From NCBI GenBank assembly GCA_048882325.1, contig JBHLRS010000007.1, forward strand, positions 32,001 through 96,000: a DNA stretch of 64,000 nucleotides, given 5' to 3'. Below the pieces are notes generated by a model. That model worked only from the letters and a program-made list of their open reading frames with translations. It did not search any database and was not told the DNA's origin. Below are positions 1 through 64,000 of the stretch, one piece after another. The stretch comes from Candidatus Thorarchaeota archaeon. GTDB taxonomy: Archaea; Asgardarchaeota; Thorarchaeia; Thorarchaeales; Thorarchaeaceae. Made by a program: the position numbers and the translations under genes. Position 1 is the stretch's first letter. The number at the start of each line of letters is the position of its first letter.

Positions 1-206
1 TCATCCTTGTGAACACAGGAACCTGTACGTTGACAATTGTTGCAGGCTTGACAGGGAGCAATCTCCAAATCATTCAATATGACCTTATCAGATGTTGCTC
101 CCTGCTCAACAGCAGAAGCGATGATGGTGTCGACCAGTGTTTCAGTGTTTCCGCCACGTCGAGGGCTACCAACAATTCCAAGAACATGCTTGTCTTTGTA
201 GGGCAT
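1..206 (-). CDS. Iron-sulfur flavoprotein / NADPH-dependent FMN reductase family, 5' part (runs off the window start)
   Basis: Not in the ORF track. My translation: MPYKDKHVLGIVGSPRRGGNTETLVD...IAPCQACNNCQRTGSCVHKD, with the GSPRxxGNT FMN motif and CxxCxxCx4C cluster motif; SD GGAGGTGA at 220-213. Confidence 0.85.
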   Translation of the reverse strand, partial: MPYKDKHVLGIVGSPRRGGNTETLVDTIIASAVEQGATSDKVILNDLEIAPCQACNNCQRTGSCVHKD

Positions 207-228
207 CACTTCTCACCTCCACATAGGG

Positions 229-1179
229 TTACTTCTTCTTTCTCAACCAAACAGATTCGAAATCAGTGAGCTCTGGTCGTAATTCAGCCAGACCAGCTAT
301 CGCAGGACCTTCTCCTGTAATCCAGCTCTCAGCTTGAATTGGTATGTCGGTCCAGCCGGCATTCTTGCACTCCTTCGCCATCTCGACCAACAAACGTGTC
401 CAAGCATACTCGTACCCTGGTCGTATCGCAGTGAAGCGCATAATTATTCGGGCTTTGTCACTACGAACCCTGTTGCCATCAGGCTCAAATCGAAGTGGGG
501 CGGTTCCAGCAACAACTTTGTCACCGTCATATAGAAGAACAGCGTGTCCCGTCTCTAACACCCTGTCAGTGAAGTAAGACCTTGCAGCATCCTCGTCAGC
601 CACCTGATTCCGTAGTCCTTCTTCCGCCATGAAGATTTCCACAAGATCATCTAGGTCATCCTCTGTTGCTGACTTACTCTTTAAAGCAGATGCTTTCTCT
701 GTGACCTCCAACTTGCTGGTATCTTCAACATCAAGTGGGAGAACATATGCGTAGATCCGCTCATCCTCCTCGAAACCACGCTCCTTGAAAAAATCAACTT
801 GTTTTTCTCTAAGGTTAGATCTGGTGATTATAGTCGTGCCAATCTCCTTTGTTTCTTCTCTTTTATCAAGATACGAAAGGAGTTCGTCAAAGATCTTTAT
901 CTGAACCTCTTCAGGACATCTTGGCATGGTCCATGGATATCCGATATATGTTCGACCTTCACCTGAAGACGAATCCCTAGCAGTGACGTACGCTAGAGGT
1001 TCACCATCTTCGGTGAGTGCATATCGGGTCATCTCTGGTGCCCTCTGCAGGTTTCTCTGTCGAATTACCTCGGCTCTTTCTGGGATGCCTGATGCAGCTG
1101 AGAATATTTGGGCTTGAATATCTTCAAGACCTTTGTCAGGTTCCCAAACTGTATACTTGACTTTCAATTTCCAAGCCAC
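229..1179 (-). CDS. GNAT-like fold hypothetical protein, paralog of the next gene
   Basis: 316 aa, GTG start. Shares blocks with 1190-2128 (GEPLAYVT, IGYPW, FFKERGF, ATEDD, MRFTAIRPGY). The GNAT fold is inferred. Confidence 0.6.
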   Translation of the reverse strand: MAWKLKVKYTVWEPDKGLEDIQAQIFSAASGIPERAEVIRQRNLQRAPEMTRYALTEDGEPLAYVTARDSSSGEGRTYIGYPWTMPRCPEEVQIKIFDELLSYLDKREETKEIGTTIITRSNLREKQVDFFKERGFEEDERIYAYVLPLDVEDTSKLEVTEKASALKSKSATEDDLDDLVEIFMAEEGLRNQVADEDAARSYFTDRVLETGHAVLLYDGDKVVAGTAPLRFEPDGNRVRSDKARIIMRFTAIRPGYEYAWTRLLVEMAKECKNAGWTDIPIQAESWITGEGPAIAGLAELRPELTDFESVWLRKKK

Positions 1180-1189
1180 CTCATCTGTG

Positions 1190-2128
1190 CTACTCGACCC
1201 TGTATCTCATGAAGAGCTCAAACTCATCCAGGTCAGAATCGATGCCAGCTATACCAGTCGCAACAGCCCCACTTGTTGAGAAACCAAATTGGACTCTTAG
1301 TGGAATGTCTTTGATACCTGACTTCTTGATGTCTTTAGCAATCTCAACCACAAGTCGATTCCAAGCGTAGCGATATCCTGGTCTGATCGCAGTGAATCTC
1401 ATGAGCAAACGCTCTTCCTCACCGAAGAGGAAGACACCATCAGGCTTTAGCCTAAGCGCAGCACTAGCTGCTACGAGTTTGCCTTCTTCATAAAGCATGA
1501 TCGCGTTGCCTTGTGGTAGGACACGGCCGGCAAAGTAGTTCCTGAATCCTTCCTTATCAGGAAAGGCTCGTCCCAGATCGGGATCTGACATTGCTACCTC
1601 AATCAATGCGTCAACATCATCCTCAGTGGCAATCTTCACCTTTAGCTTGGCAGGTTTACCTTCCAGCTTTTTTGAAGCCATCTTCTCGACATCGAGGTCT
1701 TTCGTGTATCGATAGGCACGTTCATACTCAGTAAATCCTCGTTCCTCGAACCACTTGATCTGGTCCTTTGCAATCTTCGAGGAAAGTACAATCCCAGTGC
1801 GAATGTCCTTGAGCTTCTTGTCTTTCTTCAGATGATCTAATAATTCATTGAAGATCTTCTCCTTAGCCTCTGGGGGACAGTCAGGAAAAGACCATGGGTA
1901 TCCAATTCCGCCCTCAGCTGGATTTTCATCATTTATCCATGATGTAACATAGGCAAGTGGTTCACCTTCCTTCGTGAGTACGTAGCGAGTTGAATCCTCA
2001 CCTCGTTGTATGTTTCGTGGCTTGATCTCCTCTGGACGTGCTGGAAGTCCAGACACTCCAGTATAGATCTTAGCCTGTGCTTCTTCTAATTTCTCATCGG
2101 GATTCCATTTCTTGTAAATAACGTTCAT
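1190..2128 (-). CDS. GNAT-like fold hypothetical protein, tandem paralog
   Basis: ORF 1190-2173; likely start ATG 2128 after GAGGA. Collinear similarity to 229-1179. Confidence 0.6.
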   Translation of the reverse strand: MNVIYKKWNPDEKLEEAQAKIYTGVSGLPARPEEIKPRNIQRGEDSTRYVLTKEGEPLAYVTSWINDENPAEGGIGYPWSFPDCPPEAKEKIFNELLDHLKKDKKLKDIRTGIVLSSKIAKDQIKWFEERGFTEYERAYRYTKDLDVEKMASKKLEGKPAKLKVKIATEDDVDALIEVAMSDPDLGRAFPDKEGFRNYFAGRVLPQGNAIMLYEEGKLVAASAALRLKPDGVFLFGEEERLLMRFTAIRPGYRYAWNRLVVEIAKDIKKSGIKDIPLRVQFGFSTSGAVATGIAGIDSDLDEFELFMRYRVE

Positions 2129-2310
2129 CTCGATTTCTCCTCTAGTTGTTTTGCAAAAGCAAATGAGACTCAATTAATGGTTTGGGTAATAAACCTTCTT
2201 ACTTGCTTTGCTTTAAAGAACACACTTATATTGAACATTGGTGTGGTATGCCAACTATCGGAAGACTGAACATCTCAGTGAGAGTCAGGTCGAAGGCTAG
2301 TATTCCTTTT

Positions 2311-2748
2311 CTACATCTGAATCAGTGTGTATATGGAAACAATGAGGAACGCGACAAGGAAGACAGTAATCATTCCAGCTAAAGTTCTTGAATACCCCTT
2401 AGGTGTTAACTGGTCCTCTCTGTCCATCTTCTTTGCAAGGGGATAGAGTTTCCAATAGAATGTGGATATTGAAAGCATCAACGCCCATAATGCCCAGAAG
2501 TGCATCATTGGTGTGCCAGACAATATGATAACTGTAAGCAAGAGTAGGAAGATTAGTTTAGTACCAGCAACCCAGTTTACCAAGTAGCTAGTGAAATTAT
2601 GCATCTCAGGATCACTCTTAGATTTCTCCCAAGCAGTGAAGACACCCACACTGTTTGCAATCTTAGAGTCTTTTCTGAAATAAAGCATCATGACGTTAGA
2701 AAATTCTAGAATCATGAATGCGGCGATTGCGATGATTAAGAGACTCAT
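2311..2748 (-). CDS. Small integral membrane protein (about 4 TM)
   Basis: 145 aa with four hydrophobic segments; TATA-like TATATATTAT just upstream. Confidence 0.7.
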   Translation of the reverse strand: MSLLIIAIAAFMILEFSNVMMLYFRKDSKIANSVGVFTAWEKSKSDPEMHNFTSYLVNWVAGTKLIFLLLLTVIILSGTPMMHFWALWALMLSISTFYWKLYPLAKKMDREDQLTPKGYSRTLAGMITVFLVAFLIVSIYTLIQM

Positions 2749-2812
2749 AATACATTCAGCGGACTAGGTCCATAATATATAGATACTGCTTATTGTTTGC
2801 ACAAAAAACGTA

Positions 2813-2841
2813 GGAAGGTGGGATACAAATCCCTACCCTCC
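2813..2841 (-). terminator. Hairpin plus T-run downstream of the NIPSNAP gene
   Basis: GGAAGGTGGGGAT-ACAA-ATCCCCTACCCTCC imperfect inverted repeat, followed on the minus strand by TACGTTTTTTG. Confidence 0.45.
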
Positions 2842-2865
2842 ATACCAGTTCGGATTGATTTACCC

Positions 2866-3165
2866 TTACATCATTGGTAGAAGTTTAGTCGCCTCAATGG
2901 ATGTTCGGACTTCTTCTAGCCTTTTGCTAAGTCGAGTGTATTCCTCGTCACTTCGTAGGCTTTCGACCTTCATCTTGTAGTCATTCTCATCTTCGTATTT
3001 GGAGATGTAGAAGATCTCATTCTCATCATCCGCATTAGACCAAAAGCCTACAATGTCCACATTGTGTCTTTCGTAGATCTTTTGAAACTTAGAACGTAAT
3101 TCATCCATCTCTTTACCAGAATTAGATTTTGACCTGTATAACATGTACATAGCCATGATTATCAC
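2866..3165 (-). CDS. NIPSNAP-family (dimeric alpha-beta barrel) protein
   Basis: 99 aa; pattern 'F..IYERHNVDIVGFW....NEIFYISKYED', ending in LLP. Confidence 0.7.
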   Translation of the reverse strand: MIIMAMYMLYRSKSNSGKEMDELRSKFQKIYERHNVDIVGFWSNADDENEIFYISKYEDENDYKMKVESLRSDEEYTRLSKRLEEVRTSIEATKLLPMM

Positions 3166-3166
3166 T

Positions 3167-3204
3167 GGGAATTAACCATAGTTAATTCCCTTATAATAGT
3201 TTCG
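3167..3204 (-). promoter_or_regulatory. BRE/TATA plus perfect palindromic operator upstream of the NIPSNAP gene
   Basis: GGGAATTAAC-CATA-GTTAATTCCC (3167-3190) directly after the minus-strand CGAAACTATTATAA. Confidence 0.6.
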
Positions 3205-3460
3205 AGAGGGATTTGGAAATTAAAAAGGGATGTGAAATAAAACCCCAGTCGCCTACTAGACCTCTATCTGCATTAATTGACAGTGAGCGCGCGCAAACTG
3301 AAACTGTTAAATGGGAACATGACAATGAATGAATATCATTCAGTCAGATTGTTTGATTCATGATCTGAAAACCTCTCAGATTGTGCCTCAAAGAATCGCA
3401 ACAGAAGACAGTCGAGCTTCTATGGTGCTGAGTGATGTGCTAAGAAATGAGGTACAAAAA

Positions 3461-4882
3461 ATGAAAGATGAAAGACGCTCTATTTTAAAGAAGATAGCTG
3501 ACGGAGAGTTGACCATAGAGGAAGGTCAAGAACTCCTAGAGCAGCTTGACCAGCAACGAAGGGATGACACTGATGATTCTTATGTCCTTATCCATGGCAG
3601 ATTTTTTCATGGAAAAGAGCTCGAGAGAATCAAAAGGAACGCAATTCCTAATGTAAATCCAGAGTTTTTGGAAGAGTTTGAAGCCCTTGATTTAGACCGG
3701 GTTTCATATCGAGTAATTGAGGATCTTATCGTCAAGCATGTCAGAAGCGAATATCTCGCTGAGATGGCTGAAATTGGTTATCCCGACATTGGCAACAGAG
3801 ACCTTGCTCTTCTCATCATGAATGGCGTTGATCCTGAATATGTGAAAGAACTTCAGAAGTTTGGCTACGATAATTTAACAATTCGGCAACTTGTGAAGAT
3901 GGCAATCCACACCGTCACTCCAGAGTACATACAGGAGCTAATTGAACTTGGTTATGAAGGTCTGCCTGTCAATCAACTAGTGAAAATGAGAATTCATGAT
4001 GTGAATCCTGAGTTCATCAGAGGTTTGCAGGAGCTAGGATATCAAGATATCCCAGCGAACCAACTCACCAAGCTCACAATTCATAACGTGACAGTTGAGT
4101 TTGTGTCAGCACTCAAAGAACTTGGGTATACAGACATTCCAATTAGCACTATAGCAGAGTTGCAAATCCATGAAGTCACTCCGGATTTCATTCGTGCAAT
4201 GAATGAAGCAGGTTTGAAGGATATCCCACCTGGTCAACTAATAAAGATGAGAATACATGAAGTGGATCCGGGATTTGTTGTTGAACTTGCTGAAGCTGGA
4301 TACCCAGACCTCTCACCAAATCGGCTTGTTGAATTCAGAATTCATGAGGTGGATGTTGATTTTGCTAGAGGTTTAAAGGAACTAGGATATGATGAAATCT
4401 CACCAAGACATCTTGTCAATATGAGGATTCACAACCTTAGCTTAGACTACATCCGGGAGTTAGCTGAACTGGGGTATGAATCAGTCAGTCCAAGTGTCCT
4501 AGTCGATATGAAGATACACAGTGTACCATTGGATTTCATTCGTGACTTGAAAGAGATGGGCTTTGAAGACATCTCGCCCCGAAGGCTGATTGAGATGTGT
4601 ATTCACAATGTAGACTCATATTTCGTTCGAGCTTTTAAGGAACGAGGGATGGATAATCTCACTGATCGTCAGCTGATTGATATGAGTATCCACGATGTGG
4701 ACCCTAGTTTCATCGATGAAATGGGCGAGCTTGGATACACTGATCTTCAGGCTCGAGACCTCATAGAGATGAGCATTCATGGTGTTGATGCTGACTTCGT
4801 ACGTAAGATGCAGCGTTTAGAAATTGAAGATCTGACTATAAGAAAGCTGATCGATATCAAGATTCATGGGATCTTTGATTGA
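3461..4882 (+). CDS. SHOCT/YvlB-like N-terminal helix pair plus about 14 tandem 29-aa helical repeats
   Basis: ORF 3329-4882; likely start ATG 3461 after GAGGTA. N-terminus ERRSILKKIADGELTIEEG. Repeat consensus HxVxPEFIxELxELGYxDIxPxxLIxMxI. Confidence 0.8.
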   Translation: MKDERRSILKKIADGELTIEEGQELLEQLDQQRRDDTDDSYVLIHGRFFHGKELERIKRNAIPNVNPEFLEEFEALDLDRVSYRVIEDLIVKHVRSEYLAEMAEIGYPDIGNRDLALLIMNGVDPEYVKELQKFGYDNLTIRQLVKMAIHTVTPEYIQELIELGYEGLPVNQLVKMRIHDVNPEFIRGLQELGYQDIPANQLTKLTIHNVTVEFVSALKELGYTDIPISTIAELQIHEVTPDFIRAMNEAGLKDIPPGQLIKMRIHEVDPGFVVELAEAGYPDLSPNRLVEFRIHEVDVDFARGLKELGYDEISPRHLVNMRIHNLSLDYIRELAELGYESVSPSVLVDMKIHSVPLDFIRDLKEMGFEDISPRRLIEMCIHNVDSYFVRAFKERGMDNLTDRQLIDMSIHDVDPSFIDEMGELGYTDLQARDLIEMSIHGVDADFVRKMQRLEIEDLTIRKLIDIKIHGIFD

Positions 4883-4891
4883 TTGGTCTTT

Positions 4892-4938
4892 GCGAGAGTT
4901 GCATTCAAAAACTGCATTCTCGCTTCAATCTTTTTTCT
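4892..4938 (+). terminator. Hairpin plus T-rich tract after the repeat-protein gene
   Basis: GCGAGAGTTGCA...TGCATTCTCGC followed by TTCAATCTTTTTTCTC. Confidence 0.5.
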
Positions 4939-5029
4939 CAGCCCTTTTTGTCTTGTCAACATCGTACTATAATCACCTCTGAAAAAGGCTAAATCAAAGC
5001 TCCGTGTCTAGAAGCGATGGTAGGTTCCA

Positions 5030-5413
5030 ATGGCAGATTCGGATTCAAAGATGATTGGAGATCAAGCAAAAGAAACGACGCTCAAGTTCATTGATTGCAT
5101 CAATTCAGGTGACTGCGAAGGGCTTACGGCACTCCAGACGGAAGATTTCACATTCATTGACCTGTCTGGTGACATGCACATTGGGAAAGACAGCTGGGAG
5201 AACTACTTCTCCTCCTATCCAGACTACAAGATTCATGTTGACAAGCTTATCACAAGTGGAAACGGAGTTGCTGTGATTGGACGGACAACTGGATCCCATG
5301 CAGGTCCCGAGGTTGATGAGAAGTGGACAATCCTGTGGACTGCAGGAATCCGGGATGGTCAAGTAGCTGAGTGGCGAATCTACACTGACTACTATGACAT
5401 CAAAGGAATTTAG
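5030..5413 (+). CDS. NTF2/SnoaL-like protein
   Basis: 127 aa; 'FIDCINSGD.EGL.AL.TEDF', 'G..GRTTGSH', 'IRDGQVAEWRIY'. Confidence 0.8.
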   Translation: MADSDSKMIGDQAKETTLKFIDCINSGDCEGLTALQTEDFTFIDLSGDMHIGKDSWENYFSSYPDYKIHVDKLITSGNGVAVIGRTTGSHAGPEVDEKWTILWTAGIRDGQVAEWRIYTDYYDIKGI

Positions 5414-5590
5414 TCAAGGATTTTTTGTTATATCACAGTTTGAGACTGGATTATTGACATAGATTAATTCTGTGCATAGACACAGTTTAGCAACGTTCAA
5501 ATATTGAGCATTTGCATAAAATTCTTTAATTCGCATGTCACTATAGTGTAGAGAGAGAAGGAGAAGAATCCATTAAGATAATGGGCTATA

Positions 5591-8500
5591 GTGGCAGAGG
5601 AGGAGTGTGTAATGACCAAACTACATTTGAAAAGAGGTACAAGCTGCATTCTTGGGCTTGTTCTCGTATGCCTAATGGTGTCAGCATCTTTTGTTGGTTT
5701 ATTGGATAAAACCAAAATATCCACATCTGAGAATGCTCAACCTAAAAGGCTTGAAGAAACGGTTCCAGTTCTTTCTCTAGATGATATGCCTCTGCGTCAA
5801 AGTACACCCTTAGTATACGATTCGGAGTCAGATAGAATCATTCTCTTCGGAGGATCAACTCAAAATGTAGAGGCTGGGTATTCCGACACCTGGAGCTATG
5901 ACTATAATACCAATACTTGGACCAACATGTCCCCTGCAATCCATCCACCTGCATCAAACAGTCATGCGATGGCTTATCACTCTGGAGCTGACAGGATGGT
6001 GCTCTTTGGAGGTCATGTATCAGGTTCAGGTGCGTCTTGGTTAAATCATAACGAAACTTGGACATATGATTATAACTCAAACACATGGACGAAAATGTCC
6101 CCTGCAATTGCGCCGCCAGCTATGTGTGGTTCAATGGAATACGACAGTGAGTCAGATCTCATTGTTTTAGCTGGTGGGTGGCCAGATGGCGGAACATATG
6201 GAGATCATTTTGCCGAAACATGGACGTACAACCTGACATCTGATACATGGACGAATGTCACGCAAAGTGTCCACCCCACACCGCGAGGTTGGACTCAGTT
6301 GACGTATGACATTGAGTCTGATCTTATCGTAGCTTTTGGGGGATTTGATTTAGAGACATGGGCGGTATTGAACGATACTTGGACATACGACACCAATACC
6401 AACACTTGGACGGAGATTTCCACGGTTGGACCGCAAATAACAGGAGATCTTGTGTATGACAGTGAGTCAGACAGGGTGGTCTTCCAAGGTGGTTGTCTGG
6501 ATATGTCTGAATATCCTGAAGACCTGGTTTCTGAAACTTGGCAATATGACACAAATACTGAGACCTGGGAGGAGATGATCAATGATGTCAAACCGCCTAA
6601 GAGGTCTCGAGGAGAGATGGCCTATGACAGCGAGTCCGACAAAGTCATCCTCTTTTCAGGCATTGTCTGGACGGGATTCCCTCCAGAAATTGTTTCTGAC
6701 TGTTGGGTATATGACCTGAACAACAATCTGTGGAATAATTTAGAGTGGGACTGGCAGGAGATGACTCCAGCATTGTCTCCAGAAGCCAATGCATGGCCAG
6801 CAATGACGTACGATTCAGAATCTGACCTAACAGTATTATTCGGGGGACACTCAGAGGAAGAGTACCTAGCGACAGGAGTTTGGGGCGATAACGAGACCTG
6901 GGTCTACGATTTCAACACTAATACCTGGACCAACATGAGTCCATCAACTGGACCTTCCAAGAGATGTTTGATGAACATGGTATACGACGAAGAGTCTGAC
7001 ATCATCATTTTGTTCGGTGGAGTTGCACGAAGCGACTCTGGACCTGTCAAGATTTTCGGAGACACTTGGACATACGATGTGAATACCAATGTGTGGACTA
7101 ATGTGACTCCAGCTACCAGCCCAAGCAAACGTCTTGTCTATGGGATGACATATGATTCAAATTCTGATCTTGTGATCCTGTTTGGAGGGTATGATGGGAC
7201 TGATAACTTGAATGACCTCTGGACCTTTGATTATAACTCAAATACGTGGACCGAAATGAGCCCACCAACGAGTCCAGAGCCGCGAAATGCTGCAGCAATA
7301 ACATATGATGAAGAGTCAGATCTGTGTGTCCTGTTTGGCGGGTACACTTTCACCTATCCATATGAGTTAGCAGACACATGGGTCTACAACGTATCTGCAG
7401 ACACCTGGACTGAAATGAGTCCCTCCTCTCATCCCTCAAAACGGAGTGAGATGCAAGCTGTATACAATCCCTATGTTGACAGGGTCATTATGTTTGGTGG
7501 TTGGGCATATGATATTGTCTATGACGAAACTTGGAGCTATGACTATAATAACAACACTTGGGTGGAAACGAACACACCACACGCTCCATCTGCACGATAC
7601 TGGTATGGACTAGCATTTGACTCAGAATCAAATCGAACCATCCTGTTTTCAGGAAATGATGGACTCGCTGGTGCAATGCATATAGTAGAGGCAGATACAT
7701 GGGCTTACAGGTATCAAGTACATCCTTTGATTATACCTAATCCACCGGAGAATCTAGTTGCCACTAATAGTGAGGACGGTCCGGTTCTAGTATGGGATGC
7801 TCCAGTTCCAATAGCGGGTGTAACAATCATTGGATACAATGTCTATAGAGGAACAGAGTCTGGAATCTACGAGCTGTGGAAAGAATTAGGCGATGTCCTC
7901 ACCTACACTGATTCGTCTGTGGGGTACGATATATCCTACTACTATGTTGTTACAGCAGTGTCGGAAGGTGGAGAATCATTATTCTCAAATGAAGACTCAT
8001 ACTGGAGGCCGCTTGAACAGTACAATGATGATACATACACATTCATCGTCTACGGTGATACGAGAGCTGGTGATGACACCGCTGTGTCTTGGCTACATGA
8101 TGACTTGGTGAGTAAGTATCTTCAGTATGATCCCGAAATGGTCGTTCATTCAGGTGATATGTTGTATCACGGTGGAGAGTCATATCAATGGCCTCTATTC
8201 AACGACTCACTTGCTGCCATCTGGGAATGGGACTCAGACATCGAGTACTTCGGTGCTGTTGGCAACCATGAATGGTATACGGATGTGTATGGCGTTAATG
8301 ATCAGAACTTTACCAATTATCGGGAGTTCTTCGACTACTCAGCTGTTATTGACGAACCTGGGGAGACTGAACTTTACTACTCTTTTGATCGGCAAGGGAT
8401 TCACTTCATAATTCTCAATACAGTCAATGATTGGGTTGGGACAACATACACCTGCCCGGCGGCACAAATGGCGTGGCTAGAAGCTGATCTTGCAAAGGAC

Positions 8501-9043
8501 TATGAAACAGTCATCGTGTCCACACACTATCCACTCTATTCAATACTTGCGGATAGACCTGAGAGATTAGCAGAAGCTGCGAGTGTTAGGGCAGCATTCC
8601 AAGACCTGTTTATCGAGTATGCAGTAGACATAATCTTCACCGGGCACAATCACTACTATCACCGGGCTCCTCGTGATGGCATTCAGTATGTCACTGCTGC
8701 TGGTGGAGGGGCACCACTCTATGCAATCAGTACTGTGGGCACAGATTGGGAACCGGGCGATGTTGGATTTGGTGAGTACCACTATTGCGTGTGTAAACTA
8801 AATCCATTGAATGCAACCCACAATCGTCTGACCATAGATGTTGTTCTACTGGATGGAACTACAGCTGATACATTCAATATCGATGTATTGAAACCACCGG
8901 TAACTACGACAACATCATCAACCACAACCTCACCAACCACTCCGGTTGAACCACCTTCATTCCCAATGACTTTGGTGGTAGTGACAGCTGGTGCAGTACT
9001 GGTCGTTGTTGTTGTTGTACTACTCCTTCGAAAGAAGAAATAG
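5591..9043 (+). CDS. Membrane-anchored surface protein: 12 Kelch-type repeats + FN3 + purple-acid-phosphatase-type metallophosphoesterase
   Basis: Signal-like N-terminus; 12 x YDSESD..ILFGG...TW.YD..TNTW; FN3 (LVWDAP, GYNVYR, YYYVVTAV); GD-T, GDMLY, GNHE, THYP, GHNH motifs; Thr/Pro linker, TM helix, RKKK tail. Confidence 0.85.
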   Translation: MAEEECVMTKLHLKRGTSCILGLVLVCLMVSASFVGLLDKTKISTSENAQPKRLEETVPVLSLDDMPLRQSTPLVYDSESDRIILFGGSTQNVEAGYSDTWSYDYNTNTWTNMSPAIHPPASNSHAMAYHSGADRMVLFGGHVSGSGASWLNHNETWTYDYNSNTWTKMSPAIAPPAMCGSMEYDSESDLIVLAGGWPDGGTYGDHFAETWTYNLTSDTWTNVTQSVHPTPRGWTQLTYDIESDLIVAFGGFDLETWAVLNDTWTYDTNTNTWTEISTVGPQITGDLVYDSESDRVVFQGGCLDMSEYPEDLVSETWQYDTNTETWEEMINDVKPPKRSRGEMAYDSESDKVILFSGIVWTGFPPEIVSDCWVYDLNNNLWNNLEWDWQEMTPALSPEANAWPAMTYDSESDLTVLFGGHSEEEYLATGVWGDNETWVYDFNTNTWTNMSPSTGPSKRCLMNMVYDEESDIIILFGGVARSDSGPVKIFGDTWTYDVNTNVWTNVTPATSPSKRLVYGMTYDSNSDLVILFGGYDGTDNLNDLWTFDYNSNTWTEMSPPTSPEPRNAAAITYDEESDLCVLFGGYTFTYPYELADTWVYNVSADTWTEMSPSSHPSKRSEMQAVYNPYVDRVIMFGGWAYDIVYDETWSYDYNNNTWVETNTPHAPSARYWYGLAFDSESNRTILFSGNDGLAGAMHIVEADTWAYRYQVHPLIIPNPPENLVATNSEDGPVLVWDAPVPIAGVTIIGYNVYRGTESGIYELWKELGDVLTYTDSSVGYDISYYYVVTAVSEGGESLFSNEDSYWRPLEQYNDDTYTFIVYGDTRAGDDTAVSWLHDDLVSKYLQYDPEMVVHSGDMLYHGGESYQWPLFNDSLAAIWEWDSDIEYFGAVGNHEWYTDVYGVNDQNFTNYREFFDYSAVIDEPGETELYYSFDRQGIHFIILNTVNDWVGTTYTCPAAQMAWLEADLAKDYETVIVSTHYPLYSILADRPERLAEAASVRAAFQDLFIEYAVDIIFTGHNHYYHRAPRDGIQYVTAAGGGAPLYAISTVGTDWEPGDVGFGEYHYCVCKLNPLNATHNRLTIDVVLLDGTTADTFNIDVLKPPVTTTTSSTTTSPTTPVEPPSFPMTLVVVTAGAVLVVVVVVLLLRKKK

Positions 9044-9109
9044 ATGAAGCAAAAGGGGTACTTGGCATGTGCCCCAACCTTTCATCACCAAACGACATAG
9101 ACACAAAGA

Positions 9110-10054
9110 ATGGTCATATGCATAGTTGAAGTACTAATAATGTCAATTACCGAGGTACCGACTGTGGAGAGAGAAGTCACAATCTACAACTTCTGTCCTT
9201 GCTTCAAGGATTTTGAGGGGGAGTTGATATGCTTAAACAATGACAGTCTCTGTGATATTGAACACTCTATATTCGCAGCTGACATTCTCAATCAGGACGC
9301 CTCACTAGAGCTAGTAAAACAGTTCGAGGCTACTGATAGTAAGACTTGTTACTCATCGATTTACACGCACGATGGTTCGGTTTATTGCTCATCTCAGGGA
9401 TTTAAGATCCGCATCCATAGAGAGGACATCACTGAAGACATGCTGCTGCAGTCAATCCGGCTCTATGCATTAGGTCCAACAGAAATCACAGTGGATTGTG
9501 CCTCGTGCATTTATGGAATCCTGCTAGCACTCGTTCTTTCTCAAGACCAAGCCTCTATCAAACGGTACCTAGATGAGTTCTCTCTCAAGGTTGCAATCAG
9601 CTTCACCGAGATGGAACTTGAGGAGATTGATGAATCAACTCCATACTTTGAAACTGTCCAGGCATATCTTGTACGACTTCTCGAGGACCAATACTATTGG
9701 CAGGACATCCACGAAAAGCTTGTGGAAAAGGAGGAACCTGCATCTTTGGTAGAATTGGTGGGTAAAATGGAGCTATTGAATAGACTCCAGTTCCTTTTCT
9801 ACAGTCAAGTTCTGAATATCAGAAGTATTGAGAACTCAAGAATACTTGTTCGAATGCTCTCTCATATACTTCGTACTTCCAGAAACATCCTGAGTCTCAA
9901 CGAAGAGATTCACTCATTGGTTTCTACAGACACTATTGGTGGTCATGAGGAAGATGAGATTCTTATAGGAAAGATCGAGGACTACATGGAAAAAAGCAGG
10001 ACACTCGATCACTTCTTTGGGAATATCGCGGACATCATGAAGGGTGGTTCTTAA
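9110..10054 (+). CDS. Hypothetical protein (Cys-containing N-terminal half, helical C-terminal half)
   Basis: 314-aa ORF filling the gap between neighbours; no recognised motif. Confidence 0.6.
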   Translation: MVICIVEVLIMSITEVPTVEREVTIYNFCPCFKDFEGELICLNNDSLCDIEHSIFAADILNQDASLELVKQFEATDSKTCYSSIYTHDGSVYCSSQGFKIRIHREDITEDMLLQSIRLYALGPTEITVDCASCIYGILLALVLSQDQASIKRYLDEFSLKVAISFTEMELEEIDESTPYFETVQAYLVRLLEDQYYWQDIHEKLVEKEEPASLVELVGKMELLNRLQFLFYSQVLNIRSIENSRILVRMLSHILRTSRNILSLNEEIHSLVSTDTIGGHEEDEILIGKIEDYMEKSRTLDHFFGNIADIMKGGS

Positions 10055-10061
10055 GCCAGTA

Positions 10062-11279
10062 TCATGATGCTACGATCTTCCGATACAAAATCGAAATGAA
10101 TAACAACATCAGCAACGCAACCCCGGTTATCCCAAGGTAGAGTGATGTCATTCCAAGTTGAAAGAATGGTTCATATACAGTCGGTATTAGAGCGACTCCA
10201 AAGAAAGAGGCGGATGTCACCACTCCTGCGAGAACACCTCGTCGCTCAGGTGAGATGAGTTGGCTATATGTAATCATCAGAGGAAATAGAACACCTCCCG
10301 CCCAACCCATTGCAGCGAGTGCGATCCCAACAATTAGAGTTGCACTTGGTAGTGTGATATCTCCAATCATCAAGAATAACGTGAGCGAAGCAAACAGTGG
10401 TATGGCACCTATTGAAATTGAGAAACCAAATCCTCTTGTTTTGATGATCCTCCCTAAAGACGCTCCAGCGATTGCTCCAAGAATTCCAGCAACAAGAAGC
10501 ATGGTTCCTGTGATTGATTCGCTCACAGAGTTAGTGAGTCCCCTTGATGTCCAAACCAATGTTCCAAGGTATGTCATTGTGATGAGAAAAGTGGTGATCA
10601 ACATTAGAAGGACAACTGGTTTTCTTAACTCAATTCTGAGATTGGTAATGAAAACATGAATTCCAGACTCCTCATGGACCATTGATGGAGGTCGCTTTGC
10701 TATTGAAATACCTACGAAACTTAAGAAGACAATAATCAGTATTACAAGATAGTAGAGCTGCCAGCCAATGATTGCCAACTGTCCTGCGATGAATGGACCG
10801 AAGCCAACACCAAAGGACGCTAAACCAGACGCAATCCCCATTCTCTTCGGAATCTCGTTTGGAGGCGCACAATCAGACAGAAGAGCAAGTAGAACTGGAT
10901 TCACAAATCCAAAACCAATTCCAGCGATAAGATAACCTAATGCGAACATCGCTATAGTTGTCGAGAAAGTAATTAGGAGAAGGCCAGCAAGGAATCCAAC
11001 CAACCCAGCAGCAATTATCGGGACTCTTCCATAGCTGTCTGACAGAGCACCAGAGAACAGCTGGAATGTCGCGAATGGAAACATGAAGGCGGGGATAGAA
11101 ACAAGTATTGCTGTAGGGTCAACAAGGAAATCACTCGCAATTGGTCCAAGAAGGGTGAGTACCGCATTTCCAACCAGAGGGCCTATTCCAAACAAGAGGT
11201 ATGAAATCAGTTCAATAGATCTGAATCTCTCAGGTTGCTCACAGGGACTCTCTGTTGAATCTAAAACATGCTTACTCAT
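10062..11279 (-). CDS. MFS transporter
   Basis: About 12 TM helices; MFS motif A GALSDSYGRVP. Confidence 0.9.
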   Translation of the reverse strand: MSKHVLDSTESPCEQPERFRSIELISYLLFGIGPLVGNAVLTLLGPIASDFLVDPTAILVSIPAFMFPFATFQLFSGALSDSYGRVPIIAAGLVGFLAGLLLITFSTTIAMFALGYLIAGIGFGFVNPVLLALLSDCAPPNEIPKRMGIASGLASFGVGFGPFIAGQLAIIGWQLYYLVILIIVFLSFVGISIAKRPPSMVHEESGIHVFITNLRIELRKPVVLLMLITTFLITMTYLGTLVWTSRGLTNSVSESITGTMLLVAGILGAIAGASLGRIIKTRGFGFSISIGAIPLFASLTLFLMIGDITLPSATLIVGIALAAMGWAGGVLFPLMITYSQLISPERRGVLAGVVTSASFFGVALIPTVYEPFFQLGMTSLYLGITGVALLMLLFISILYRKIVAS

Positions 11280-11398
11280 TATACATGAACCGCTTCAGAA
11301 ATCATGTTAACCATTGTTAAATCCTTTGGTTTAACAACCGTCGCCCTTATGAGTCATGTTCACAAACACTATGTATTGCGTGTCTTGAGGTAAGGAGT

Positions 11399-12053
11399 GT
11401 GTTTCGGCACTACGGAGCATCTGAAGATGTGTTCGTAGACAGAGAAGAATACATCGAATGGATGGACGATGCCCTAGCTAGGTGTAAGAAGAAGAGTGTG
11501 GTTCTTCATCTGAAAGGCATTGGAGGTATTGGGAAGAGCTTACTCCTAAAACATTGGATCAATACGAAAGAGCGGACAATCCGTGTGGATTGCGAACACT
11601 ATACAGAATTTATGGTCGACTCAATGTTCTCGCGAAAGGAGCTGTATTGCATGGAGTTAATCTGCAAAGATTCGATGTTCTTTGGCAAATAAGACAACGC
11701 TTTGTGGAAGGCGTAGAACCAGTCAAGGAGGAGGGTCGAGCCTGGGCGAAGGATGTAGTGATGGCGATACCATTCATTGGATCCTTGGCATCCATTGGAA
11801 GTGCACTCAGTGCTATTGGCACAAAGGTAACTCCGAAACTAAAGGGAAGGTATGGAATCAATGGGTGACAAAGGCTCCTGAAGTCATAAACATGATGCTT
11901 GAAAAAACTCTATACCATCTACAGAAGGTGTTGTGGGAAAATGGAAGTAAGCAAGATGAATTGAAGGATCTTGAACCACGATTATCAGGCTTAACATTCT
12001 CTGATGATGATGAACTTTGGATTGAAGAAGAAGAACCACTATACATTTGGTGA
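11399..12053 (+). pseudogene. Disrupted STAND/AAA-type P-loop ATPase gene (three overlapping frames)
   Basis: Frame 1 has FVDREE..LHLKGIGGIGKS (Walker A). The reading continues in frame 2 after a 1-nt shortfall in GAATTTATGG (about 11607-11616), then jumps to frame 3 at about 11860 into an acidic C-terminus. No Walker B region is visible. Confidence 0.7.
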
Positions 12054-12114
12054 TTCTTCTTACAACTAAATAGGTGCGCAGGTTTGATGTTCAGTAGAAA
12101 TTGAAGCAACTGAA

Positions 12115-12762
12115 TCAATAATATAGGCGTACCTTTACAGCTGCACGTTTATCTGCAGGTAATTCCTTTGCTTTCTTGACCTCTGGATTTTCTAGAGCAT
12201 CATCCATTGTGAGTTTGAGGTCATCCTTAGATACATCCAGAATGATCTTGTCTCTAATGGCGACAATGCGTTCAATAGGAACTAGAATGTCAACATCGCT
12301 CTTAAGACCAACAGACTCAAGGGTTTCCTCAACAAGACCTCCACCAACAATTAAGCAGGCAGTACCATCTGTATCGAAATCTACATCCACAGCCCGACCA
12401 ATCTTTGTATCATCCTTGTCGAAGATGTCCATCTTTGTGATTTTGGACCATCGAAGCTCACCCATTTCGATTGCTCCTTCATCCAAGGTGGTCTTTAGAC
12501 TATTCACATTTGTATTCAGATGCACCTTATCCCCAATCTTAGAGATTAGACTGGCACTTAACACGGGATCCTTGTCAGGTCTAATCTTGGCAGATTCAAG
12601 GAACTCCTCCCATCTTGACCCTCCCAGAATGAATTGCTTGAGAATCAGTGCACCTTCAAAAACAAAGGTCAGGTCATTTATCCTGCCCACTTTCTCACCA
12701 CTTGAGTCAACAACGTCACAATTTCGTAGCTCGTTGCAGTTCATAGATTTAGTAACATCCAA
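12115..12762 (-). CDS. Tandem PRC-barrel domain protein
   Basis: Two repeats: 'VVDSSGEKVGRINDL..ILGGSRWEEFLES' and 'IFDKDDTKIGRAVDVDFD..IVGGGLVEETLES..ILVPIERIVAIRDKIIL'. Confidence 0.8.
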   Translation of the reverse strand: MDVTKSMNCNELRNCDVVDSSGEKVGRINDLTFVFEGALILKQFILGGSRWEEFLESAKIRPDKDPVLSASLISKIGDKVHLNTNVNSLKTTLDEGAIEMGELRWSKITKMDIFDKDDTKIGRAVDVDFDTDGTACLIVGGGLVEETLESVGLKSDVDILVPIERIVAIRDKIILDVSKDDLKLTMDDALENPEVKKAKELPADKRAAVKVRLYY

Positions 12763-12843
12763 TTCTATGCACGACCTAAAGCTTTTCTGAACAACTTCTA
12801 GTTAAAGGCTTCGAATTATCTCTTTCTGTCTAAGTGCGTGGAA

Positions 12844-13311
12844 TCACGAGTGCTCACCGAAGAACATCAGATAATCAGTCCCAGGTACTTCCATTCCCAT
12901 CTCGCTAAGGACCATGGCAAGTTGACCTCGGTGATGAGTGGTGTGAATGAGATATTGGAGAAAGAAGTCAACTACATCAATCTCGAAGGATTCCTCTTTG
13001 ATATGCTTGACTTCAATTCGGTCCTGAGGGATCTCATCGATGGCATTACTGAGGTGTGTGTCAAGAATCTCCCAGCGTTTGAGGAGTTCTTGGCGAGGAA
13101 GTCGTTTCACTCGGTCAAACACAGAATTGTCCTTTTCGCCCTCAATGAAATAGAAGCAGGTCTCAAGAGCTAGTACTATGTGTTGCACAAGTTCTCGTGG
13201 GCTTGTTCCAAACACCTCTTGAGAGAAGTCTTCAGCATCTAAGCTACTGAGGAGTTCTCTGATCTTCCAACCCGCCCAAAGATGGTAGTCAGCAAGGTGC
13301 TTGAACACCAA
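12844..13311 (-). CDS. DinB-family protein
   Basis: YHLWA N-terminus, LVQHIV, HTTHHRGQL, PGTDYL. Confidence 0.85.
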   Translation of the reverse strand: MVFKHLADYHLWAGWKIRELLSSLDAEDFSQEVFGTSPRELVQHIVLALETCFYFIEGEKDNSVFDRVKRLPRQELLKRWEILDTHLSNAIDEIPQDRIEVKHIKEESFEIDVVDFFLQYLIHTTHHRGQLAMVLSEMGMEVPGTDYLMFFGEHS

Positions 13312-13363
13312 ATCCTAGACCTCACCTATTCTTGAACATCCTCACGTATTAGTCTACCGAGTT

Positions 13364-14329
13364 CTATCCAGACAATTCCTCAAGAAGCCCAAGCATCCAT
13401 TGATCTATTGGTTTCTTGTTCATCCAGGTTTCCTCAAATGGCGTCATGACAAGATTCCCATCTACCTCGCCAACCATACCTCCATGCTTTCCATTCAGGA
13501 GACATTCGATTGCGTACGCTCCGAGGCGAGTCGCTAGTATTCTATCGAAATGGGTAGGGTTACCCCCTCTTTGGATGTATCCTAATACTGATACTCTGCA
13601 TTTCTCACCAATTCTCTCAGAAAGCTCTTTACCAATATATTCCGCATTTCCTAGCTCATCGCCCTCTGCCACAATCACAAGAACGGATGATTTTGCCTTC
13701 TCCCTTGCTTTCCGAACTATGTCTGCAAGTTCTTCAAAAGATGTCTGAGTTTCGGGCATCAATATTGCTGATGCTCCTGTCGCAAATCCTACGTGAAACG
13801 CGATGAATCCAGCGTGTCGTCCCATCACCTCAACTAAAAAGATCCTCTGGAATGATTGTGCAGTATCTCTGATTTTGTCTAAAGCCTCCAGAGCGTTATT
13901 GACAGCTGTGTCAAAACCAATTGTATAGTCAGTCCCGTAAAGATCGTTATCGATTGTTCCCGGAAGTCCAATTAGGCATCCTTTCCAGTGATTACTTAAG
14001 GCAGATAAAGCATGCATGGTGCCGTCTCCGCCAATCGCGATAAGTGCATCAAAACCCCTGTCGGTCAGAATCTTAGCCGCTTTCTTCTGACCCGCCTCTG
14101 TCCGGAATTCTTCAGACCGTCCAGTAGTGAGAATAGTACCTCCTCTATGGAGTATCCTAGAAACGGACCGAGAATTCAACTCGTGTATATGCTCATCAAG
14201 GATACCCTGTAGTCCACCAAAAACTCCGAAGATTTCGCAATCACGATTGATTCCGACTCTAGTGATTGCACGGAGTGCCGCATTCATAGCAGGACTATCG
14301 CCGCCACTGGTAAGAACTGCAATTTTCAT
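13364..14329 (-). CDS. pfkA: ATP-dependent 6-phosphofructokinase (PfkA type)
   Basis: KIAVLTSGGDSPAMNA, GGTIL, IGGDGT, PGTIDND, EVMGRHAG, LGYIQRGG; start ATG 14329. Confidence 0.95.
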   Translation of the reverse strand: MKIAVLTSGGDSPAMNAALRAITRVGINRDCEIFGVFGGLQGILDEHIHELNSRSVSRILHRGGTILTTGRSEEFRTEAGQKKAAKILTDRGFDALIAIGGDGTMHALSALSNHWKGCLIGLPGTIDNDLYGTDYTIGFDTAVNNALEALDKIRDTAQSFQRIFLVEVMGRHAGFIAFHVGFATGASAILMPETQTSFEELADIVRKAREKAKSSVLVIVAEGDELGNAEYIGKELSERIGEKCRVSVLGYIQRGGNPTHFDRILATRLGAYAIECLLNGKHGGMVGEVDGNLVMTPFEETWMNKKPIDQWMLGLLEELSG

Positions 14330-14403
14330 GGTTAAACATGTTAACCTTCGGATAAATAAGTACAACTTACACTACAAAATCTGGTTCTGGAGAATGTATT
14401 AAC

Positions 14404-15039
14404 ATGCCAAAGAGAGAACATGGCTTGGGTTCAGAAGAGCATGGCAAGATAGTCAGAGAAGGGTATAACAGGATAGCCAAAGAGTATTACACTGAGAGAG
14501 ATTTGTTCAAGAATGAGGAAGAGATACAGGAGTTCATCTCTTTTCTACCTGAGAAGGGAGTAGTTTTGGATATTGGCTGTGGTGGTGGTGTTCCAGTCCT
14601 CAGAACTCTAGTAGATAATGGATTTGAAGCCAAAGGTATTGACTTCTCACAAGGGATGTTGGACTTGGCAAAGGAGAATGTACCGGAAGCAGAGTTGATT
14701 CTGGGAGATATTACAAAAACAGATTTCGAACCTGAGTCATTCGATGGAATCATCTCGACATATGCTTTCATCCACATCTTCAGGACTGAACATCCGCGAC
14801 TCTATGGGAAGATTTTCACTTGGTTAAAACCTGGAGGAGTCATGCTCGTGGGCACAGCAAGAACCGAGTGGGAGGAAATCAGTGACTTTTTTGGAGTTCC
14901 AATGGCTTGGAGCCATCCTGATGCTCGAGAGAGTCTCCAACTCGTGAACAACACGGGATTTGAGGTGCTATTTGAAAGACTAGTAACTACTGGTGATGAA
15001 ACAGCTTACTGGATTCTTGCTAAAAAGCCAGAGAGCTAG
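14404..15039 (+). CDS. Class I SAM-dependent methyltransferase
   Basis: VLDIGCGGG, GIDFS, ESFDGI, LKPGG. Confidence 0.9.
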   Translation: MPKREHGLGSEEHGKIVREGYNRIAKEYYTERDLFKNEEEIQEFISFLPEKGVVLDIGCGGGVPVLRTLVDNGFEAKGIDFSQGMLDLAKENVPEAELILGDITKTDFEPESFDGIISTYAFIHIFRTEHPRLYGKIFTWLKPGGVMLVGTARTEWEEISDFFGVPMAWSHPDARESLQLVNNTGFEVLFERLVTTGDETAYWILAKKPES

Positions 15040-16001
15040 ACGAGTCCTTTCTTTCGTAAGAAAAGAAGCAACGGGATAGTTATGAAGAGACTTCCAATCA
15101 TGATTGCGGCGAAGGCCAGTGGATCGGTTTGAATTGGTAGGTCAACATTCATACCGTAGATGCTAGCAATCAATGTTGGAACACTGACCAGCAAGGAGAT
15201 TGATGTGAGGGTCTTGATAACACGGTTCAGATTATGGTTGACAATACTGTCATACGCACTCATCGCGTTAGCAATTAGTTCCCTATAGATAGCTGAGAGC
15301 TCTACTTGCTGTTGAAGATCAACCTCGAGTTCCTCAAGGCGATCCACATCGAGAATCATCCGACCTAATACATTGAACCTCTTAAGCCGGCGGAGAACCT
15401 TCATGTTTGCTTTGAGTGAGGTTTCCATGAAGATTGCGTCACGAGAGAGTTGGAAAAACCACTCAAGTTGAGAGGGGTAGATTTCACGCATGATTACATC
15501 TTCTGTCTTGTTAATGGTTTCCTCAATGAGATCGAGTGTGTGCTCGAAGGCGTGGATAATAACCTCAAGCCATCGATAGATAACTTCAGCTGCAGTTGTC
15601 CCAAGCTGTATTTTCTTCCGGAGTCGCGTCTTCCGTAATGGAACCTCTTCGTTCTGAATGACAATGATGTCCCGACCATTCGTGAAGATACCAATGGGAT
15701 TGGTCGAATACTCTCTCTCCTCGATGCGAATGTCCAGAGGAACACGAAAGACCATCATTGTGAACTTGTCTTCAATCTGTAGCCGAGGTCTCTCATCAAG
15801 GTCCTGTACATCCTGAAGGTCCTCTAAATCAATCTCAAAATGTTGGGAAATCCTTGCAAGGTCATTAGGTCGAATTCCAATAATTTCTATGAGCAACGGT
15901 TCATCAGGGGCATCCTCTAAGGTGGCATACTTTATTCCACTCTCCAATGCCATGATGGAGATACTTCCATTCTCTACTGTGTCGCTGCTCATATGATCCA
16001 C
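15036..16001 (-). CDS. corA: CorA-family Mg2+/Co2+ transporter
   Basis: ERPRL, PTLIASIYGMNV signature, two C-terminal TM helices. Confidence 0.9.
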   Translation of the reverse strand: MDHMSSDTVENGSISIMALESGIKYATLEDAPDEPLLIEIIGIRPNDLARISQHFEIDLEDLQDVQDLDERPRLQIEDKFTMMVFRVPLDIRIEEREYSTNPIGIFTNGRDIIVIQNEEVPLRKTRLRKKIQLGTTAAEVIYRWLEVIIHAFEHTLDLIEETINKTEDVIMREIYPSQLEWFFQLSRDAIFMETSLKANMKVLRRLKRFNVLGRMILDVDRLEELEVDLQQQVELSAIYRELIANAMSAYDSIVNHNLNRVIKTLTSISLLVSVPTLIASIYGMNVDLPIQTDPLAFAAIMIGSLFITIPLLLFLRKKGLV

Positions 16002-16163
16002 CTCGGTTGGGGGGATGTTCTTCGTCCATTGATGATAGCCTGCCTGAAGCGGGTATTTTCTCTGAGTCTCATTTGATTTTGACGTAACTGCCTTTTAGGG
16101 TTTTGTCATACGCGAAAATTCCCAATGAGATTGTGTGTCACCTGACACCACAAGAGTAATGTC

Positions 16164-18275
16164 GTGGATAGACCCCAAGATACCATTGGAGGTTTAGAAT
16201 TGAGGAGGAAGTTGAGATTAGGTCTTTACTGGACTGTTGGAATCCTGATTGTTTCTATGCTTTCAACGGCTCCAGCAACATCAGATATCATTCCTTCTCA
16301 AGTGGATTTGGACGATGGATTATTCATCGATAAGATTGTTTACAAAGTGATAGCAAGCCAGGATCAGAGGGTTCTCGCACTCCAAGCTGGGGAGATCGAA
16401 ATGGACGCCAGCTTCTTTTATCCAGTTAACTACCCAGCATTGAGTGGAGATCCTGATATTGACATTGCAGAAACACTAAGGAATGGATATGGTCACATCT
16501 CATTCAATTGTGGTAGGTATCCAATGAATATCAGTGCATTCAGAAGGGCTTTTGCTTTCGCATTCGACAAGAACAAGGTTACAGATGAGGTAATGAATGG
16601 ATATTCGAAAACCCATGATTCTATAGTGCCATATTCAAATCCAATGTGTATAGAAGACGAGCTAGAATGGCATTACTATGACGCTAGACCAGATATTGGG
16701 AATGCAATTCTAGATGACATCGGATTTCCCATAAGCAATACAACGGGCGTGAGACAGTATCCAGATGGTTCACCCATTAGACTGGTCATATTGAGTTCTG
16801 GGATAGGTAATGATGTAGCAGATATTGCAATAGAGGCTTTTCAAGAACTTCACATCAACGCCACTCGAACAGGACCAATGTGTTGTGAAACGTATTATGA
16901 TATGTATTTCTCTGTAGAGAATTATCCTAGTAACGACTTGTCTTGGCTTGCTACTGAGTACTGGTCTGAGAATGCAGATGAGTATGTAAACGATTGGCCA
17001 ATAAATCCTACACAATTCAGAAACTCAACATTTGATTCATGGAGAGATCAGCTACTACACGGAACAAGTTTTGATGAGGTTTCCGAGGCTGCTGCTGAGA
17101 TGCAGAAGATATTGCACTACAACGTCCCTAGGCTTGTGGTGTATCAGGATATCTACCTTCAGGCATACCGTAATGACGTATTTACAGGTCATATAGATGA
17201 TGAATTACCAATCACAAACCCATGGACAATGCTTAAGATTCACAAACTTGATGGTTCATCTGGAGGTACAGTTCCAATCGCAATTCCTGCTGTACCAGAA
17301 GATCTCAATTTCTTCCACACAATAGGGGGACCAAAATGGGAACTCCTTGAAAATCTCCATCTTTCACTTTACACACCAGGACCTGACCTTGAGCCATATC
17401 CACGTTTGGCATCATCTGTTATTATTGAAACTCATTCCGACAATCAAGCTGTAGCAGCGGGACATACCCGTTTCACGTTTGATATTGTGAATTATAGAAA
17501 ATGGGCTACCGACCAACCAGTGACAGCTGAGGACGTTGCTTTCACATTCAATTATCTCATTGAAAGCAGACTTTTTGGTAATCCTCTGAGCGAAGATTTG
17601 GATAGTCTTGTGGCGGCTTATGCACCAACTCCTGATAAGGCAGTCATTGAGTTCAATTCAGAGTCTTACTGGCACTTCTTCCGGATTGCTTATCTATACA
17701 TCTTGCCGAAGCAAGCGTTCACCTTGGAACCAGCAGCGTGGGAAAGCTGGAATCCTGGATTCAATTCCAGTCAACCAGTTCTCAACTGCGGCCCTTTCGA
17801 GTTTACTGACTATGAAGAAGGAGAATTTTATGAATTGTCAACAAATCCGGATTATGGTCGTGCTGGAGTTGTAGATCAGCTCGAGATAGGCATTATACCT
17901 GCTTTCGATATCGTACGCCCCTTTAGTTTCTCTGGATTTAACATAACTTGGGAGTTAGATTGGCACTCAGGTCACGCGCAGTACACAGCCCTCGACTACA
18001 CCGTGTTTCTTGATGGTGAGGAATATGTGACTGGAATACATGTGTTTGATTATGGCATGGGTTTCTCCCTTACAATTGAAGTCAACTCATTACCCCCAGG
18101 TAGGTATAATTTCACTCTCATGTTGGAGGAAGTCCAAGGAGGATACGAAACAGATACGGTAATGGTCACAATTAGAATCACAGAAGCTCAGATAATCTCA
18201 ATGGCAAGTGTTCCAATCATTATCATTTTAAGCGTCCTCATCATCAGAAGGATATGGCACTCACACAGTGACTAA
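16164..18275 (+). CDS. ABC peptide/nickel substrate-binding protein (family 5), C-terminally anchored
   Basis: FRRAFAFAFDK, AEMQKIL, W..DQPVTAEDVAFTF, CGPFEF; C-terminal TM; likely TTG start 16200. No cognate permease or ATPase adjacent. Confidence 0.85.
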   Translation: MDRPQDTIGGLELRRKLRLGLYWTVGILIVSMLSTAPATSDIIPSQVDLDDGLFIDKIVYKVIASQDQRVLALQAGEIEMDASFFYPVNYPALSGDPDIDIAETLRNGYGHISFNCGRYPMNISAFRRAFAFAFDKNKVTDEVMNGYSKTHDSIVPYSNPMCIEDELEWHYYDARPDIGNAILDDIGFPISNTTGVRQYPDGSPIRLVILSSGIGNDVADIAIEAFQELHINATRTGPMCCETYYDMYFSVENYPSNDLSWLATEYWSENADEYVNDWPINPTQFRNSTFDSWRDQLLHGTSFDEVSEAAAEMQKILHYNVPRLVVYQDIYLQAYRNDVFTGHIDDELPITNPWTMLKIHKLDGSSGGTVPIAIPAVPEDLNFFHTIGGPKWELLENLHLSLYTPGPDLEPYPRLASSVIIETHSDNQAVAAGHTRFTFDIVNYRKWATDQPVTAEDVAFTFNYLIESRLFGNPLSEDLDSLVAAYAPTPDKAVIEFNSESYWHFFRIAYLYILPKQAFTLEPAAWESWNPGFNSSQPVLNCGPFEFTDYEEGEFYELSTNPDYGRAGVVDQLEIGIIPAFDIVRPFSFSGFNITWELDWHSGHAQYTALDYTVFLDGEEYVTGIHVFDYGMGFSLTIEVNSLPPGRYNFTLMLEEVQGGYETDTVMVTIRITEAQIISMASVPIIIILSVLIIRRIWHSHSD

Positions 18276-19585
18276 ATGATGACACTCTCTACTTCAACAT
18301 CTCTATCCTTGATGCTAAGTGTTTTGGAGGGTATCCTCTTTCCGCCAAAGAGTTCAGCCTCAGCCTCACCTCTATAGAGAGCATCCGCAATTCGTCCCAT
18401 AGCATCTGCTTTCATGATCCCAGACCCACTCGCACCGTTGACCACAAGTACTCCACTGTCAAGCCAGACAAATGGAATCCTATCGGGACTATAGTTGTAC
18501 CCTCCTGCCCAGCTGTTAACAGGTCTAGCCCCTTGGAAGGCTGGGAAATATTTCGATAGAACAGGATACATGCTGTTCTCATAGTAGGCACTCTCTGGGA
18601 CCATGTCTTCATCAGTCTGTATGTACTTGTATTCACGACCCACCTTATCGCCGCAACCCACCCAGAACCCGCGCTCCTGGAGCTGAGGTCTGAAGTAGAC
18701 ACCCGCAGATGGTAAGATAGTGAATGGAATGCAGCCAAGCTCGTTGAAGCCTTTGACTTCCAAAAGCGCCTGCAAATCCTCTTTATCCTCAGCATGAATG
18801 ACGAACAGTTGGCGCTTCTTCCCTTTGGTCATACTATCCATGCCAATTGGATCTAGGAGTTCGTTTGTCCAAGTCCCGGTCGCAAGGACAACCACATCTG
18901 CCCTCAGGGGTCCCTTGTCCGTTATGACACCGTTCACCTTTTTCTTCTGCCAGACAAAGGGCTCACCAGGAACGTCCAACTTGGGATCAGCCTCAAGTAT
19001 GAGTTTCTCAACCTCTACACCGAACCGAGGTTTGACATGCGATAGCTTGGTGAACTCTTCAAAGTAGTGCTCGACAAGTCTTGTTGGATCCAATACTCCA
19101 CAATCAGCACCAAAGAGACCGTACGCCACCTCTTTAAGGTTCATGAGTTCAGCCTCTTCATCCCCGGCAAAGTCTACATTGAGACCTGGAATCATCTTCT
19201 TTAGTTCTTCTTTGTTGTAGACCTTATAGCTGATTCCGGACTTCTTCATCCGCTCCATCCAGACTTTCACACTTTCATGGTGGAACTGCTCTTCTCCAAG
19301 CAGCCAGAGATATCCAGTCTTCTCAAAATAGAGGTTATGTCCAAGTTCATTCTGAACATGTTCAAAGTATTTGATGGAAGTGTCAGTGAGTAGCTGATTT
19401 GTAGAAGATGCAAACATGTTTCGAACAGCTGCTGCACTCATAGCTGTGTTAGCCTGTCCAGGCGCGAGAGTTCGCTCAACAAGCAGTATTTTCTTGTCAG
19501 GGCTATTCTTCTGCAAATAATATGCAGTCGCGACACCTAGACAACCTGCACCAACTACAATGACGTCAAAGGTCTCTTCGCTCAA
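18272..19585 (-). CDS. FAD-dependent oxidoreductase, DAO/sarcosine oxidase beta/proline dehydrogenase-like
   Basis: DVIVVGAGCLG Rossmann motif, VVLATGTW, WAGGY, GSGIMK; likely TTG start 19585 after GGTGA. Confidence 0.85.
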   Translation of the reverse strand: MSEETFDVIVVGAGCLGVATAYYLQKNSPDKKILLVERTLAPGQANTAMSAAAVRNMFASSTNQLLTDTSIKYFEHVQNELGHNLYFEKTGYLWLLGEEQFHHESVKVWMERMKKSGISYKVYNKEELKKMIPGLNVDFAGDEEAELMNLKEVAYGLFGADCGVLDPTRLVEHYFEEFTKLSHVKPRFGVEVEKLILEADPKLDVPGEPFVWQKKKVNGVITDKGPLRADVVVLATGTWTNELLDPIGMDSMTKGKKRQLFVIHAEDKEDLQALLEVKGFNELGCIPFTILPSAGVYFRPQLQERGFWVGCGDKVGREYKYIQTDEDMVPESAYYENSMYPVLSKYFPAFQGARPVNSWAGGYNYSPDRIPFVWLDSGVLVVNGASGSGIMKADAMGRIADALYRGEAEAELFGGKRIPSKTLSIKDRDVEVESVII

Positions 19586-19732
19586 GAAAGAATCACCATG
19601 TAGGACGCGAGGAAATTCATGGTCCTCTAAAACTTTTTTCTTTAGCCTGCGTTTCCTCATTTTCCTAGTTGAAATGAGAGAAGTATTATACAATGAATCT
19701 GAAGTTGATTTTTAAAACAAAACAACGCATGT

Positions 19733-20815
19733 GTGAGAGTGGATGCAATGAAGAAGACACGCCACCTCCTCTCATTGATACTTGTCATGAGTTTAGCCTT
19801 GGGAAACATAGAGGCGGTTATGCTGCTACCTGAAACTTATGGCTTGCGTTATAATCATCAAGAATCACAGACTTCTGAACATCCCCCATTTCAACCCCCT
19901 GCATTAAATGCAAGCAAGCAAGACTCAGGTTCTATTTTCATAAACGGTCAAGAGATTTTCTGGAGTTATTTCTCTCCAAATACATCGATAATTCAACCTC
20001 GAGATTTTGGTTTTTCCTTTGAAATCTGGTGGAATAATCCAGATCCCAACATTTCGATTGTAGTTGAACTTTCAGATAACGAAGGAGGAGCAAATTCGAC
20101 CGAAACTTTCGAAACTTTAGGAAGCTATGAGAAAGTTCTGGAAACACAAGAAGGTGATTTCATCCAATATGCGATTTGGATGAATACAACATACTTTTTC
20201 GCGAACGAAACATGGTCTACATTTGGGAATGAATCCATTGATGTTGAGGATCTGAATCTCACAGTTGGAATTCAACATTTCACCTACTTCCCGATATTTG
20301 AGTATTCAATCCTACGGGACTCTGGAGGTCCAACCCTGCAAATTATCCATCCTACCTATGATGAAATAAGAAGCGAAATAGTGCTTGATTCATTCAATAT
20401 CAGCTTTGATATAGTCGTAACTGATTTGAGTAAGATAGAGTATGCCGCTTTGGTCGCTACATTTGTGAACCAAACGACCTTTGAACCTGATGAGATGGTC
20501 ATGTGGGGAACTGGGAATATTGAGAATGGAACAGGTCAGAAAGTCTATGTACCATCCTTAATCACAGAAAAAATTGTAATTGACTCAGGAGGGATGCTAG
20601 ATATTGACACAACTTCAATTACTACATATTTCAGTATTCTTGATAGTTTCGGATATGAAACCAGAAAGAGATTGAATATCATTATAGAATTGCCACAGAC
20701 TACCTCAACAACAGCTCCCACTACAACAAGTGAAAGTCTGGGCCCTCTGATACCTGTCGTGGGTGTTCTTTCGATAGTGGGAGTAATTGTCATTCTTCTG
20801 AGGAGTAAAAGATAA
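19733..20815 (+). CDS. Secreted/surface glycoprotein with C-terminal anchor
   Basis: Signal peptide, about 10 NxS/T sequons, Thr-rich linker, TM helix, RSKR tail. Confidence 0.75.
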   Translation: MRVDAMKKTRHLLSLILVMSLALGNIEAVMLLPETYGLRYNHQESQTSEHPPFQPPALNASKQDSGSIFINGQEIFWSYFSPNTSIIQPRDFGFSFEIWWNNPDPNISIVVELSDNEGGANSTETFETLGSYEKVLETQEGDFIQYAIWMNTTYFFANETWSTFGNESIDVEDLNLTVGIQHFTYFPIFEYSILRDSGGPTLQIIHPTYDEIRSEIVLDSFNISFDIVVTDLSKIEYAALVATFVNQTTFEPDEMVMWGTGNIENGTGQKVYVPSLITEKIVIDSGGMLDIDTTSITTYFSILDSFGYETRKRLNIIIELPQTTSTTAPTTTSESLGPLIPVVGVLSIVGVIVILLRSKR

Positions 20816-20824
20816 GGTTCTAGT

Positions 20825-21637
20825 TTGGGCACCACAAGTGTCATAAGCAAATCCAAGGTCAGCGCCAAGCCGGAGTGGAGAAAACTGACATCTTCTGATG
20901 AACAAGAAATGGATCTTGTTGAAACTAAAGGAGATACCCGAATAGTTTCAGTAGGAGTGATATTGGTAGGTCTGTTTGTAATTTTAGCAATCATACCTAT
21001 GAGTACCTTCATCGGAGCTGGTGGAGTTGTTAGTGCTCTCAGTTTTGCCGTGTGCATAACTCCGCTCTTTGGAATAATATTAGGTAGCAGGAGAGGACTA
21101 GCATATGGAGCTATTGCAGGGATTCTAGGAACCCTTGTCCTTCTTCCTTTTGGAGGAGGTGTGTTTCTATTTCTCCCCCCCACTATTGTTGGTCCAGCAA
21201 TATCAGGTCTATTCACAGGTTTGTTGTTTAGAAAAGACACGAAATTTGGACCAACTTTGACAGCGGCGTATCTAGTTCTAATCATTGTCATCTTTGAGCT
21301 GTTCAAGTTTGAAGCTTGGTGGTTTATGACACCGTACATGCTAGCCGCTATACTTGCTTTTGGCCTTCAAGTAAAAACCATAGAATTCAGAACGGGTCAG
21401 ACAGGATTCAACAGATATCTTCAGCTAATACCGTTTACCTTCATCGGAGCAATGCTTGACCATTCAATGATGGCTATGGGCTCAGTGTTCCTACTTGACC
21501 TACCACCTGTGGGTATTGGGTTTACATTCGAACTCATCTTCCCACTGATGGTGCTTGAGAGAATCGTAGCTACAATTCTTGCTGCGGTTGTTGGTTATAT
21601 TGTACTCGAATACTTTGGTGACGAAATTGGCCTTTGA
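20825..21637 (+). CDS. ECF-transporter S-component-like membrane protein
   Basis: 'ITPLFGIILGSRRG..GAIAGILG' S-component-like pattern, DH..M.MG, ERIVAT; start may be CTG 20885 or ATG 20909. Confidence 0.65.
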   Translation: MGTTSVISKSKVSAKPEWRKLTSSDEQEMDLVETKGDTRIVSVGVILVGLFVILAIIPMSTFIGAGGVVSALSFAVCITPLFGIILGSRRGLAYGAIAGILGTLVLLPFGGGVFLFLPPTIVGPAISGLFTGLLFRKDTKFGPTLTAAYLVLIIVIFELFKFEAWWFMTPYMLAAILAFGLQVKTIEFRTGQTGFNRYLQLIPFTFIGAMLDHSMMAMGSVFLLDLPPVGIGFTFELIFPLMVLERIVATILAAVVGYIVLEYFGDEIGL

Positions 21638-21648
21638 TTCCAAAAATA

Positions 21649-22257
21649 CTATGATAGATTTCTGATAATGACGTTAAGTGCCTCAACTTGCAACTCGAGA
21701 GGCATAGTCGCCATCGACATGATGTCTTTCTCTATGGCTTGATACGGAAGAGGTGGTAAATGAATGAATGTGGCCTTTGTGTCAAATGGCTCTTTTTCAA
21801 TCATATCCATCACATTGTAGAGTATCCAATTGCAACCGTAGAGACCTGCGTGATAACTCACAAGAGCTGGAATACCTTCCTCTAAGAGTGCATTGACCAA
21901 TGGAATTGGATCGATGTTGGCAAAATAGGCTACTGGACCATCATATTCAATGATGTCAGACTCAGGTATGTTCTCATAATTATCAGGACGTTTTGTAGAG
22001 ATAGCATTCACAGCTATACGCTCAATAGAGATAGCAGCTCGATTTGCCTGACCACAGCACAGAACATAGTCAGGTTTGTGTTTCTTGAGAGTTTCATAGA
22101 GCATGTTATGAGCGCTTTTATAGTCAAGAGGAAGAACCAGACCTGTGACGGAGAAATCATCAATTCTCGTGTCATCAAGAACCTTCACTAATTCTTCCGA
22201 AGGATTTACTGAGAATCCATCGAAAGGTTCGAATCCAGTAATGAGAACCTTTGGCAT
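21649..22257 (-). CDS. pcp: Pyroglutamyl-peptidase I
   Basis: LITGFEPFDG..VNPS, ISIERIAVN (Glu), AGLYGCN (Cys), FIHLP (His). Confidence 0.93.
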   Translation of the reverse strand: MPKVLITGFEPFDGFSVNPSEELVKVLDDTRIDDFSVTGLVLPLDYKSAHNMLYETLKKHKPDYVLCCGQANRAAISIERIAVNAISTKRPDNYENIPESDIIEYDGPVAYFANIDPIPLVNALLEEGIPALVSYHAGLYGCNWILYNVMDMIEKEPFDTKATFIHLPPLPYQAIEKDIMSMATMPLELQVEALNVIIRNLS

Positions 22258-22322
22258 AGAAACACCACCGAGAGTTTGATTGTCTTCCTAAAGAGTACTA
22301 TATCCAACCTAAACTTTCCTAC

Positions 22323-23021
22323 TCAAGAGGTCCCTAAAAGAAGGCCGGGGAGAGCAAGCCAGATGAAGAAGACACCGAGTGCCACCTGAAATAGACCAAT
22401 TCCAATATTCAACAAATTGAGCCGTCCAGCCTTTGAATCAACCTGAGCCTTTTGGCTCCCGTATGTTGCTCCAACAGAGAGAAAAGCTCCAAAGAGGAAA
22501 TCTGTGGAGATATGTGTGAAATAGATCAATGTACCAGCTATGATTACAGCTCCCAGATTCCATTCTACACTTTCAAGTAGATATGTGATTGCAGTAAAAC
22601 CTGCAGCAATCCACCAGAGAAGGAAATAGGGTGAAAAGATACTAACAAGTGCTCCTTGAGTCGTTGCTTCGATGGCAGAAGATGCAGTAATTTCCTGTCT
22701 TGATGCGATACTCGACCCAACCTCTTCCTGTTTATTATCACGTAGAGCTACTAGGCCAAAAAGAATGATTATGAACCCACCAACTCCCATTAGAATATCA
22801 GTATAGGGATCCAAGGCAGCAGAATTAACACCTAGAATAATGGCGATTACTATCACTAACTCAACTAGTGAATGACCAAGCATTGGTAAAATACCATGAA
22901 GGCGTCCTCGTTTGCTTGCTTGTTGAACAACTGCTGCGGAGAGAGGACCAGGGGCAAGCGCTCCAGTAAGAGAAAGTCCAAACCATCCTGCAAGAACGAT
23001 GAAGACCTCAACAACGCCCAT
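22323..23021 (-). CDS. LysE-family translocator
   Basis: LTGALAPGP, LGHSLVE, SPYFLLWW; likely start ATG 23021. Confidence 0.85.
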   Translation of the reverse strand: MGVVEVFIVLAGWFGLSLTGALAPGPLSAAVVQQASKRGRLHGILPMLGHSLVELVIVIAIILGVNSAALDPYTDILMGVGGFIIILFGLVALRDNKQEEVGSSIASRQEITASSAIEATTQGALVSIFSPYFLLWWIAAGFTAITYLLESVEWNLGAVIIAGTLIYFTHISTDFLFGAFLSVGATYGSQKAQVDSKAGRLNLLNIGIGLFQVALGVFFIWLALPGLLLGTS

Positions 23022-23193
23022 TCTGTTTTCCTCTGCTTGTTTTGAATGTGAAATCAAAGAAAAGCTTGGTGCTTAATGCGCAAACAGTAAAGAACTGGTA
23101 TTATTTGTATTACAACTAGTAGAAAAATGCTTTGCCAGAAACCCTTAATAGCTTTCCAATGAAGCTGCGCGTTAACTCGGGAGCTGCGCTGGT

Positions 23194-24330
23194 TTGAAAC
23201 AGGTGCAAATCACTGTACCCTACGAAAAGACAGAGGCAGTGTTTGATTTTATTGTTGATGCTCTAGGTATCAACAACGTGACGAAAATGAACACTGACAA
23301 TGCTCACCTACTGCAATTTAGGATTCCAGATGCCCAGGTCAATGAGGCAATAGAGAAGCTGAAGAGCAGAGGCGTCGGTGTCGAATACGGATTCATCGAT
23401 ATTCTTGATCTCAAGGCAACACTTCCTCGAGAAACAGAAGAAGTTAGCGACACCAAGATTCAGAGAGATGCGACTCTTGCTGTCGAAGAGATATATGAAA
23501 ACGTCCACAAGCAGGCATCTCTTAGCTTCGATTTTATCGCATTCTCGATACTTGCAGCGGCAATGGCAGGTTTTGGTCTGATACAAAACAACACCACCGT
23601 TATAGTTGCATCAATGCTACTCTCACCACTCATGGGACCGATGTTGGGTGTGGCTCTTGGTTACGTTGTGAGAGATAGACAGCTATTTGTCAAAGGAACA
23701 GTAAATGAGCTCATCTCACTGGGTTTGTCTTTCACTGTTGGAATTGTAATGGCAATTCTGTTCTATATTGGTGGATCTGCGAATTTTGTCGCAGAGGTGG
23801 TAAGTCACATGAACCCGTCCGACCCAACAATAACCGAGATTACTCGTCGCGCGGGATTCTCTCTGATTGATGTCGGAGTTGCGTTGATTTCAGGACCAGC
23901 TGTTGCAGTTTCAGTAACTAAAGGTGACATGTCAAGTCTCGTTGGTGTTGCAATTTCAGCGGCGCTTATGCCTCCTGCGGTAAATGCTGCTTTGATGATT
24001 GCACTGGGAGCTTTTAATGCAGAATTTATTCTAATCAATATTGGAGTTGGTTCTCTTATGCTCTTGGCGATGAACATTATCCTTATCGACATATCAGCGA
24101 TTGTGATGTTCAGAATTAAGAAACTTACACCATTAGCAAATAGATCAGCCACCTGGACAGCTGTAACTCAATTCACAAAGACTCGTAGAGAGAGTCTCTA
24201 TCATACAACAAGACCGGAGCCTAATGGTGTTGCAACGTTTACTCCAGCTCCAACAACTGATGGTGGATCAGTAGAAACCAAAGAGGAAGAAACAGAGAAA
24301 GAGCCTGAGTCTACCAAAGATAATGGATGA
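23194..24330 (+). CDS. DUF389/TIGR00341-family membrane protein
   Basis: VIVASMLLSPLMGP, GVAISAALMPP; N-terminal soluble domain; acidic tail. Confidence 0.88.
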   Translation: MKQVQITVPYEKTEAVFDFIVDALGINNVTKMNTDNAHLLQFRIPDAQVNEAIEKLKSRGVGVEYGFIDILDLKATLPRETEEVSDTKIQRDATLAVEEIYENVHKQASLSFDFIAFSILAAAMAGFGLIQNNTTVIVASMLLSPLMGPMLGVALGYVVRDRQLFVKGTVNELISLGLSFTVGIVMAILFYIGGSANFVAEVVSHMNPSDPTITEITRRAGFSLIDVGVALISGPAVAVSVTKGDMSSLVGVAISAALMPPAVNAALMIALGAFNAEFILINIGVGSLMLLAMNIILIDISAIVMFRIKKLTPLANRSATWTAVTQFTKTRRESLYHTTRPEPNGVATFTPAPTTDGGSVETKEEETEKEPESTKDNG

Positions 24331-24461
24331 ACAACAGGTTTACAATTTCGCAAATCATAAGCTTTCAGAACCCATGATATTCAATTTGTAATGTCTAGGT
24401 ATCACAAGAGGATATAGTCTACATTTTGGTTAGAATGGTTAACTCTTACGGAGAATGAGAC

Positions 24462-24779
24462 ATGGGCGAACTCAAGAATAAATTGTTCAAAGGCCTTACT
24501 GAACATGACATACTGACCTGGGAAGAGGAAAAAATGCGCTATCAGCGAAAAATGGGAAGAAAAGTGACCGATCTTGAGTTCCTACGCTATTTATTGATGA
24601 AAGCTTCACGACCAGTCATCAAAACCAAGGATGGAGTTTCAACTGGGTTCCTCACAGGAAAAGGACCAATCCATGAAAAAGAGGACACGCTTTTAGAAAG
24701 ATATCGGGCTCAGGGATCAATGAATCCAGCTGGATTGGTGGACCAAAGACTCGCAGACCGAAGGAAAACTTCACCTTAG
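24462..24779 (+). CDS. Hypothetical small basic protein (possible DNA-binding N-terminus)
   Basis: 105 aa, SD GGAG upstream; no firm family. Confidence 0.6.
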   Translation: MGELKNKLFKGLTEHDILTWEEEKMRYQRKMGRKVTDLEFLRYLLMKASRPVIKTKDGVSTGFLTGKGPIHEKEDTLLERYRAQGSMNPAGLVDQRLADRRKTSP

Positions 24780-24877
24780 ATTCTTGGTCATGTGCCAACC
24801 CTTAAATGCTAAGATACCAACTGGTACAATAGATGTACTGAGTTGTTGTACATTTATGCCTTATTGGAGAAAACATA

Positions 24878-25015
24878 ATGGAAATGAATCAACAAGAAGA
24901 GATTTTTCCTGACTGGATGTCAACTTCAGGCATTGAGTTTTGGCAACCAGATGACCTCTATATTGAGTGGATCACTTTTCTCTATGGAATCTGGGAAAAA
25001 GTGGAATATCTCTAG
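24878..25015 (+). CDS. Small acidic Trp-rich peptide (45 aa) upstream of the ArsR regulator
   Basis: Below the ORF-track cutoff. MEMNQQEEIFPDWMSTSGIEFWQPDDLYIEWITFLYGIWEKVEYL; GGAGA upstream; TATA-like CCCTTAAA at about 24799. Confidence 0.45.
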   Translation: MEMNQQEEIFPDWMSTSGIEFWQPDDLYIEWITFLYGIWEKVEYL

Positions 25016-25038
25016 AAGACATGGAATGATGACAAAGG

Positions 25039-25761
25039 ATGTCAGAAGAAGGACCGAGTGATCTTGACAAAGTCTTCAAGGCACTAGGAAATGAAACTCG
25101 CAGAAGAATACTTCGCCTCCTAGCACAGGGTGAAAGATATCCCTATGAGTTAAGCAAAGTCCTAGGATTAACCCCACGGGGTGTATTCAAACACCTTGAA
25201 GCTCTTCAAGAAGCAGGACTCGTTGAGCGACAGCATGGCGAAAGCGAGGTAGGCCCAGACAGGGTTTACTACCGACTCAATGTGAGGTTTGGGCTTTCCA
25301 CCACAATCCTTCCAAATGCATTTGTTGTAAGACTAACTAGTCATGGGATAACAGGTCACCGACTCATAGTACCTCAGGGCTTTATCATCCCAGAAGCAAG
25401 ACCTGACGTAGCGGCGGTAAGAAAACTCCTGCGTGAGCTAGGGAAGGTCAACAGGCAACTTGAGAAACTCGAAGATGACAGGATGCGTTTTGCCTCACTA
25501 AGGAGTCAGATAATCAGCAGAATAGAGGCAGTAATGGAGCATGCTGAGTGGGATGAGGAGAGTCGTCAGAAAGTAAGGTCTCTAATTGATCCTATCCGGC
25601 AGCAAGTAGATGACACTGTAGAGGAACGCGAAGATGCTTGGGCTAGCACCGTCCAAGAAGCACTGAAACTTTTCGAGAATATGCTCACGGGGAAACCTCC
25701 GATTGCAAAGAAGAAAGAAGATTCTGACGACGATGTAGAGATAATACTGGATTCTGAGTGA
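25039..25761 (+). CDS. ArsR-type winged-helix regulator with coiled coil (archaeal Phr/HSR1-like architecture)
   Basis: VFKALGNETRRRILRLL..YPYELSK..KHLEALQEAGLV..GPDRVYY; leucine-rich coiled coil follows. Confidence 0.85.
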   Translation: MSEEGPSDLDKVFKALGNETRRRILRLLAQGERYPYELSKVLGLTPRGVFKHLEALQEAGLVERQHGESEVGPDRVYYRLNVRFGLSTTILPNAFVVRLTSHGITGHRLIVPQGFIIPEARPDVAAVRKLLRELGKVNRQLEKLEDDRMRFASLRSQIISRIEAVMEHAEWDEESRQKVRSLIDPIRQQVDDTVEEREDAWASTVQEALKLFENMLTGKPPIAKKKEDSDDDVEIILDSE

Positions 25762-25762
25762 G

Positions 25763-26458
25763 CTACCAATTCCAGATTATTTTCCAGTCCGCTCTCTTTT
25801 GGCTTGACATACTCGGCACGTATTCAATCGGATTATATGGTAGTTCCACACCTTTTGCTTTCTTCACAGATAGATAGTGTTTTCCACGTGATGTGGTGAG
25901 AGTTATGATGCCTTGAGCGAGTGAATATAATTGGTTGATGGTTACTTCGTCAGCTGTTTCAGCATGTACGAGGTAGAACTCGTTTGACCCAATTTTGATG
26001 CTCTCCTCAACGCACTCTTTGAAGAACTGAACAACATCACGGGCTGAAAAGTCAATCAGAAGTGGTGTTAGACCTTCAAATGTGATTAGATTGGGCATCA
26101 GATCTTTTCTGAGACTTCTAAGTTGAATGTTAATTTCATGTAGATGTGGCGAACAGGTGTATTCTCCTAGAGTTTCTTGACCGTATCCAACCTCCATTAT
26201 CTTGAAGCCATTACCCTGCATCTGCGAAAGTTCAGTCATGAGAGAGCGATTTCTAGCCTCCGTGACTACTTCCAATGTAGAAAGACCAAGCTCAATGGCT
26301 CGTCTGATGAGAGTGAGCATAAAGAGGTCATAATGGCTGTCCTGAGAGGCCATAACGAGGAAGACATAACCTTTCGGAGGTCTAGTGAGTAGATTGTCCA
26401 CTATGCTGAACTTTGAACCGTTCTGGTCAATTGGTTCGCTACGCACTTTTTTACACAC
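25763..26458 (-). CDS. KaiC/RAD55-like pseudo-ATPase (Walker A lost)
   Basis: Aligns by eye to 30267-31022: VDNLLTRPPKGYVFLVMASQDSHYD (no GxxxxGK), ITFEGLTPL (Walker B-like), LAQGIITL...LSVKKAKG. Confidence 0.7.
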   Translation of the reverse strand: MCKKVRSEPIDQNGSKFSIVDNLLTRPPKGYVFLVMASQDSHYDLFMLTLIRRAIELGLSTLEVVTEARNRSLMTELSQMQGNGFKIMEVGYGQETLGEYTCSPHLHEINIQLRSLRKDLMPNLITFEGLTPLLIDFSARDVVQFFKECVEESIKIGSNEFYLVHAETADEVTINQLYSLAQGIITLTTSRGKHYLSVKKAKGVELPYNPIEYVPSMSSQKRADWKIIWNW

Positions 26459-26462
26459 TCAC

Positions 26463-26846
26463 TCATTGACTCATTCCAAGATGTTTTCTAATGGTTGCTA
26501 CGAGTGCCTTACCTGAAAATGGCTTGATGATATACTCGTCAGCACCCGCTTCTTCTCCTCGTTCTACATCGCTACTCAGTCCTTTAGCAGTGAACAATAG
26601 AATAGGAGTATCTTTGAAAGTAGCATTCTCTTTGAGTCTCTTGCAGACTTCAAAGCCATCGATAGTTGGAAGCATCACATCAAGAAGAACCAAATCAGGA
26701 ACCTCCTGATTTGCAAGTTCAAGTGCTTCCTCACCATCACTTGCTACCACCACCTCGAATCCGTGCTTCTCAAGGAATGTCTTCGCTAATTCAGTAGTCA
26801 TCTGTTCATCATCGACGACCAGTATTTTCTTGCTATTGCTGTTCAT
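26463..26846 (-). CDS. Stand-alone response-regulator receiver (CheY-like), canonical
   Basis: ILVVDDE, LVLLDVMLP, FTAKG, YIIKPF; likely start ATG 26846 after GGTGA. Confidence 0.93.
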   Translation of the reverse strand: MNSNSKKILVVDDEQMTTELAKTFLEKHGFEVVVASDGEEALELANQEVPDLVLLDVMLPTIDGFEVCKRLKENATFKDTPILLFTAKGLSSDVERGEEAGADEYIIKPFSGKALVATIRKHLGMSQ

Positions 26847-26980
26847 GTTTATCACCGGAGGTAGGTGTGTTTTCGTAGTACTGATGAAGATCATATGAAA
26901 GGCGGTTCCTGGTGTAAAAAAGATGAGACTTCTTCAGCGACCCGGAACGCCTGTTATCTTGTGACTTCATCATTTTATCC

Positions 26981-28363
26981 TCATACAATTGGTACTAAAT
27001 CATAATCCAGAAAGCCCTTAGATAGCAAGGGCCTTACTGCAAGGTAGTTTGTACGTGGATTTACACCACATACACTTAGCACTCCACTCAATTCCTGAAC
27101 ACGAAGATGTACACTGTATGCGATTGACCCACTTTTCAATGCCTGCTGCTGTCCAAGAATACTCACAGTTGCCCGGTTTGTCGCTGGCAGGGATGCTGTT
27201 ATTTCAGCCATCATACCTTTGACATCAGTGACACCATACTTGTTTTCAAGAGTATCAAGGGAGAATAACTCAGTTGCTTCAGCGTCAAATTTGCGCTCGA
27301 GCTGTGTAGCCTCATATCTAATCTCTTGGAGCGTCTTCCATGGATCGTCATTTATGGTCCGTACATTTTCTAGCTGTCCTAGAGCATGTCGCCCAAAGAA
27401 AATGACTTGATCCTCGACAAGCTGCTGTTCAACAAAATGACTCAACCCTTGGGAAAATTGATCCGGAGACCATCCTTCTGGGAGAAGTATAACCGCAGGC
27501 CGACCAAGTTGAAGGTGGTTCGATAGAAATGGGATGTAGATTGTTTCAAGATAAGGCGCTGCTAGATTCTCAACCTCTATGAGGCTCAATACACCTTTTT
27601 GAAAACCTCCCCCAATTATTCCATCTAAGCTTTTATTCCCAGTTGATATTCTATCAGGTGAAGGATCTTGAATTGGTTCTCTCTCCACTGTGATTGGTGG
27701 GAACTGATGCACATGCCAGGGTACGTATGTGAATCTACCGTTGTTTAGTGTGAAGAGGAAAGTGTCTTGTTTCAGTGGTAGTGAGCGCATCTTCTCAATA
27801 GTCATTTGTCGATACATTCTCTGATCTTCACGTAGTTTCTTCAGGCGGATGATTGCATCAGCTGAGTGGTGCAGAGGGTGTTGATATTTCTCTTCCCAGT
27901 CACCTTCTGTTACAAGTACTAACTTTTTACCCTCGTTTCGGGCTGCGTAAATCAACGACTGTTGAACTTCATATCTTTTGGCTTCATCAATAGGCATCAT
28001 GAAGTCGGTCCAAGAGTCGATAATTACCACGTTGTGTGATTCTGATACAGACTGCACACCGAGTAATTGCTTCAATTGCTCATGCAAAGGAACTTCATGC
28101 AAAGAACTCTCTTTCAGAGACCTCCAGTAATGAGAAACGAAATACCGCTTAGACCAATTAGGTTCCATAGATAGGCCCTTTTCCGTTACAGATGTTGATT
28201 CAGCGTTAGACATTATGAGTAAAGATTCGTTAAATTCTCGAAAGACCTCATGTACAAACAAAGTCTTGCCTGTTCCAGGCTTTCCTGTCACTACAATAAT
28301 ATAGCCAGGTGCTGAGTCTAATGCATCCCTAATACTAGGCGGAATCGAGCCTTCACTGCTCAT
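26981..28363 (-). CDS. GvpD-like double RecA/KaiC-domain protein (N-terminal domain intact, C-terminal domain degenerate)
   Basis: GKPGTGKT, VIIDSW, ADAIIRL, IEKMRS; second domain ISTGNKSLDGIIGGGFQKG lacks Walker A; likely start 28363. Confidence 0.8.
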   Translation of the reverse strand: MSSEGSIPPSIRDALDSAPGYIIVVTGKPGTGKTLFVHEVFREFNESLLIMSNAESTSVTEKGLSMEPNWSKRYFVSHYWRSLKESSLHEVPLHEQLKQLLGVQSVSESHNVVIIDSWTDFMMPIDEAKRYEVQQSLIYAARNEGKKLVLVTEGDWEEKYQHPLHHSADAIIRLKKLREDQRMYRQMTIEKMRSLPLKQDTFLFTLNNGRFTYVPWHVHQFPPITVEREPIQDPSPDRISTGNKSLDGIIGGGFQKGVLSLIEVENLAAPYLETIYIPFLSNHLQLGRPAVILLPEGWSPDQFSQGLSHFVEQQLVEDQVIFFGRHALGQLENVRTINDDPWKTLQEIRYEATQLERKFDAEATELFSLDTLENKYGVTDVKGMMAEITASLPATNRATVSILGQQQALKSGSIAYSVHLRVQELSGVLSVCGVNPRTNYLAVRPLLSKGFLDYDLVPIV

Positions 28364-28474
28364 TTCTGATTGCCCCTTGCTTGCGCAAATGGAGTTCACT
28401 TGTTTTGAAATATAAGGATATGTGGCTCATTTATTCTAATCACTCTTGTGATAATTCAAGAGCAACTCGAGGGT

Positions 28475-30070
28475 TTACTCTTCAAGCTTTGAAATGAAGT
28501 CCTTGAAATACGGGCATAAACCCCCCATCCAATAGAGGTTTCCAAAGCACTCTTTTCGAAGTCCCAATCGCTCAACTCTGCACTCGAAGCTCTTCTCTCC
28601 ATCAAAGAAAACGCAGAGGTCACTATCTGACTTCGGGTCATCAAGGACCATTCTTCTTACTTCTTTCATTCTATTAAGTTCAGGAGAGTCTGACCATTCC
28701 TTGCTAGGACCCAGTTGTTTGCGAATGTGTGCTAGAAGTTTTTCATCGGGAGTCCTACCATCAGCCCAAAGTGTGACTAACTCACTGACATCTGCATTGA
28801 AACCATAGAGGAGATGATCAATATCTACTGAAACTTCTTTTGCTCTCCTGTATGCTGCTATTGCATCGTCATATCTCTGTAAAATGTAGTTTGCATCGCC
28901 TGCAAGAAACAGTGTGAGAGTCAATGTTGACCTCATTCCTGCTCCTTCTGCAAGTTGGGTAGCTTCATCGTAGAGCCTAATTGCTTCTTCAGTGTCACCT
29001 TTGCGAAGAGCAACATCACCAAGATTGACTGTGGCAGTGGCTATACCTCGCATGTATTCAGCTTCTTGACTGATTTCCAAAGCCCGTCGATTGTAAGTTT
29101 CCATCTGAGATATTTGGTCGAGGGCTCTGTCAATCTCCCCGACATTGATGAGCGTTGCGGCAAGTCCGACTTGATTGTTGAGTTGCTGTTGAATAATAAG
29201 CAATTCCTCGAACTGGTCTCGTGCCTCTTGGAGTCTACCCATGTTGAGGTGGATGACGCCTCGAAGTCGGCGGGCATCTGCAACACCTTGAAGATAACCC
29301 ATCCGCTCATAAGTCCGGAGAGCACTTGTTACTAGACTCAGAGCACGATCATGTTCGTAAAATTCCTCAAGTGCACGACCCCGATAAAATTTGATGTCTG
29401 TCAAAGCCAACTGATGATCAAGATGAGTAGCAGTATCCTGAGCTGAATCAAGCCTAATCAAAGCCTCCTCTCGAGATTCACCTGAAACCGAGATGAATGC
29501 AAGGATAATCCTCGGTCGTAGAAGAGCAGCTTGGACCATGTTACGGATGTTTGTATCCTTTGCAGTAGCTTGAGTGACTTTCTCAATGCTTTCAGACGCC
29601 ACCTCCCTAGCGTGATCTGTGTAGCCTAAATCAATCAGAACAGATGCTAATTGACCAGAAAGCTCTGCAAATGCAATGTAGTCTCTTGACTGCCAAGTCT
29701 GATTTGTTATGTTTCGGAGATTGTTCAACCAACGAGGATCAAGACTTTGTCTACAATATGCTGCAGCTGCATAACCCCTCGCAGTTAGGTTTGATTGGTC
29801 TTTAGCAAGGATCTGGTTGTATCCATACATACCCCTGAGAAAACTTGCTTTCGCACACATCGCGAGAAATGATGGAGTTCTATTCTTCCATTCACCACTT
29901 CCAACATATTCAATCAAAACATCCGTAAAGAGCATGAAACGGTCTTTGGTGGAACGAGATTGCATTCTGAGTCGATTACGTAGTTCATCAACCTCAGTAT
30001 CCTCTAATCCTGGTGTGTACATCATGAACTCTGGGATTACTGGATCGTCTTGCACTTTCTCATTCACCAT
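28475..30070 (-). CDS. TPR-repeat protein with C-terminal 4-Cys module
   Basis: Repeats such as GVADARRLRGVIHLNMGRLQEARDQFEE and GLAATLINVGEID; tail C-x10-C-x10-C-x10-C. Confidence 0.85.
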   Translation of the reverse strand: MVNEKVQDDPVIPEFMMYTPGLEDTEVDELRNRLRMQSRSTKDRFMLFTDVLIEYVGSGEWKNRTPSFLAMCAKASFLRGMYGYNQILAKDQSNLTARGYAAAAYCRQSLDPRWLNNLRNITNQTWQSRDYIAFAELSGQLASVLIDLGYTDHAREVASESIEKVTQATAKDTNIRNMVQAALLRPRIILAFISVSGESREEALIRLDSAQDTATHLDHQLALTDIKFYRGRALEEFYEHDRALSLVTSALRTYERMGYLQGVADARRLRGVIHLNMGRLQEARDQFEELLIIQQQLNNQVGLAATLINVGEIDRALDQISQMETYNRRALEISQEAEYMRGIATATVNLGDVALRKGDTEEAIRLYDEATQLAEGAGMRSTLTLTLFLAGDANYILQRYDDAIAAYRRAKEVSVDIDHLLYGFNADVSELVTLWADGRTPDEKLLAHIRKQLGPSKEWSDSPELNRMKEVRRMVLDDPKSDSDLCVFFDGEKSFECRVERLGLRKECFGNLYWMGGLCPYFKDFISKLEE

Positions 30071-30266
30071 TGTCTGGTGAGCCTGCTAGTTTCTGCTCCT
30101 CTATCGCTTCGCTGTCTATGGCTATCAAAAGGCTTCTAGTGGTTTTCTCCGCGAAGATGTGTGAAAGCAGAAATATAGGTTTCGAGGATGTATAGCGAGA
30201 ATATAATCGGGCGGTTCTTTCTTAAAAGTTAAAACGGGCAGTGGTATGAAATGGCTTGTGGTTCGC

Positions 30267-31022
30267 ATGCCTAAGACCCGAGTTAGTACAGGTGTCCCTG
30301 GTCTTGACGAGCTTCTAGAAGGGGGCTATGTTCAAGGAAGATCAACACTCCTAGCAGGAGGTCCAGGTACAGGAAAAAGTATCCTTACGTGGCATTTTCT
30401 GTTTGATGGTGTTGAGAAAGGCGAGAGTGGTTTATTGGTGTCCCTCGACCAGACAGCAGATATGATCGTTGAGGATATGTCTGATTTTGGATGGAACGCG
30501 AAGAAAAGGCTTGAATCTGGATCTTTAACTATACTTAGCGGCTCGCTTAATCTGGTTCCAACAGAGAAAAGCTACGAATATGTGATTGACTTTCATCATC
30601 CACTACTACGAGAGCAACCATTTACAGTTCCTAGATTAGCTGAACTCGTCCGAAAGAAAGCAGGAGAGGTAAACGCAAAAAGGATTGTTATTGATGGGTT
30701 GGGACCCCTACTAGAACTAGCTGGTAATCGTTCTGAGATACGTCAACTGGTGTATGGTTTCATCCGTGAGATTGTCGATTGGGAATCGACGATTATTCTG
30801 ACACATGAACTGAAAGCCAGTGAAACTGCCCAAAATGATGAGATGCCTTTCTTCATTTGCGATGGAGTTGTTGTTCTCAAAATGCTCTATACTGCAGGAG
30901 ATTATGTGCGAACGATTCGAGTAGTAAAAATGAGGGGTGCAAATCATGTCATGCGCCCGATTATGTTCAAGATTGGTCCAAATGGCATAGTAGCCTTCCC
31001 AGATGCACGTCTACCCGAATAG
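30267..31022 (+). CDS. Single-domain KaiC/RAD55-like ATPase
   Basis: VSTGVPGLDELLEGG, GPGTGKS, RIVIDG, CDGVVVL, RTIRVVKMRG. Confidence 0.92.
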   Translation: MPKTRVSTGVPGLDELLEGGYVQGRSTLLAGGPGTGKSILTWHFLFDGVEKGESGLLVSLDQTADMIVEDMSDFGWNAKKRLESGSLTILSGSLNLVPTEKSYEYVIDFHHPLLREQPFTVPRLAELVRKKAGEVNAKRIVIDGLGPLLELAGNRSEIRQLVYGFIREIVDWESTIILTHELKASETAQNDEMPFFICDGVVVLKMLYTAGDYVRTIRVVKMRGANHVMRPIMFKIGPNGIVAFPDARLPE

Positions 31023-31029
31023 ACTATGA

Positions 31030-31407
31030 TCAGTAAACTGGTTGCACCTTTCTCACTGTGTCAGTCATGTCATACATGCTGAATGGTTTTTGAAGAAACG
31101 CCCTAGCTCCCACAGCAAGGACAGTTTCACCCACACCATCTATCGGGTCTGATATTACCACTATAGCAATGATGGGGTCAATGTCAAGAATATCCTCTAT
31201 CAATCGCACTAGGTCCTTCTGGTCCATGTTGAAGTCGATAAGAACGACAGCTGGATTTTGATATTGACTCATGACTAACAGAGTCTGAGCGTCATCCGCC
31301 TCACCAATAACATCGAAACCTGCATCTTCAAGTGCCATTTTCAGAAGAACCCTGAGAAGCGGAACCTCCCCTGCAACTATAATACCAGAATGAGGAACTT
31401 CTGTCAG
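31030..31407 (-). CDS. Stand-alone receiver domain, atypical acidic pocket, probable CTG start
   Basis: The ORF track starts at 31338, but the frame is open to CTG 31407, adding the first beta strand (GIIVAGE instead of ILIVDD). VVLIDFNM, VISD and FLQKPF are retained. Confidence 0.75.
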   Translation of the reverse strand: MTEVPHSGIIVAGEVPLLRVLLKMALEDAGFDVIGEADDAQTLLVMSQYQNPAVVLIDFNMDQKDLVRLIEDILDIDPIIAIVVISDPIDGVGETVLAVGARAFLQKPFSMYDMTDTVRKVQPVY

Positions 31408-31445
31408 GTTAGTCCTGCCCCCTAGGATTTGATATTAAGACAGCT

Positions 31446-31808
31446 TCAGTCAGACACAGCACTCTCTACAAGGTCTAGCATATGACGTATTGTCACAGGC
31501 TTTAAACCAAAACTTGCAGCACCATTTCCCATTGCCTGCTCCCTCACGTTTGCATCAGCACTGATGAAAACTATCTTGGCCTTGGGATCAATATCAAGTA
31601 TCTCTTTCATGGTCTGCATGCCATCTTTGTTAGGCATTCTATGGTCTAGAATAATGACCTCAGGTTTAGGATCCAGAGCAACGAACTTGTCAACTGCTTC
31701 TGCGCCATCGTAGGCATCAGCCACAACCTCATGCCCCTTGATGCTGAAGACATCTTTGTAGAGCCTGTGAAGAATCGCCTCATCATCTACTATGAAGATT
31801 GTGACCAT
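31446..31808 (-). CDS. Stand-alone response-regulator receiver, canonical
   Basis: IFIVDDE, IILDHRMP, FISAD, LKPV; likely start ATG 31808. Confidence 0.92.
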   Translation of the reverse strand: MVTIFIVDDEAILHRLYKDVFSIKGHEVVADAYDGAEAVDKFVALDPKPEVIILDHRMPNKDGMQTMKEILDIDPKAKIVFISADANVREQAMGNGAASFGLKPVTIRHMLDLVESAVSD

Positions 31809-31919
31809 ATGCTTCTTCCAACCTTGGAATACTGTCATGCTCAGAACACAGAGAATGTCAATAAACGTTGGTTAGACGGCTATTGGTGTGCGACACTACT
31901 CTCTGTCCCTTACGACTGA

Positions 31920-32900
31920 GTCTTGTACATGTCGATAACAAAACTTGAGATATAAATGATATGTGACTATGTATTATCTAACAAATCCTATTGCTGGTAA
32001 GACCTAGCTAGAACGTCGTTGAGCCTCTCTCCATTAGACATTGATTTCATCTGAACAACTAGTGATCTAAATTTAGCACGCTTCACTCTGTCTAACTTTT
32101 AGTTTTCGAAAAATCGAAAGGTGATTCTGACTGAGTGACGATTTTTCGAAAGGTTTAACAATCTGAATATTGTTTTAATATTCGTTTGATTATTTGTCTT
32201 CACTTCCCCTATCAATTTCAATGATACAATTTTAGAGGAAGTTAGCTTGACACCAATCAGCTGATATGATCATTAATTACAACACTTGAACTTATACTTT
32301 CATAATCAAACCACCACATGTTTGAGCATATGCGGGTATGAGAGAAATCTATGTATTCATTTTCTAAATATAGATATTTCCCAAAGATGCGAGTGTGACA
32401 TACACTCATACTCAATATGCGTGTACTGCTACCTTTTGGGGTGAATAACCCTGCTTCTTTGTGATATTTTTTGATGAATGCTTCATATGATACGAGAAGT
32501 GAGTATATGAGAATGTAATCAATCTTGCCATTTTTTATGTAGTCAGGTCAAGCTAACACATGTTCTGGAGAACGAGTTACGAATGAGATTATATTAATCA
32601 TATGTTTGAATAAATGTGATTCCTTTATTAACCGTTATATGGTACAATATGTACCAAAAAACGGAACAATATTTAATTATATAAATAGTAAAAAGATTAG
32701 AAATTTGCTTGTATAAAATTTTCGAAAAACCGTCAAGGTTTGAGTGTAAAACTGAGTGATGGATAACCATCGTTAATTTGTAATACCCAAGTTAGATGGG
32801 CAAAAAATGCGCTCTTATTGTTGGAATCATTGATTACGATTACTCGACAATTGCCAATCTCCGCCAATTATGTTGGCCAATTTCCGCCTTCTAGAATAGC
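31920..32900. other. About 1-kb AT-rich non-coding segment with many inverted repeats (candidate origin or regulatory locus)
   Basis: No credible ORF. Inverted repeats at 32104-32151, 32165-32183, 32241/32557, 32391-32407 and 32632-32664; A/T-dominated tract 32668-32706. Confidence 0.5.
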
Positions 32901-32903
32901 TAG

Positions 32904-33995
32904 CTATACCTGCCTCTTTCTCTCTTCCGTGAATTTCTTGAACAAGTCACTAGTTGTTAAAGGCGGGACTTCTAGATTCTCTTTAGCAACTAAGGTTATT
33001 GCATGTTCTGGACAACCAACTACACAGTTACCGCACCCTATGCATCTTTTCTGATCTAGATAGGTAATATCATCTTCAAGTGTTATTGCTTCCATTTGAC
33101 ATCTCTCAATGCAAGTACCACAATCACTACAAAGTTCTGCATCAATTATAGCTTGGTAGTTGCTTGACGTATAGTCAGCTGGGTTAGGTAGACGTTTCAG
33201 ACTAACAATACCTCCACAACAACAAGAACAGCAACTACAGACGAAATCCATTTCTTGGGAATTATTAACTTGAAAGATCAGACCTTCCTCTTCGTTTTGT
33301 TTCAAATATCCAAGAGCCTCTTCTTTAGTAATCGCACGACCCCACCCCAATTCAGTGTACATTCGTGCCATCTCACCCATCCCCATGCATACTTCTCTTC
33401 GGTCGGTGACTTGGCATGGTTTGCTTCGGAGATCACTAGTTTGTCTACATATACAGTTGATAATTGAAAAGGGACCATTGGATTGTTCAAATAGCTCCTT
33501 GATATCATCATACCTGACAATAGGATTCTCATGTACTATTTCCACACCTACAGGAATAATACGTAACTGTCTAGTCCCGCGATTAGCATGTCCCCAAGCC
33601 TCCTTCACATATTGATCAAAGTCCTCTTGAAATTCTTTGGTTAATTTATTCACTTGAAACTCGTATATTCCAACGACAAGCAAGGCATTGGCATAGAATT
33701 TCGATCCATCTATTGTGTTGCCCAATATAGCTCCTTTCTTGATCATTTTATCCAAGCGCTCTTCCAATTCTTCTAATGAATATCCTAGATGTCGTAAGCG
33801 ATTATGGATGACTTCTAGTGATTCATAAGTATCGAATACTCCCGGATATCCGCAATTCAATCCTAGAGCAATCTCAGCCTCCTTCGGAGTAAATAGATGC
33901 TTAAGTAATCTAATTTCTACTCCAGACTCTGTTGCTGGAAATCGAAGAGGAAATCCATCAAAGTGCTCCTGCAATCGTCTGTAAATGTCTGTCAT
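32904..33995 (-). CDS. 4Fe-4S binding protein (N-terminal winged-helix-like region, Cys-rich middle, C-terminal 2x[4Fe-4S] ferredoxin)
   Basis: NCICR, VCSCCSCCCGG, CSDCGTCIERC, CIGCGNCVVGCP; likely start ATG 33995. Confidence 0.9.
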   Translation of the reverse strand: MTDIYRRLQEHFDGFPLRFPATESGVEIRLLKHLFTPKEAEIALGLNCGYPGVFDTYESLEVIHNRLRHLGYSLEELEERLDKMIKKGAILGNTIDGSKFYANALLVVGIYEFQVNKLTKEFQEDFDQYVKEAWGHANRGTRQLRIIPVGVEIVHENPIVRYDDIKELFEQSNGPFSIINCICRQTSDLRSKPCQVTDRREVCMGMGEMARMYTELGWGRAITKEEALGYLKQNEEEGLIFQVNNSQEMDFVCSCCSCCCGGIVSLKRLPNPADYTSSNYQAIIDAELCSDCGTCIERCQMEAITLEDDITYLDQKRCIGCGNCVVGCPEHAITLVAKENLEVPPLTTSDLFKKFTEERKRQV

Positions 33996-34237
33996 TTCAA
34001 ACCACGCGACTTGATGGATGTCTCTAGAACATTTCAATCTATTCTTGAGCATACTACTCAGGATATTACAAGGTCCAATATACAAGAGTGTACAGTATGC
34101 ATGTACAGTAAACGTTCTGTTTCACGGGTCCAGAAACAGAAGATAGACACTGGCCGGAGTTAGGGATCTCGTTATCCGATTGGGGATGCATTATCTCTAT
34201 TCATCCTCTCTCCTCCTTCGCAAAGATGTACTCCACA

Positions 34238-34351
34238 GATTAAGCGTGTACTCAATCGGAAATCGTGATTAAGCGTGTACCGGCTCTGAGAGAAACCCCG
34301 AGCTGGCCCGGGGTAAATCCACCTGCTGAAAAGATGCGGGCTGGTACACGC
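34238..34351. repeat. 14-bp direct repeat plus 14-bp stem enclosing a GC-rich hairpin
   Basis: GATTAAGCGTGTAC at 34238 and 34267; GCGTGTACCGGCTC (34273-86) pairs with GGGCTGGTACACGC (34338-51); inner ACCCCG/CGGGGT stem. Confidence 0.7.
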
Positions 34352-34528
34352 ACATGTTTCAGTTCTAATTGTGAGCATCCAAATTGTGAAAACGTACATT
34401 TAGTAATGTATCAATATCGAAATATGAGAAGTTTCCCTAGTTCGAAGCTTCCTCTGTGTATCTTTGAGATTTAACCCATTTCTTGATACTTATAACAAAT
34501 GGAGCGAATTCTATTCTGGCGACTCGAA

Positions 34529-35077
34529 ATGCAATACTTGGAAATCCTTCAACTGTTGGGAGACATTGTAACTGTTTTTGGAGTTCTAGCGGGATTCTCA
34601 TACTATGTGCTTACGGTGAGAGGAAATCGTAAATCAAGACAAACTGAAATGTTCATGAATCTCTATCAAACGAGTATCGATTCGGAGAGCTACAAGAAAT
34701 TCTGGGATCTAATGTCGACTCAATGGGAAGATATGGAAGACTACATGCAAAAATACGGGCCTTGGACACATCCGGATGAAGCAGCGAAAAGAATGTCTCA
34801 ATGGAGCATCTATGACGGTTTAGGGATACTGGTGAAGGAGAACACAGTGCACGCAGAAATGGTTCAACGAATGCTAGGGCTCAGAATTATCATGATGTGG
34901 CTAAAGTTTGAAACCATTATCAAAGAGCTCCGGAAGAAGGAGGTAGGAACCGGACCAGAGTATGGACCAGGATTAGATTTCATGGAGAATTTTGAGTGGC
35001 TTGCCAAAGAAATGATGAGAGTGAGAAGACAAAGTGGCTACTCAATACCTGTTCAACCAATTAATGATTATACATAG
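34529..35077 (+). CDS. N-terminally anchored hypothetical protein (DUF4760-like)
   Basis: One TM, then RQTEMFMNLY, YDGLGILVK, ENFEWLA. Confidence 0.65.
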   Translation: MQYLEILQLLGDIVTVFGVLAGFSYYVLTVRGNRKSRQTEMFMNLYQTSIDSESYKKFWDLMSTQWEDMEDYMQKYGPWTHPDEAAKRMSQWSIYDGLGILVKENTVHAEMVQRMLGLRIIMMWLKFETIIKELRKKEVGTGPEYGPGLDFMENFEWLAKEMMRVRRQSGYSIPVQPINDYT

Positions 35078-35140
35078 ACGTCATATATCACATTTCTAGC
35101 CAAGATTATTAGTACATCATGTAACTATAGAAGTATTCCA

Positions 35141-36343
35141 ATGACCGTTGATACTGAAGTTATCATTATAGGTGCTGGACCCGCGGGTCTCATTGCAGCC
35201 CGTCGACTAGAAGAGTTAGAGATCTCCTACACTCTCCTAAGCCGAGACACCTCTCCGGGAATCAACAAAGCATGCGGAGGTTACGTTCCAAGTCGTGCAC
35301 TGAAGGAGTTCAGCCTTCAGGGCATGCCAGGTGCATACCCTATTGAAACCATTCGGATGAAGTTTCCAGGACTTGCGTTGAAGGAAATCAAATTTGACAA
35401 TCCAGTCGGAGTAAACATTAGTAGAGAGAATCTTGGAAAGGCACTGCTCGAGAAAGTTACCCAAGAGAGTGGTGAAATTTGGCTCGATACAGAAAGCAAT
35501 TTTGTAGAAACTACAAAGGACTTAGTCATCATCCATTATACTAAGGATGATGTCAGAGATACCCTCTCCTGCAGGTTACTAATTGATGCCAGTGGTGCCA
35601 ATCCTGCGAGTCAGAGGACATTAATTGTGCGCCAGAGACCTCCAAACGACCAATTGGGCTACGCAGTTCAGTATCAAATGAAATGTGAAGACACATTACC
35701 AGGTGCGAATGACTTCTACTACGGGAGTGAGTTTTCACCAAGGGGCTACGCGTGGAATTTTCCAAGAAAAAAAGAAACAGTTGTAGGAACAGGTGGGATT
35801 GTGAACAAAGTTCGAGAAAGTAGTCGGAGGGTCATAGAATATCTCGACAATCTTGTCAATGATGTTGAACCTATCAGAACGGAGTTACAGGATGTTGGTG
35901 CAGCGGTTATAAGGAAAGAAGCCGCTCTCATGCCGTTGGCAGGCATTGTTAGCCCCTCTTTCGGACGCCGTATTCTCTTGGCTGGCGACGCAGCTTGTCA
36001 TTGTTCACCCATCTCTGGGGAAGGAATTCACTATTCCATGTTGGGAGGTCTCAAAGCAGCGGATGTTGCCGCGGGATGTGTGAAGAATAAAGACTACTCA
36101 GACAAAGCACTCTCCAAATATGAGAGCTTGTGGACCAAAGCATTTGGATCAGACTTGAAGTGGGGGCTCTGGCTTCAGAAGAGATTTCTTGATTCAGGGT
36201 CAAGCTCGATGGGTTCCACATTTCTTCGTTCAGAAAAGTCTACTCGTGTAATCGCAGAAATGCTAGCAGGGGTTCGTTCAGTGAGGAGTGCTATTCTTGC
36301 GGCTGCACCAGGCTATTTGATTTCGAAAATCAGGCGATCTTGA
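35141..36343 (+). CDS. Geranylgeranyl reductase family flavoprotein
   Basis: IIGAGPAG, KACGG, PRGYAWNFP, LAGDAA..SPISGEGI. Confidence 0.9.
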   Translation: MTVDTEVIIIGAGPAGLIAARRLEELEISYTLLSRDTSPGINKACGGYVPSRALKEFSLQGMPGAYPIETIRMKFPGLALKEIKFDNPVGVNISRENLGKALLEKVTQESGEIWLDTESNFVETTKDLVIIHYTKDDVRDTLSCRLLIDASGANPASQRTLIVRQRPPNDQLGYAVQYQMKCEDTLPGANDFYYGSEFSPRGYAWNFPRKKETVVGTGGIVNKVRESSRRVIEYLDNLVNDVEPIRTELQDVGAAVIRKEAALMPLAGIVSPSFGRRILLAGDAACHCSPISGEGIHYSMLGGLKAADVAAGCVKNKDYSDKALSKYESLWTKAFGSDLKWGLWLQKRFLDSGSSSMGSTFLRSEKSTRVIAEMLAGVRSVRSAILAAAPGYLISKIRRS

Positions 36344-36349
36344 AGATAG

Positions 36350-37477
36350 TTACTTCAAGGGGTATGTCCCTTTCTTTGCAGCGTAATCGTACAACTCCAA
36401 GATCTTCTCTGGAGTAGCCTCTAGCTGAAGATTGTGTGCGGGTGCTAGAATGTAGCCGCCACCATGCGCAAATGCATTAATGCGTGTATCGACTTCTGCT
36501 CGTACTTCATCGATTGTGCCTTTGGCTGCCATAACATGTTGGATGTCTATACCCCCATGAAATGTCAGTGTATCCCCATATTTCTTCTTGAGCTCAGCTG
36601 AGTCCATTCCCTTTGCAAGTGGTTGGACTGGATTTAGGATGTCCACTCCTACATCAATCAGGTCCTGTCCTAAAGGTTCTAGTGAACCGCAAGTGTGATG
36701 GAGGATCTTAACTTGTGGCGCTCTCCTGTGTATATCATCATAGACTCTCTTGTGTCGGTCTTTTACCATGCTCCTGTAGATTCGTGGGCTCATGACAAGT
36801 CCTTGCTGATGACCTAGGTCATCACCGAATTGAAAGATATCCAAGTATTCACCAACCTCGTCCAGAAACACACGGTTCATTTCCAGAGCTAATTTTGTGA
36901 TCTTTTCCAACATTGCTTCAGCCAGATCTGGTCGTCGAAGCATATCTCCAAGGAATCTCTCGAACCCTCTCATGAAGTGTGCAGCCATCTCAAAGATTCC
37001 CCAAGGACCTCCCCCATAACCAACGATTGCATAGTCTGTCTTCTCGTGTAGGTGTTTTGCTAGTTCTCTGACACCCTCCATCCTTGATGGGTCTTCAGGG
37101 TCGGGCCATTCAAACTCCTCTACTTGTTCCACTTCTGTGAAATCCGACCAGGGATTGTAGGTCGTTTCGGTATAGTGACCAACCACCTTCGAACCGTATC
37201 CGAATTCATCTTCCAAAGATCCATCTGGTAGCGGCTTAGGTTTAAACCCTGCAGCAGTTTTCATGTGGACGTGTCTGAAGTCTATGTTCAAACGCTTCAG
37301 TAATTCTTCTGACGTTTTCCATGGGGTGAACAGTCCCCACCTATGTGTTTCAGGAGCTTTGATTCCGAGGTGATTCCTTAGATTCTCGTATGCCTCATAT
37401 GTTGCCCAAAAATCCAGCGGAACTCGGTCAGGTTCCTCATGATTTACTGCTTTGTGAAATCTTTCTCTTGGCTTCAA
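36350..37477 (-). CDS. Uroporphyrinogen decarboxylase / MtaA-CmuA methyltransferase-like family
   Basis: EEPDRVP, GDDLG.Q, HTCG, NPVQP, FHGGID, GGYILAPAH. Confidence 0.88.
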   Translation of the reverse strand: MKPRERFHKAVNHEEPDRVPLDFWATYEAYENLRNHLGIKAPETHRWGLFTPWKTSEELLKRLNIDFRHVHMKTAAGFKPKPLPDGSLEDEFGYGSKVVGHYTETTYNPWSDFTEVEQVEEFEWPDPEDPSRMEGVRELAKHLHEKTDYAIVGYGGGPWGIFEMAAHFMRGFERFLGDMLRRPDLAEAMLEKITKLALEMNRVFLDEVGEYLDIFQFGDDLGHQQGLVMSPRIYRSMVKDRHKRVYDDIHRRAPQVKILHHTCGSLEPLGQDLIDVGVDILNPVQPLAKGMDSAELKKKYGDTLTFHGGIDIQHVMAAKGTIDEVRAEVDTRINAFAHGGGYILAPAHNLQLEATPEKILELYDYAAKKGTYPLK

Positions 37478-37658
37478 GGAACATCACCAGGTATCTAGTA
37501 ATACACAATTCCTGTTTAAATTGAGTTCGACTGCAATTCAATGAAAGGTTATACCTACTCAATTTACTCTCAATCATTTCTCCACTCTATGTCGTAGATG
37601 TAGTGTTCATAGCTGATAAACGATTTCGATGATTCATTGTATGGTTATATCAGATACT

Positions 37659-38006
37659 TTATATTGCGAAATGGTCAAAAATTTTTAGCGGATTTGCGAA
37701 AAATGCAATCCAATCGTGTATCGTTTGCGACTTCTGCGGAAGTTCTGACTGAAAGGGTGATTGAATGGCAAACCTCCACATGTACTTCAATAGGAAATTC
37801 TCCTCCTCCTTACGTGCAACTATCAAACATGTGGATCGCGGATATGCAATCGATAGACACGAAGTAGAACAAACCGCAAAACCGTGGAGCGAGCTCTTCG
37901 AACCGATGGGACCCGGATTGAAGAGCTCCACATCACCAACAGGTGAAACCATAACGAGATCGCTGGATCGGGATTTGAATTCATCGAACCAAGATAGGAA
38001 GGACAT
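37659..38006 (-). CDS. Hypothetical protein
   Basis: 115-aa ORF on the same strand as its neighbours; no motif; a competing + strand ORF exists. Confidence 0.35.
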   Translation of the reverse strand: MSFLSWFDEFKSRSSDLVMVSPVGDVELFNPGPIGSKSSLHGFAVCSTSCLSIAYPRSTCLIVARKEEENFLLKYMWRFAIQSPFQSELPQKSQTIHDWIAFFANPLKIFDHFAI

Positions 38007-38174
38007 CGATTCATCGACGCCTGACGCCGAGTACTATTTCATTGATGAAACCACCACTTTCTTAAATGCGGCTCTCAGGTACCTCAAAGACATATTCCTA
38101 TTGACACAACATAGCTGATTCATAGACAACAATGACCCACTAGCGGTCTCGTTTCCCTTTTGGACAGTTCCTCA

Positions 38175-39548
38175 TTAATCCCAGAATCCATCAGACCATC
38201 TAGAATCAATCTCTTTCTCTGCTAGATCCACAATAGCTGAAGATTCATCATTAAGAGCTGCACGAATAATCGATGCAGCATCCTCCTTGTTCAGCAGTCT
38301 GCTAGCTTTTACTATGGCCAGTCGAACGCGCTCTTGTGGTCTACCATATAGACGAAGAAGAATCTCAGCAGCATTTGATCCTCCTTGAAAAACCACTGAA
38401 CTCAGGGTTTCATCGATCATTGTGGTTGGCATTCCCTTTGAGAGGAGAGAGTTGAGAATGCTGTTTATCTCAGAGATATCAACTGTGGGGGGTTTGGCAA
38501 CTTGTGGAGGAGAAATCGGACCGAGACCCTCTAGTCGCGATGATAGTGTTGAGTAGGCACGTGTAGCTTCCCTTCTCACAGGTGTTGTCCTACCATTCTT
38601 CATCAAATCCTCGAGCAGATCCAGCGTAACTTTATCTCCAAATTCACCAAGTTGCCTGATAGCTCTGATACTAAGAGAGTGAGTTGGATTTGTTGCAATA
38701 TCTGACAACACATCGTTGCATAGATGAGTTTTAGCATCATGCATGGTAGTGATAGCTGAATGTTGTTGGTTGAAATCACTCGAATAGATGTTTGAGCGAG
38801 CTGACTTCACTCTATGTAGCACGTTTAGCTCACTATATTGTGAGATGGATTCATCTCCATCAGTGTTCGGTCCTCTTTGCCTTCTTTTCTCATCCACAAA
38901 TTCTTCCCAATAGCGGGGATCAATCTCGGCCAACATAGGTTCAATGGCAAGACCAGTCGCTTCAAGGCTCTCTCTAATAGTAGCAAATTGTTCTTCATTG
39001 ACGACGACGTCAAAGTGTCTATGTCCATGTGCAGCACTAACAATTTTCTGGCCATAATAAGTCTTCAACAAGTCTGCAGTACAATATTGGCGAGATTCTC
39101 CTTCCTTGTATTGAATCTTACATTCATGAAGTTCTTCAATTCTCTGTTGAAGTATTGCAGGTATAAGAACCGCGTAATGTCCCTTACTTATAGTTTGAAT
39201 ATTGATGCAGAATTGGTCGAATCTCCTATCCCTCTCGACGAGGAGGTCACGAGTGAAGGCAACCATGAAGGATTGAGGATTTTCTCTCACAGATCTATCT
39301 TTTAGTACTCTCAAGACGTTCAGCGATGGAATCTGAACTGCAAAGTAGATATCCCACATTCCCAGATAATGGAAGATGTGGTCTCTGTTTTCCAACGTGA
39401 TATGAGCTGCAACCTTTTCCAGTTCTTCTAAACCTTCTATGAGAGCTGATAATGCGTCATTTTTCAATGCTTGATCAATCATATGAGAGCTTGCAGCAAA
39501 GTTACTCTCATTGACTACAGCCCGAAATTTGAGAGCAATGTCCGTCAA
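38175..39548 (-). CDS. HEAT/PBS-repeat-containing protein
   Basis: IRAIRQLGEFGDK..LLEDLM, VRREATRA, VRLAIVKA, ALNDESSAIV; TTG start after GAGGT. Confidence 0.7.
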   Translation of the reverse strand: MTDIALKFRAVVNESNFAASSHMIDQALKNDALSALIEGLEELEKVAAHITLENRDHIFHYLGMWDIYFAVQIPSLNVLRVLKDRSVRENPQSFMVAFTRDLLVERDRRFDQFCINIQTISKGHYAVLIPAILQQRIEELHECKIQYKEGESRQYCTADLLKTYYGQKIVSAAHGHRHFDVVVNEEQFATIRESLEATGLAIEPMLAEIDPRYWEEFVDEKRRQRGPNTDGDESISQYSELNVLHRVKSARSNIYSSDFNQQHSAITTMHDAKTHLCNDVLSDIATNPTHSLSIRAIRQLGEFGDKVTLDLLEDLMKNGRTTPVRREATRAYSTLSSRLEGLGPISPPQVAKPPTVDISEINSILNSLLSKGMPTTMIDETLSSVVFQGGSNAAEILLRLYGRPQERVRLAIVKASRLLNKEDAASIIRAALNDESSAIVDLAEKEIDSRWSDGFWD

Positions 39549-39620
39549 CTTACCTCAGGTTGAAAATCAAACCTTCAACTTATCAACATAACCAAATATG
39601 AAAGTAAGAAAGATGAGAAA

Positions 39621-39645
39621 GGCCTGGCCTCTGCACAGCCAGGCC
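39621..39645 (-). terminator. GC hairpin followed by pyrimidine tract
   Basis: GGCCTGGC-CTCTGCACA-GCCAGGCC, then minus-strand TTTCTCATCTTTCTTACTTTC. Confidence 0.5.
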
Positions 39646-39672
39646 AACAAAGAGGGTGTGTGGTGAGGAGAA

Positions 39673-39942
39673 TTAGGAGCCTGTGCCGCGCATTCTATGG
39701 ACAATGAAGCACTTCTCGCGATATGCTTGATCTTCAAGGTCATTGATAAAGTTCTCAAGTTTCTTGACCCTGGTGAACTCTTCCTCGATACCAAGATCAC
39801 GAACTTGAATCAAAGCTTTCTTGTGCTCAATACGCACGTAAATTCCGCCCAGTCCGACCCCATGTTTCATGTACACCGGGTCCTCCTGGTTCTTAACACG
39901 ATAGAAACCCTGTCTTCTGAGCATTCTACTGAACATCATCAT
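39673..39942 (-). CDS. Small basic hypothetical protein (89 aa)
   Basis: Start ATG 39942 after GGGAGG; own TATA (TTTATATT, about 39995-40002) and terminator. Confidence 0.75.
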   Translation of the reverse strand: MMMFSRMLRRQGFYRVKNQEDPVYMKHGVGLGGIYVRIEHKKALIQVRDLGIEEEFTRVKKLENFINDLEDQAYREKCFIVHRMRGTGS

Positions 39943-40524
39943 TGTGTCGTAGCCCTCCCGGCGGTCTCGACAACAGACGTAAACGCTATCCATAATATAA
40001 AGGCATAGGGTTTCTATTGGTACACGCAAGCTTTTCGCGCCATATCCTATGCGGCGGAAGCTGCCAAATACAATACAAATCGATAATTTTGGTCATAGAA
40101 ACTACACAAAATGACAGTTATATACGAATTTTCTGAATTTTTAATCTAGCTTCCTTGACTTCTAGCTTCCAGCCATACAGAATAGCGCGGATTAGCTTAA
40201 CGTTTACATCTATAATCAAAATGGGTTTCTGGATCCTTCCTCAACGTTTACAAGCTAAATTTTGCAACGTGTACAATAGAGACAACTAGCCCGTATGAGC
40301 CCAGATTGAGACAAAGTGAGACTTAATTCCTTGAGACAGTTTGTTTATCTTTGAAATCAATAGCTGAGTGCTAATCTCGCTCGAAAGCGGCCTCAGTCAG
40401 TATACGCCGCTTATGATGCAATGAAAATACGTAGAATTAGAGAAGAACCAACCATTATTTTCACTTGGTCAAAGACAACCCTTAAAATGTGTTCAGAAAA
40501 GTCGTGAGCCAAGGCGAAAAGACA

Positions 40525-41046
40525 ATGCAATTTGACTCTCTACTTCAAATATTACAATCAATGCCTGTTTCTACGGTTTTCATTATGCTGGTTGCAATCA
40601 CACTAGCACTTGTATCAATCTGGGCAACTCGAAGATTCACAGATATGGAAAAGATGCAAGCAGACATGGCAGAGGTCAAAGCTTGGCAAGAGAGATTCAA
40701 AAAGGCAAGGGAGTCAATGGACCCAATTGAACTTCAACAAGTCATGGATGACCAAGGTAGAATAATGCGACTCAACACTGCAATGATGTCAGCGAGAATG
40801 AAGCCGATGTGTGTCTACTACATTCCATTTCTCATCGTCTTTGCAATATTGAACTTGATCTACGGGAACAATATAGTCGCAATCATTCCATTTAACATTG
40901 ACAAGGCACTTCCATTCCTTAGTGGATGGATTGGTCACTCAGTCCAAGGTGGTTTTGGTCTTAGTTACTATGGTTACTATATCCTGGTTGGATTGGGTTT
41001 AGGGAACATAATTAGAAGACCGTTTGGTCTCTCAATGACAACATAA
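40525..41046 (+). CDS. DUF106 / EMC3-TMCO1 (Oxa1-superfamily) membrane insertase
   Basis: TM1, coiled coil (DMEKMQ..WQERFKKA), MKPM, IP TM2, C-terminal YYIL TM; promoter AACCCTTAAA at about 40478. Confidence 0.85.
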   Translation: MQFDSLLQILQSMPVSTVFIMLVAITLALVSIWATRRFTDMEKMQADMAEVKAWQERFKKARESMDPIELQQVMDDQGRIMRLNTAMMSARMKPMCVYYIPFLIVFAILNLIYGNNIVAIIPFNIDKALPFLSGWIGHSVQGGFGLSYYGYYILVGLGLGNIIRRPFGLSMTT

Positions 41047-41260
41047 CGTGACCAGCACTTCCTATGAGCGCTGTTTTGTGCCAAACGTGACACATTGGTT
41101 ACGTACTTCATCTCCTTTTTATTCAATCTAGAGACTTCCATTCTTGCGGTTCCCCACGGGAGCATCCGTACTTCGGTTGCGGGGACACTGAGAGAGGATG
41201 TAACTCTTATTCTACCAGAACATCCCTAGTGGTCTTTCTTCCTTGTTACATCCTTTCTCT
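41046..41260. ncRNA. Candidate structured RNA or attenuator of unknown family
   Basis: At least five stems in 215 nt, including a 15-bp inverted repeat 41190-41204/41245-41259; no known consensus matched. Confidence 0.35.
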
Positions 41261-41316
41261 GCACTTCAATGTCGAATCAGTAACCGTTTTAACATACATT
41301 GATGAGTCACTAAGTT

Positions 41317-42510
41317 ATGAGCGCAGGACCCTCAAAAGTATACTTCGGATCTGTAATTCCCGGAAACACAGCTAGATGGGCAGCTTTTGCAGCCAAGGTG
41401 GATGAAGTCGTAAAGAAACTGAACTTCAAATCCATTGACAAAAAAGACAAAGTCGCAATCAAGATGCATCTTGGCTTCAATGATGGCTATCAGACAGTGC
41501 CAGTCTTCTTTGTGAGAAGAATCGTGAAAGCTGTCAAGGAAGCAGGTGGATACCCATTCATCACAGATAATCCAACAGCTGTGTACAACGCAGTGGAAAG
41601 AGGATATGCACAAGAAACATGTGGCTGTCCAATAATCCCCGTTGCTGGTGTAAAAGATGGCTATACCTATGATTTCAATGTGAACTTCCATAATGTGGAC
41701 ACATTGAAGATAGGCGGAGTGATGGTAGACGCTGATGTCCTTGTTGATCTCACTCATGTCAAGGGACACAACGGTTGTGGGTTTGGTGGAGCGATTAAGA
41801 ACATTGCATTAGGGGGATATCATGGACCATCACGTTGGAATAAGATTCATGGTGTTGAACAGTCATTACCCTATTGGGACGCTGATAAGTGCACACCTGC
41901 ACATGCAAAGAAACTAGTTGAAGCGTGCAAAGAGAATTGTATCAAGTATGACGAAGAGAAACACAAACTGACTGTGGCCTTTGGAATGTGTACCCAGTGT
42001 ATGGATTGCATTGAAGCTGACAAAGGAGTTGAGTGTCTACAAATCAAGCAGGAAAACTTCTCTCTGTTTCAGGAATTAATGGCACTTGGAGCAAACGAGA
42101 TTCTCAAGACATTCGATGAAGACAAACGATTTTTCCTCAGTTTCCTGATCGACATCACACCCTTTTGCGATTGTTGGGGTACGGGTCAACCGGCCATTCT
42201 CAATGATGTCGGGGTGCTTGGTAGTAGAGACATCGTAGCTATAGAGCAAGCTAGTCTGGATCTGATTGGAAAGCAGGAAGTTATTGAGAGTATGGTACCA
42301 CCTTTTGTGAGACTACATAATGACCCCGGTCTACATCCATTCCAGCGTATCAATGGACCTCTGAAAAACCCATACATTTCAGTCGAATATGCTGAAAAAC
42401 TTGGAATGGGAAGCCGACACTACAAACTAGTTGAAGTCCTATCACCTAAAAAAACATCAAAGCAGAAAGGTCCAAGTACAGTAACTGAACCTCCTGGTTC
42501 ATTCTTCTAG
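41317..42510 (+). CDS. DUF362-family Fe-S protein
   Basis: KVAIKMHLG, LTHVKGH..CGFGGAIKNIALG, CTQCMDC, ITPFCDC, DIVAIEQAS. Confidence 0.9.
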   Translation: MSAGPSKVYFGSVIPGNTARWAAFAAKVDEVVKKLNFKSIDKKDKVAIKMHLGFNDGYQTVPVFFVRRIVKAVKEAGGYPFITDNPTAVYNAVERGYAQETCGCPIIPVAGVKDGYTYDFNVNFHNVDTLKIGGVMVDADVLVDLTHVKGHNGCGFGGAIKNIALGGYHGPSRWNKIHGVEQSLPYWDADKCTPAHAKKLVEACKENCIKYDEEKHKLTVAFGMCTQCMDCIEADKGVECLQIKQENFSLFQELMALGANEILKTFDEDKRFFLSFLIDITPFCDCWGTGQPAILNDVGVLGSRDIVAIEQASLDLIGKQEVIESMVPPFVRLHNDPGLHPFQRINGPLKNPYISVEYAEKLGMGSRHYKLVEVLSPKKTSKQKGPSTVTEPPGSFF

Positions 42511-42615
42511 GTACTAATATTCGTCTAAACCAGATAATGATTAAAATACTCACACATAAGTGTCCCTTGGGGCGAAGACATCTATCGAGCAGCATCTAGG
42601 CTGAGTGAAATTAAG

Positions 42616-43131
42616 TTGCCATTCGAACATTCTCCTGAAGAGAGGCTCAAACGATACAAAGCTAGTCTAGATAAGATGGCGAAAGAAGAGGGTCGTAATC
42701 TGAAAACGACCAAGCAGAAGATGAAGACCTCAAAGCAAAAAGGAGAGAAAGCTCCCAATCCTGTAAAACAGGTTCCACGTAAGGTCAAATCACCAGACCC
42801 ACAGCATAAGCCACCCCAAGTACTTGTAAGTCCAGCAAAGAAGGAACTGAGAACAGCTGGAGTATCAATAAGAAAATCTCTCACAGATGCTAAGGTTAAG
42901 GAGATCGATGGAAGAAATCTTGTGATGCTCAAGGTTCGCCTTCGTTCAATAGACAGTTCCCTGAGAGATATTAAGAAACGTCGAGATACACTTGAGGCTC
43001 AACTCAAAAGCAAGTTTATCGATAAAGAAAGGTATCGTAAGGAGATGGACGCTCTAGTTGATGAGGGACGTACGTTGCTGGTCGAACGAGAGCGAGTCGA
43101 GAAAGAAATGAAGAAACTCAAACAGGAGTAG
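42616..43131 (+). CDS. Basic protein with C-terminal coiled coil
   Basis: 171 aa, Lys/Pro-rich linker, heptad-rich last 70 aa. Confidence 0.7.
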   Translation: MPFEHSPEERLKRYKASLDKMAKEEGRNLKTTKQKMKTSKQKGEKAPNPVKQVPRKVKSPDPQHKPPQVLVSPAKKELRTAGVSIRKSLTDAKVKEIDGRNLVMLKVRLRSIDSSLRDIKKRRDTLEAQLKSKFIDKERYRKEMDALVDEGRTLLVERERVEKEMKKLKQE

Positions 43132-43236
43132 TAGTGAATTTCACTGAAGTGTTTCTCCAACGACACTACAATACAACAGCAAAAAAGGGAAATACACCTC
43201 TCGAAATCAGTGAAATGAGTCCGGAGGCTGTATCCC

Positions 43237-44148
43237 CTGAGTAAGAAACGTGCTAAAGCACAATCTAAACGTCTGTCTTATGTACACAAAATTTGTGAAC
43301 TCAGTAGACGTGGAGACATGGATGCAGTTGCGAATCATATGAAGGGATACTTTACAGATAAACAGGCTCATCCCTGGCACAGCATGTACAAGGATATTGA
43401 GAAGTACTGGCTAAAGGAGCATCCTAAGAGAGATGTGACTGAAAGCCTCATTTTGCTGCGAGATGCAGTCTTTAGTAGTCTTGAGATTCTATCTCTCAGT
43501 ATCGCGTTGGATGTACCAACATCCGAACTGGTCGCTATCTTTACCAAAGAAGCAACATGGAAAGAAGGGCGACAAAAGGTCAGAAACAAGTCTATCGAGC
43601 TTATCGAAGAAATGATCAATAAGAGGAAGACACGTTACATAGTCCCATCTGCCCTCAAGCGAGATGGATTCGGGTTTCTCGTAGGCGAATTAGAGGAAGC
43701 AGAGCTTGAAACCTTCAAAAAAGCCAGACCTAAGATGAAGAAGGTTAAGGAGAAGAAGAGTAAGAAGTCGAGAGGAAAGCAGAAAATGAAAGAGGTTCTT
43801 GATCTAGGACCTTTGGAAAAGAGCAAACTGGGTAGCAGATTCCTACGGGAACAGATGATCATGGAATCCCAGATCGATAAGGATGACCCTCGTATACCCA
43901 CTCTAATTGAAGCATACGAGCAATTTCTAGTGAATATTGAGATTGATTTGAGTGCCTCAATCCCAGAACCTGTTCCAACTGAACAGGTCACTCTTAATGG
44001 TAAACCTTTAGCTGAAGAACCTGAAGTAAAATCTGAACCTAGCAAAAGGACTCAGAAGAAAGGTGTACAATCACCTTTGACAGATTTCATTGAAGAAAAA
44101 CCAGTTACTAAGAAGAAAGCAAAGAAGAGGAGGACCAAAAAGAAATGA
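43237..44148 (+). CDS. Hypothetical basic protein with C-terminal PIP-box-like motif
   Basis: ORF 43318-44148 is open upstream to CTG 43237 (after GGAGG); ends GVQSPLTDFIEEKPVTKKKAKKRRTKKK. Confidence 0.7.
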   Translation: MSKKRAKAQSKRLSYVHKICELSRRGDMDAVANHMKGYFTDKQAHPWHSMYKDIEKYWLKEHPKRDVTESLILLRDAVFSSLEILSLSIALDVPTSELVAIFTKEATWKEGRQKVRNKSIELIEEMINKRKTRYIVPSALKRDGFGFLVGELEEAELETFKKARPKMKKVKEKKSKKSRGKQKMKEVLDLGPLEKSKLGSRFLREQMIMESQIDKDDPRIPTLIEAYEQFLVNIEIDLSASIPEPVPTEQVTLNGKPLAEEPEVKSEPSKRTQKKGVQSPLTDFIEEKPVTKKKAKKRRTKKK

Positions 44149-45650
44149 GCAAGAAGAAGTCCTCCTTTGACCTGAGTGCAAAAGAAAGAAGAGCTTTGAC
44201 CGAACTCAAAAAGATTGCAAATGACATTGACTCACCAGATTTTAGTACAATGTATGATGCAGTAGGACGACTTGCCTCTCACGAAAATAGTAGGTCTTTG
44301 CTTCCAAAAACCATCGAGTTACTAGAGAGCTCTGATCAGAACATCAAACAGGCTGCGTTCACTGTTGCAGGTAAATTTGCTTTTGGAGAATACACTCAAG
44401 AGATATTTCAGCTACTAAAATCTCTGAACCCTGTCGAGAGGGAACAGGTACTTCAAGGGATACAAGAGAAGTTCAATCAGACAGGTGGACCTGAATCCAA
44501 TGGAGAACTAAAACGCTGGATTAAAGCTCTAGAGGGACTAGGAAAGGAGCATCAACCTGCAGTATTCAGTTTAATGAGGTCTCTTGGTGAACCAGGAAGG
44601 AGATGGGTGACAAAGCAGATCAAAGTGAACTTCGATGACATCTCTCTTGGAGCAGTCCCAGCACTCAGCGTATTTCCTGAGAAAATAAAGAAGAATCTCG
44701 TCAAGCTCTTGACTACAAAAGCGGCGAAGAAGCGAAGAGATATGTTACCATATATTTGTGGTATTGTCGACCAGTCAACTCTGTCTTATCTCTCTGTGTT
44801 TCTCAAGGGTAGCAAGTGGCAGGAACGAGTCGACATTGCTGCGGCAGTTGCAGCTGCAGGCATCAAATCCACGTCAGGTTTTGTAATGGACCTAGTAGGG
44901 GACAAAGATTGGCAGGTAAAGCAAGCACTTCTCGACAACATTAACGTTAGAAAATCTAAATTCACTACTCTATCAAAGATACTCAGTTTCTTTGTGAAAG
45001 AGTCACATGATGTAGTCAGATCAAAGGCTGAAAGAGTGTTACTCCGTCTGGGTTCAGAGAAGTGCTACGATGCTACCTTGACCGAACAGAGAGAAAAGTT
45101 AGAGAAACATTATCGCACACAGTTACTTAGAGCCGCTGAAGCAAACAAGAATCTGGATGCTGAGTGGCTTGGTATAGACATGACAAAAGTAGACCCTATG
45201 CATGAAATCATGACCAAAGTTTCCGAGGACGATACATCAGGAGTAGCTGATGATGAACCTGAAGGTATCTCACTTGCTGATATTTCGAAACCCAAATCTG
45301 ATGATGAAGATTCATCCAAACTTGATGAAAAAGACACCTCAGTACTTCTTGGAGCGCTTCTTGGTGCGCAGAAGAAGTCTGTGGATGCTCCAGAGATTAA
45401 TGAAGAGATTTCTTCAGATGACCTTCCACTAGACCCGACAATCCCGGCATCCAGTAAGTTTCTGTTACTACTTCAAAGAATGTCAGAACGCGTAGGTAAA
45501 GACGTTTCAATCAATGACTTGCTCACAAAAGCAGAGGAATCTGGGATGAGCGAAGATGATTTCAAAAACGCAATGGCAGAATTGGAAAAACAGGGAATCA
45601 TCTATAGGTCAAGTAAAGGTACTGTAAGCTATGTGGACATTGAGCTCTAG
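44145..45650 (+). CDS. HEAT-repeat protein with acidic linker and C-terminal winged helix
   Basis: ATGA overlap with the previous gene; HEAT-like units (LLESSDQNIKQAA, KWQERVDIA, DKDWQVKQAL, SHDVVRSKA); C-terminus GMSEDDFKNAMAELEKQGIIYRSSKGTV. Confidence 0.78.
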   Translation: MSKKKSSFDLSAKERRALTELKKIANDIDSPDFSTMYDAVGRLASHENSRSLLPKTIELLESSDQNIKQAAFTVAGKFAFGEYTQEIFQLLKSLNPVEREQVLQGIQEKFNQTGGPESNGELKRWIKALEGLGKEHQPAVFSLMRSLGEPGRRWVTKQIKVNFDDISLGAVPALSVFPEKIKKNLVKLLTTKAAKKRRDMLPYICGIVDQSTLSYLSVFLKGSKWQERVDIAAAVAAAGIKSTSGFVMDLVGDKDWQVKQALLDNINVRKSKFTTLSKILSFFVKESHDVVRSKAERVLLRLGSEKCYDATLTEQREKLEKHYRTQLLRAAEANKNLDAEWLGIDMTKVDPMHEIMTKVSEDDTSGVADDEPEGISLADISKPKSDDEDSSKLDEKDTSVLLGALLGAQKKSVDAPEINEEISSDDLPLDPTIPASSKFLLLLQRMSERVGKDVSINDLLTKAEESGMSEDDFKNAMAELEKQGIIYRSSKGTVSYVDIEL

Positions 45651-45711
45651 GTGTCAACACAAAGACTAATTTTATCGCCTGTAGATACGTCATTCTTGGC
45701 TGAGTATAGCG

Positions 45712-47037
45712 ATGAGCGAAGAACTTCTCATTAAGAATGGAATGATTGTAACTGGGGACAAAAAAGGAACTGTTATTCCAAAGGGGTACATCAAGGTTAA
45801 TGGATCCAGAATTGCAGAGATCAGCGAGGGTGAACCAAAGTTTGGTGCAGACACGGTGGTTGACGCTACTGGTTGTGTAGTCATTCCAGGACTCATTACA
45901 GCGCACACTCACCTCTATGGTATTCTGTTGAGAGGTGCGAGTCTGAATATCAAGCCACCCACTGACTTCGCACAGGTGTTGCAACGTGTCTGGTGGCCTG
46001 TGGACGAAGCACTTACAATAGAGGATGCTTATGCTAGTGCTTTATCTGCTAGTGCGGACATGTTGAGAAATGGTTCAACATTTTATGCTGACACGTACTC
46101 AGGTCCAAATTCGATTGAGGGAAGTCTTCAGGAAATAGCAAGGGGTACCAAAGAAGTAGGAATGCGTGGAATTATTGCCTTCGAGATGACGGAGAGAAAC
46201 AATCCTAAAGAAGCCACACGAGGGTTTCAGGAAGGTGTCAAGTTCATCAAGTCTTGTGGAAAAGAAGACCTCGTTTCAGGAATGATAAGTCTTCATGCAT
46301 CATTTACAGTTGGAGATGAGATTGTCACAAAGGCAGTAGCTCAGGCAAAAGAGCTGAATGTACCTATGACCGTCCATACATCTGAAGGTCTTGTGGATCT
46401 CTATCATAATCTTGAAGCTACTGGAGAGAGAACAGTTGAGAGACTTGATAGACTTGGAGCTCTTGGACCAAAAACAGTCCTAGCACACTGTGTTCATGTG
46501 GACAGGAATGAGATTGATCTGATAGCAAAGAGAAGAGCTTCAGTAGCTCACAATCCAATGAGTAACATGCTCAACGCAGTAGGTGTTTCTCCAGTTCCTG
46601 CAATGCTTGAGAAGGGCATTACGGTGGGACTTGGAAATGATGGCTGGATTTACGACCCTTTTGAAAACATGCGTTGTGCCTTGACCGTACATAGACTATC
46701 TAGCGGAAATCCAAGTGCTATTGGACCTGAAAAGATTTTCAGGATGGCTACAATTGAAGGTGCGTACTGTTATGGTTTGGAGAATGAAGTTGGAAGCCTC
46801 GAGAAGAGAAAACTAGCAGACATCGTAATATTAGATACATCAAGAGTTCCAACACCTCTGACACCAACCTCAGTGGTGGGACATCTGATCAACACTTTCG
46901 GAGGACGTGATGTGAGAGATGTTATCGTAAATGGGGAACCTGTTGTAAAAAACAAATTACTTACGAAAACAGATGACGCTCATGTTTCAGATGTATCGAA
47001 GAAGTCAGCGGAAGGACTCTGGTCCAAATTAAATTAA
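45712..47037 (+). CDS. Metal-dependent amidohydrolase (SsnA/MtaD/GuaD-like deaminase)
   Basis: PGLITAHTH, SLHASFT, VHTSE, LAHCVH, HNPMSN, GLGNDG. Confidence 0.9.
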   Translation: MSEELLIKNGMIVTGDKKGTVIPKGYIKVNGSRIAEISEGEPKFGADTVVDATGCVVIPGLITAHTHLYGILLRGASLNIKPPTDFAQVLQRVWWPVDEALTIEDAYASALSASADMLRNGSTFYADTYSGPNSIEGSLQEIARGTKEVGMRGIIAFEMTERNNPKEATRGFQEGVKFIKSCGKEDLVSGMISLHASFTVGDEIVTKAVAQAKELNVPMTVHTSEGLVDLYHNLEATGERTVERLDRLGALGPKTVLAHCVHVDRNEIDLIAKRRASVAHNPMSNMLNAVGVSPVPAMLEKGITVGLGNDGWIYDPFENMRCALTVHRLSSGNPSAIGPEKIFRMATIEGAYCYGLENEVGSLEKRKLADIVILDTSRVPTPLTPTSVVGHLINTFGGRDVRDVIVNGEPVVKNKLLTKTDDAHVSDVSKKSAEGLWSKLN

Positions 47038-47048
47038 AAAAGAAGTTT

Positions 47049-47065
47049 GTGGGGCAGTGCCCCAC
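47049..47065. terminator. Hairpin between convergent genes
   Basis: GTGGGGC-AGT-GCCCCAC flanked by A-rich (left) and T-rich (right) tracts. Confidence 0.5.
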
Positions 47066-47070
47066 TTTGT

Positions 47071-47760
47071 TTACCTTCTACGTACGCAGACAACTGCGCC
47101 TAGAATTACTATGACGCCTACTCCAATACCAACATAGAGTATGTTGTCCTGAAGTAGTCCAATGATGTCAAGGCCACCACCAGTACGAGTGAGTGATACG
47201 GTTGAGGATACTCCCGATGTAACATTAGTAGCTTCGAGAGAGTATCTATTAATCATACCATCTGATTTCTTGTACCGAGTAGATACTGACATGCGTGTTT
47301 CAGCGTCGGTGCTAGAAAATTGCGCACCCCAATTGGTTCCATCATTGATCAGTGTGTGGTTCTCTGTCCAGAAGATTGAGCCCTCTATTAAGTCAGATAG
47401 AAGACTGAAGTTGCCTATTGGAACAGCTAAGCCACTTCCTGTTAAAGCAATACCCAATAGATAGAGTGCTTCGAATCCCATAGCAGTACCATTGGCATAG
47501 ACCAAGTTCACATCTACTATAGGTATACCAGAATAGTCTGTCAACGGATCAGGAATTGTTCCCGGAGCTGATTCTATACTAATGTTTACGAGGTCATCAA
47601 TGATAGTATCACCTTCATCCACAACTTTGAAGTCGTAGGTGAATACGTCTCCTTGAGCTACACCCCATTCTAGACCCTGAGATGTTGCAGCTGCAACAGG
47701 TGAGATGAGGAATATAGCTACAAACGACATAACAAGCACAACTTGAAGCGTGCGTCTCAT
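47071..47760 (-). CDS. Secreted/surface protein with C-terminal TM anchor
   Basis: Signal peptide MRRTLQVVLVMSFVAIFLISPVAA, LEWGVAQGD, TM plus RRR tail. Confidence 0.8.
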   Translation of the reverse strand: MRRTLQVVLVMSFVAIFLISPVAAATSQGLEWGVAQGDVFTYDFKVVDEGDTIIDDLVNISIESAPGTIPDPLTDYSGIPIVDVNLVYANGTAMGFEALYLLGIALTGSGLAVPIGNFSLLSDLIEGSIFWTENHTLINDGTNWGAQFSSTDAETRMSVSTRYKKSDGMINRYSLEATNVTSGVSSTVSLTRTGGGLDIIGLLQDNILYVGIGVGVIVILGAVVCVRRR

Positions 47761-47892
47761 TTTTATTATATCTCTCCAAAAACCCGCGAATGCGGTTTGA
47801 CTCAACGGCAAATTAAACATAAAAAAGTCCTTCGTGGATGGATGGTACCAGATGGGCAGAGTTTTCAATGAGAATCACGTGACTCGATTCAG

Positions 47893-48843
47893 GTGGAAAG
47901 ACTGTATCCAGACTTGACCTTTGATGAACCCGTTTTCGATGCACACATGCATGTAGTAGACACAGATTCACTCCACATGCTGGTAGAGATTGGTGAGAGC
48001 TTTGGAGTTAAAAAGTCGCTTCTTATTTGTCACAGTCTTGGGGCTAAGAAATATGCCGAAGAGAGTTTTCCAGGTCGGTTCGTCTTCGCTAAGTACTTCT
48101 CAGGAGCAATGCGCTTTGGTGGTGGGTTAGAAACAATTCTGAAGGAGATCTCCACTCTTCGAGAAGAGGGATATCATCTTGCAAAGATGCAGTCTGCGCC
48201 AGTGATGAGAGGACGAGCATCAGCAAACCCAGATGATCTAAGGATGGATGATGATGATATGGCGAGAATGTTTGATGCCATGAGAGATGAGGGAATCCCC
48301 TTCCTTCTTCATCTATCAGATCCAGACACATACTATGCCACAAGGTATACAGATAGGACAATCTATGCATCTAAGGAAAGAGACCTTGATGAACTTGAAG
48401 GTGTCCTACGAAGGCATAGTGATATGAAGCTCCAGTTGGCACATTTTGCCGCTCAATCTGAGATTCATAGGTTGGGAAACTTGGCGAGATGGTTTGACAC
48501 CTATCCCAACTTCATTATTGATACTAGCTCAGCAAGATGGGTCTCTAGAGAACTGAGTAAGAATCCGAAAAAGGCCAGGGAATTCATGATTAAATACCAA
48601 GACAGAATAGTCTTTGGAACAGACTGTGTCACATGGGGACCTGATCGAGAGTACTATGTGGGTAGATATCTCGCGCTTCGACTCTTACTAGAAACAGATA
48701 TTGAGCATAGACAACTTCCCTTCACAGACTCGGACACTGTAAATTCAGGAGGCACCTTCATCAACGGCCTAAACCTTCCGAAAGATGTACTCCAGAAAAT
48801 ATACTGGCAGAACGCACAGGACTTCTACTCTGAGTTTATATGA
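47893..48843 (+). CDS. Amidohydrolase_2-family protein
   Basis: FDAHMH, LLHLSD, LAHF, IDTSS, IVFGTD, IYWQNA. Confidence 0.85.
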   Translation: MERLYPDLTFDEPVFDAHMHVVDTDSLHMLVEIGESFGVKKSLLICHSLGAKKYAEESFPGRFVFAKYFSGAMRFGGGLETILKEISTLREEGYHLAKMQSAPVMRGRASANPDDLRMDDDDMARMFDAMRDEGIPFLLHLSDPDTYYATRYTDRTIYASKERDLDELEGVLRRHSDMKLQLAHFAAQSEIHRLGNLARWFDTYPNFIIDTSSARWVSRELSKNPKKAREFMIKYQDRIVFGTDCVTWGPDREYYVGRYLALRLLLETDIEHRQLPFTDSDTVNSGGTFINGLNLPKDVLQKIYWQNAQDFYSEFI

Positions 48844-48846
48844 CCA

Positions 48847-49596
48847 TCAAAAAATGACAGAAAGACACGTAATTGCACCATCACACTTTTCAAACTCACT
48901 CATATCCAGATGAATCACATCGAATCCAGCATCCTTCACGAGGAGTGATGTCTTAATGTGTCGCGAGGACATTATGACTGTATCACCCAGAGTCAGAGTG
49001 TTTGCTGAATGCGACTCATCTTTTGGAAGAACGATTTTGTGAAATGAATCCAGAGTTGGGTCATCAACATATCGTGGATTTACGATGATGGTGTTTCTGT
49101 CTAGATATGTGACATGACTCTTGATGTGCATAATGTCTAAGTCTTCAATGCAGTGAACAGAGGTCTCAAGCCACTTTTCCATTTGCAAGGCACCTTCACG
49201 GTTAGTCCTCTTGGTTATACCACAAATCAAGCCATCAGGAAGATGAACAACATCACCACCTTCTAAGGTGCCAGGAGCTTCTACTGTTCTAATCTCTTTG
49301 AATCCAGAAAGAACTTCTTCAACCCTGGGACTTTCTCCCCTACGACTCTCTTTCGCCATTCGAGTGATCATTGCTTTGGAACCATGCACTACCACTGTGT
49401 CCTCAACAAAACAGGAGTCGGGGTGTTTGTCATCAGGATCTAGTTTTATCAAATCCAATCCCAAATCCTCAAGTGTTTCACAATATCTCATGTGCTGTTC
49501 GAGTGCCAAATTATGATCAAGTGTCCGATGAAGAGGATGCTCTGATAGACATCTTTTGAAACTCCGACCCGGACGTCTCACAATTGCTCGTTTCAT
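48847..49596 (-). CDS. Dimethylarginine dimethylaminohydrolase / amidinotransferase family
   Basis: PDSCFVED, SRRGE, LEGGDV, RTN, HIKS, DGAITCLS (catalytic Asp/His/Cys). Confidence 0.9.
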   Translation of the reverse strand: MKRAIVRRPGRSFKRCLSEHPLHRTLDHNLALEQHMRYCETLEDLGLDLIKLDPDDKHPDSCFVEDTVVVHGSKAMITRMAKESRRGESPRVEEVLSGFKEIRTVEAPGTLEGGDVVHLPDGLICGITKRTNREGALQMEKWLETSVHCIEDLDIMHIKSHVTYLDRNTIIVNPRYVDDPTLDSFHKIVLPKDESHSANTLTLGDTVIMSSRHIKTSLLVKDAGFDVIHLDMSEFEKCDGAITCLSVIF

Positions 49597-49604
49597 CTAT
49601 TCGT

Positions 49605-49907
49605 TCACGTTCCTTTCCTATGGCGCTTCTTTGGAAAAAACTCTTCCAGTTCGCTTTGCTGAAACGGACCAAATCTCCATCCTTTTCCTTCTGGATCTCT
49701 TTCTACCACATCCTCTCGTTCAAGGTTTCGTAGGTGATAGAGTACAGTCTGTTGCGTGACACTTACCTGCTCAGCAATTTTCGTTGTAGTTATCCAAGTT
49801 TCCGAATCAAGATGCATGAGTATATCTGTTCTAGATATGAGACCTCTCCTTATGTTGCGTATCATGCTCAGATATGCAAGCCGATTGATACTCAGAGACC
49901 TCACCAC
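49605..49907 (-). CDS. Winged-helix DNA-binding protein with C-terminal PIP box
   Basis: TTTKIAEQVSVTQQTVLYHLRNLEREDVVER..GKGW; tail QQSELEEFFPKKRHRK. Confidence 0.82.
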   Translation of the reverse strand: MVRSLSINRLAYLSMIRNIRRGLISRTDILMHLDSETWITTTKIAEQVSVTQQTVLYHLRNLEREDVVERDPEGKGWRFGPFQQSELEEFFPKKRHRKGT

Positions 49908-49953
49908 GAACTAGCAAACACTTTTCCACTAAGTGTTTTCTGGTGCTTGTGTA

Positions 49954-50241
49954 TCAATCAAGTTTTGAACCAATTAAATGCTTGAAGGCAGATGGTTCAC
50001 TTCCTTCTGAGATGGGTCGGATTCTGTATTCTGGATAACTATGACTCAGTTTTGCAGCTACGCGGGTTCCCATGAGCTTTTTGAATATGTCAGCGTTCTT
50101 CCCTCTCCAGAGGTAAACAGTTTTGGCTTCATGGACAACAAATACAAGCACCTTGTTAGTATCGACCTCGACCACTTTGCTTTTGGACTCGATCATTTTT
50201 GCCTGTGAATCGATTTCGAATGCTTCAACCATATATCTCAA
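49954..50241 (-). CDS. Single-domain gelsolin-like protein (Asgard actin regulator)
   Basis: VLVFV..EAKTVYLWRGKNA...KK..G.RVAAKL...IRPISEGSEPSAFKHL matches the gelsolin WxG and EGxE..F pattern. Confidence 0.8.
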   Translation of the reverse strand: MRYMVEAFEIDSQAKMIESKSKVVEVDTNKVLVFVVHEAKTVYLWRGKNADIFKKLMGTRVAAKLSHSYPEYRIRPISEGSEPSAFKHLIGSKLD

Positions 50242-50364
50242 GCCTCAAGCACGAGAAACTGTGAAATCAGTTCGTGCAGACCCGCTTATGAGGCTTTTTC
50301 AGCGGATATCAATGGTCCGACATTTGCTTAAATACGCCCTCTGAGAAGTGAACTTGGTCGGAAG

Positions 50365-51150
50365 GTGGCCTTGTACTGTGTGAAAGCCACCCGAAGAATT
50401 GATGACGGTGTGAGTGCGTTGCCTGACGAAAGTCCCTCAACAATCAAGTTCATTGACCGAGAGATGAGGAAGATAGACATCAATCTCAGTGGACTTGATG
50501 TCTCATTCCCCTTGAATGCTATCCCCGACAAAATCTATGAAACTATTGTCAACACTCTTGAGGGAGCCCGAGATACAGAGGAGAAGATACGCAAGCTCTA
50601 TGATGACACTCTGATGAAACCAACTGTATCGACTCAAAACGCGACTGGAATCTTCCCGATCAACTCAGCAAAGAAGATTGTCAGATTAACACTCACAGAT
50701 GAAGCCCTAGAAGACCGGATTCTCGAGCTAGAGGGTGTAGAACTGTCCTTTCAAGGTCATCCTTTTGATGAGACAATAGAGGAACGTATTGAGCTCTATC
50801 AGAAGGTAATGCTCGATGACCATAAGATTGACCGGTTCCGTTTAGGTGCTGTAGAGATGTATGGAGACGTAACCTACCACAATATCAGACGAGATCCAAG
50901 GGTCAGTCTGAATTTCTTTTGGTCACAAGAGGCGGAACCTGAGAGTCAGAGCTATCAAATCAATTGCATTGCTGAAATTGTCCCACCCGGAGACCCATTT
51001 TTCAGATACATGAGGATTATGAGGCGGCTCTTCAGCTCACGACTTCTAGACCTTCGCGGGACAGAGGACTACATCTGTGCATACAAGTTTTGGGTCTGCG
51101 AGACCAAGGAGAAGTCACTGACTGAAAAGGCTGGATATTCCAAGTTCTAA
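50365..51150 (+). CDS. Pyridoxamine-5'-phosphate-oxidase-like FMN-binding split-barrel protein
   Basis: PTVST, PINSAKK, TYHNIRRDPRVSLNF, SYQINC; true start probably 50410 or 50419. Confidence 0.6.
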   Translation: MALYCVKATRRIDDGVSALPDESPSTIKFIDREMRKIDINLSGLDVSFPLNAIPDKIYETIVNTLEGARDTEEKIRKLYDDTLMKPTVSTQNATGIFPINSAKKIVRLTLTDEALEDRILELEGVELSFQGHPFDETIEERIELYQKVMLDDHKIDRFRLGAVEMYGDVTYHNIRRDPRVSLNFFWSQEAEPESQSYQINCIAEIVPPGDPFFRYMRIMRRLFSSRLLDLRGTEDYICAYKFWVCETKEKSLTEKAGYSKF

Positions 51151-53703
51151 TCAATAGTTTGTGACTCTCAGAAGTTTCTCTGGTAGTTCCTCAATGGATG
51201 CAATATCCAAGACAACGCCATGAGCTTTCTTTGCCAGATTGTCTGCAGCAACAGGGTTGTATGATGATTTTGGAACTATAATTATCATCTTGATTCCAAG
51301 AGGTTTCATACGTTCTGCAAGCTGTTCACATATTGCTTGGTCACTGAGATACATGTCTGTTGAGAAGATGAAGATTTTCTCCTTTGCACGTGTGTCCTCG
51401 AAGTTTTCTAGGGCCAGCTTGATTGACTCAGCTCCTCCAGTGCCGCCACCAGCTCTTGCTTCTAGAAGATCTGCGGCGACCTTGTCTACTGACACATTCC
51501 TCTCAGACATAGGCTTAACAACGTGGGTCACACTATCAAAGAGTACGACACCAAAATCATCCTTTTTAATCCCATAAAGACCAGCCATTACAGAGATCGC
51601 TAACATCCCGAGCTTCTCTGCAGAATTCATCGACCCACTCTTGTCGAGAGCCCAATAGAATGCACGATGACCTTGATAGGTTTCAGTTACGAGGAAATCT
51701 GAAGTCTCAAGAATCTTGAAGTTCGTTCGACCCTGAGAGAGAAGTGACTCTATTGTTTCTTCGAGATTGATAAGATCCATGTCGTCACCAATTTTGAAAG
51801 GTCTCACTGTGGTGGACTCCTGGATTCCTCCAAGCATACTACTGCCCATTGTCTGTCTGGCATACCTCATCCCTAAATCTATCAGAAGCCTTCTTGCAAT
51901 CTCTCTAAGGCGTCTCTTTAGCTCGTCTGGTAGCTGGTCTCTGTAAGTGTACCAGATACGGATGATATTAGTCGCAGGACCTCCTAAGAGACCGCCAAAG
52001 GCCATATCAGCTCGTTTCTTGTCATACGGTTGAGTTCCTGCACCACCACCAGCCTGCATTCCAGATCCATATCGACGTTGTCCATACCCAGGACTTCCAG
52101 TGCCTAGAGCGGCATGTAGGTCCTCATGAGCTATTGCACCAAGAGCACTCTGGTTTCCTTTCTCAACGGCCATGTCTGCAAGCTGTCTCAGTTGCTGGCT
52201 GGTCAACCCTGCTGCAGATATGAGATTGTGGAGTCTGTCGAAATCTGAAACATCAGCCTGAATCAATTTCTTGATGACTTCATATGAGGGATTCAAAAGC
52301 TCTAGAATCTCGGCCTCTGTCATCCCAAGACGCTCTCCAGCATTTTGGATTGTTTCTTTCGAGGGAACCTGACCCATCCGTGAAAGTTGCTTCACTGTGT
52401 TACGAAGGTGCGTCTTTGTTGGAGATGTTTCGCATGCGGCATTTGCGAGCTTTTGCATTGACTTATTCCACTCTTTTCTGGTCTGGTCATTAGGAAGCTC
52501 GGAACCCATCCCCATTCCTTGTGCAACTGCAGATCTCAGAAAATCTGAGGGAGAAGACCGTGCATGTGCATCTTGAATTGTTGATTCAGTCTCCTTCTCG
52601 AGTAGATTTTCCCAACTCTCATTTTTTCGTGCAGTCTCCGATAGCTGACGCATGTCTACGTTATTATGTCCCCCATTATCATACTGGTCATCATAAGCTT
52701 TCAGAAGGTCATCCATTATGTCCTTTCCAGTGTGTTTCTGTATTTTATCAGCAAACGCAGCAGCATCGCTGAGAGAATACTGATGAGGTGCACTTTGGAT
52801 ATGTTTGTCCAGGTTGCTTGGTACACGCTTAAGTTCAGTAGCATAATCTGTAACTTCACTGAGGTCAGAGAGATTATCCTGAAGAGTTTGGTCTAGAGAT
52901 TCTCTTGTTTTCTCGTCAAGTGTCTTCATTTCCTCGATGTGTCTAAGTGCACGTGCTGCAGTTGATGTATCGCGTTTTGCGAGATCAGAGAATTCCTTCT
53001 CAACATCGTTGTCTCCTCGAAGTGATTTTCCTGCAACATGCTCAGCAGCATTGGAAAGATTGCAGACGTCATCTAGTACCTGCAGTGTCTGTGAATTCAA
53101 TATGTCTTTAGAAGAAAGCACCCCTGCTTTGTCTAGAAGCTGAGATCCTGCAATCTCAGTAAGTTCTTGGTCACTGGTGATCCCTCGGAGGACTATGTCA
53201 CCATCAGTCAGATAGTCTGTTGCAGCCTCATAGAGCTGCTGGTCACCATTTTTGTGTAGTTCTTGCAAGTACTCATAACCTGCTTTCACCTTGTCTTCCT
53301 GAATGACATTTCGCAGCTCCTGCTCCCAGCGAATCTGATCCATGACCTTTTTCAATGCAGCATTCTGCTCCTCTGTAGCCTTTTCCGCTGCTTCTGCCTG
53401 ATCTTTGTCACTCAACTTGGGTCGTTCGACCTTCTCACGACCTAGAAGAATGTCTTCGGCCACTTCCCGAGCAATGTCTTGATCAGGAGGATACGTGGTG
53501 AAGACAGCCGCCTCAAGAAAATCTTCAAGTGTCAGCTTCCCATTTCTGAAATATCTTGCAGACAAGAGTTGTGGGATTGATTGTGTCTGCCTTATACTAG
53601 GTTTCTTTGCGACATCCTTTCTTCCACGCATCCGTCTTGTAAATTCGTGTGCAAATGGGGGTGCATTACTTGGCACTGGAGTGATCTTGGGCTGAGCAGC
53701 CAT
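51151..53703 (-). CDS. Large VWA-domain protein (CoxE/ViaA-like partner of MoxR)
   Basis: MIDAS DKSGS, GGGT, STD; long helical N-terminus; start ATG 53703. Confidence 0.88.
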   Translation of the reverse strand: MAAQPKITPVPSNAPPFAHEFTRRMRGRKDVAKKPSIRQTQSIPQLLSARYFRNGKLTLEDFLEAAVFTTYPPDQDIAREVAEDILLGREKVERPKLSDKDQAEAAEKATEEQNAALKKVMDQIRWEQELRNVIQEDKVKAGYEYLQELHKNGDQQLYEAATDYLTDGDIVLRGITSDQELTEIAGSQLLDKAGVLSSKDILNSQTLQVLDDVCNLSNAAEHVAGKSLRGDNDVEKEFSDLAKRDTSTAARALRHIEEMKTLDEKTRESLDQTLQDNLSDLSEVTDYATELKRVPSNLDKHIQSAPHQYSLSDAAAFADKIQKHTGKDIMDDLLKAYDDQYDNGGHNNVDMRQLSETARKNESWENLLEKETESTIQDAHARSSPSDFLRSAVAQGMGMGSELPNDQTRKEWNKSMQKLANAACETSPTKTHLRNTVKQLSRMGQVPSKETIQNAGERLGMTEAEILELLNPSYEVIKKLIQADVSDFDRLHNLISAAGLTSQQLRQLADMAVEKGNQSALGAIAHEDLHAALGTGSPGYGQRRYGSGMQAGGGAGTQPYDKKRADMAFGGLLGGPATNIIRIWYTYRDQLPDELKRRLREIARRLLIDLGMRYARQTMGSSMLGGIQESTTVRPFKIGDDMDLINLEETIESLLSQGRTNFKILETSDFLVTETYQGHRAFYWALDKSGSMNSAEKLGMLAISVMAGLYGIKKDDFGVVLFDSVTHVVKPMSERNVSVDKVAADLLEARAGGGTGGAESIKLALENFEDTRAKEKIFIFSTDMYLSDQAICEQLAERMKPLGIKMIIIVPKSSYNPVAADNLAKKAHGVVLDIASIEELPEKLLRVTNY

Positions 53704-53704
53704 A

Positions 53705-54646
53705 TCATGTACTCCCCAGATTCCTCCGAACGAGTGAATTGACCGCGGGTTCAGGGTCAATCCCCGGTCTAAATCGTAATGCTCCAACCAATACATAGGT
53801 CGCAGCCTGTGACAAAGTTGTATGGGAGATGGTCTTCTCCTTCTTCCGCTTTGTCATCTCAGCTGCCAGGCGTGAGATAGAGATCCCTGCTCTGATACTC
53901 GCGGGTATCTCGATGTCGGTGTTGACTCTGGTGGATGAGACCAAACCATAGACCTTCTCAAGAACGGCATCTGTCAACTTGTACTCCGGGCAGTTCATCT
54001 TCACGATTTCGATTTCCGTTTCTTTCCTCGGATACCCTAATCTGATCCACACTCTAACTCTATCTCTAAGTGCTTCGCTCAGTCTGTGAGCACCCGACAT
54101 TTCCTCCGGGTTCATCGTAAGACACGGGAAAAATCCCTCATTTGCCCGTATCCGACCTAATCTCTGAACGTTAATCGAACGCTCCTCAAATGGGTCAAGC
54201 AATGAGTTCTGCACATACTCACTTAGTCTGTTCCCCTCATTCAGACCAAAGACTCCACCGAACACCATACTCTTCAACAATGGTCCTGGCTCAAAGGCTT
54301 CCAGTGTGAATCCCTTGTTCAAGACAATACTCGGGTTGAACGCGCCCACAAGATGAGAAGGTCTCACGCCTTCATCGCCGGTTATCCAATAGAGCTGTCT
54401 CTTGCTCTTCTCAGCATATGCTCGTAGCAATAGTGTTTTTCCTACGCCCGGGGGTCCGATGATCCCAGGAATTAGACTAGCGTTCTCACAGTCAGTAAGC
54501 ACACCGAAGGCATCGGCGTATTGTTCCTTTATGACTATCTTTACCTCTTCTGAAACAGCAGCCTTTAATCGTTCATCAAACGCCTCTTTGAAAAGTTTCA
54601 TCTCGCTCTGCAAGTCAATGCCCCCATTGATATGATGGAGTATCAT
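53705..54646 (-). CDS. MoxR-family AAA+ ATPase
   Basis: GPPGVGKT, GPLLKSM, LNEGNR, QNSLL, TMNP, LSEALRDR; start probably 54613 or 54601. Confidence 0.92.
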   Translation of the reverse strand: MILHHINGGIDLQSEMKLFKEAFDERLKAAVSEEVKIVIKEQYADAFGVLTDCENASLIPGIIGPPGVGKTLLLRAYAEKSKRQLYWITGDEGVRPSHLVGAFNPSIVLNKGFTLEAFEPGPLLKSMVFGGVFGLNEGNRLSEYVQNSLLDPFEERSINVQRLGRIRANEGFFPCLTMNPEEMSGAHRLSEALRDRVRVWIRLGYPRKETEIEIVKMNCPEYKLTDAVLEKVYGLVSSTRVNTDIEIPASIRAGISISRLAAEMTKRKKEKTISHTTLSQAATYVLVGALRFRPGIDPEPAVNSLVRRNLGST

Positions 54647-54806
54647 TGTAGGGTATATAATCTACCCTCAAAACTGATGAGTATTGAGATAAGGGTTACT
54701 TTTCAGACGAGTCCGGTTTCATGGCTAGTTCTTTCACTTGTGAACTCTAAGAGGTGCTGGATGGCACTTCGGACAATTTATCTGAGCAGGATAGTGAGAG
54801 GAAATC

Positions 54807-54977
54807 ATGGTGGATTTGGAATTGACAGAGAATCCTGTTTGTCAAACATCGCACATCGAATTCACAGCACCACAGGGCTCCCTCATGGAGAACAGATTCT
54901 GCATTCTATGCGGACTGATTGGAATTGCGATGTTCATAGCTGGATGGATTTATGTTACGTTTTTCCCTGCTGGATAA
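54807..54977 (+). CDS. Small single-TM protein (56 aa)
   Basis: Below the track cutoff. MVDLELTENPVC...FCILCGLIGIAMFIAGWIYVTFFPAG; GAGG upstream. Confidence 0.5.
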   Translation: MVDLELTENPVCQTSHIEFTAPQGSLMENRFCILCGLIGIAMFIAGWIYVTFFPAG

Positions 54978-55091
54978 GCCACCACTGACACAGTAAATTG
55001 AGATGACGCATTGATTGAGAAGATACATATCAACAAAATCAGTAAAGTTCTAGGTGTTAGCGAAACTGAAATATCTAGAATACCCAGACAC

Positions 55092-55676
55092 TCATCGTGA
55101 AGATTTGATAGGTTTCATTAACCTTCCACTCAAGTAATTAGTAACATGATCTCTGATGTGGTCAATTTTCATGTCAAAGGCTGGAACAACTTTCTTCATA
55201 TTAAACACGATGAGTATCGGACTCACCAAGGATGCCCATGCAATTAAGGGATGTTCTTTTGCAAGTAATCCTTCGTTCTGATATCGGGCCATCAATTCTA
55301 CAAAACCTAAGACGATACTAAATGGCTCATCAACTATTTCAAGTAAATCTAGATGACGCTGCAGTTCAAAAATCATGACTGAAAAAAAATCACCGTACTC
55401 ATTAGCCAGATCATAGTATATCTTCACCATTCTTATCAAATCAGTATGGACATCACCAGTATATTGGCTGGCAGATTTGAGATCCACCTGTCCAATGATA
55501 AATGAAATCGATGCTTTGACTAATTTTTCTTTACTTCCATACTTTCTAAACAGAGTCACTTCACTAACACCAGCAGCAGCAGCCAAATCTTTAGTTGTAG
55601 AGCCAGTATAACCTCTTTCTGCTATAGTTTGAATCACAGCTCGGAAAATCTGTTCATCATCGAGTACCTTTGGCAT
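55092..55676 (-). CDS. TetR/AcrR-family regulator
   Basis: GYTGSTTKDLAAAAGVSEVTLFRKYGSKEKL; divergent from the ABC operon. Confidence 0.92.
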   Translation of the reverse strand: MPKVLDDEQIFRAVIQTIAERGYTGSTTKDLAAAAGVSEVTLFRKYGSKEKLVKASISFIIGQVDLKSASQYTGDVHTDLIRMVKIYYDLANEYGDFFSVMIFELQRHLDLLEIVDEPFSIVLGFVELMARYQNEGLLAKEHPLIAWASLVSPILIVFNMKKVVPAFDMKIDHIRDHVTNYLSGRLMKPIKSSR

Positions 55677-55802
55677 GATTATGACCAAGAGTATAATGGA
55701 ACGATTTGGTTTAAGATTTATGTTAGTAATCACTTACAAAAAATCAATAAGAGAGGTTGTATATCTGATAATCGATGAGAAGAACATCTGGAGGATTACA
55801 AG

Positions 55803-56720
55803 TTGATTCGAGCTGTTAATGTCACTAAGAAATTCGAGGATATCGTTGCGGTAGACAATATCTCTCTTGAAGTTCCCAAGGGAACGATTCTAGGCATGGT
55901 AGGACCAAATAGTGCTGGAAAGACAACTCTTGTACGTATGATGATTGGTATTCTTGCTCCGACAAGTGGAAATTGTTTCATTGGAAAAACGCAATCGAAT
56001 CAGATTTCCACAGAAGAGCGAGCCCGTACTGGATACATGACCCAGCTCAAATCCCTCTACCCAGATTTGACTGCCCGACAAAACATCGATTTCTTTTCAG
56101 CGTGCTATGGAGTTAAGGATACTCAGAGAAGAAAGCAGTTAGGTGAGGAGGCGGCTAGACTTACTCGAATCACCGAATCACTAGATCGAACGGTGGATGT
56201 TCTCAGTGGTGGAACAATTCAACGAGTCAGTCTTGCTTGCGCAATAGCTCATGATCCTGAAGTAATATTCCTTGACGAACCAACAGTCGGTGTCAGTCCA
56301 GAATTGAGAATGGAGTTCTGGGAACACTTCCACAACCTTGCCCAGGACGGCAAGACGATTGTAATGACAACACATTATCTCGATGAGGCAACGAGATGTG
56401 ATGACGTAGCAATGATCTTTGAAGGAAAATTAATCGCACATGGTCATCCAGATGACCTGATTGGTTCACTCCCTCTAGAGAGTACAATTACTGGCACTTT
56501 CGATTCAAACTATTCTTCTCAACTCAAGAGTATCTTGGAACATATAGCTCCCATCGATATCAAAGGGAACCGATTCACTGTAAAATCAGCAGATAGTGAT
56601 GTCAAATTCAACGTGTTTCAGGCTTTAGCACAAGATTCTATTCAAGTAAAGGATCTTGTTGTGAAGCAACCGGGGCTTGAGGAAGCATTCGCGTATTATG
56701 TCAGGAGGTCTCGACAATGA
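55803..56720 (+). CDS. ABC exporter ATP-binding subunit
   Basis: GPNSAGKT, LSGG, IFLDEPT, TTHY. Confidence 0.93.
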   Translation: MIRAVNVTKKFEDIVAVDNISLEVPKGTILGMVGPNSAGKTTLVRMMIGILAPTSGNCFIGKTQSNQISTEERARTGYMTQLKSLYPDLTARQNIDFFSACYGVKDTQRRKQLGEEAARLTRITESLDRTVDVLSGGTIQRVSLACAIAHDPEVIFLDEPTVGVSPELRMEFWEHFHNLAQDGKTIVMTTHYLDEATRCDDVAMIFEGKLIAHGHPDDLIGSLPLESTITGTFDSNYSSQLKSILEHIAPIDIKGNRFTVKSADSDVKFNVFQALAQDSIQVKDLVVKQPGLEEAFAYYVRRSRQ

Positions 56721-58207
56721 GTCACAATATCAGCGCTCACCGTATTAGCACAATGATACGGAGAATCTTCCGGCAGATTCGTCGAGACCGACCAACTCTT
56801 GCGCTAATGGTTATTGCACCCCTCCTTATCACCTTCATGTGGTCATTCATTCTTTCAGGAGATGTTGCTAATGTCCCAACAGCTGTATGCATTCAAGATA
56901 CGCCACTTGAAGAGAGTCTTGGAGCCACTGTATCAACTTTATTCGAAGACAATGAGAATGTAACAGTCTTTGAAAGAGCTCGTGCAAATGTGTTTGATGA
57001 TCTTGGAGAATCGATACAAGCAGCCCTCATATTACCCATCAATTTCACAGAGGGTCTTCTAACAGGTGGAAATGTCACACTAGAACTACATGTCAATGTG
57101 ACTAGTGAGGTTGAGGCTAACTATATTCTGGCAATAATAGGAAATGTAACTACCCAAGCCGCAAGTGACGTATTCGGAAGTAGAGGTGTTGAGATACAAC
57201 GTAATATAACATTCTCAGTACCCCTTCCACCCAGTCCTTTTGACCTCTCATTCAATCTCTCACTTGTCAATGAAGATGTCGGTTTCACAACTATCATTGG
57301 AGAAATTTTCGAAGAGAACTTGTTAGAAAACGGTAATGTATCCATTACTCTATGTGACAGTCGTGATGAAGTCATTGAGTTAATCGAAAGCAGAGCAGTA
57401 GTGGCAGGACTCTATGTGGGATCCTCCTTCACACAAGCGATGATCAATGGTGACGAACAACCCATTGAACTATTCGTAAATGGCATACAGACTGTAGAAG
57501 CTGCTTCGGCACTATCGGCAGTGCAGATGTCACTCTCTGAATCAATCTCGCAAGCTTTCGGGCGTGAGAGCGAAACCAATATTGACCTTATATGGGTCTA
57601 TGGTGAAGCTGGAATGTCAACCATAGAAATCATGGGCCCAGCTATTATTGGTTTCATGAGTGTGTTCTTTGGCTTTTTGATCCCAGGAATTTTCTTCCTA
57701 CGAGAAAGGCAACAAGGGACTTTGGAGAGAATGCAGAGTACACCTTTGTCTGACCTCGAGATTGTACTGGGTTACTCAGTAGCGTTCATTGGAGTTCTCC
57801 TAGTTCAAACAATGATAATCAGTGTTGTAATAATCTATATCTCTCCAGGAATACTTTCATCCATTCTATTGTTGATTCCGCTAGTTGTTCTCCTGGCGAT
57901 AGGGTCTGTCACACTCGCACTCGCAATTTCTGTTCGGATGAAGAATGAACTTCAGGTGATACAACTCATGCTTGTATTCATCCTACCCCAGATGTTCCTA
58001 TCAGGACTCTTGTTCCCCTTGAGTCAAATGCCGTCATATATCGCATTGCTACCGTATCTCTTTCCTCTCACATACTATGTAGAAGCAGCCAGAGCAGTGG
58101 CTTTCTACAATGCATCACTTCTTGATGAAATTGTACCAGTGATAATCATGATACTGTATTGCTTACTCGGGATTCTAGCATCTGTAGTTAAACGCTCAGA
58201 CAAGTGA
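56717..58207 (+). CDS. ABC-2 type permease with duplicated extracellular domain
   Basis: RERQQGTLER, FLSGLLFP, PLTY; two similar extracytoplasmic modules. Confidence 0.9.
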   Translation: MSHNISAHRISTMIRRIFRQIRRDRPTLALMVIAPLLITFMWSFILSGDVANVPTAVCIQDTPLEESLGATVSTLFEDNENVTVFERARANVFDDLGESIQAALILPINFTEGLLTGGNVTLELHVNVTSEVEANYILAIIGNVTTQAASDVFGSRGVEIQRNITFSVPLPPSPFDLSFNLSLVNEDVGFTTIIGEIFEENLLENGNVSITLCDSRDEVIELIESRAVVAGLYVGSSFTQAMINGDEQPIELFVNGIQTVEAASALSAVQMSLSESISQAFGRESETNIDLIWVYGEAGMSTIEIMGPAIIGFMSVFFGFLIPGIFFLRERQQGTLERMQSTPLSDLEIVLGYSVAFIGVLLVQTMIISVVIIYISPGILSSILLLIPLVVLLAIGSVTLALAISVRMKNELQVIQLMLVFILPQMFLSGLLFPLSQMPSYIALLPYLFPLTYYVEAARAVAFYNASLLDEIVPVIIMILYCLLGILASVVKRSDK

Positions 58208-58228
58208 AGTATTACTCAGATTTCACTT

Positions 58229-59206
58229 TTACCGGAGCTCGGGATATGTAAACAACGCAGGCTCGCCACCTGTGTGATAAAACAGAGTTGGAGAGTCAGA
58301 TACAATATCTCCAGCCAGTGCCATTCTTATCATAGCTAGACCAGCCTTTCCGGTGTAGACAGGGTCAAGGAAGATACCTTCCATCTTGGCAAACATCTCC
58401 AAAGAGCTGACAACACCATCCTCGAGTACCGCATATCCTTTGCCGATGAAACTGTCATCCACCATGATCTTTGGAGTGAAGGAGTCTATCTCAGGGTAGG
58501 TCTCAACAGTCCTCTCAATGAGGTCCTTAACCTCCTTAGTCAGGTCCTCGGCAGACTTACTGACAGTGATTCCAACAATGTCAATATCAAGATCAAGCAT
58601 GTGTGCTCCGATAATCAACCCTGCCAGAGTCCCGCCAGTACCAGCAGCAAGAATGATTCGGTCAGGTAAGAAATCGTTCTCTTTGAACTGTTTGTTCAAC
58701 TCATCCATAGCAACAGCGTATGGGACAACTCCTACAGGCATGGCAGCACCTGCGGGGATTGCGTAAGGAGTCAGACCGAAATCAGTGAGGGTCTCCATGA
58801 TTGCGTCAAGTCGCTTATTCAGAGTGAACGCGGACTCACCAGGGAAGAACTTCAACTCAGCCCCAAGCATCCTGTCGAGCATCAAATTCCCCGTGTACTC
58901 CTCGGGTTCATCACCTCCTAGTAGAAGGATGCACCTCATGCCTCCCACTGCAGCTACAGCCGCGGTCTGTCGACAGTGATTGCTCTGGACTCCTCCAACT
59001 GTCACAAGTGTGTCGCATTTGTTTGCCTTAGCATCTCCAAGTACAAACTCCAGCTTTCTTGTCTTGTTGCCACCGAAGGTAAACCCAGTGTGATCATCTC
59101 GCTTAATCCAGAGATGATCAATTCCAATAGACTCACCAAGATTCTTCATCCTATGAAGAGGTGTCGGGAGAAAAGCTAGACGTTCCCTCGGTAGATTTTC
59201 AAACAT
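58229..59206 (-). CDS. D-cysteine desulfhydrase / ACC deaminase family PLP enzyme
   Basis: PTPL, KRDD, GGNKTRKLE, QSNH, GTGGT, LDPVYTGK, HTGG. Confidence 0.92.
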   Translation of the reverse strand: MFENLPRERLAFLPTPLHRMKNLGESIGIDHLWIKRDDHTGFTFGGNKTRKLEFVLGDAKANKCDTLVTVGGVQSNHCRQTAAVAAVGGMRCILLLGGDEPEEYTGNLMLDRMLGAELKFFPGESAFTLNKRLDAIMETLTDFGLTPYAIPAGAAMPVGVVPYAVAMDELNKQFKENDFLPDRIILAAGTGGTLAGLIIGAHMLDLDIDIVGITVSKSAEDLTKEVKDLIERTVETYPEIDSFTPKIMVDDSFIGKGYAVLEDGVVSSLEMFAKMEGIFLDPVYTGKAGLAMIRMALAGDIVSDSPTLFYHTGGEPALFTYPELR

Positions 59207-59209
59207 TGC

Positions 59210-59878
59210 TTATCCAGCTGCTCCTGTAAGGTAAGATATAATGAACATTAGAAAAGCTGTCAGAATTCCTGCGAACAATGTCCTGATACCATATGACCAC
59301 ATATTCTTCTTCGAAACTGCACCTAAGAACAAACCAAGTGCAAACAGGAGAGCCATACAGATAACTATGGCCAGGTAAAACGCAAGTTGATACCCAATAT
59401 ATCCTCCAGGCACAAAGAAGAGAGGAATAATGATGATGAAGGCAGCCATTGCTGGTGAGGCACCATCAACTATAGCTACAACCACTGAAGTGGTCCTGGT
59501 CGCTTTTGCATACATGGTATCAGTCATGTCGGTCAGCATGGCCTTACCAAGCTCATCCACCTCACGGTCTCTCTCAGCACTCTCGGTGAGGTATGATCCA
59601 CTAAACCCTGAGATTGCCATCGCTATACTTGTACCTGCGGCCGCTAGAAGTATGGCATTGAACTGGAGACTTGCTTCGGCTGGTTGAGTAGGATTGATGG
59701 TGATAAGACCACCAAGAATAAGACCTAACATCGTGAGAGCCCCATCGAAGGCATTCATTGCGAGATACCTTCTAGCAATCTCGACACCCTTAGTTAGCTC
59801 GAGTGCTCTCATAACACGTTGAATTCGCCCACCGTCCAAGGTGGGGTATTGATTGTTGTCTTCATCGGATTCGGACAC
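59210..59878 (-). CDS. VIT1/CCC1-like membrane protein (archaeal TIGR00267 type)
   Basis: RRYLAMNAFDG, AMAISG..GSYLTESAER, VDGASP. Confidence 0.8.
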   Translation of the reverse strand: MSESDEDNNQYPTLDGGRIQRVMRALELTKGVEIARRYLAMNAFDGALTMLGLILGGLITINPTQPAEASLQFNAILLAAAGTSIAMAISGFSGSYLTESAERDREVDELGKAMLTDMTDTMYAKATRTTSVVVAIVDGASPAMAAFIIIIPLFFVPGGYIGYQLAFYLAIVICMALLFALGLFLGAVSKKNMWSYGIRTLFAGILTAFLMFIISYLTGAAG

Positions 59879-59955
59879 AGAGTTCGTTACTCCATGAGTC
59901 AGATAATTGGCGTACTGACTTGAGGAGAATATAAACTAATGGTTTGAGTTTCAAA

Positions 59956-60141
59956 TCAGCCAAAGAGACCAAAGAACCATAGTCCAGTCATCAATGCTAA
60001 TAGAATCCAAACTACGAAGATCACAACAACTGCAAGAAGAAGCCACATCCAGCATTCGCAGCATCTTGAGCAACAACCTTTCTCTTGCGGTGGAGGTTGT
60101 GGTTGTCCACGATAATCCTCGGGCATTGGTATCTCTGTCAT
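59956..60141 (-). CDS. Small tail-anchored protein, Pro/Gln-rich plus Cys cluster
   Basis: MTEIPMPEDYRGQPQPPPQEKGCCSRCCECW followed by a long hydrophobic stretch. Confidence 0.65.
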   Translation of the reverse strand: MTEIPMPEDYRGQPQPPPQEKGCCSRCCECWMWLLLAVVVIFVVWILLALMTGLWFFGLFG

Positions 60142-60295
60142 ATCAATCACACAGGGCTTAGTGAGTGGGAGAAGCAAGCACATCTCTACTTATGAGGATT
60201 GTCGGTTTGTAGGCGTAGAGGTTTTAAGCACTCAAACAGAAAGTTTGTCGTGAGTCGTGCTGGATTCACAAGCACGCGTTTAGGGGTTAGGTGTT

Positions 60296-61786
60296 TTGAC
60301 CGAGGAGAAGATTGCGCTCTACACCATCTTTGACAGACCCTGGGGACTTCGCATGATAGGCGTCACCCAGATGACTTTCGGAATATTTGGTCTGTTTGCA
60401 TCAATTGGAATTATTGTAGCAACGATTTTTGGCGTACTTGGATCCATTGGATATGTATATGCATTGTTGCTGTTTGGTGGAGTTGCATTTCCATGCCTTG
60501 TAATAGGAAATAGTGTCGACGATCTCAGACGATGGGCTGTTCAAGTGCAGATCTTGTATAGTCTTATCGCTGTTGGAATCTCCGGGTATTTCATCTATGT
60601 GCAGGGAATCTCAGCCTTCTGGAATTTTCCAATATTTGGTAATGAAGACTTTGGAATTGCAATTGGGAATATCGCAGCATTCATCATTGTATCCCAGACC
60701 TTGATTTTTCTGTACCTCCTTGCCAGATGGAGCGCTGTTGCTCCTCCACCCGGAGCCACTGTAGAGAGGGATAAAGCCAAGGCTAGACTTATTCGAGCTG
60801 GCTTGATGCCATCACCGTTAGAACCAGCACTTGTTGCAAGTGATGGAACAGCTCTAACTCGAGAAGAACAGCAACGAATCCTCGATGTTAGAAAGGTAGT
60901 AACAGAGGAAGGAATGGCGGTCCTATGTTCAAACTGTAATGGAGCAACTCCATTATCGAAAGTAGAAGACAACAATACCCTTCACTGTGACTACTGTGGT
61001 GTTGTACTTGGTGTAAGTAGCGTGTTTGTACCATGTGAGAATCATGAAGAGTATTTAGCGGCGACAACCTGCAATGTTTGCGGGAATCATTTCTGTAGGC
61101 AGTGTCTTACTGTGCAAGAGCCACCTGTGGATGAGAAGTGGCAAGGATCAGCAGTTTATCTATGTAAGAATTGCTTTGAAGGAAGGTATCGACCAGCAGT
61201 CACAACCGCATCTCTTGTCATTCCAATAAATGAACTGTTCTCAACTGCAGGTAGTAGATTCTCACGAGTCGGAGAGATGTACAGCCACTTCCTTGGTGCA
61301 TATGCAAGCGGAATGAAGCATCTTTGGAGACTTCCATTGGAGCTTTTAGCAAGTATAGGAAAATCTGGAGGTGGAGGCGGAGGGGGAGACAACTGCGTTG
61401 GGGCATTGATCCTAATTGTCATCATCATCATTGCGATTCCAATTCTGGCAGGAGTCCTTATGCTTCTAGGTGCAATCATCATTATTCCAATCCTATTCTA
61501 TGTGGGACTCATTGCTGTCACTGTAGAAGCTGCAAAGATCATCAGTGGTACAGACTTCCAGTCAGTTAATAATGCCCGTGTGAAGGCTATCCACTCTCAC
61601 CGCAAACCAAAGGTTACTGAGTCAAGACTTCGACCTTCAGTTCGAGTCTGGGATGACGAGTTCAGACAGGCGTCTATACAGCACGAACGGATACGGCGCC
61701 GACTTGAGATGGAGCGTAGGGAAAGAGAACGAAGAAGACAAGCTCAACAGAAGGCTGCTTCTTTCTGGAGGACTGAATATGACTGA
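60296..61786 (+). CDS. Multi-TM protein with Zn ribbon, B-box-like finger and Arg-rich coiled tail
   Basis: CSNC..CDYC; CENH..CNVC..CRQC..CKNC; N- and C-terminal TM segments. Confidence 0.78.
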   Translation: MTEEKIALYTIFDRPWGLRMIGVTQMTFGIFGLFASIGIIVATIFGVLGSIGYVYALLLFGGVAFPCLVIGNSVDDLRRWAVQVQILYSLIAVGISGYFIYVQGISAFWNFPIFGNEDFGIAIGNIAAFIIVSQTLIFLYLLARWSAVAPPPGATVERDKAKARLIRAGLMPSPLEPALVASDGTALTREEQQRILDVRKVVTEEGMAVLCSNCNGATPLSKVEDNNTLHCDYCGVVLGVSSVFVPCENHEEYLAATTCNVCGNHFCRQCLTVQEPPVDEKWQGSAVYLCKNCFEGRYRPAVTTASLVIPINELFSTAGSRFSRVGEMYSHFLGAYASGMKHLWRLPLELLASIGKSGGGGGGGDNCVGALILIVIIIIAIPILAGVLMLLGAIIIIPILFYVGLIAVTVEAAKIISGTDFQSVNNARVKAIHSHRKPKVTESRLRPSVRVWDDEFRQASIQHERIRRRLEMERRERERRRQAQQKAASFWRTEYD

Positions 61787-62618
61787 GACCATTCAAGAGC
61801 AGATCATGTGCCCTGTCTGTGGTGGTCCTGTCAAGGTAGACCAGAAGGATAAGGTCAATCGATGTGAGTACTGTTCGAGTCCTGTTTTGGGACCAAGTCA
61901 AAGCAGGGACTGTGTCAATCACCCAGGTGTGCTGGCGAAGGAAGTCTGTCATGTCTGTGGAGACCTCGTTTGCGAGGATTGCATGCAGAAACGAGTTGGT
62001 GAGTACGGAGGAAAACTTCTCACAATTGTGAACTGCGAAAAACAGTCATGTGTTGCAGAGAGTGATTGGGCTAAACCATTGAATGAAGAGTATCAGAAAC
62101 TGGTAAACATGGAGTGGGCAGACAGAGTTGACAATGTGATACTGCGGGTCACTGGGCTCGGAGCTATCATCATGATGATCTTTGAGCTCATCTTCTTTGC
62201 TGGGATTCTATATTTCCAGTATCTGACTCCTTGGAATATGCCGCCGGTTACCCTTGATTTTCTGGGACCTGAAATCATGAGACCCGTAACAATACTGGTG
62301 TTCTCAATCTTTGGAAACCTGTTGTCAGCAATATTACTTCAATCTGCATTGCAGGTCTATGTACATGATAGACAGTTAGGCGCGGGAATCACCTTGCTTG
62401 TGATTCTTATCATTGAGGTGGCACATCTTCTCTTCAGAGGACTATTCTTTGGACTACTTACGTTGCCAAATCCAACGTTCTTACCTTTGATGATTGGAGC
62501 ATTCCTGTTGGGAACAATTCTCGTCTTCGTTGGTTCACTCATGGCAATCTTCATCGGAAACAAGAAACGAAAGCAATTGAAAGCAGCTAGAGAGAAACTC
62601 AATCTCAGCATCAAATGA
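61779..62618 (+). CDS. Zn ribbon + B-box-like finger + 4-TM protein
   Basis: Start ATG 61779 after GGAGG, overlapping the previous stop; CPVC..CEYC; CVNH..CHVC..CEDC. Confidence 0.8.
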   Translation: MTETIQEQIMCPVCGGPVKVDQKDKVNRCEYCSSPVLGPSQSRDCVNHPGVLAKEVCHVCGDLVCEDCMQKRVGEYGGKLLTIVNCEKQSCVAESDWAKPLNEEYQKLVNMEWADRVDNVILRVTGLGAIIMMIFELIFFAGILYFQYLTPWNMPPVTLDFLGPEIMRPVTILVFSIFGNLLSAILLQSALQVYVHDRQLGAGITLLVILIIEVAHLLFRGLFFGLLTLPNPTFLPLMIGAFLLGTILVFVGSLMAIFIGNKKRKQLKAAREKLNLSIK

Positions 62619-62655
62619 AGTATCAAAGGTTGTAGCCAAAGCTAAAGGTTCTCTC

Positions 62656-64000
62656 TCAGTCCGGTACTTCAAAGAGGTCAATAAACCGGAACCGGTCGAC
62701 ATCCACTAGACCAAGGTCGGTTATCTTGAGTTTCGGAATGACAGGAAGTGATAGGAATGCCATTGCCATGAAGGGTTCATCTAAGGGTGTTCCAAGTTTG
62801 TGAGCTGCTGACTTCAGTTCCTTCAGTTTCTCGCTCACATGTTCAATTGGTTGGTCAGACATTAGACCTGCTATTGGCAGTGGTAAGGACTCTGTCACCT
62901 TCCCACTCTTCGCAAGAGCGATTCCGCCCTGCATTCTAACAATCTGGATAGCTGCCTGAATAAGGTCTTGGTCATTAGTGGCAACAGCAACAATGTTATG
63001 TGAGTCATGAGCAATCGATGAAACCATGGCCCCATCAGTGAGGCCCATTCCCTTAACAAATCCCACCGATCTTGGCTCTGAGGCGTTATGACGATCAATG
63101 ATAGCGATTTTTGCTATATCGCGATCCGTGTCTGGGACAACTAAGCCATCCTCAATCTTGGGTTCTTCTATGAGTCGATTCGTGATTATCTGGTCAGGAA
63201 TCATGCCAATCACGTTCATGAGGTTTCCACGAGGCTTTACCTGGAAGTCTTCTGGTTCTAGATAGTGGATGTTAACAGACCGTCTAAGTCGAGGTTGCTG
63301 TTCGATTCCAAACTCCTGAATCATCTTTCCATTCTTTGCTACTAGAACTCCTTGTTTGTAGACCATCTCAACATTTACTTTCTCAAGTGAATCTAGTACA
63401 ACAATATCTGCATGATAACCTGGTGCCACAGCACCAATATACTGGAGGCCATAATGTCTCGCGGTTGATAATGACGCAACCTTGATTGCTAACACGGGAT
63501 CAACACCATACTTGACTGCAGCTCTTACCATACTGTCGATGTGACCCTTGGTCATCAGATCCAATGTATTTCTGTCATCAGTAACAAAACTACAGTTTTC
63601 AGCTGTGTGGGGTTCAATCAGTAAAGCCAGTGCCTCGAGATTCTTTGCTGTTGAACCTTCGCGAATGTGGATATGCATACCACGAGCTAGTTTTCGTCTA
63701 GCCTCTTCTATGTCGACAGATTCGTGTTCAGAAGTGATTCTTGCTGCAGCATACGCATTGAGATCGAGTCCCTCCAACTCCGGAGCATGACCATCAATTC
63801 GTTTTCCCATACTTAGGGCAACTCGAATCTTCTCAAGAATAGTTGGCTCTCTATAGATGACCCCAGGATAATTCATTGCTTCAGCAAGACCAAGTACGTA
63901 GTGTTCTGTCATGAGTGGTTTGATGTCTAGGAAATCGAGAGCAACTCCATTAGTTTCAAGATCTGTTGATGGAACACAAGAGGGGAGCATCATATAGAAA
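62656..64000 (-). CDS. ade: Adenine deaminase (5' part outside the window)
   Basis: PSCVP, GLAE.MNYP, DGHAP, HE, REGS, TDD, SSIAHDSHN, LPIAGLMS, LPVIP. Confidence 0.93.
   Translation of the reverse strand, partial: FYMMLPSCVPSTDLETNGVALDFLDIKPLMTEHYVLGLAEAMNYPGVIYREPTILEKIRVALSMGKRIDGHAPELEGLDLNAYAAARITSEHESVDIEEARRKLARGMHIHIREGSTAKNLEALALLIEPHTAENCSFVTDDRNTLDLMTKGHIDSMVRAAVKYGVDPVLAIKVASLSTARHYGLQYIGAVAPGYHADIVVLDSLEKVNVEMVYKQGVLVAKNGKMIQEFGIEQQPRLRRSVNIHYLEPEDFQVKPRGNLMNVIGMIPDQIITNRLIEEPKIEDGLVVPDTDRDIAKIAIIDRHNASEPRSVGFVKGMGLTDGAMVSSIAHDSHNIVAVATNDQDLIQAAIQIVRMQGGIALAKSGKVTESLPLPIAGLMSDQPIEHVSEKLKELKSAAHKLGTPLDEPFMAMAFLSLPVIPKLKITDLGLVDVDRFRFIDLFEVPD

Follow-up and report, generated by a model that had tools for sequence, protein, structure and literature searches.

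Archaeal KaiC-like ATPases have been described as "signal transduction hubs" (Makarova, Galperin and Koonin 2017, mBio, as cited in PMC5847659), and the archaeal fusions catalogued include iKaiC-REC, REC-DUF835 (DUF835 being itself an iKaiC), MEDS-REC and TPR-REC proteins (PMC5847659). In Haloferax, mutants that respond less to a quorum signal have been traced both to the gene of a KaiC-like protein, cirA, and to that of a two-component regulator (PMC13464002). The locus considered here lies in the window, by which we mean the whole 64,000-nucleotide stretch of a Candidatus Thorarchaeota contig that was analysed, and it resembles these hubs in that signalling domains are encoded next to an expanded set of KaiC-family ATPases and to KaiC domains that have been inactivated. 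It differs from them in that the parts are eight individual genes whose order is fixed, among them those of a family-specific TPR-Cys4 putative scaffold and a pseudo-receiver, and in that its KaiC part is a defined trio which is dispensable en bloc. A preliminary description of this DNA presented the locus as its best candidate for an undescribed system; at the level of the theme this overreaches, in that the theme is already known and receiver-iKaiC and TPR-receiver fusions have been catalogued (PMC5847659). No published description of the architecture, or of the all-or-none behaviour of the trio, was found in the searchable literature, and we regard the locus as a modular variant of the archaeal KaiC-hub theme whose architecture and all-or-none behaviour appear to be new.

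The cluster consists of seven real open reading frames, here g1 to g7, whose Pfam and NCBIfam domains match those first described; the claim of seven contiguous genes therefore stands, with some corrections, one of which is that the cluster ends at 31838 and not at 31808. On the minus strand g4 is the first gene of a run g4-g3-g2-g1, in which g2 lies 4 nt upstream of g1, and g5 diverges from g4 across an intergenic region (30071..30245) that, on a reading of the sequence, presumably holds promoters. The genes g6 and g7 form an operon with a 38-nt spacer carrying a G-rich ribosome-binding motif. Within these 6 kb lie three of the ten receiver domains of the whole genome and two of its seven Pfam KaiC matches, together with the KaiC fold g1 that Pfam misses; given these numbers and the family-wide gene order, the clustering of receiver and KaiC genes is not due to chance.

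The three KaiC-fold proteins differ in what they retain of the ATPase machinery. The single-domain KaiC-like ATPase g5 (30246..31022, plus strand) is a member of the Pfam KaiC family (PF06745, 175.3 bits against a cut-off of 26.6 bits; 1.7e-51), and its Walker A and B elements, GGPGTGK[ST] and Asp150, do not vary among 26 orthologues; its Lys/Arg finger region and His234 are likewise invariant. It had been called intact, which is true of Walker A and B and not of the catalytic pair: Asp68-Gln69 aligns to the catalytic Glu77-Glu78 of the KaiC CI domain, with Asp68 invariant and position 69 occupied by Gln in most of the 26 orthologues (22) and by Glu in the other 4. Because the canonical Glu-Glu pair is missing, whether g5 hydrolyses ATP is, as judged from its sequence, uncertain.

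The description of g3 (26981..28399, minus strand; Pfam KaiC 1.3e-10, GvpD_P-loop 3.3e-8) as one intact plus one degenerate ATPase domain was borne out. This two-domain GvpD/KaiC-like protein aligns with cyanobacterial KaiC over both domains, that is, over CI and the start of CII; its N-terminal domain still has both Walker motifs, A and B, and a single catalytic Glu, and in its C-terminal domain the second P-loop has degenerated into the conserved pseudo-P-loop EVENLAAPYLET. As in the GvpD-GvpE pair of haloarchaeal gas-vesicle clusters, a KaiC-family ATPase is encoded near a transcription regulator, and the match of g3 to the GvpD P-loop domain exceeds the Pfam cut-off (PF07088, 34.1 bits; cut-off 24 bits). 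It departs from GvpD in adding a second, dead KaiC domain and in giving no match to the GvpD basic region (GvpD_bR2) at E values up to 0.01, although some Asgard relatives have one.

For g1 (25763..26458, minus strand, 231 aa) there was no Pfam, NCBIfam or PDB-sequence match, and sequence profiles alone miss its kinship with KaiC. Its AlphaFold2 model (pLDDT 86, pTM 0.85) has as its top Foldseek matches PH0284, the KaiC CI domain and FlaH, with E values of about 1e-10, and because of these matches we take g1, on the strength of the model, to be a catalytically dead single-domain KaiC fold of the iKaiC kind, in agreement with its earlier labelling as a KaiC pseudo-ATPase. At the P-loop position ASQDSHYD, conserved in 25 orthologues, replaces Walker A, and in Walker B Glu replaces Asp. 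With 70 of 231 columns invariant across those 25 orthologues, g1 is the most conserved member of the trio.

Three stand-alone receivers had been reported, of which two are canonical. Both g2 (26463..26894, minus strand; Response_reg 4.4e-31) and g7 (31446..31838, minus strand; Response_reg 6e-19) carry what a phosphorylatable receiver has, namely the acidic pair, the acceptor Asp, a Thr or Ser and the Lys; these residues are invariant in 36 orthologues of g2 (DD, D, T, K) and in 53 of g7 (DD, D, S, K), those from KaiC-less loci included. The true start of g2 may be an internal Met at residue 17. At a mean pairwise identity of 78.5%, g7 is better conserved than any other protein in the cluster.

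The third, g6 (31030..31407, minus strand, 125 aa), is mis-called by ORF finding with ATG, GTG and TTG, as its true start is a CTG at 31407, 69 nt upstream of the ORF-called start. The ATG-called ORF matches the Pfam receiver profile only from profile position 17, as against positions 1-110 in the open frame; the peptide upstream of the ATG call is conserved, the start column across genomes contains CTG, TTG, ATG or GTG, and in four genomes stop codons stand two codons upstream. The beta1 strand of g6 reads IIVAGE, as against xxDDx in receivers, and in every family orthologue the site of the acidic pair is Ala-Gly or a variant of it (Gly-Gly, Ala-Cys, Ala-Asn or Ala-Ser), with the equivalents of Asp57, Ser and Lys being kept. 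Because the Mg-binding acidic pair is missing, g6 is by its sequence a pseudo-receiver, and it would be unlikely to be phosphorylated at all.

The two-domain KaiC layout of g3 and the pseudo-receiver g6 bring to mind the cyanobacterial KaiABC clock with SasA, CikA and RpaA as its output, a pathway that likewise contains a two-domain KaiC together with receiver and pseudo-receiver domains, the latter occurring in KaiA and CikA. By this comparison the trio would be a KaiC-based timer or hourglass whose phase is read through the receivers, and a KaiB-like match in the genome, single and weak (27.3 bits), on another contig beside two other KaiC paralogues, might be counted in its favour. We consider this explanation highly improbable. 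The second domain of g3, the counterpart of the phosphorylating CII, has lost its P-loop; the locus has neither KaiA nor KaiB and no adjacent SasA-like kinase; g5 does not have the Glu-Glu pair; g6 belongs to the part of the cluster that is independent of the KaiC genes; and the source organisms come from sediment-type metagenomes. A bona fide circadian KaiC has two active domains with KaiB and KaiA alongside, and that combination is not what was found here.

The remaining gene, g4 (28475..30070, minus strand; Pfam TPR families), encodes a TPR solenoid (residues 13-436) followed by a C-terminal Cys4 module with the spacing C-x10-C-x10-C-x10-C, the four Cys of which recur without exception in 67 sequences, and it was modelled by AlphaFold2 at a pLDDT of 91.6. 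Of 86 genomes of the family, 71 encode it, and among 400 genomes of the phylum its C-terminal module was not detected outside the family except for one weak match. As an all-helical TPR protein paired with stand-alone receivers, g4 recalls the Rap-Spo0F system (RRNPP, in Bacillus and its phages), and its model matches RapF (4i9c) and the Rap of phage phi3T (8rsu, 8rtc) with target-normalised TM-scores of 0.62-0.66. However, LGN and APC subunits outscore the Rap proteins as structural matches, g4 is longer and has the Cys4 module, and the likeness is one of generic TPR fold only; Rap-Spo0F might thus serve as an analogy for how g4 could act, not as a family assignment.

The evidence that these genes work together comes from a survey of 68 loci of one Thorarchaeota family, in which presence or absence was called by tblastn on single contigs, mostly from metagenome bins with 2-9% contamination, and the state of a locus was judged where the flanking genes lay on the contig. 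The order from g0, a regulator gene beside g1, to g7 was kept in 7/7 loci of the same genus and in 5/5 from the family's other genera, with protein identities as low as 37-70%; the synteny extends across the whole family. Conserved order alone is nonetheless weak evidence, because the flanking genes for a LysE transporter, a DUF389 protein and a geranylgeranyl reductase, which have no evident link to the cluster, are equally syntenic; the pattern of co-loss carries the argument. Across the 68 loci g4, g6 and g7 form a near-constant core. By contrast, the trio g1/g3/g5 is intact in 21 loci, cleanly absent in 16 and decaying in 5; only remnants are left of g3 in one genome (G017), of g1 and g5 in two (G008, G391) and of g1 in two more (G365, G360), and g5 is frameshifted in one locus. 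No locus in the survey mixed intact with cleanly absent trio members, and in KaiC-less genomes of the source genus g1 and g3 were not found elsewhere in the genome either.

On the g4 tree 13 switches between full and KaiC-less loci are needed, at least nine of them forced by well-supported branches, bearing in mind that the tree follows a single gene and came out of a quick search, and that the event count could be too high if full and reduced alleles have recombined. A single KaiC-less clade within the source genus was rejected (delta lnL 400, p-AU 5e-11). The pseudogene remnants point to loss as the direction of the switches. The receiver g2 accompanies the trio in every locus that has it; of the KaiC-less loci in which the state of g2 was readable, 11 lack it or carry a truncated copy. 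As g1, g3 and g5 are inherited or lost only together, even though the retained g2 and g4 lie between them, the survey supports the view that they behave as one functional unit to which g2 is tied.

This pattern also bears on a more prosaic explanation, that these are neighbours without shared function and that the KaiC genes are repair or housekeeping ATPases of the RadA-paralogue type in a stable stretch of chromosome. The equal synteny of the flanking genes would fit such a case, as would the presence among the PDB sequence matches of both g3 and g5 of SSO2452, a KaiC-like RadA paralogue of Sulfolobus. Mere neighbourhood would not lead one to expect three non-adjacent genes to vanish jointly at least nine times with the intervening genes staying and g2 following the trio, and receiver/inactive-KaiC fusions are known elsewhere (PMC5847659). 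Other Asgard families, moreover, have a similar trio: one protein is GvpD-like, with two domains of which the second has a dead P-loop, another is a KaiC of one domain, and the last is a dead KaiC akin to g1. These lie among switch proteins and transcription factors, not repair genes. At the loci examined in those families the partners are Ras, Arf or Rag-type GTPases, Roadblock/LC7 and TackOD1-HTH proteins, with neither a receiver nor a TPR-Cys4 protein, in which they differ from the cluster described here. We therefore hold a purely neighbourly relation to be quite improbable.

The preliminary description had instead envisaged a kinase-less phosphorelay, in which a mixed active/inactive ring of KaiC-fold proteins phosphorylates or dephosphorylates the three receivers with the TPR protein as adaptor. 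KaiC-family proteins can autophosphorylate, which makes a KaiC-type autokinase or phosphotransfer conceivable. The label kinase-less is correct for the locus, where no kinase is encoded beside a receiver in the classical two-component manner, and for the 64 kb, where no HATPase_c match was found, the nearest on the contig lying about 21.7 kb past the end of the window. It is not correct for the genome, in which there are 23 HATPase_c matches, 9 HisKA matches and 10 receiver domains; about 20 of the 23 are histidine kinases, outnumbering receiver domains about 2 to 1, and all 28 genomes of the genus show an excess of kinases. In favour of the phosphorelay, g2 is adjacent to g1 and never lost while the trio is present, and His178 of g3, three residues before a conserved Asp, is kept in 24/29 orthologues; His177, however, is found in only 7/29, so that the two adjacent His occupying the phosphosite positions of KaiC are not conserved as a pair.

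More telling is that at least 16 loci devoid of KaiC genes still have g4, g6 and g7. The phospho-residues of g7 are invariant there, so g7 is independent of the trio and the KaiC assembly cannot be what sets its phosphorylation; nor does the TPR protein behave as an adaptor for a KaiC hub, and g6 would hardly be phosphorylated by anything. What survives of the proposed ring is its mixed composition, with which the joint inheritance of the three KaiC-fold genes is consistent. We judge the phosphorelay as a whole to be unlikely; in a form restricted to g2 alone, it could hold.

Starting from what the analysis shows, namely which domains the proteins have, a gene order shared across the family and a trio that is lost jointly, we infer instead, with a probability of about one half, a two-tier signalling module specific to one Thorarchaeota family, in which a KaiC tier tunes the output of a core. 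The first tier, almost always present, would comprise g4 as core scaffold, the phosphorylatable receiver g7 and the pseudo-receiver g6; the second, optional and all-or-none, would consist of g3 with its live and dead domains, g5, the dead g1 and their own receiver g2. The trio might work as one assembly driven by ATP, whether its members join in a hetero-oligomer or act in an obligate chain, with g2 as its phospho-switch partner. We presume that some of the genome's roughly 20 histidine kinases, whose genes lie outside the locus, phosphorylate g2 and g7, and that the receivers influence both the scaffold g4 and the KaiC assembly by way of protein-protein contacts, the KaiC tier thereby being a modulator and not a kinase substitute. 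Natural knock-outs of the trio already exist in the reduced loci, and they offer a view on the poorly understood archaeal KaiC-type ATPases.

The weakest step in this two-tier proposal is the output, which, by analogy with GvpD acting on GvpE, might run through a transcription factor such as g0 (25039..25761, plus strand), a 240-aa ArsR-type winged-helix regulator (Pfam HTH_5 1.1e-11, HTH_20 3.4e-10). No archaellin was found in the genome, and a search for gas-vesicle proteins gave zero matches there, GvpE being undetected, and likewise zero in the control genomes. Because g0 is not adjacent to the cluster in one genus (g25), it does not count as a constant component of the module, and we regard it as a candidate output whose membership of the system is uncertain. 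It is oriented convergently on g1, and in most genera it is a syntenic neighbour of full and reduced loci alike.

Seven ORFs occupy 25763-31838 and fall into three transcription units. The first, on the minus strand, is g4-g3-g2-g1, whose genes are separated by 75, 86 and 4 nt. The second is g5, a plus-strand gene divergent from g4 with 175 nt between the two, and the third, g7-g6, is again on the minus strand and convergent on g5. Pfam and NCBIfam identified TPR repeats in g4 and Response_reg domains in g2, g6 and g7, and the KaiC-fold genes g1, g3 and g5 make up a non-contiguous trio. The order g0-g1-g2-g3-g4/g5/g6-g7, where g0 is a neighbouring ArsR-type regulator, is kept in 7/7 loci of the same genus and in 5/5 loci of other genera in the same GTDB family, with identities falling to 37-70%. 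Those g1 relatives that bear a source name are labelled Candidatus Thorarchaeota, apart from one labelled Promethearchaeota.

Genomes of the genus seemingly without g1 and g3 proved to carry a reduced cluster, g7-g6-g4-g2-g0, at the same syntenic place, with the whole trio missing. We scored 68 family loci gene by gene with tblastn, calling a gene absent only if its flanking genes were on the contig. The trio was entirely intact in 21 loci, wholly and cleanly absent in 16, and present as remnants only in five; one locus (G002a) had two intact trio genes and a frameshifted g5, and none mixed intact with cleanly absent trio genes. The remaining loci were not judgeable for all three genes, at least one gene position being off the contig or without flanking genes. 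The remnants comprise 72 residues of g3 with two stops (G017), g1 and g5 fragments (G008 and G391) and g1 fragments (G365 and G360). No copy of g1 or g3 turned up at another genomic place in those genomes of the window's genus that lack the KaiC genes. On a maximum-likelihood g4 tree (a gene tree, obtained with a fast tree search, for genomes that are mostly metagenome bins) there are 13 changes between full and KaiC-less loci, at least nine of them forced by well-supported branches, and five fall within the window's genus. A tree grouping the KaiC-less loci of that genus, a group defined after inspection of the tree, was rejected in an AU test (delta lnL 400, p-AU 5e-11). Such a distribution could arise from repeated gain or repeated loss; the remnants and the differing gap sizes point to loss. 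The locus represents a natural deletion series, in which at least nine lineages have shed exactly g1, g3 and g5 while retaining the scaffold along with two receivers.

When three non-neighbouring genes vanish only together, the simplest view of this pattern of loss is that they belong to one machine or to a single obligate chain. The receiver g2 would be its switch partner: g2 was found wherever the trio was found, and among KaiC-less loci it is absent or truncated in 11 judgeable cases and retained with intact phospho-residues in 12. After trio loss the g2 identity residual is -6.3 points (10/12 negative); faster evolution of g2 specifically is rejected, since the g7 residual is likewise negative (-3.0). 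The genes g4, g6 and g7 are retained in every judgeable locus except G346, and we propose that the TPR-Cys4 protein g4, the receiver g7 and the pseudo-receiver g6 would form an autonomous core. The preliminary description had envisaged a KaiC hub with the TPR protein as its adaptor, a hierarchy that the persistence of this core without the trio reverses. Strong constraint on g7 where no KaiC gene remains also excludes the trio from being what phosphorylates g7. Output of the system might be via the ArsR-type g0, although this is a guess. The deletion series therefore predicts one machine (g1, g3 and g5, with g2) and an independently working part (g4, g6 and g7), and opens the notion of a “kinase-less hub” to direct experiments on binding and phosphotransfer.

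Several individual loci deserve mention. The single-contig assembly G346 (L080, G346:C1:237800-250300) has neither g6 nor g7, and its g4 is short of the first 58 residues at the N-terminus; the whole system may be decaying there. In genus g29 the g3 deletion site is refilled: its place is occupied (L066, 7655-8893 of G394; also G396 and G398) by a gene for a geranylgeranyl-reductase-like FAD protein, which is unrelated to g3 and has a paralogue at window 35141-36343. The g5 of L017 (12116-12861, contig C166 of G002) is split into two frames, either through an assembly error or because it is a frameshifted pseudogene. The G002 bin also has, on contig C150, another full and divergent cluster, and is probably a mix of two strains.

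With regard to the trio itself, g1 gave no match in Pfam and NCBIfam searches, a 19-sequence profile returned noise only against PDB sequences, and alignment to g5 with hhalign reached a probability of 2.7%. Its AlphaFold2 model (pLDDT 86, pTM 0.85), however, matched PH0284, the KaiC CI domain and FlaH in Foldseek at E about 1e-10, and a conserved ASQDSHYD occupies the P-loop position. On these two grounds g1 is an inactivated KaiC fold, its relationship to KaiC being settled by fold search only, as sequence methods failed; the initial guess that g1 is a dead KaiC is thereby borne out. It is also the most conserved member of the trio (70.6% mean pairwise identity, 70/231 columns invariant), and such conservation despite dead catalysis would fit a subunit with several binding partners. 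The GvpD-like two-domain protein g3 matches Pfam KaiC and GvpD_P-loop, and its alignment with cyanobacterial KaiC runs from CI through the linker into the start of CII. The first domain retains Walker A and B as well as one catalytic Glu (Glu67, in 28/29 orthologues), and the second carries a conserved pseudo-P-loop. A His-His “histidine autokinase” idea for g3 was rejected as stated, His177 being present in only 7/29 orthologues; His178 is found in 24/29, with Tyr or Arg in the others. In the single-domain g5 (Pfam KaiC, 1.7e-51) both Walker motifs, A and B, and the Lys/Arg finger region are preserved; its description as an “intact” KaiC holds for the Walker motifs but not for the position of KaiC CI Glu77-Glu78, where it has Asp68-Gln69.

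The scaffold candidate g4 is present in 71/86 family genomes, and in 21/23 of the high-quality ones. It is modelled as a TPR solenoid (residues 13-436) followed by a small four-Cys module (window 28475-28625), whose four Cys, exact ten-residue spacing, Arg498 and Trp514 are invariant in 67 orthologues. This C-terminal module was detected in 69/85 family genomes, and the other 314 genomes sampled from the phylum yielded one weak match only. Structural matches of g4 are generic TPR proteins, among them Rap phosphatases, which bind the stand-alone receiver Spo0F; we use the likeness as an analogy only.

Three stand-alone receivers had been described in the cluster. For two of them this stands, as all phospho-acceptor residues are invariant in 36 orthologues of g2 and in 53 of g7, which has 78.5% mean pairwise identity and 50/130 invariant columns. 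The third, g6, is by its sequence a pseudo-receiver: the end of strand beta1 has Ala-Gly in place of the Mg-binding Asp-Asp, which no orthologue possesses, and the Asp57-, Ser- and Lys-equivalents are still present. As called from ATG, g6 has 102 aa and is without beta1. Upstream of that ATG, however, an in-frame peptide, ...HSG(V/I)IVAGE(V/I)PLLRVLLK, is conserved family-wide, and the codon column 23 codons upstream reads CTG in 13, TTG in four, ATG in one and GTG in one of 19 genomes of the window's genus. This column is preceded by a G-rich (GGGGG-type) motif and, in four genomes, by an in-frame stop only two codons away. Together the column, the motif and the stops form a start-codon signature, from which g6 appears to start at a CTG at 31407 (window 31405-31407, minus strand) and to be 125 aa long. 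We note that gene callers restricted to ATG, GTG and TTG shorten g6 by 23 residues.

Few archaeal regulators are as expanded, or as little understood, as KaiC-like ATPases, and the KaiC “hub” idea draws its support almost wholly from gene neighbourhoods. KaiC-family ATPases, together with inactivated KaiC domains, have been proposed as archaeal signalling hubs, and receivers occur fused to iKaiC, DUF835, MEDS and TPR domains (PMC5847659). In Haloferax, both the KaiC-like cirA and a two-component regulator emerged from a screen for mutants with a reduced response to a quorum signal (PMC13464002). The suggestion of an undescribed system accordingly needs to be narrowed: the pairing of KaiC hubs with receivers is an established theme (PMC5847659), and what is new here is the eight-gene architecture, the TPR-Cys4 scaffold, the family-wide pseudo-receiver and the all-or-none trio.

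Beyond the family the trio keeps different company. A profile of g1 found strong relatives family-wide and one in the sister family, and weaker ones in other Asgard families. In G149, a closed genome of another family (L092/L026, G149:C1:3322000-3347000), one strand carries genes for a Rag-like GTPase and a TackOD1-AsnC regulator. Next, on the other strand, come a GvpD-like ATPase of two domains, the second with a dead P-loop, then a single KaiC and a GTPase of the Ras family; a convergent g1-like dead KaiC is last. In further families (L027, L028 and L035) the g1-like gene adjoins small GTPases of Ras, Arf or Rag type. In L026/L092, L027 and L035 the g1-like gene has a g5-like KaiC next to it as well; Roadblock/LC7 and TackOD1-HTH proteins lie near these out-of-family g1-like genes, and two of the TackOD1 proteins are fused to AsnC-type HTH domains. 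An HMM built from g2 and g7 found no receivers in 16 out-of-family loci, its positive controls all being detected. Gene order is conserved across the family (7/7 and 5/5 loci); the idea that receivers always stand beside the trio in Asgard archaea is refuted. Since a similar trio lies beside GTPases, and without receivers, in other families, it predates the Thorarchaeota cluster and has been coupled to different switch proteins by lineage. This swap between receivers and Ras/Rag-type GTPases bears on how signalling was organised in the archaeal relatives of eukaryotes; our literature search found no paper linking KaiC to Asgard GTPases. We speculate, at odds that we would put well short of even (roughly three in ten), that the trio is an ancient, portable Asgard ATP-driven signal-processing unit docking onto each lineage's switch, whether TPR-scaffolded phospho-receivers in Thorarchaeota or Ras/Arf/Rag-type GTPases with Roadblock proteins. 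If so, the trio would be a physical bridge between prokaryote-type two-component and eukaryote-type GTPase signalling, and otherwise partnerless Asgard small GTPases would gain a testable effector.

The cluster is kinase-less at the locus, where the 64-kb window has no HATPase_c profile match, but the genome is not: genome-wide there are 23 HATPase_c matches (about 20 being kinases) and nine HisKA matches as compared to 10 receiver domains. Half of these receiver domains (5/10) are in short open frames of stand-alone size (134-157 aa), three of the five being in the cluster. Kinases exceed receivers in 28/28 genomes of the genus, and it is therefore plausible that the cluster receivers are sinks for orphan kinases. 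Within the genus, genomes with the full cluster and KaiC-less ones alike have kinases, whose number shows no evident dependence on the trio. Elsewhere in the same genome, outside the window, a 114-aa frame with a weak KaiB-like match at the Pfam cut-off (27.3 bits) directly adjoins a pair of additional KaiC paralogues (245 and 270 aa), a possible KaiB-KaiC module (G000 contig C32:13936-15638).
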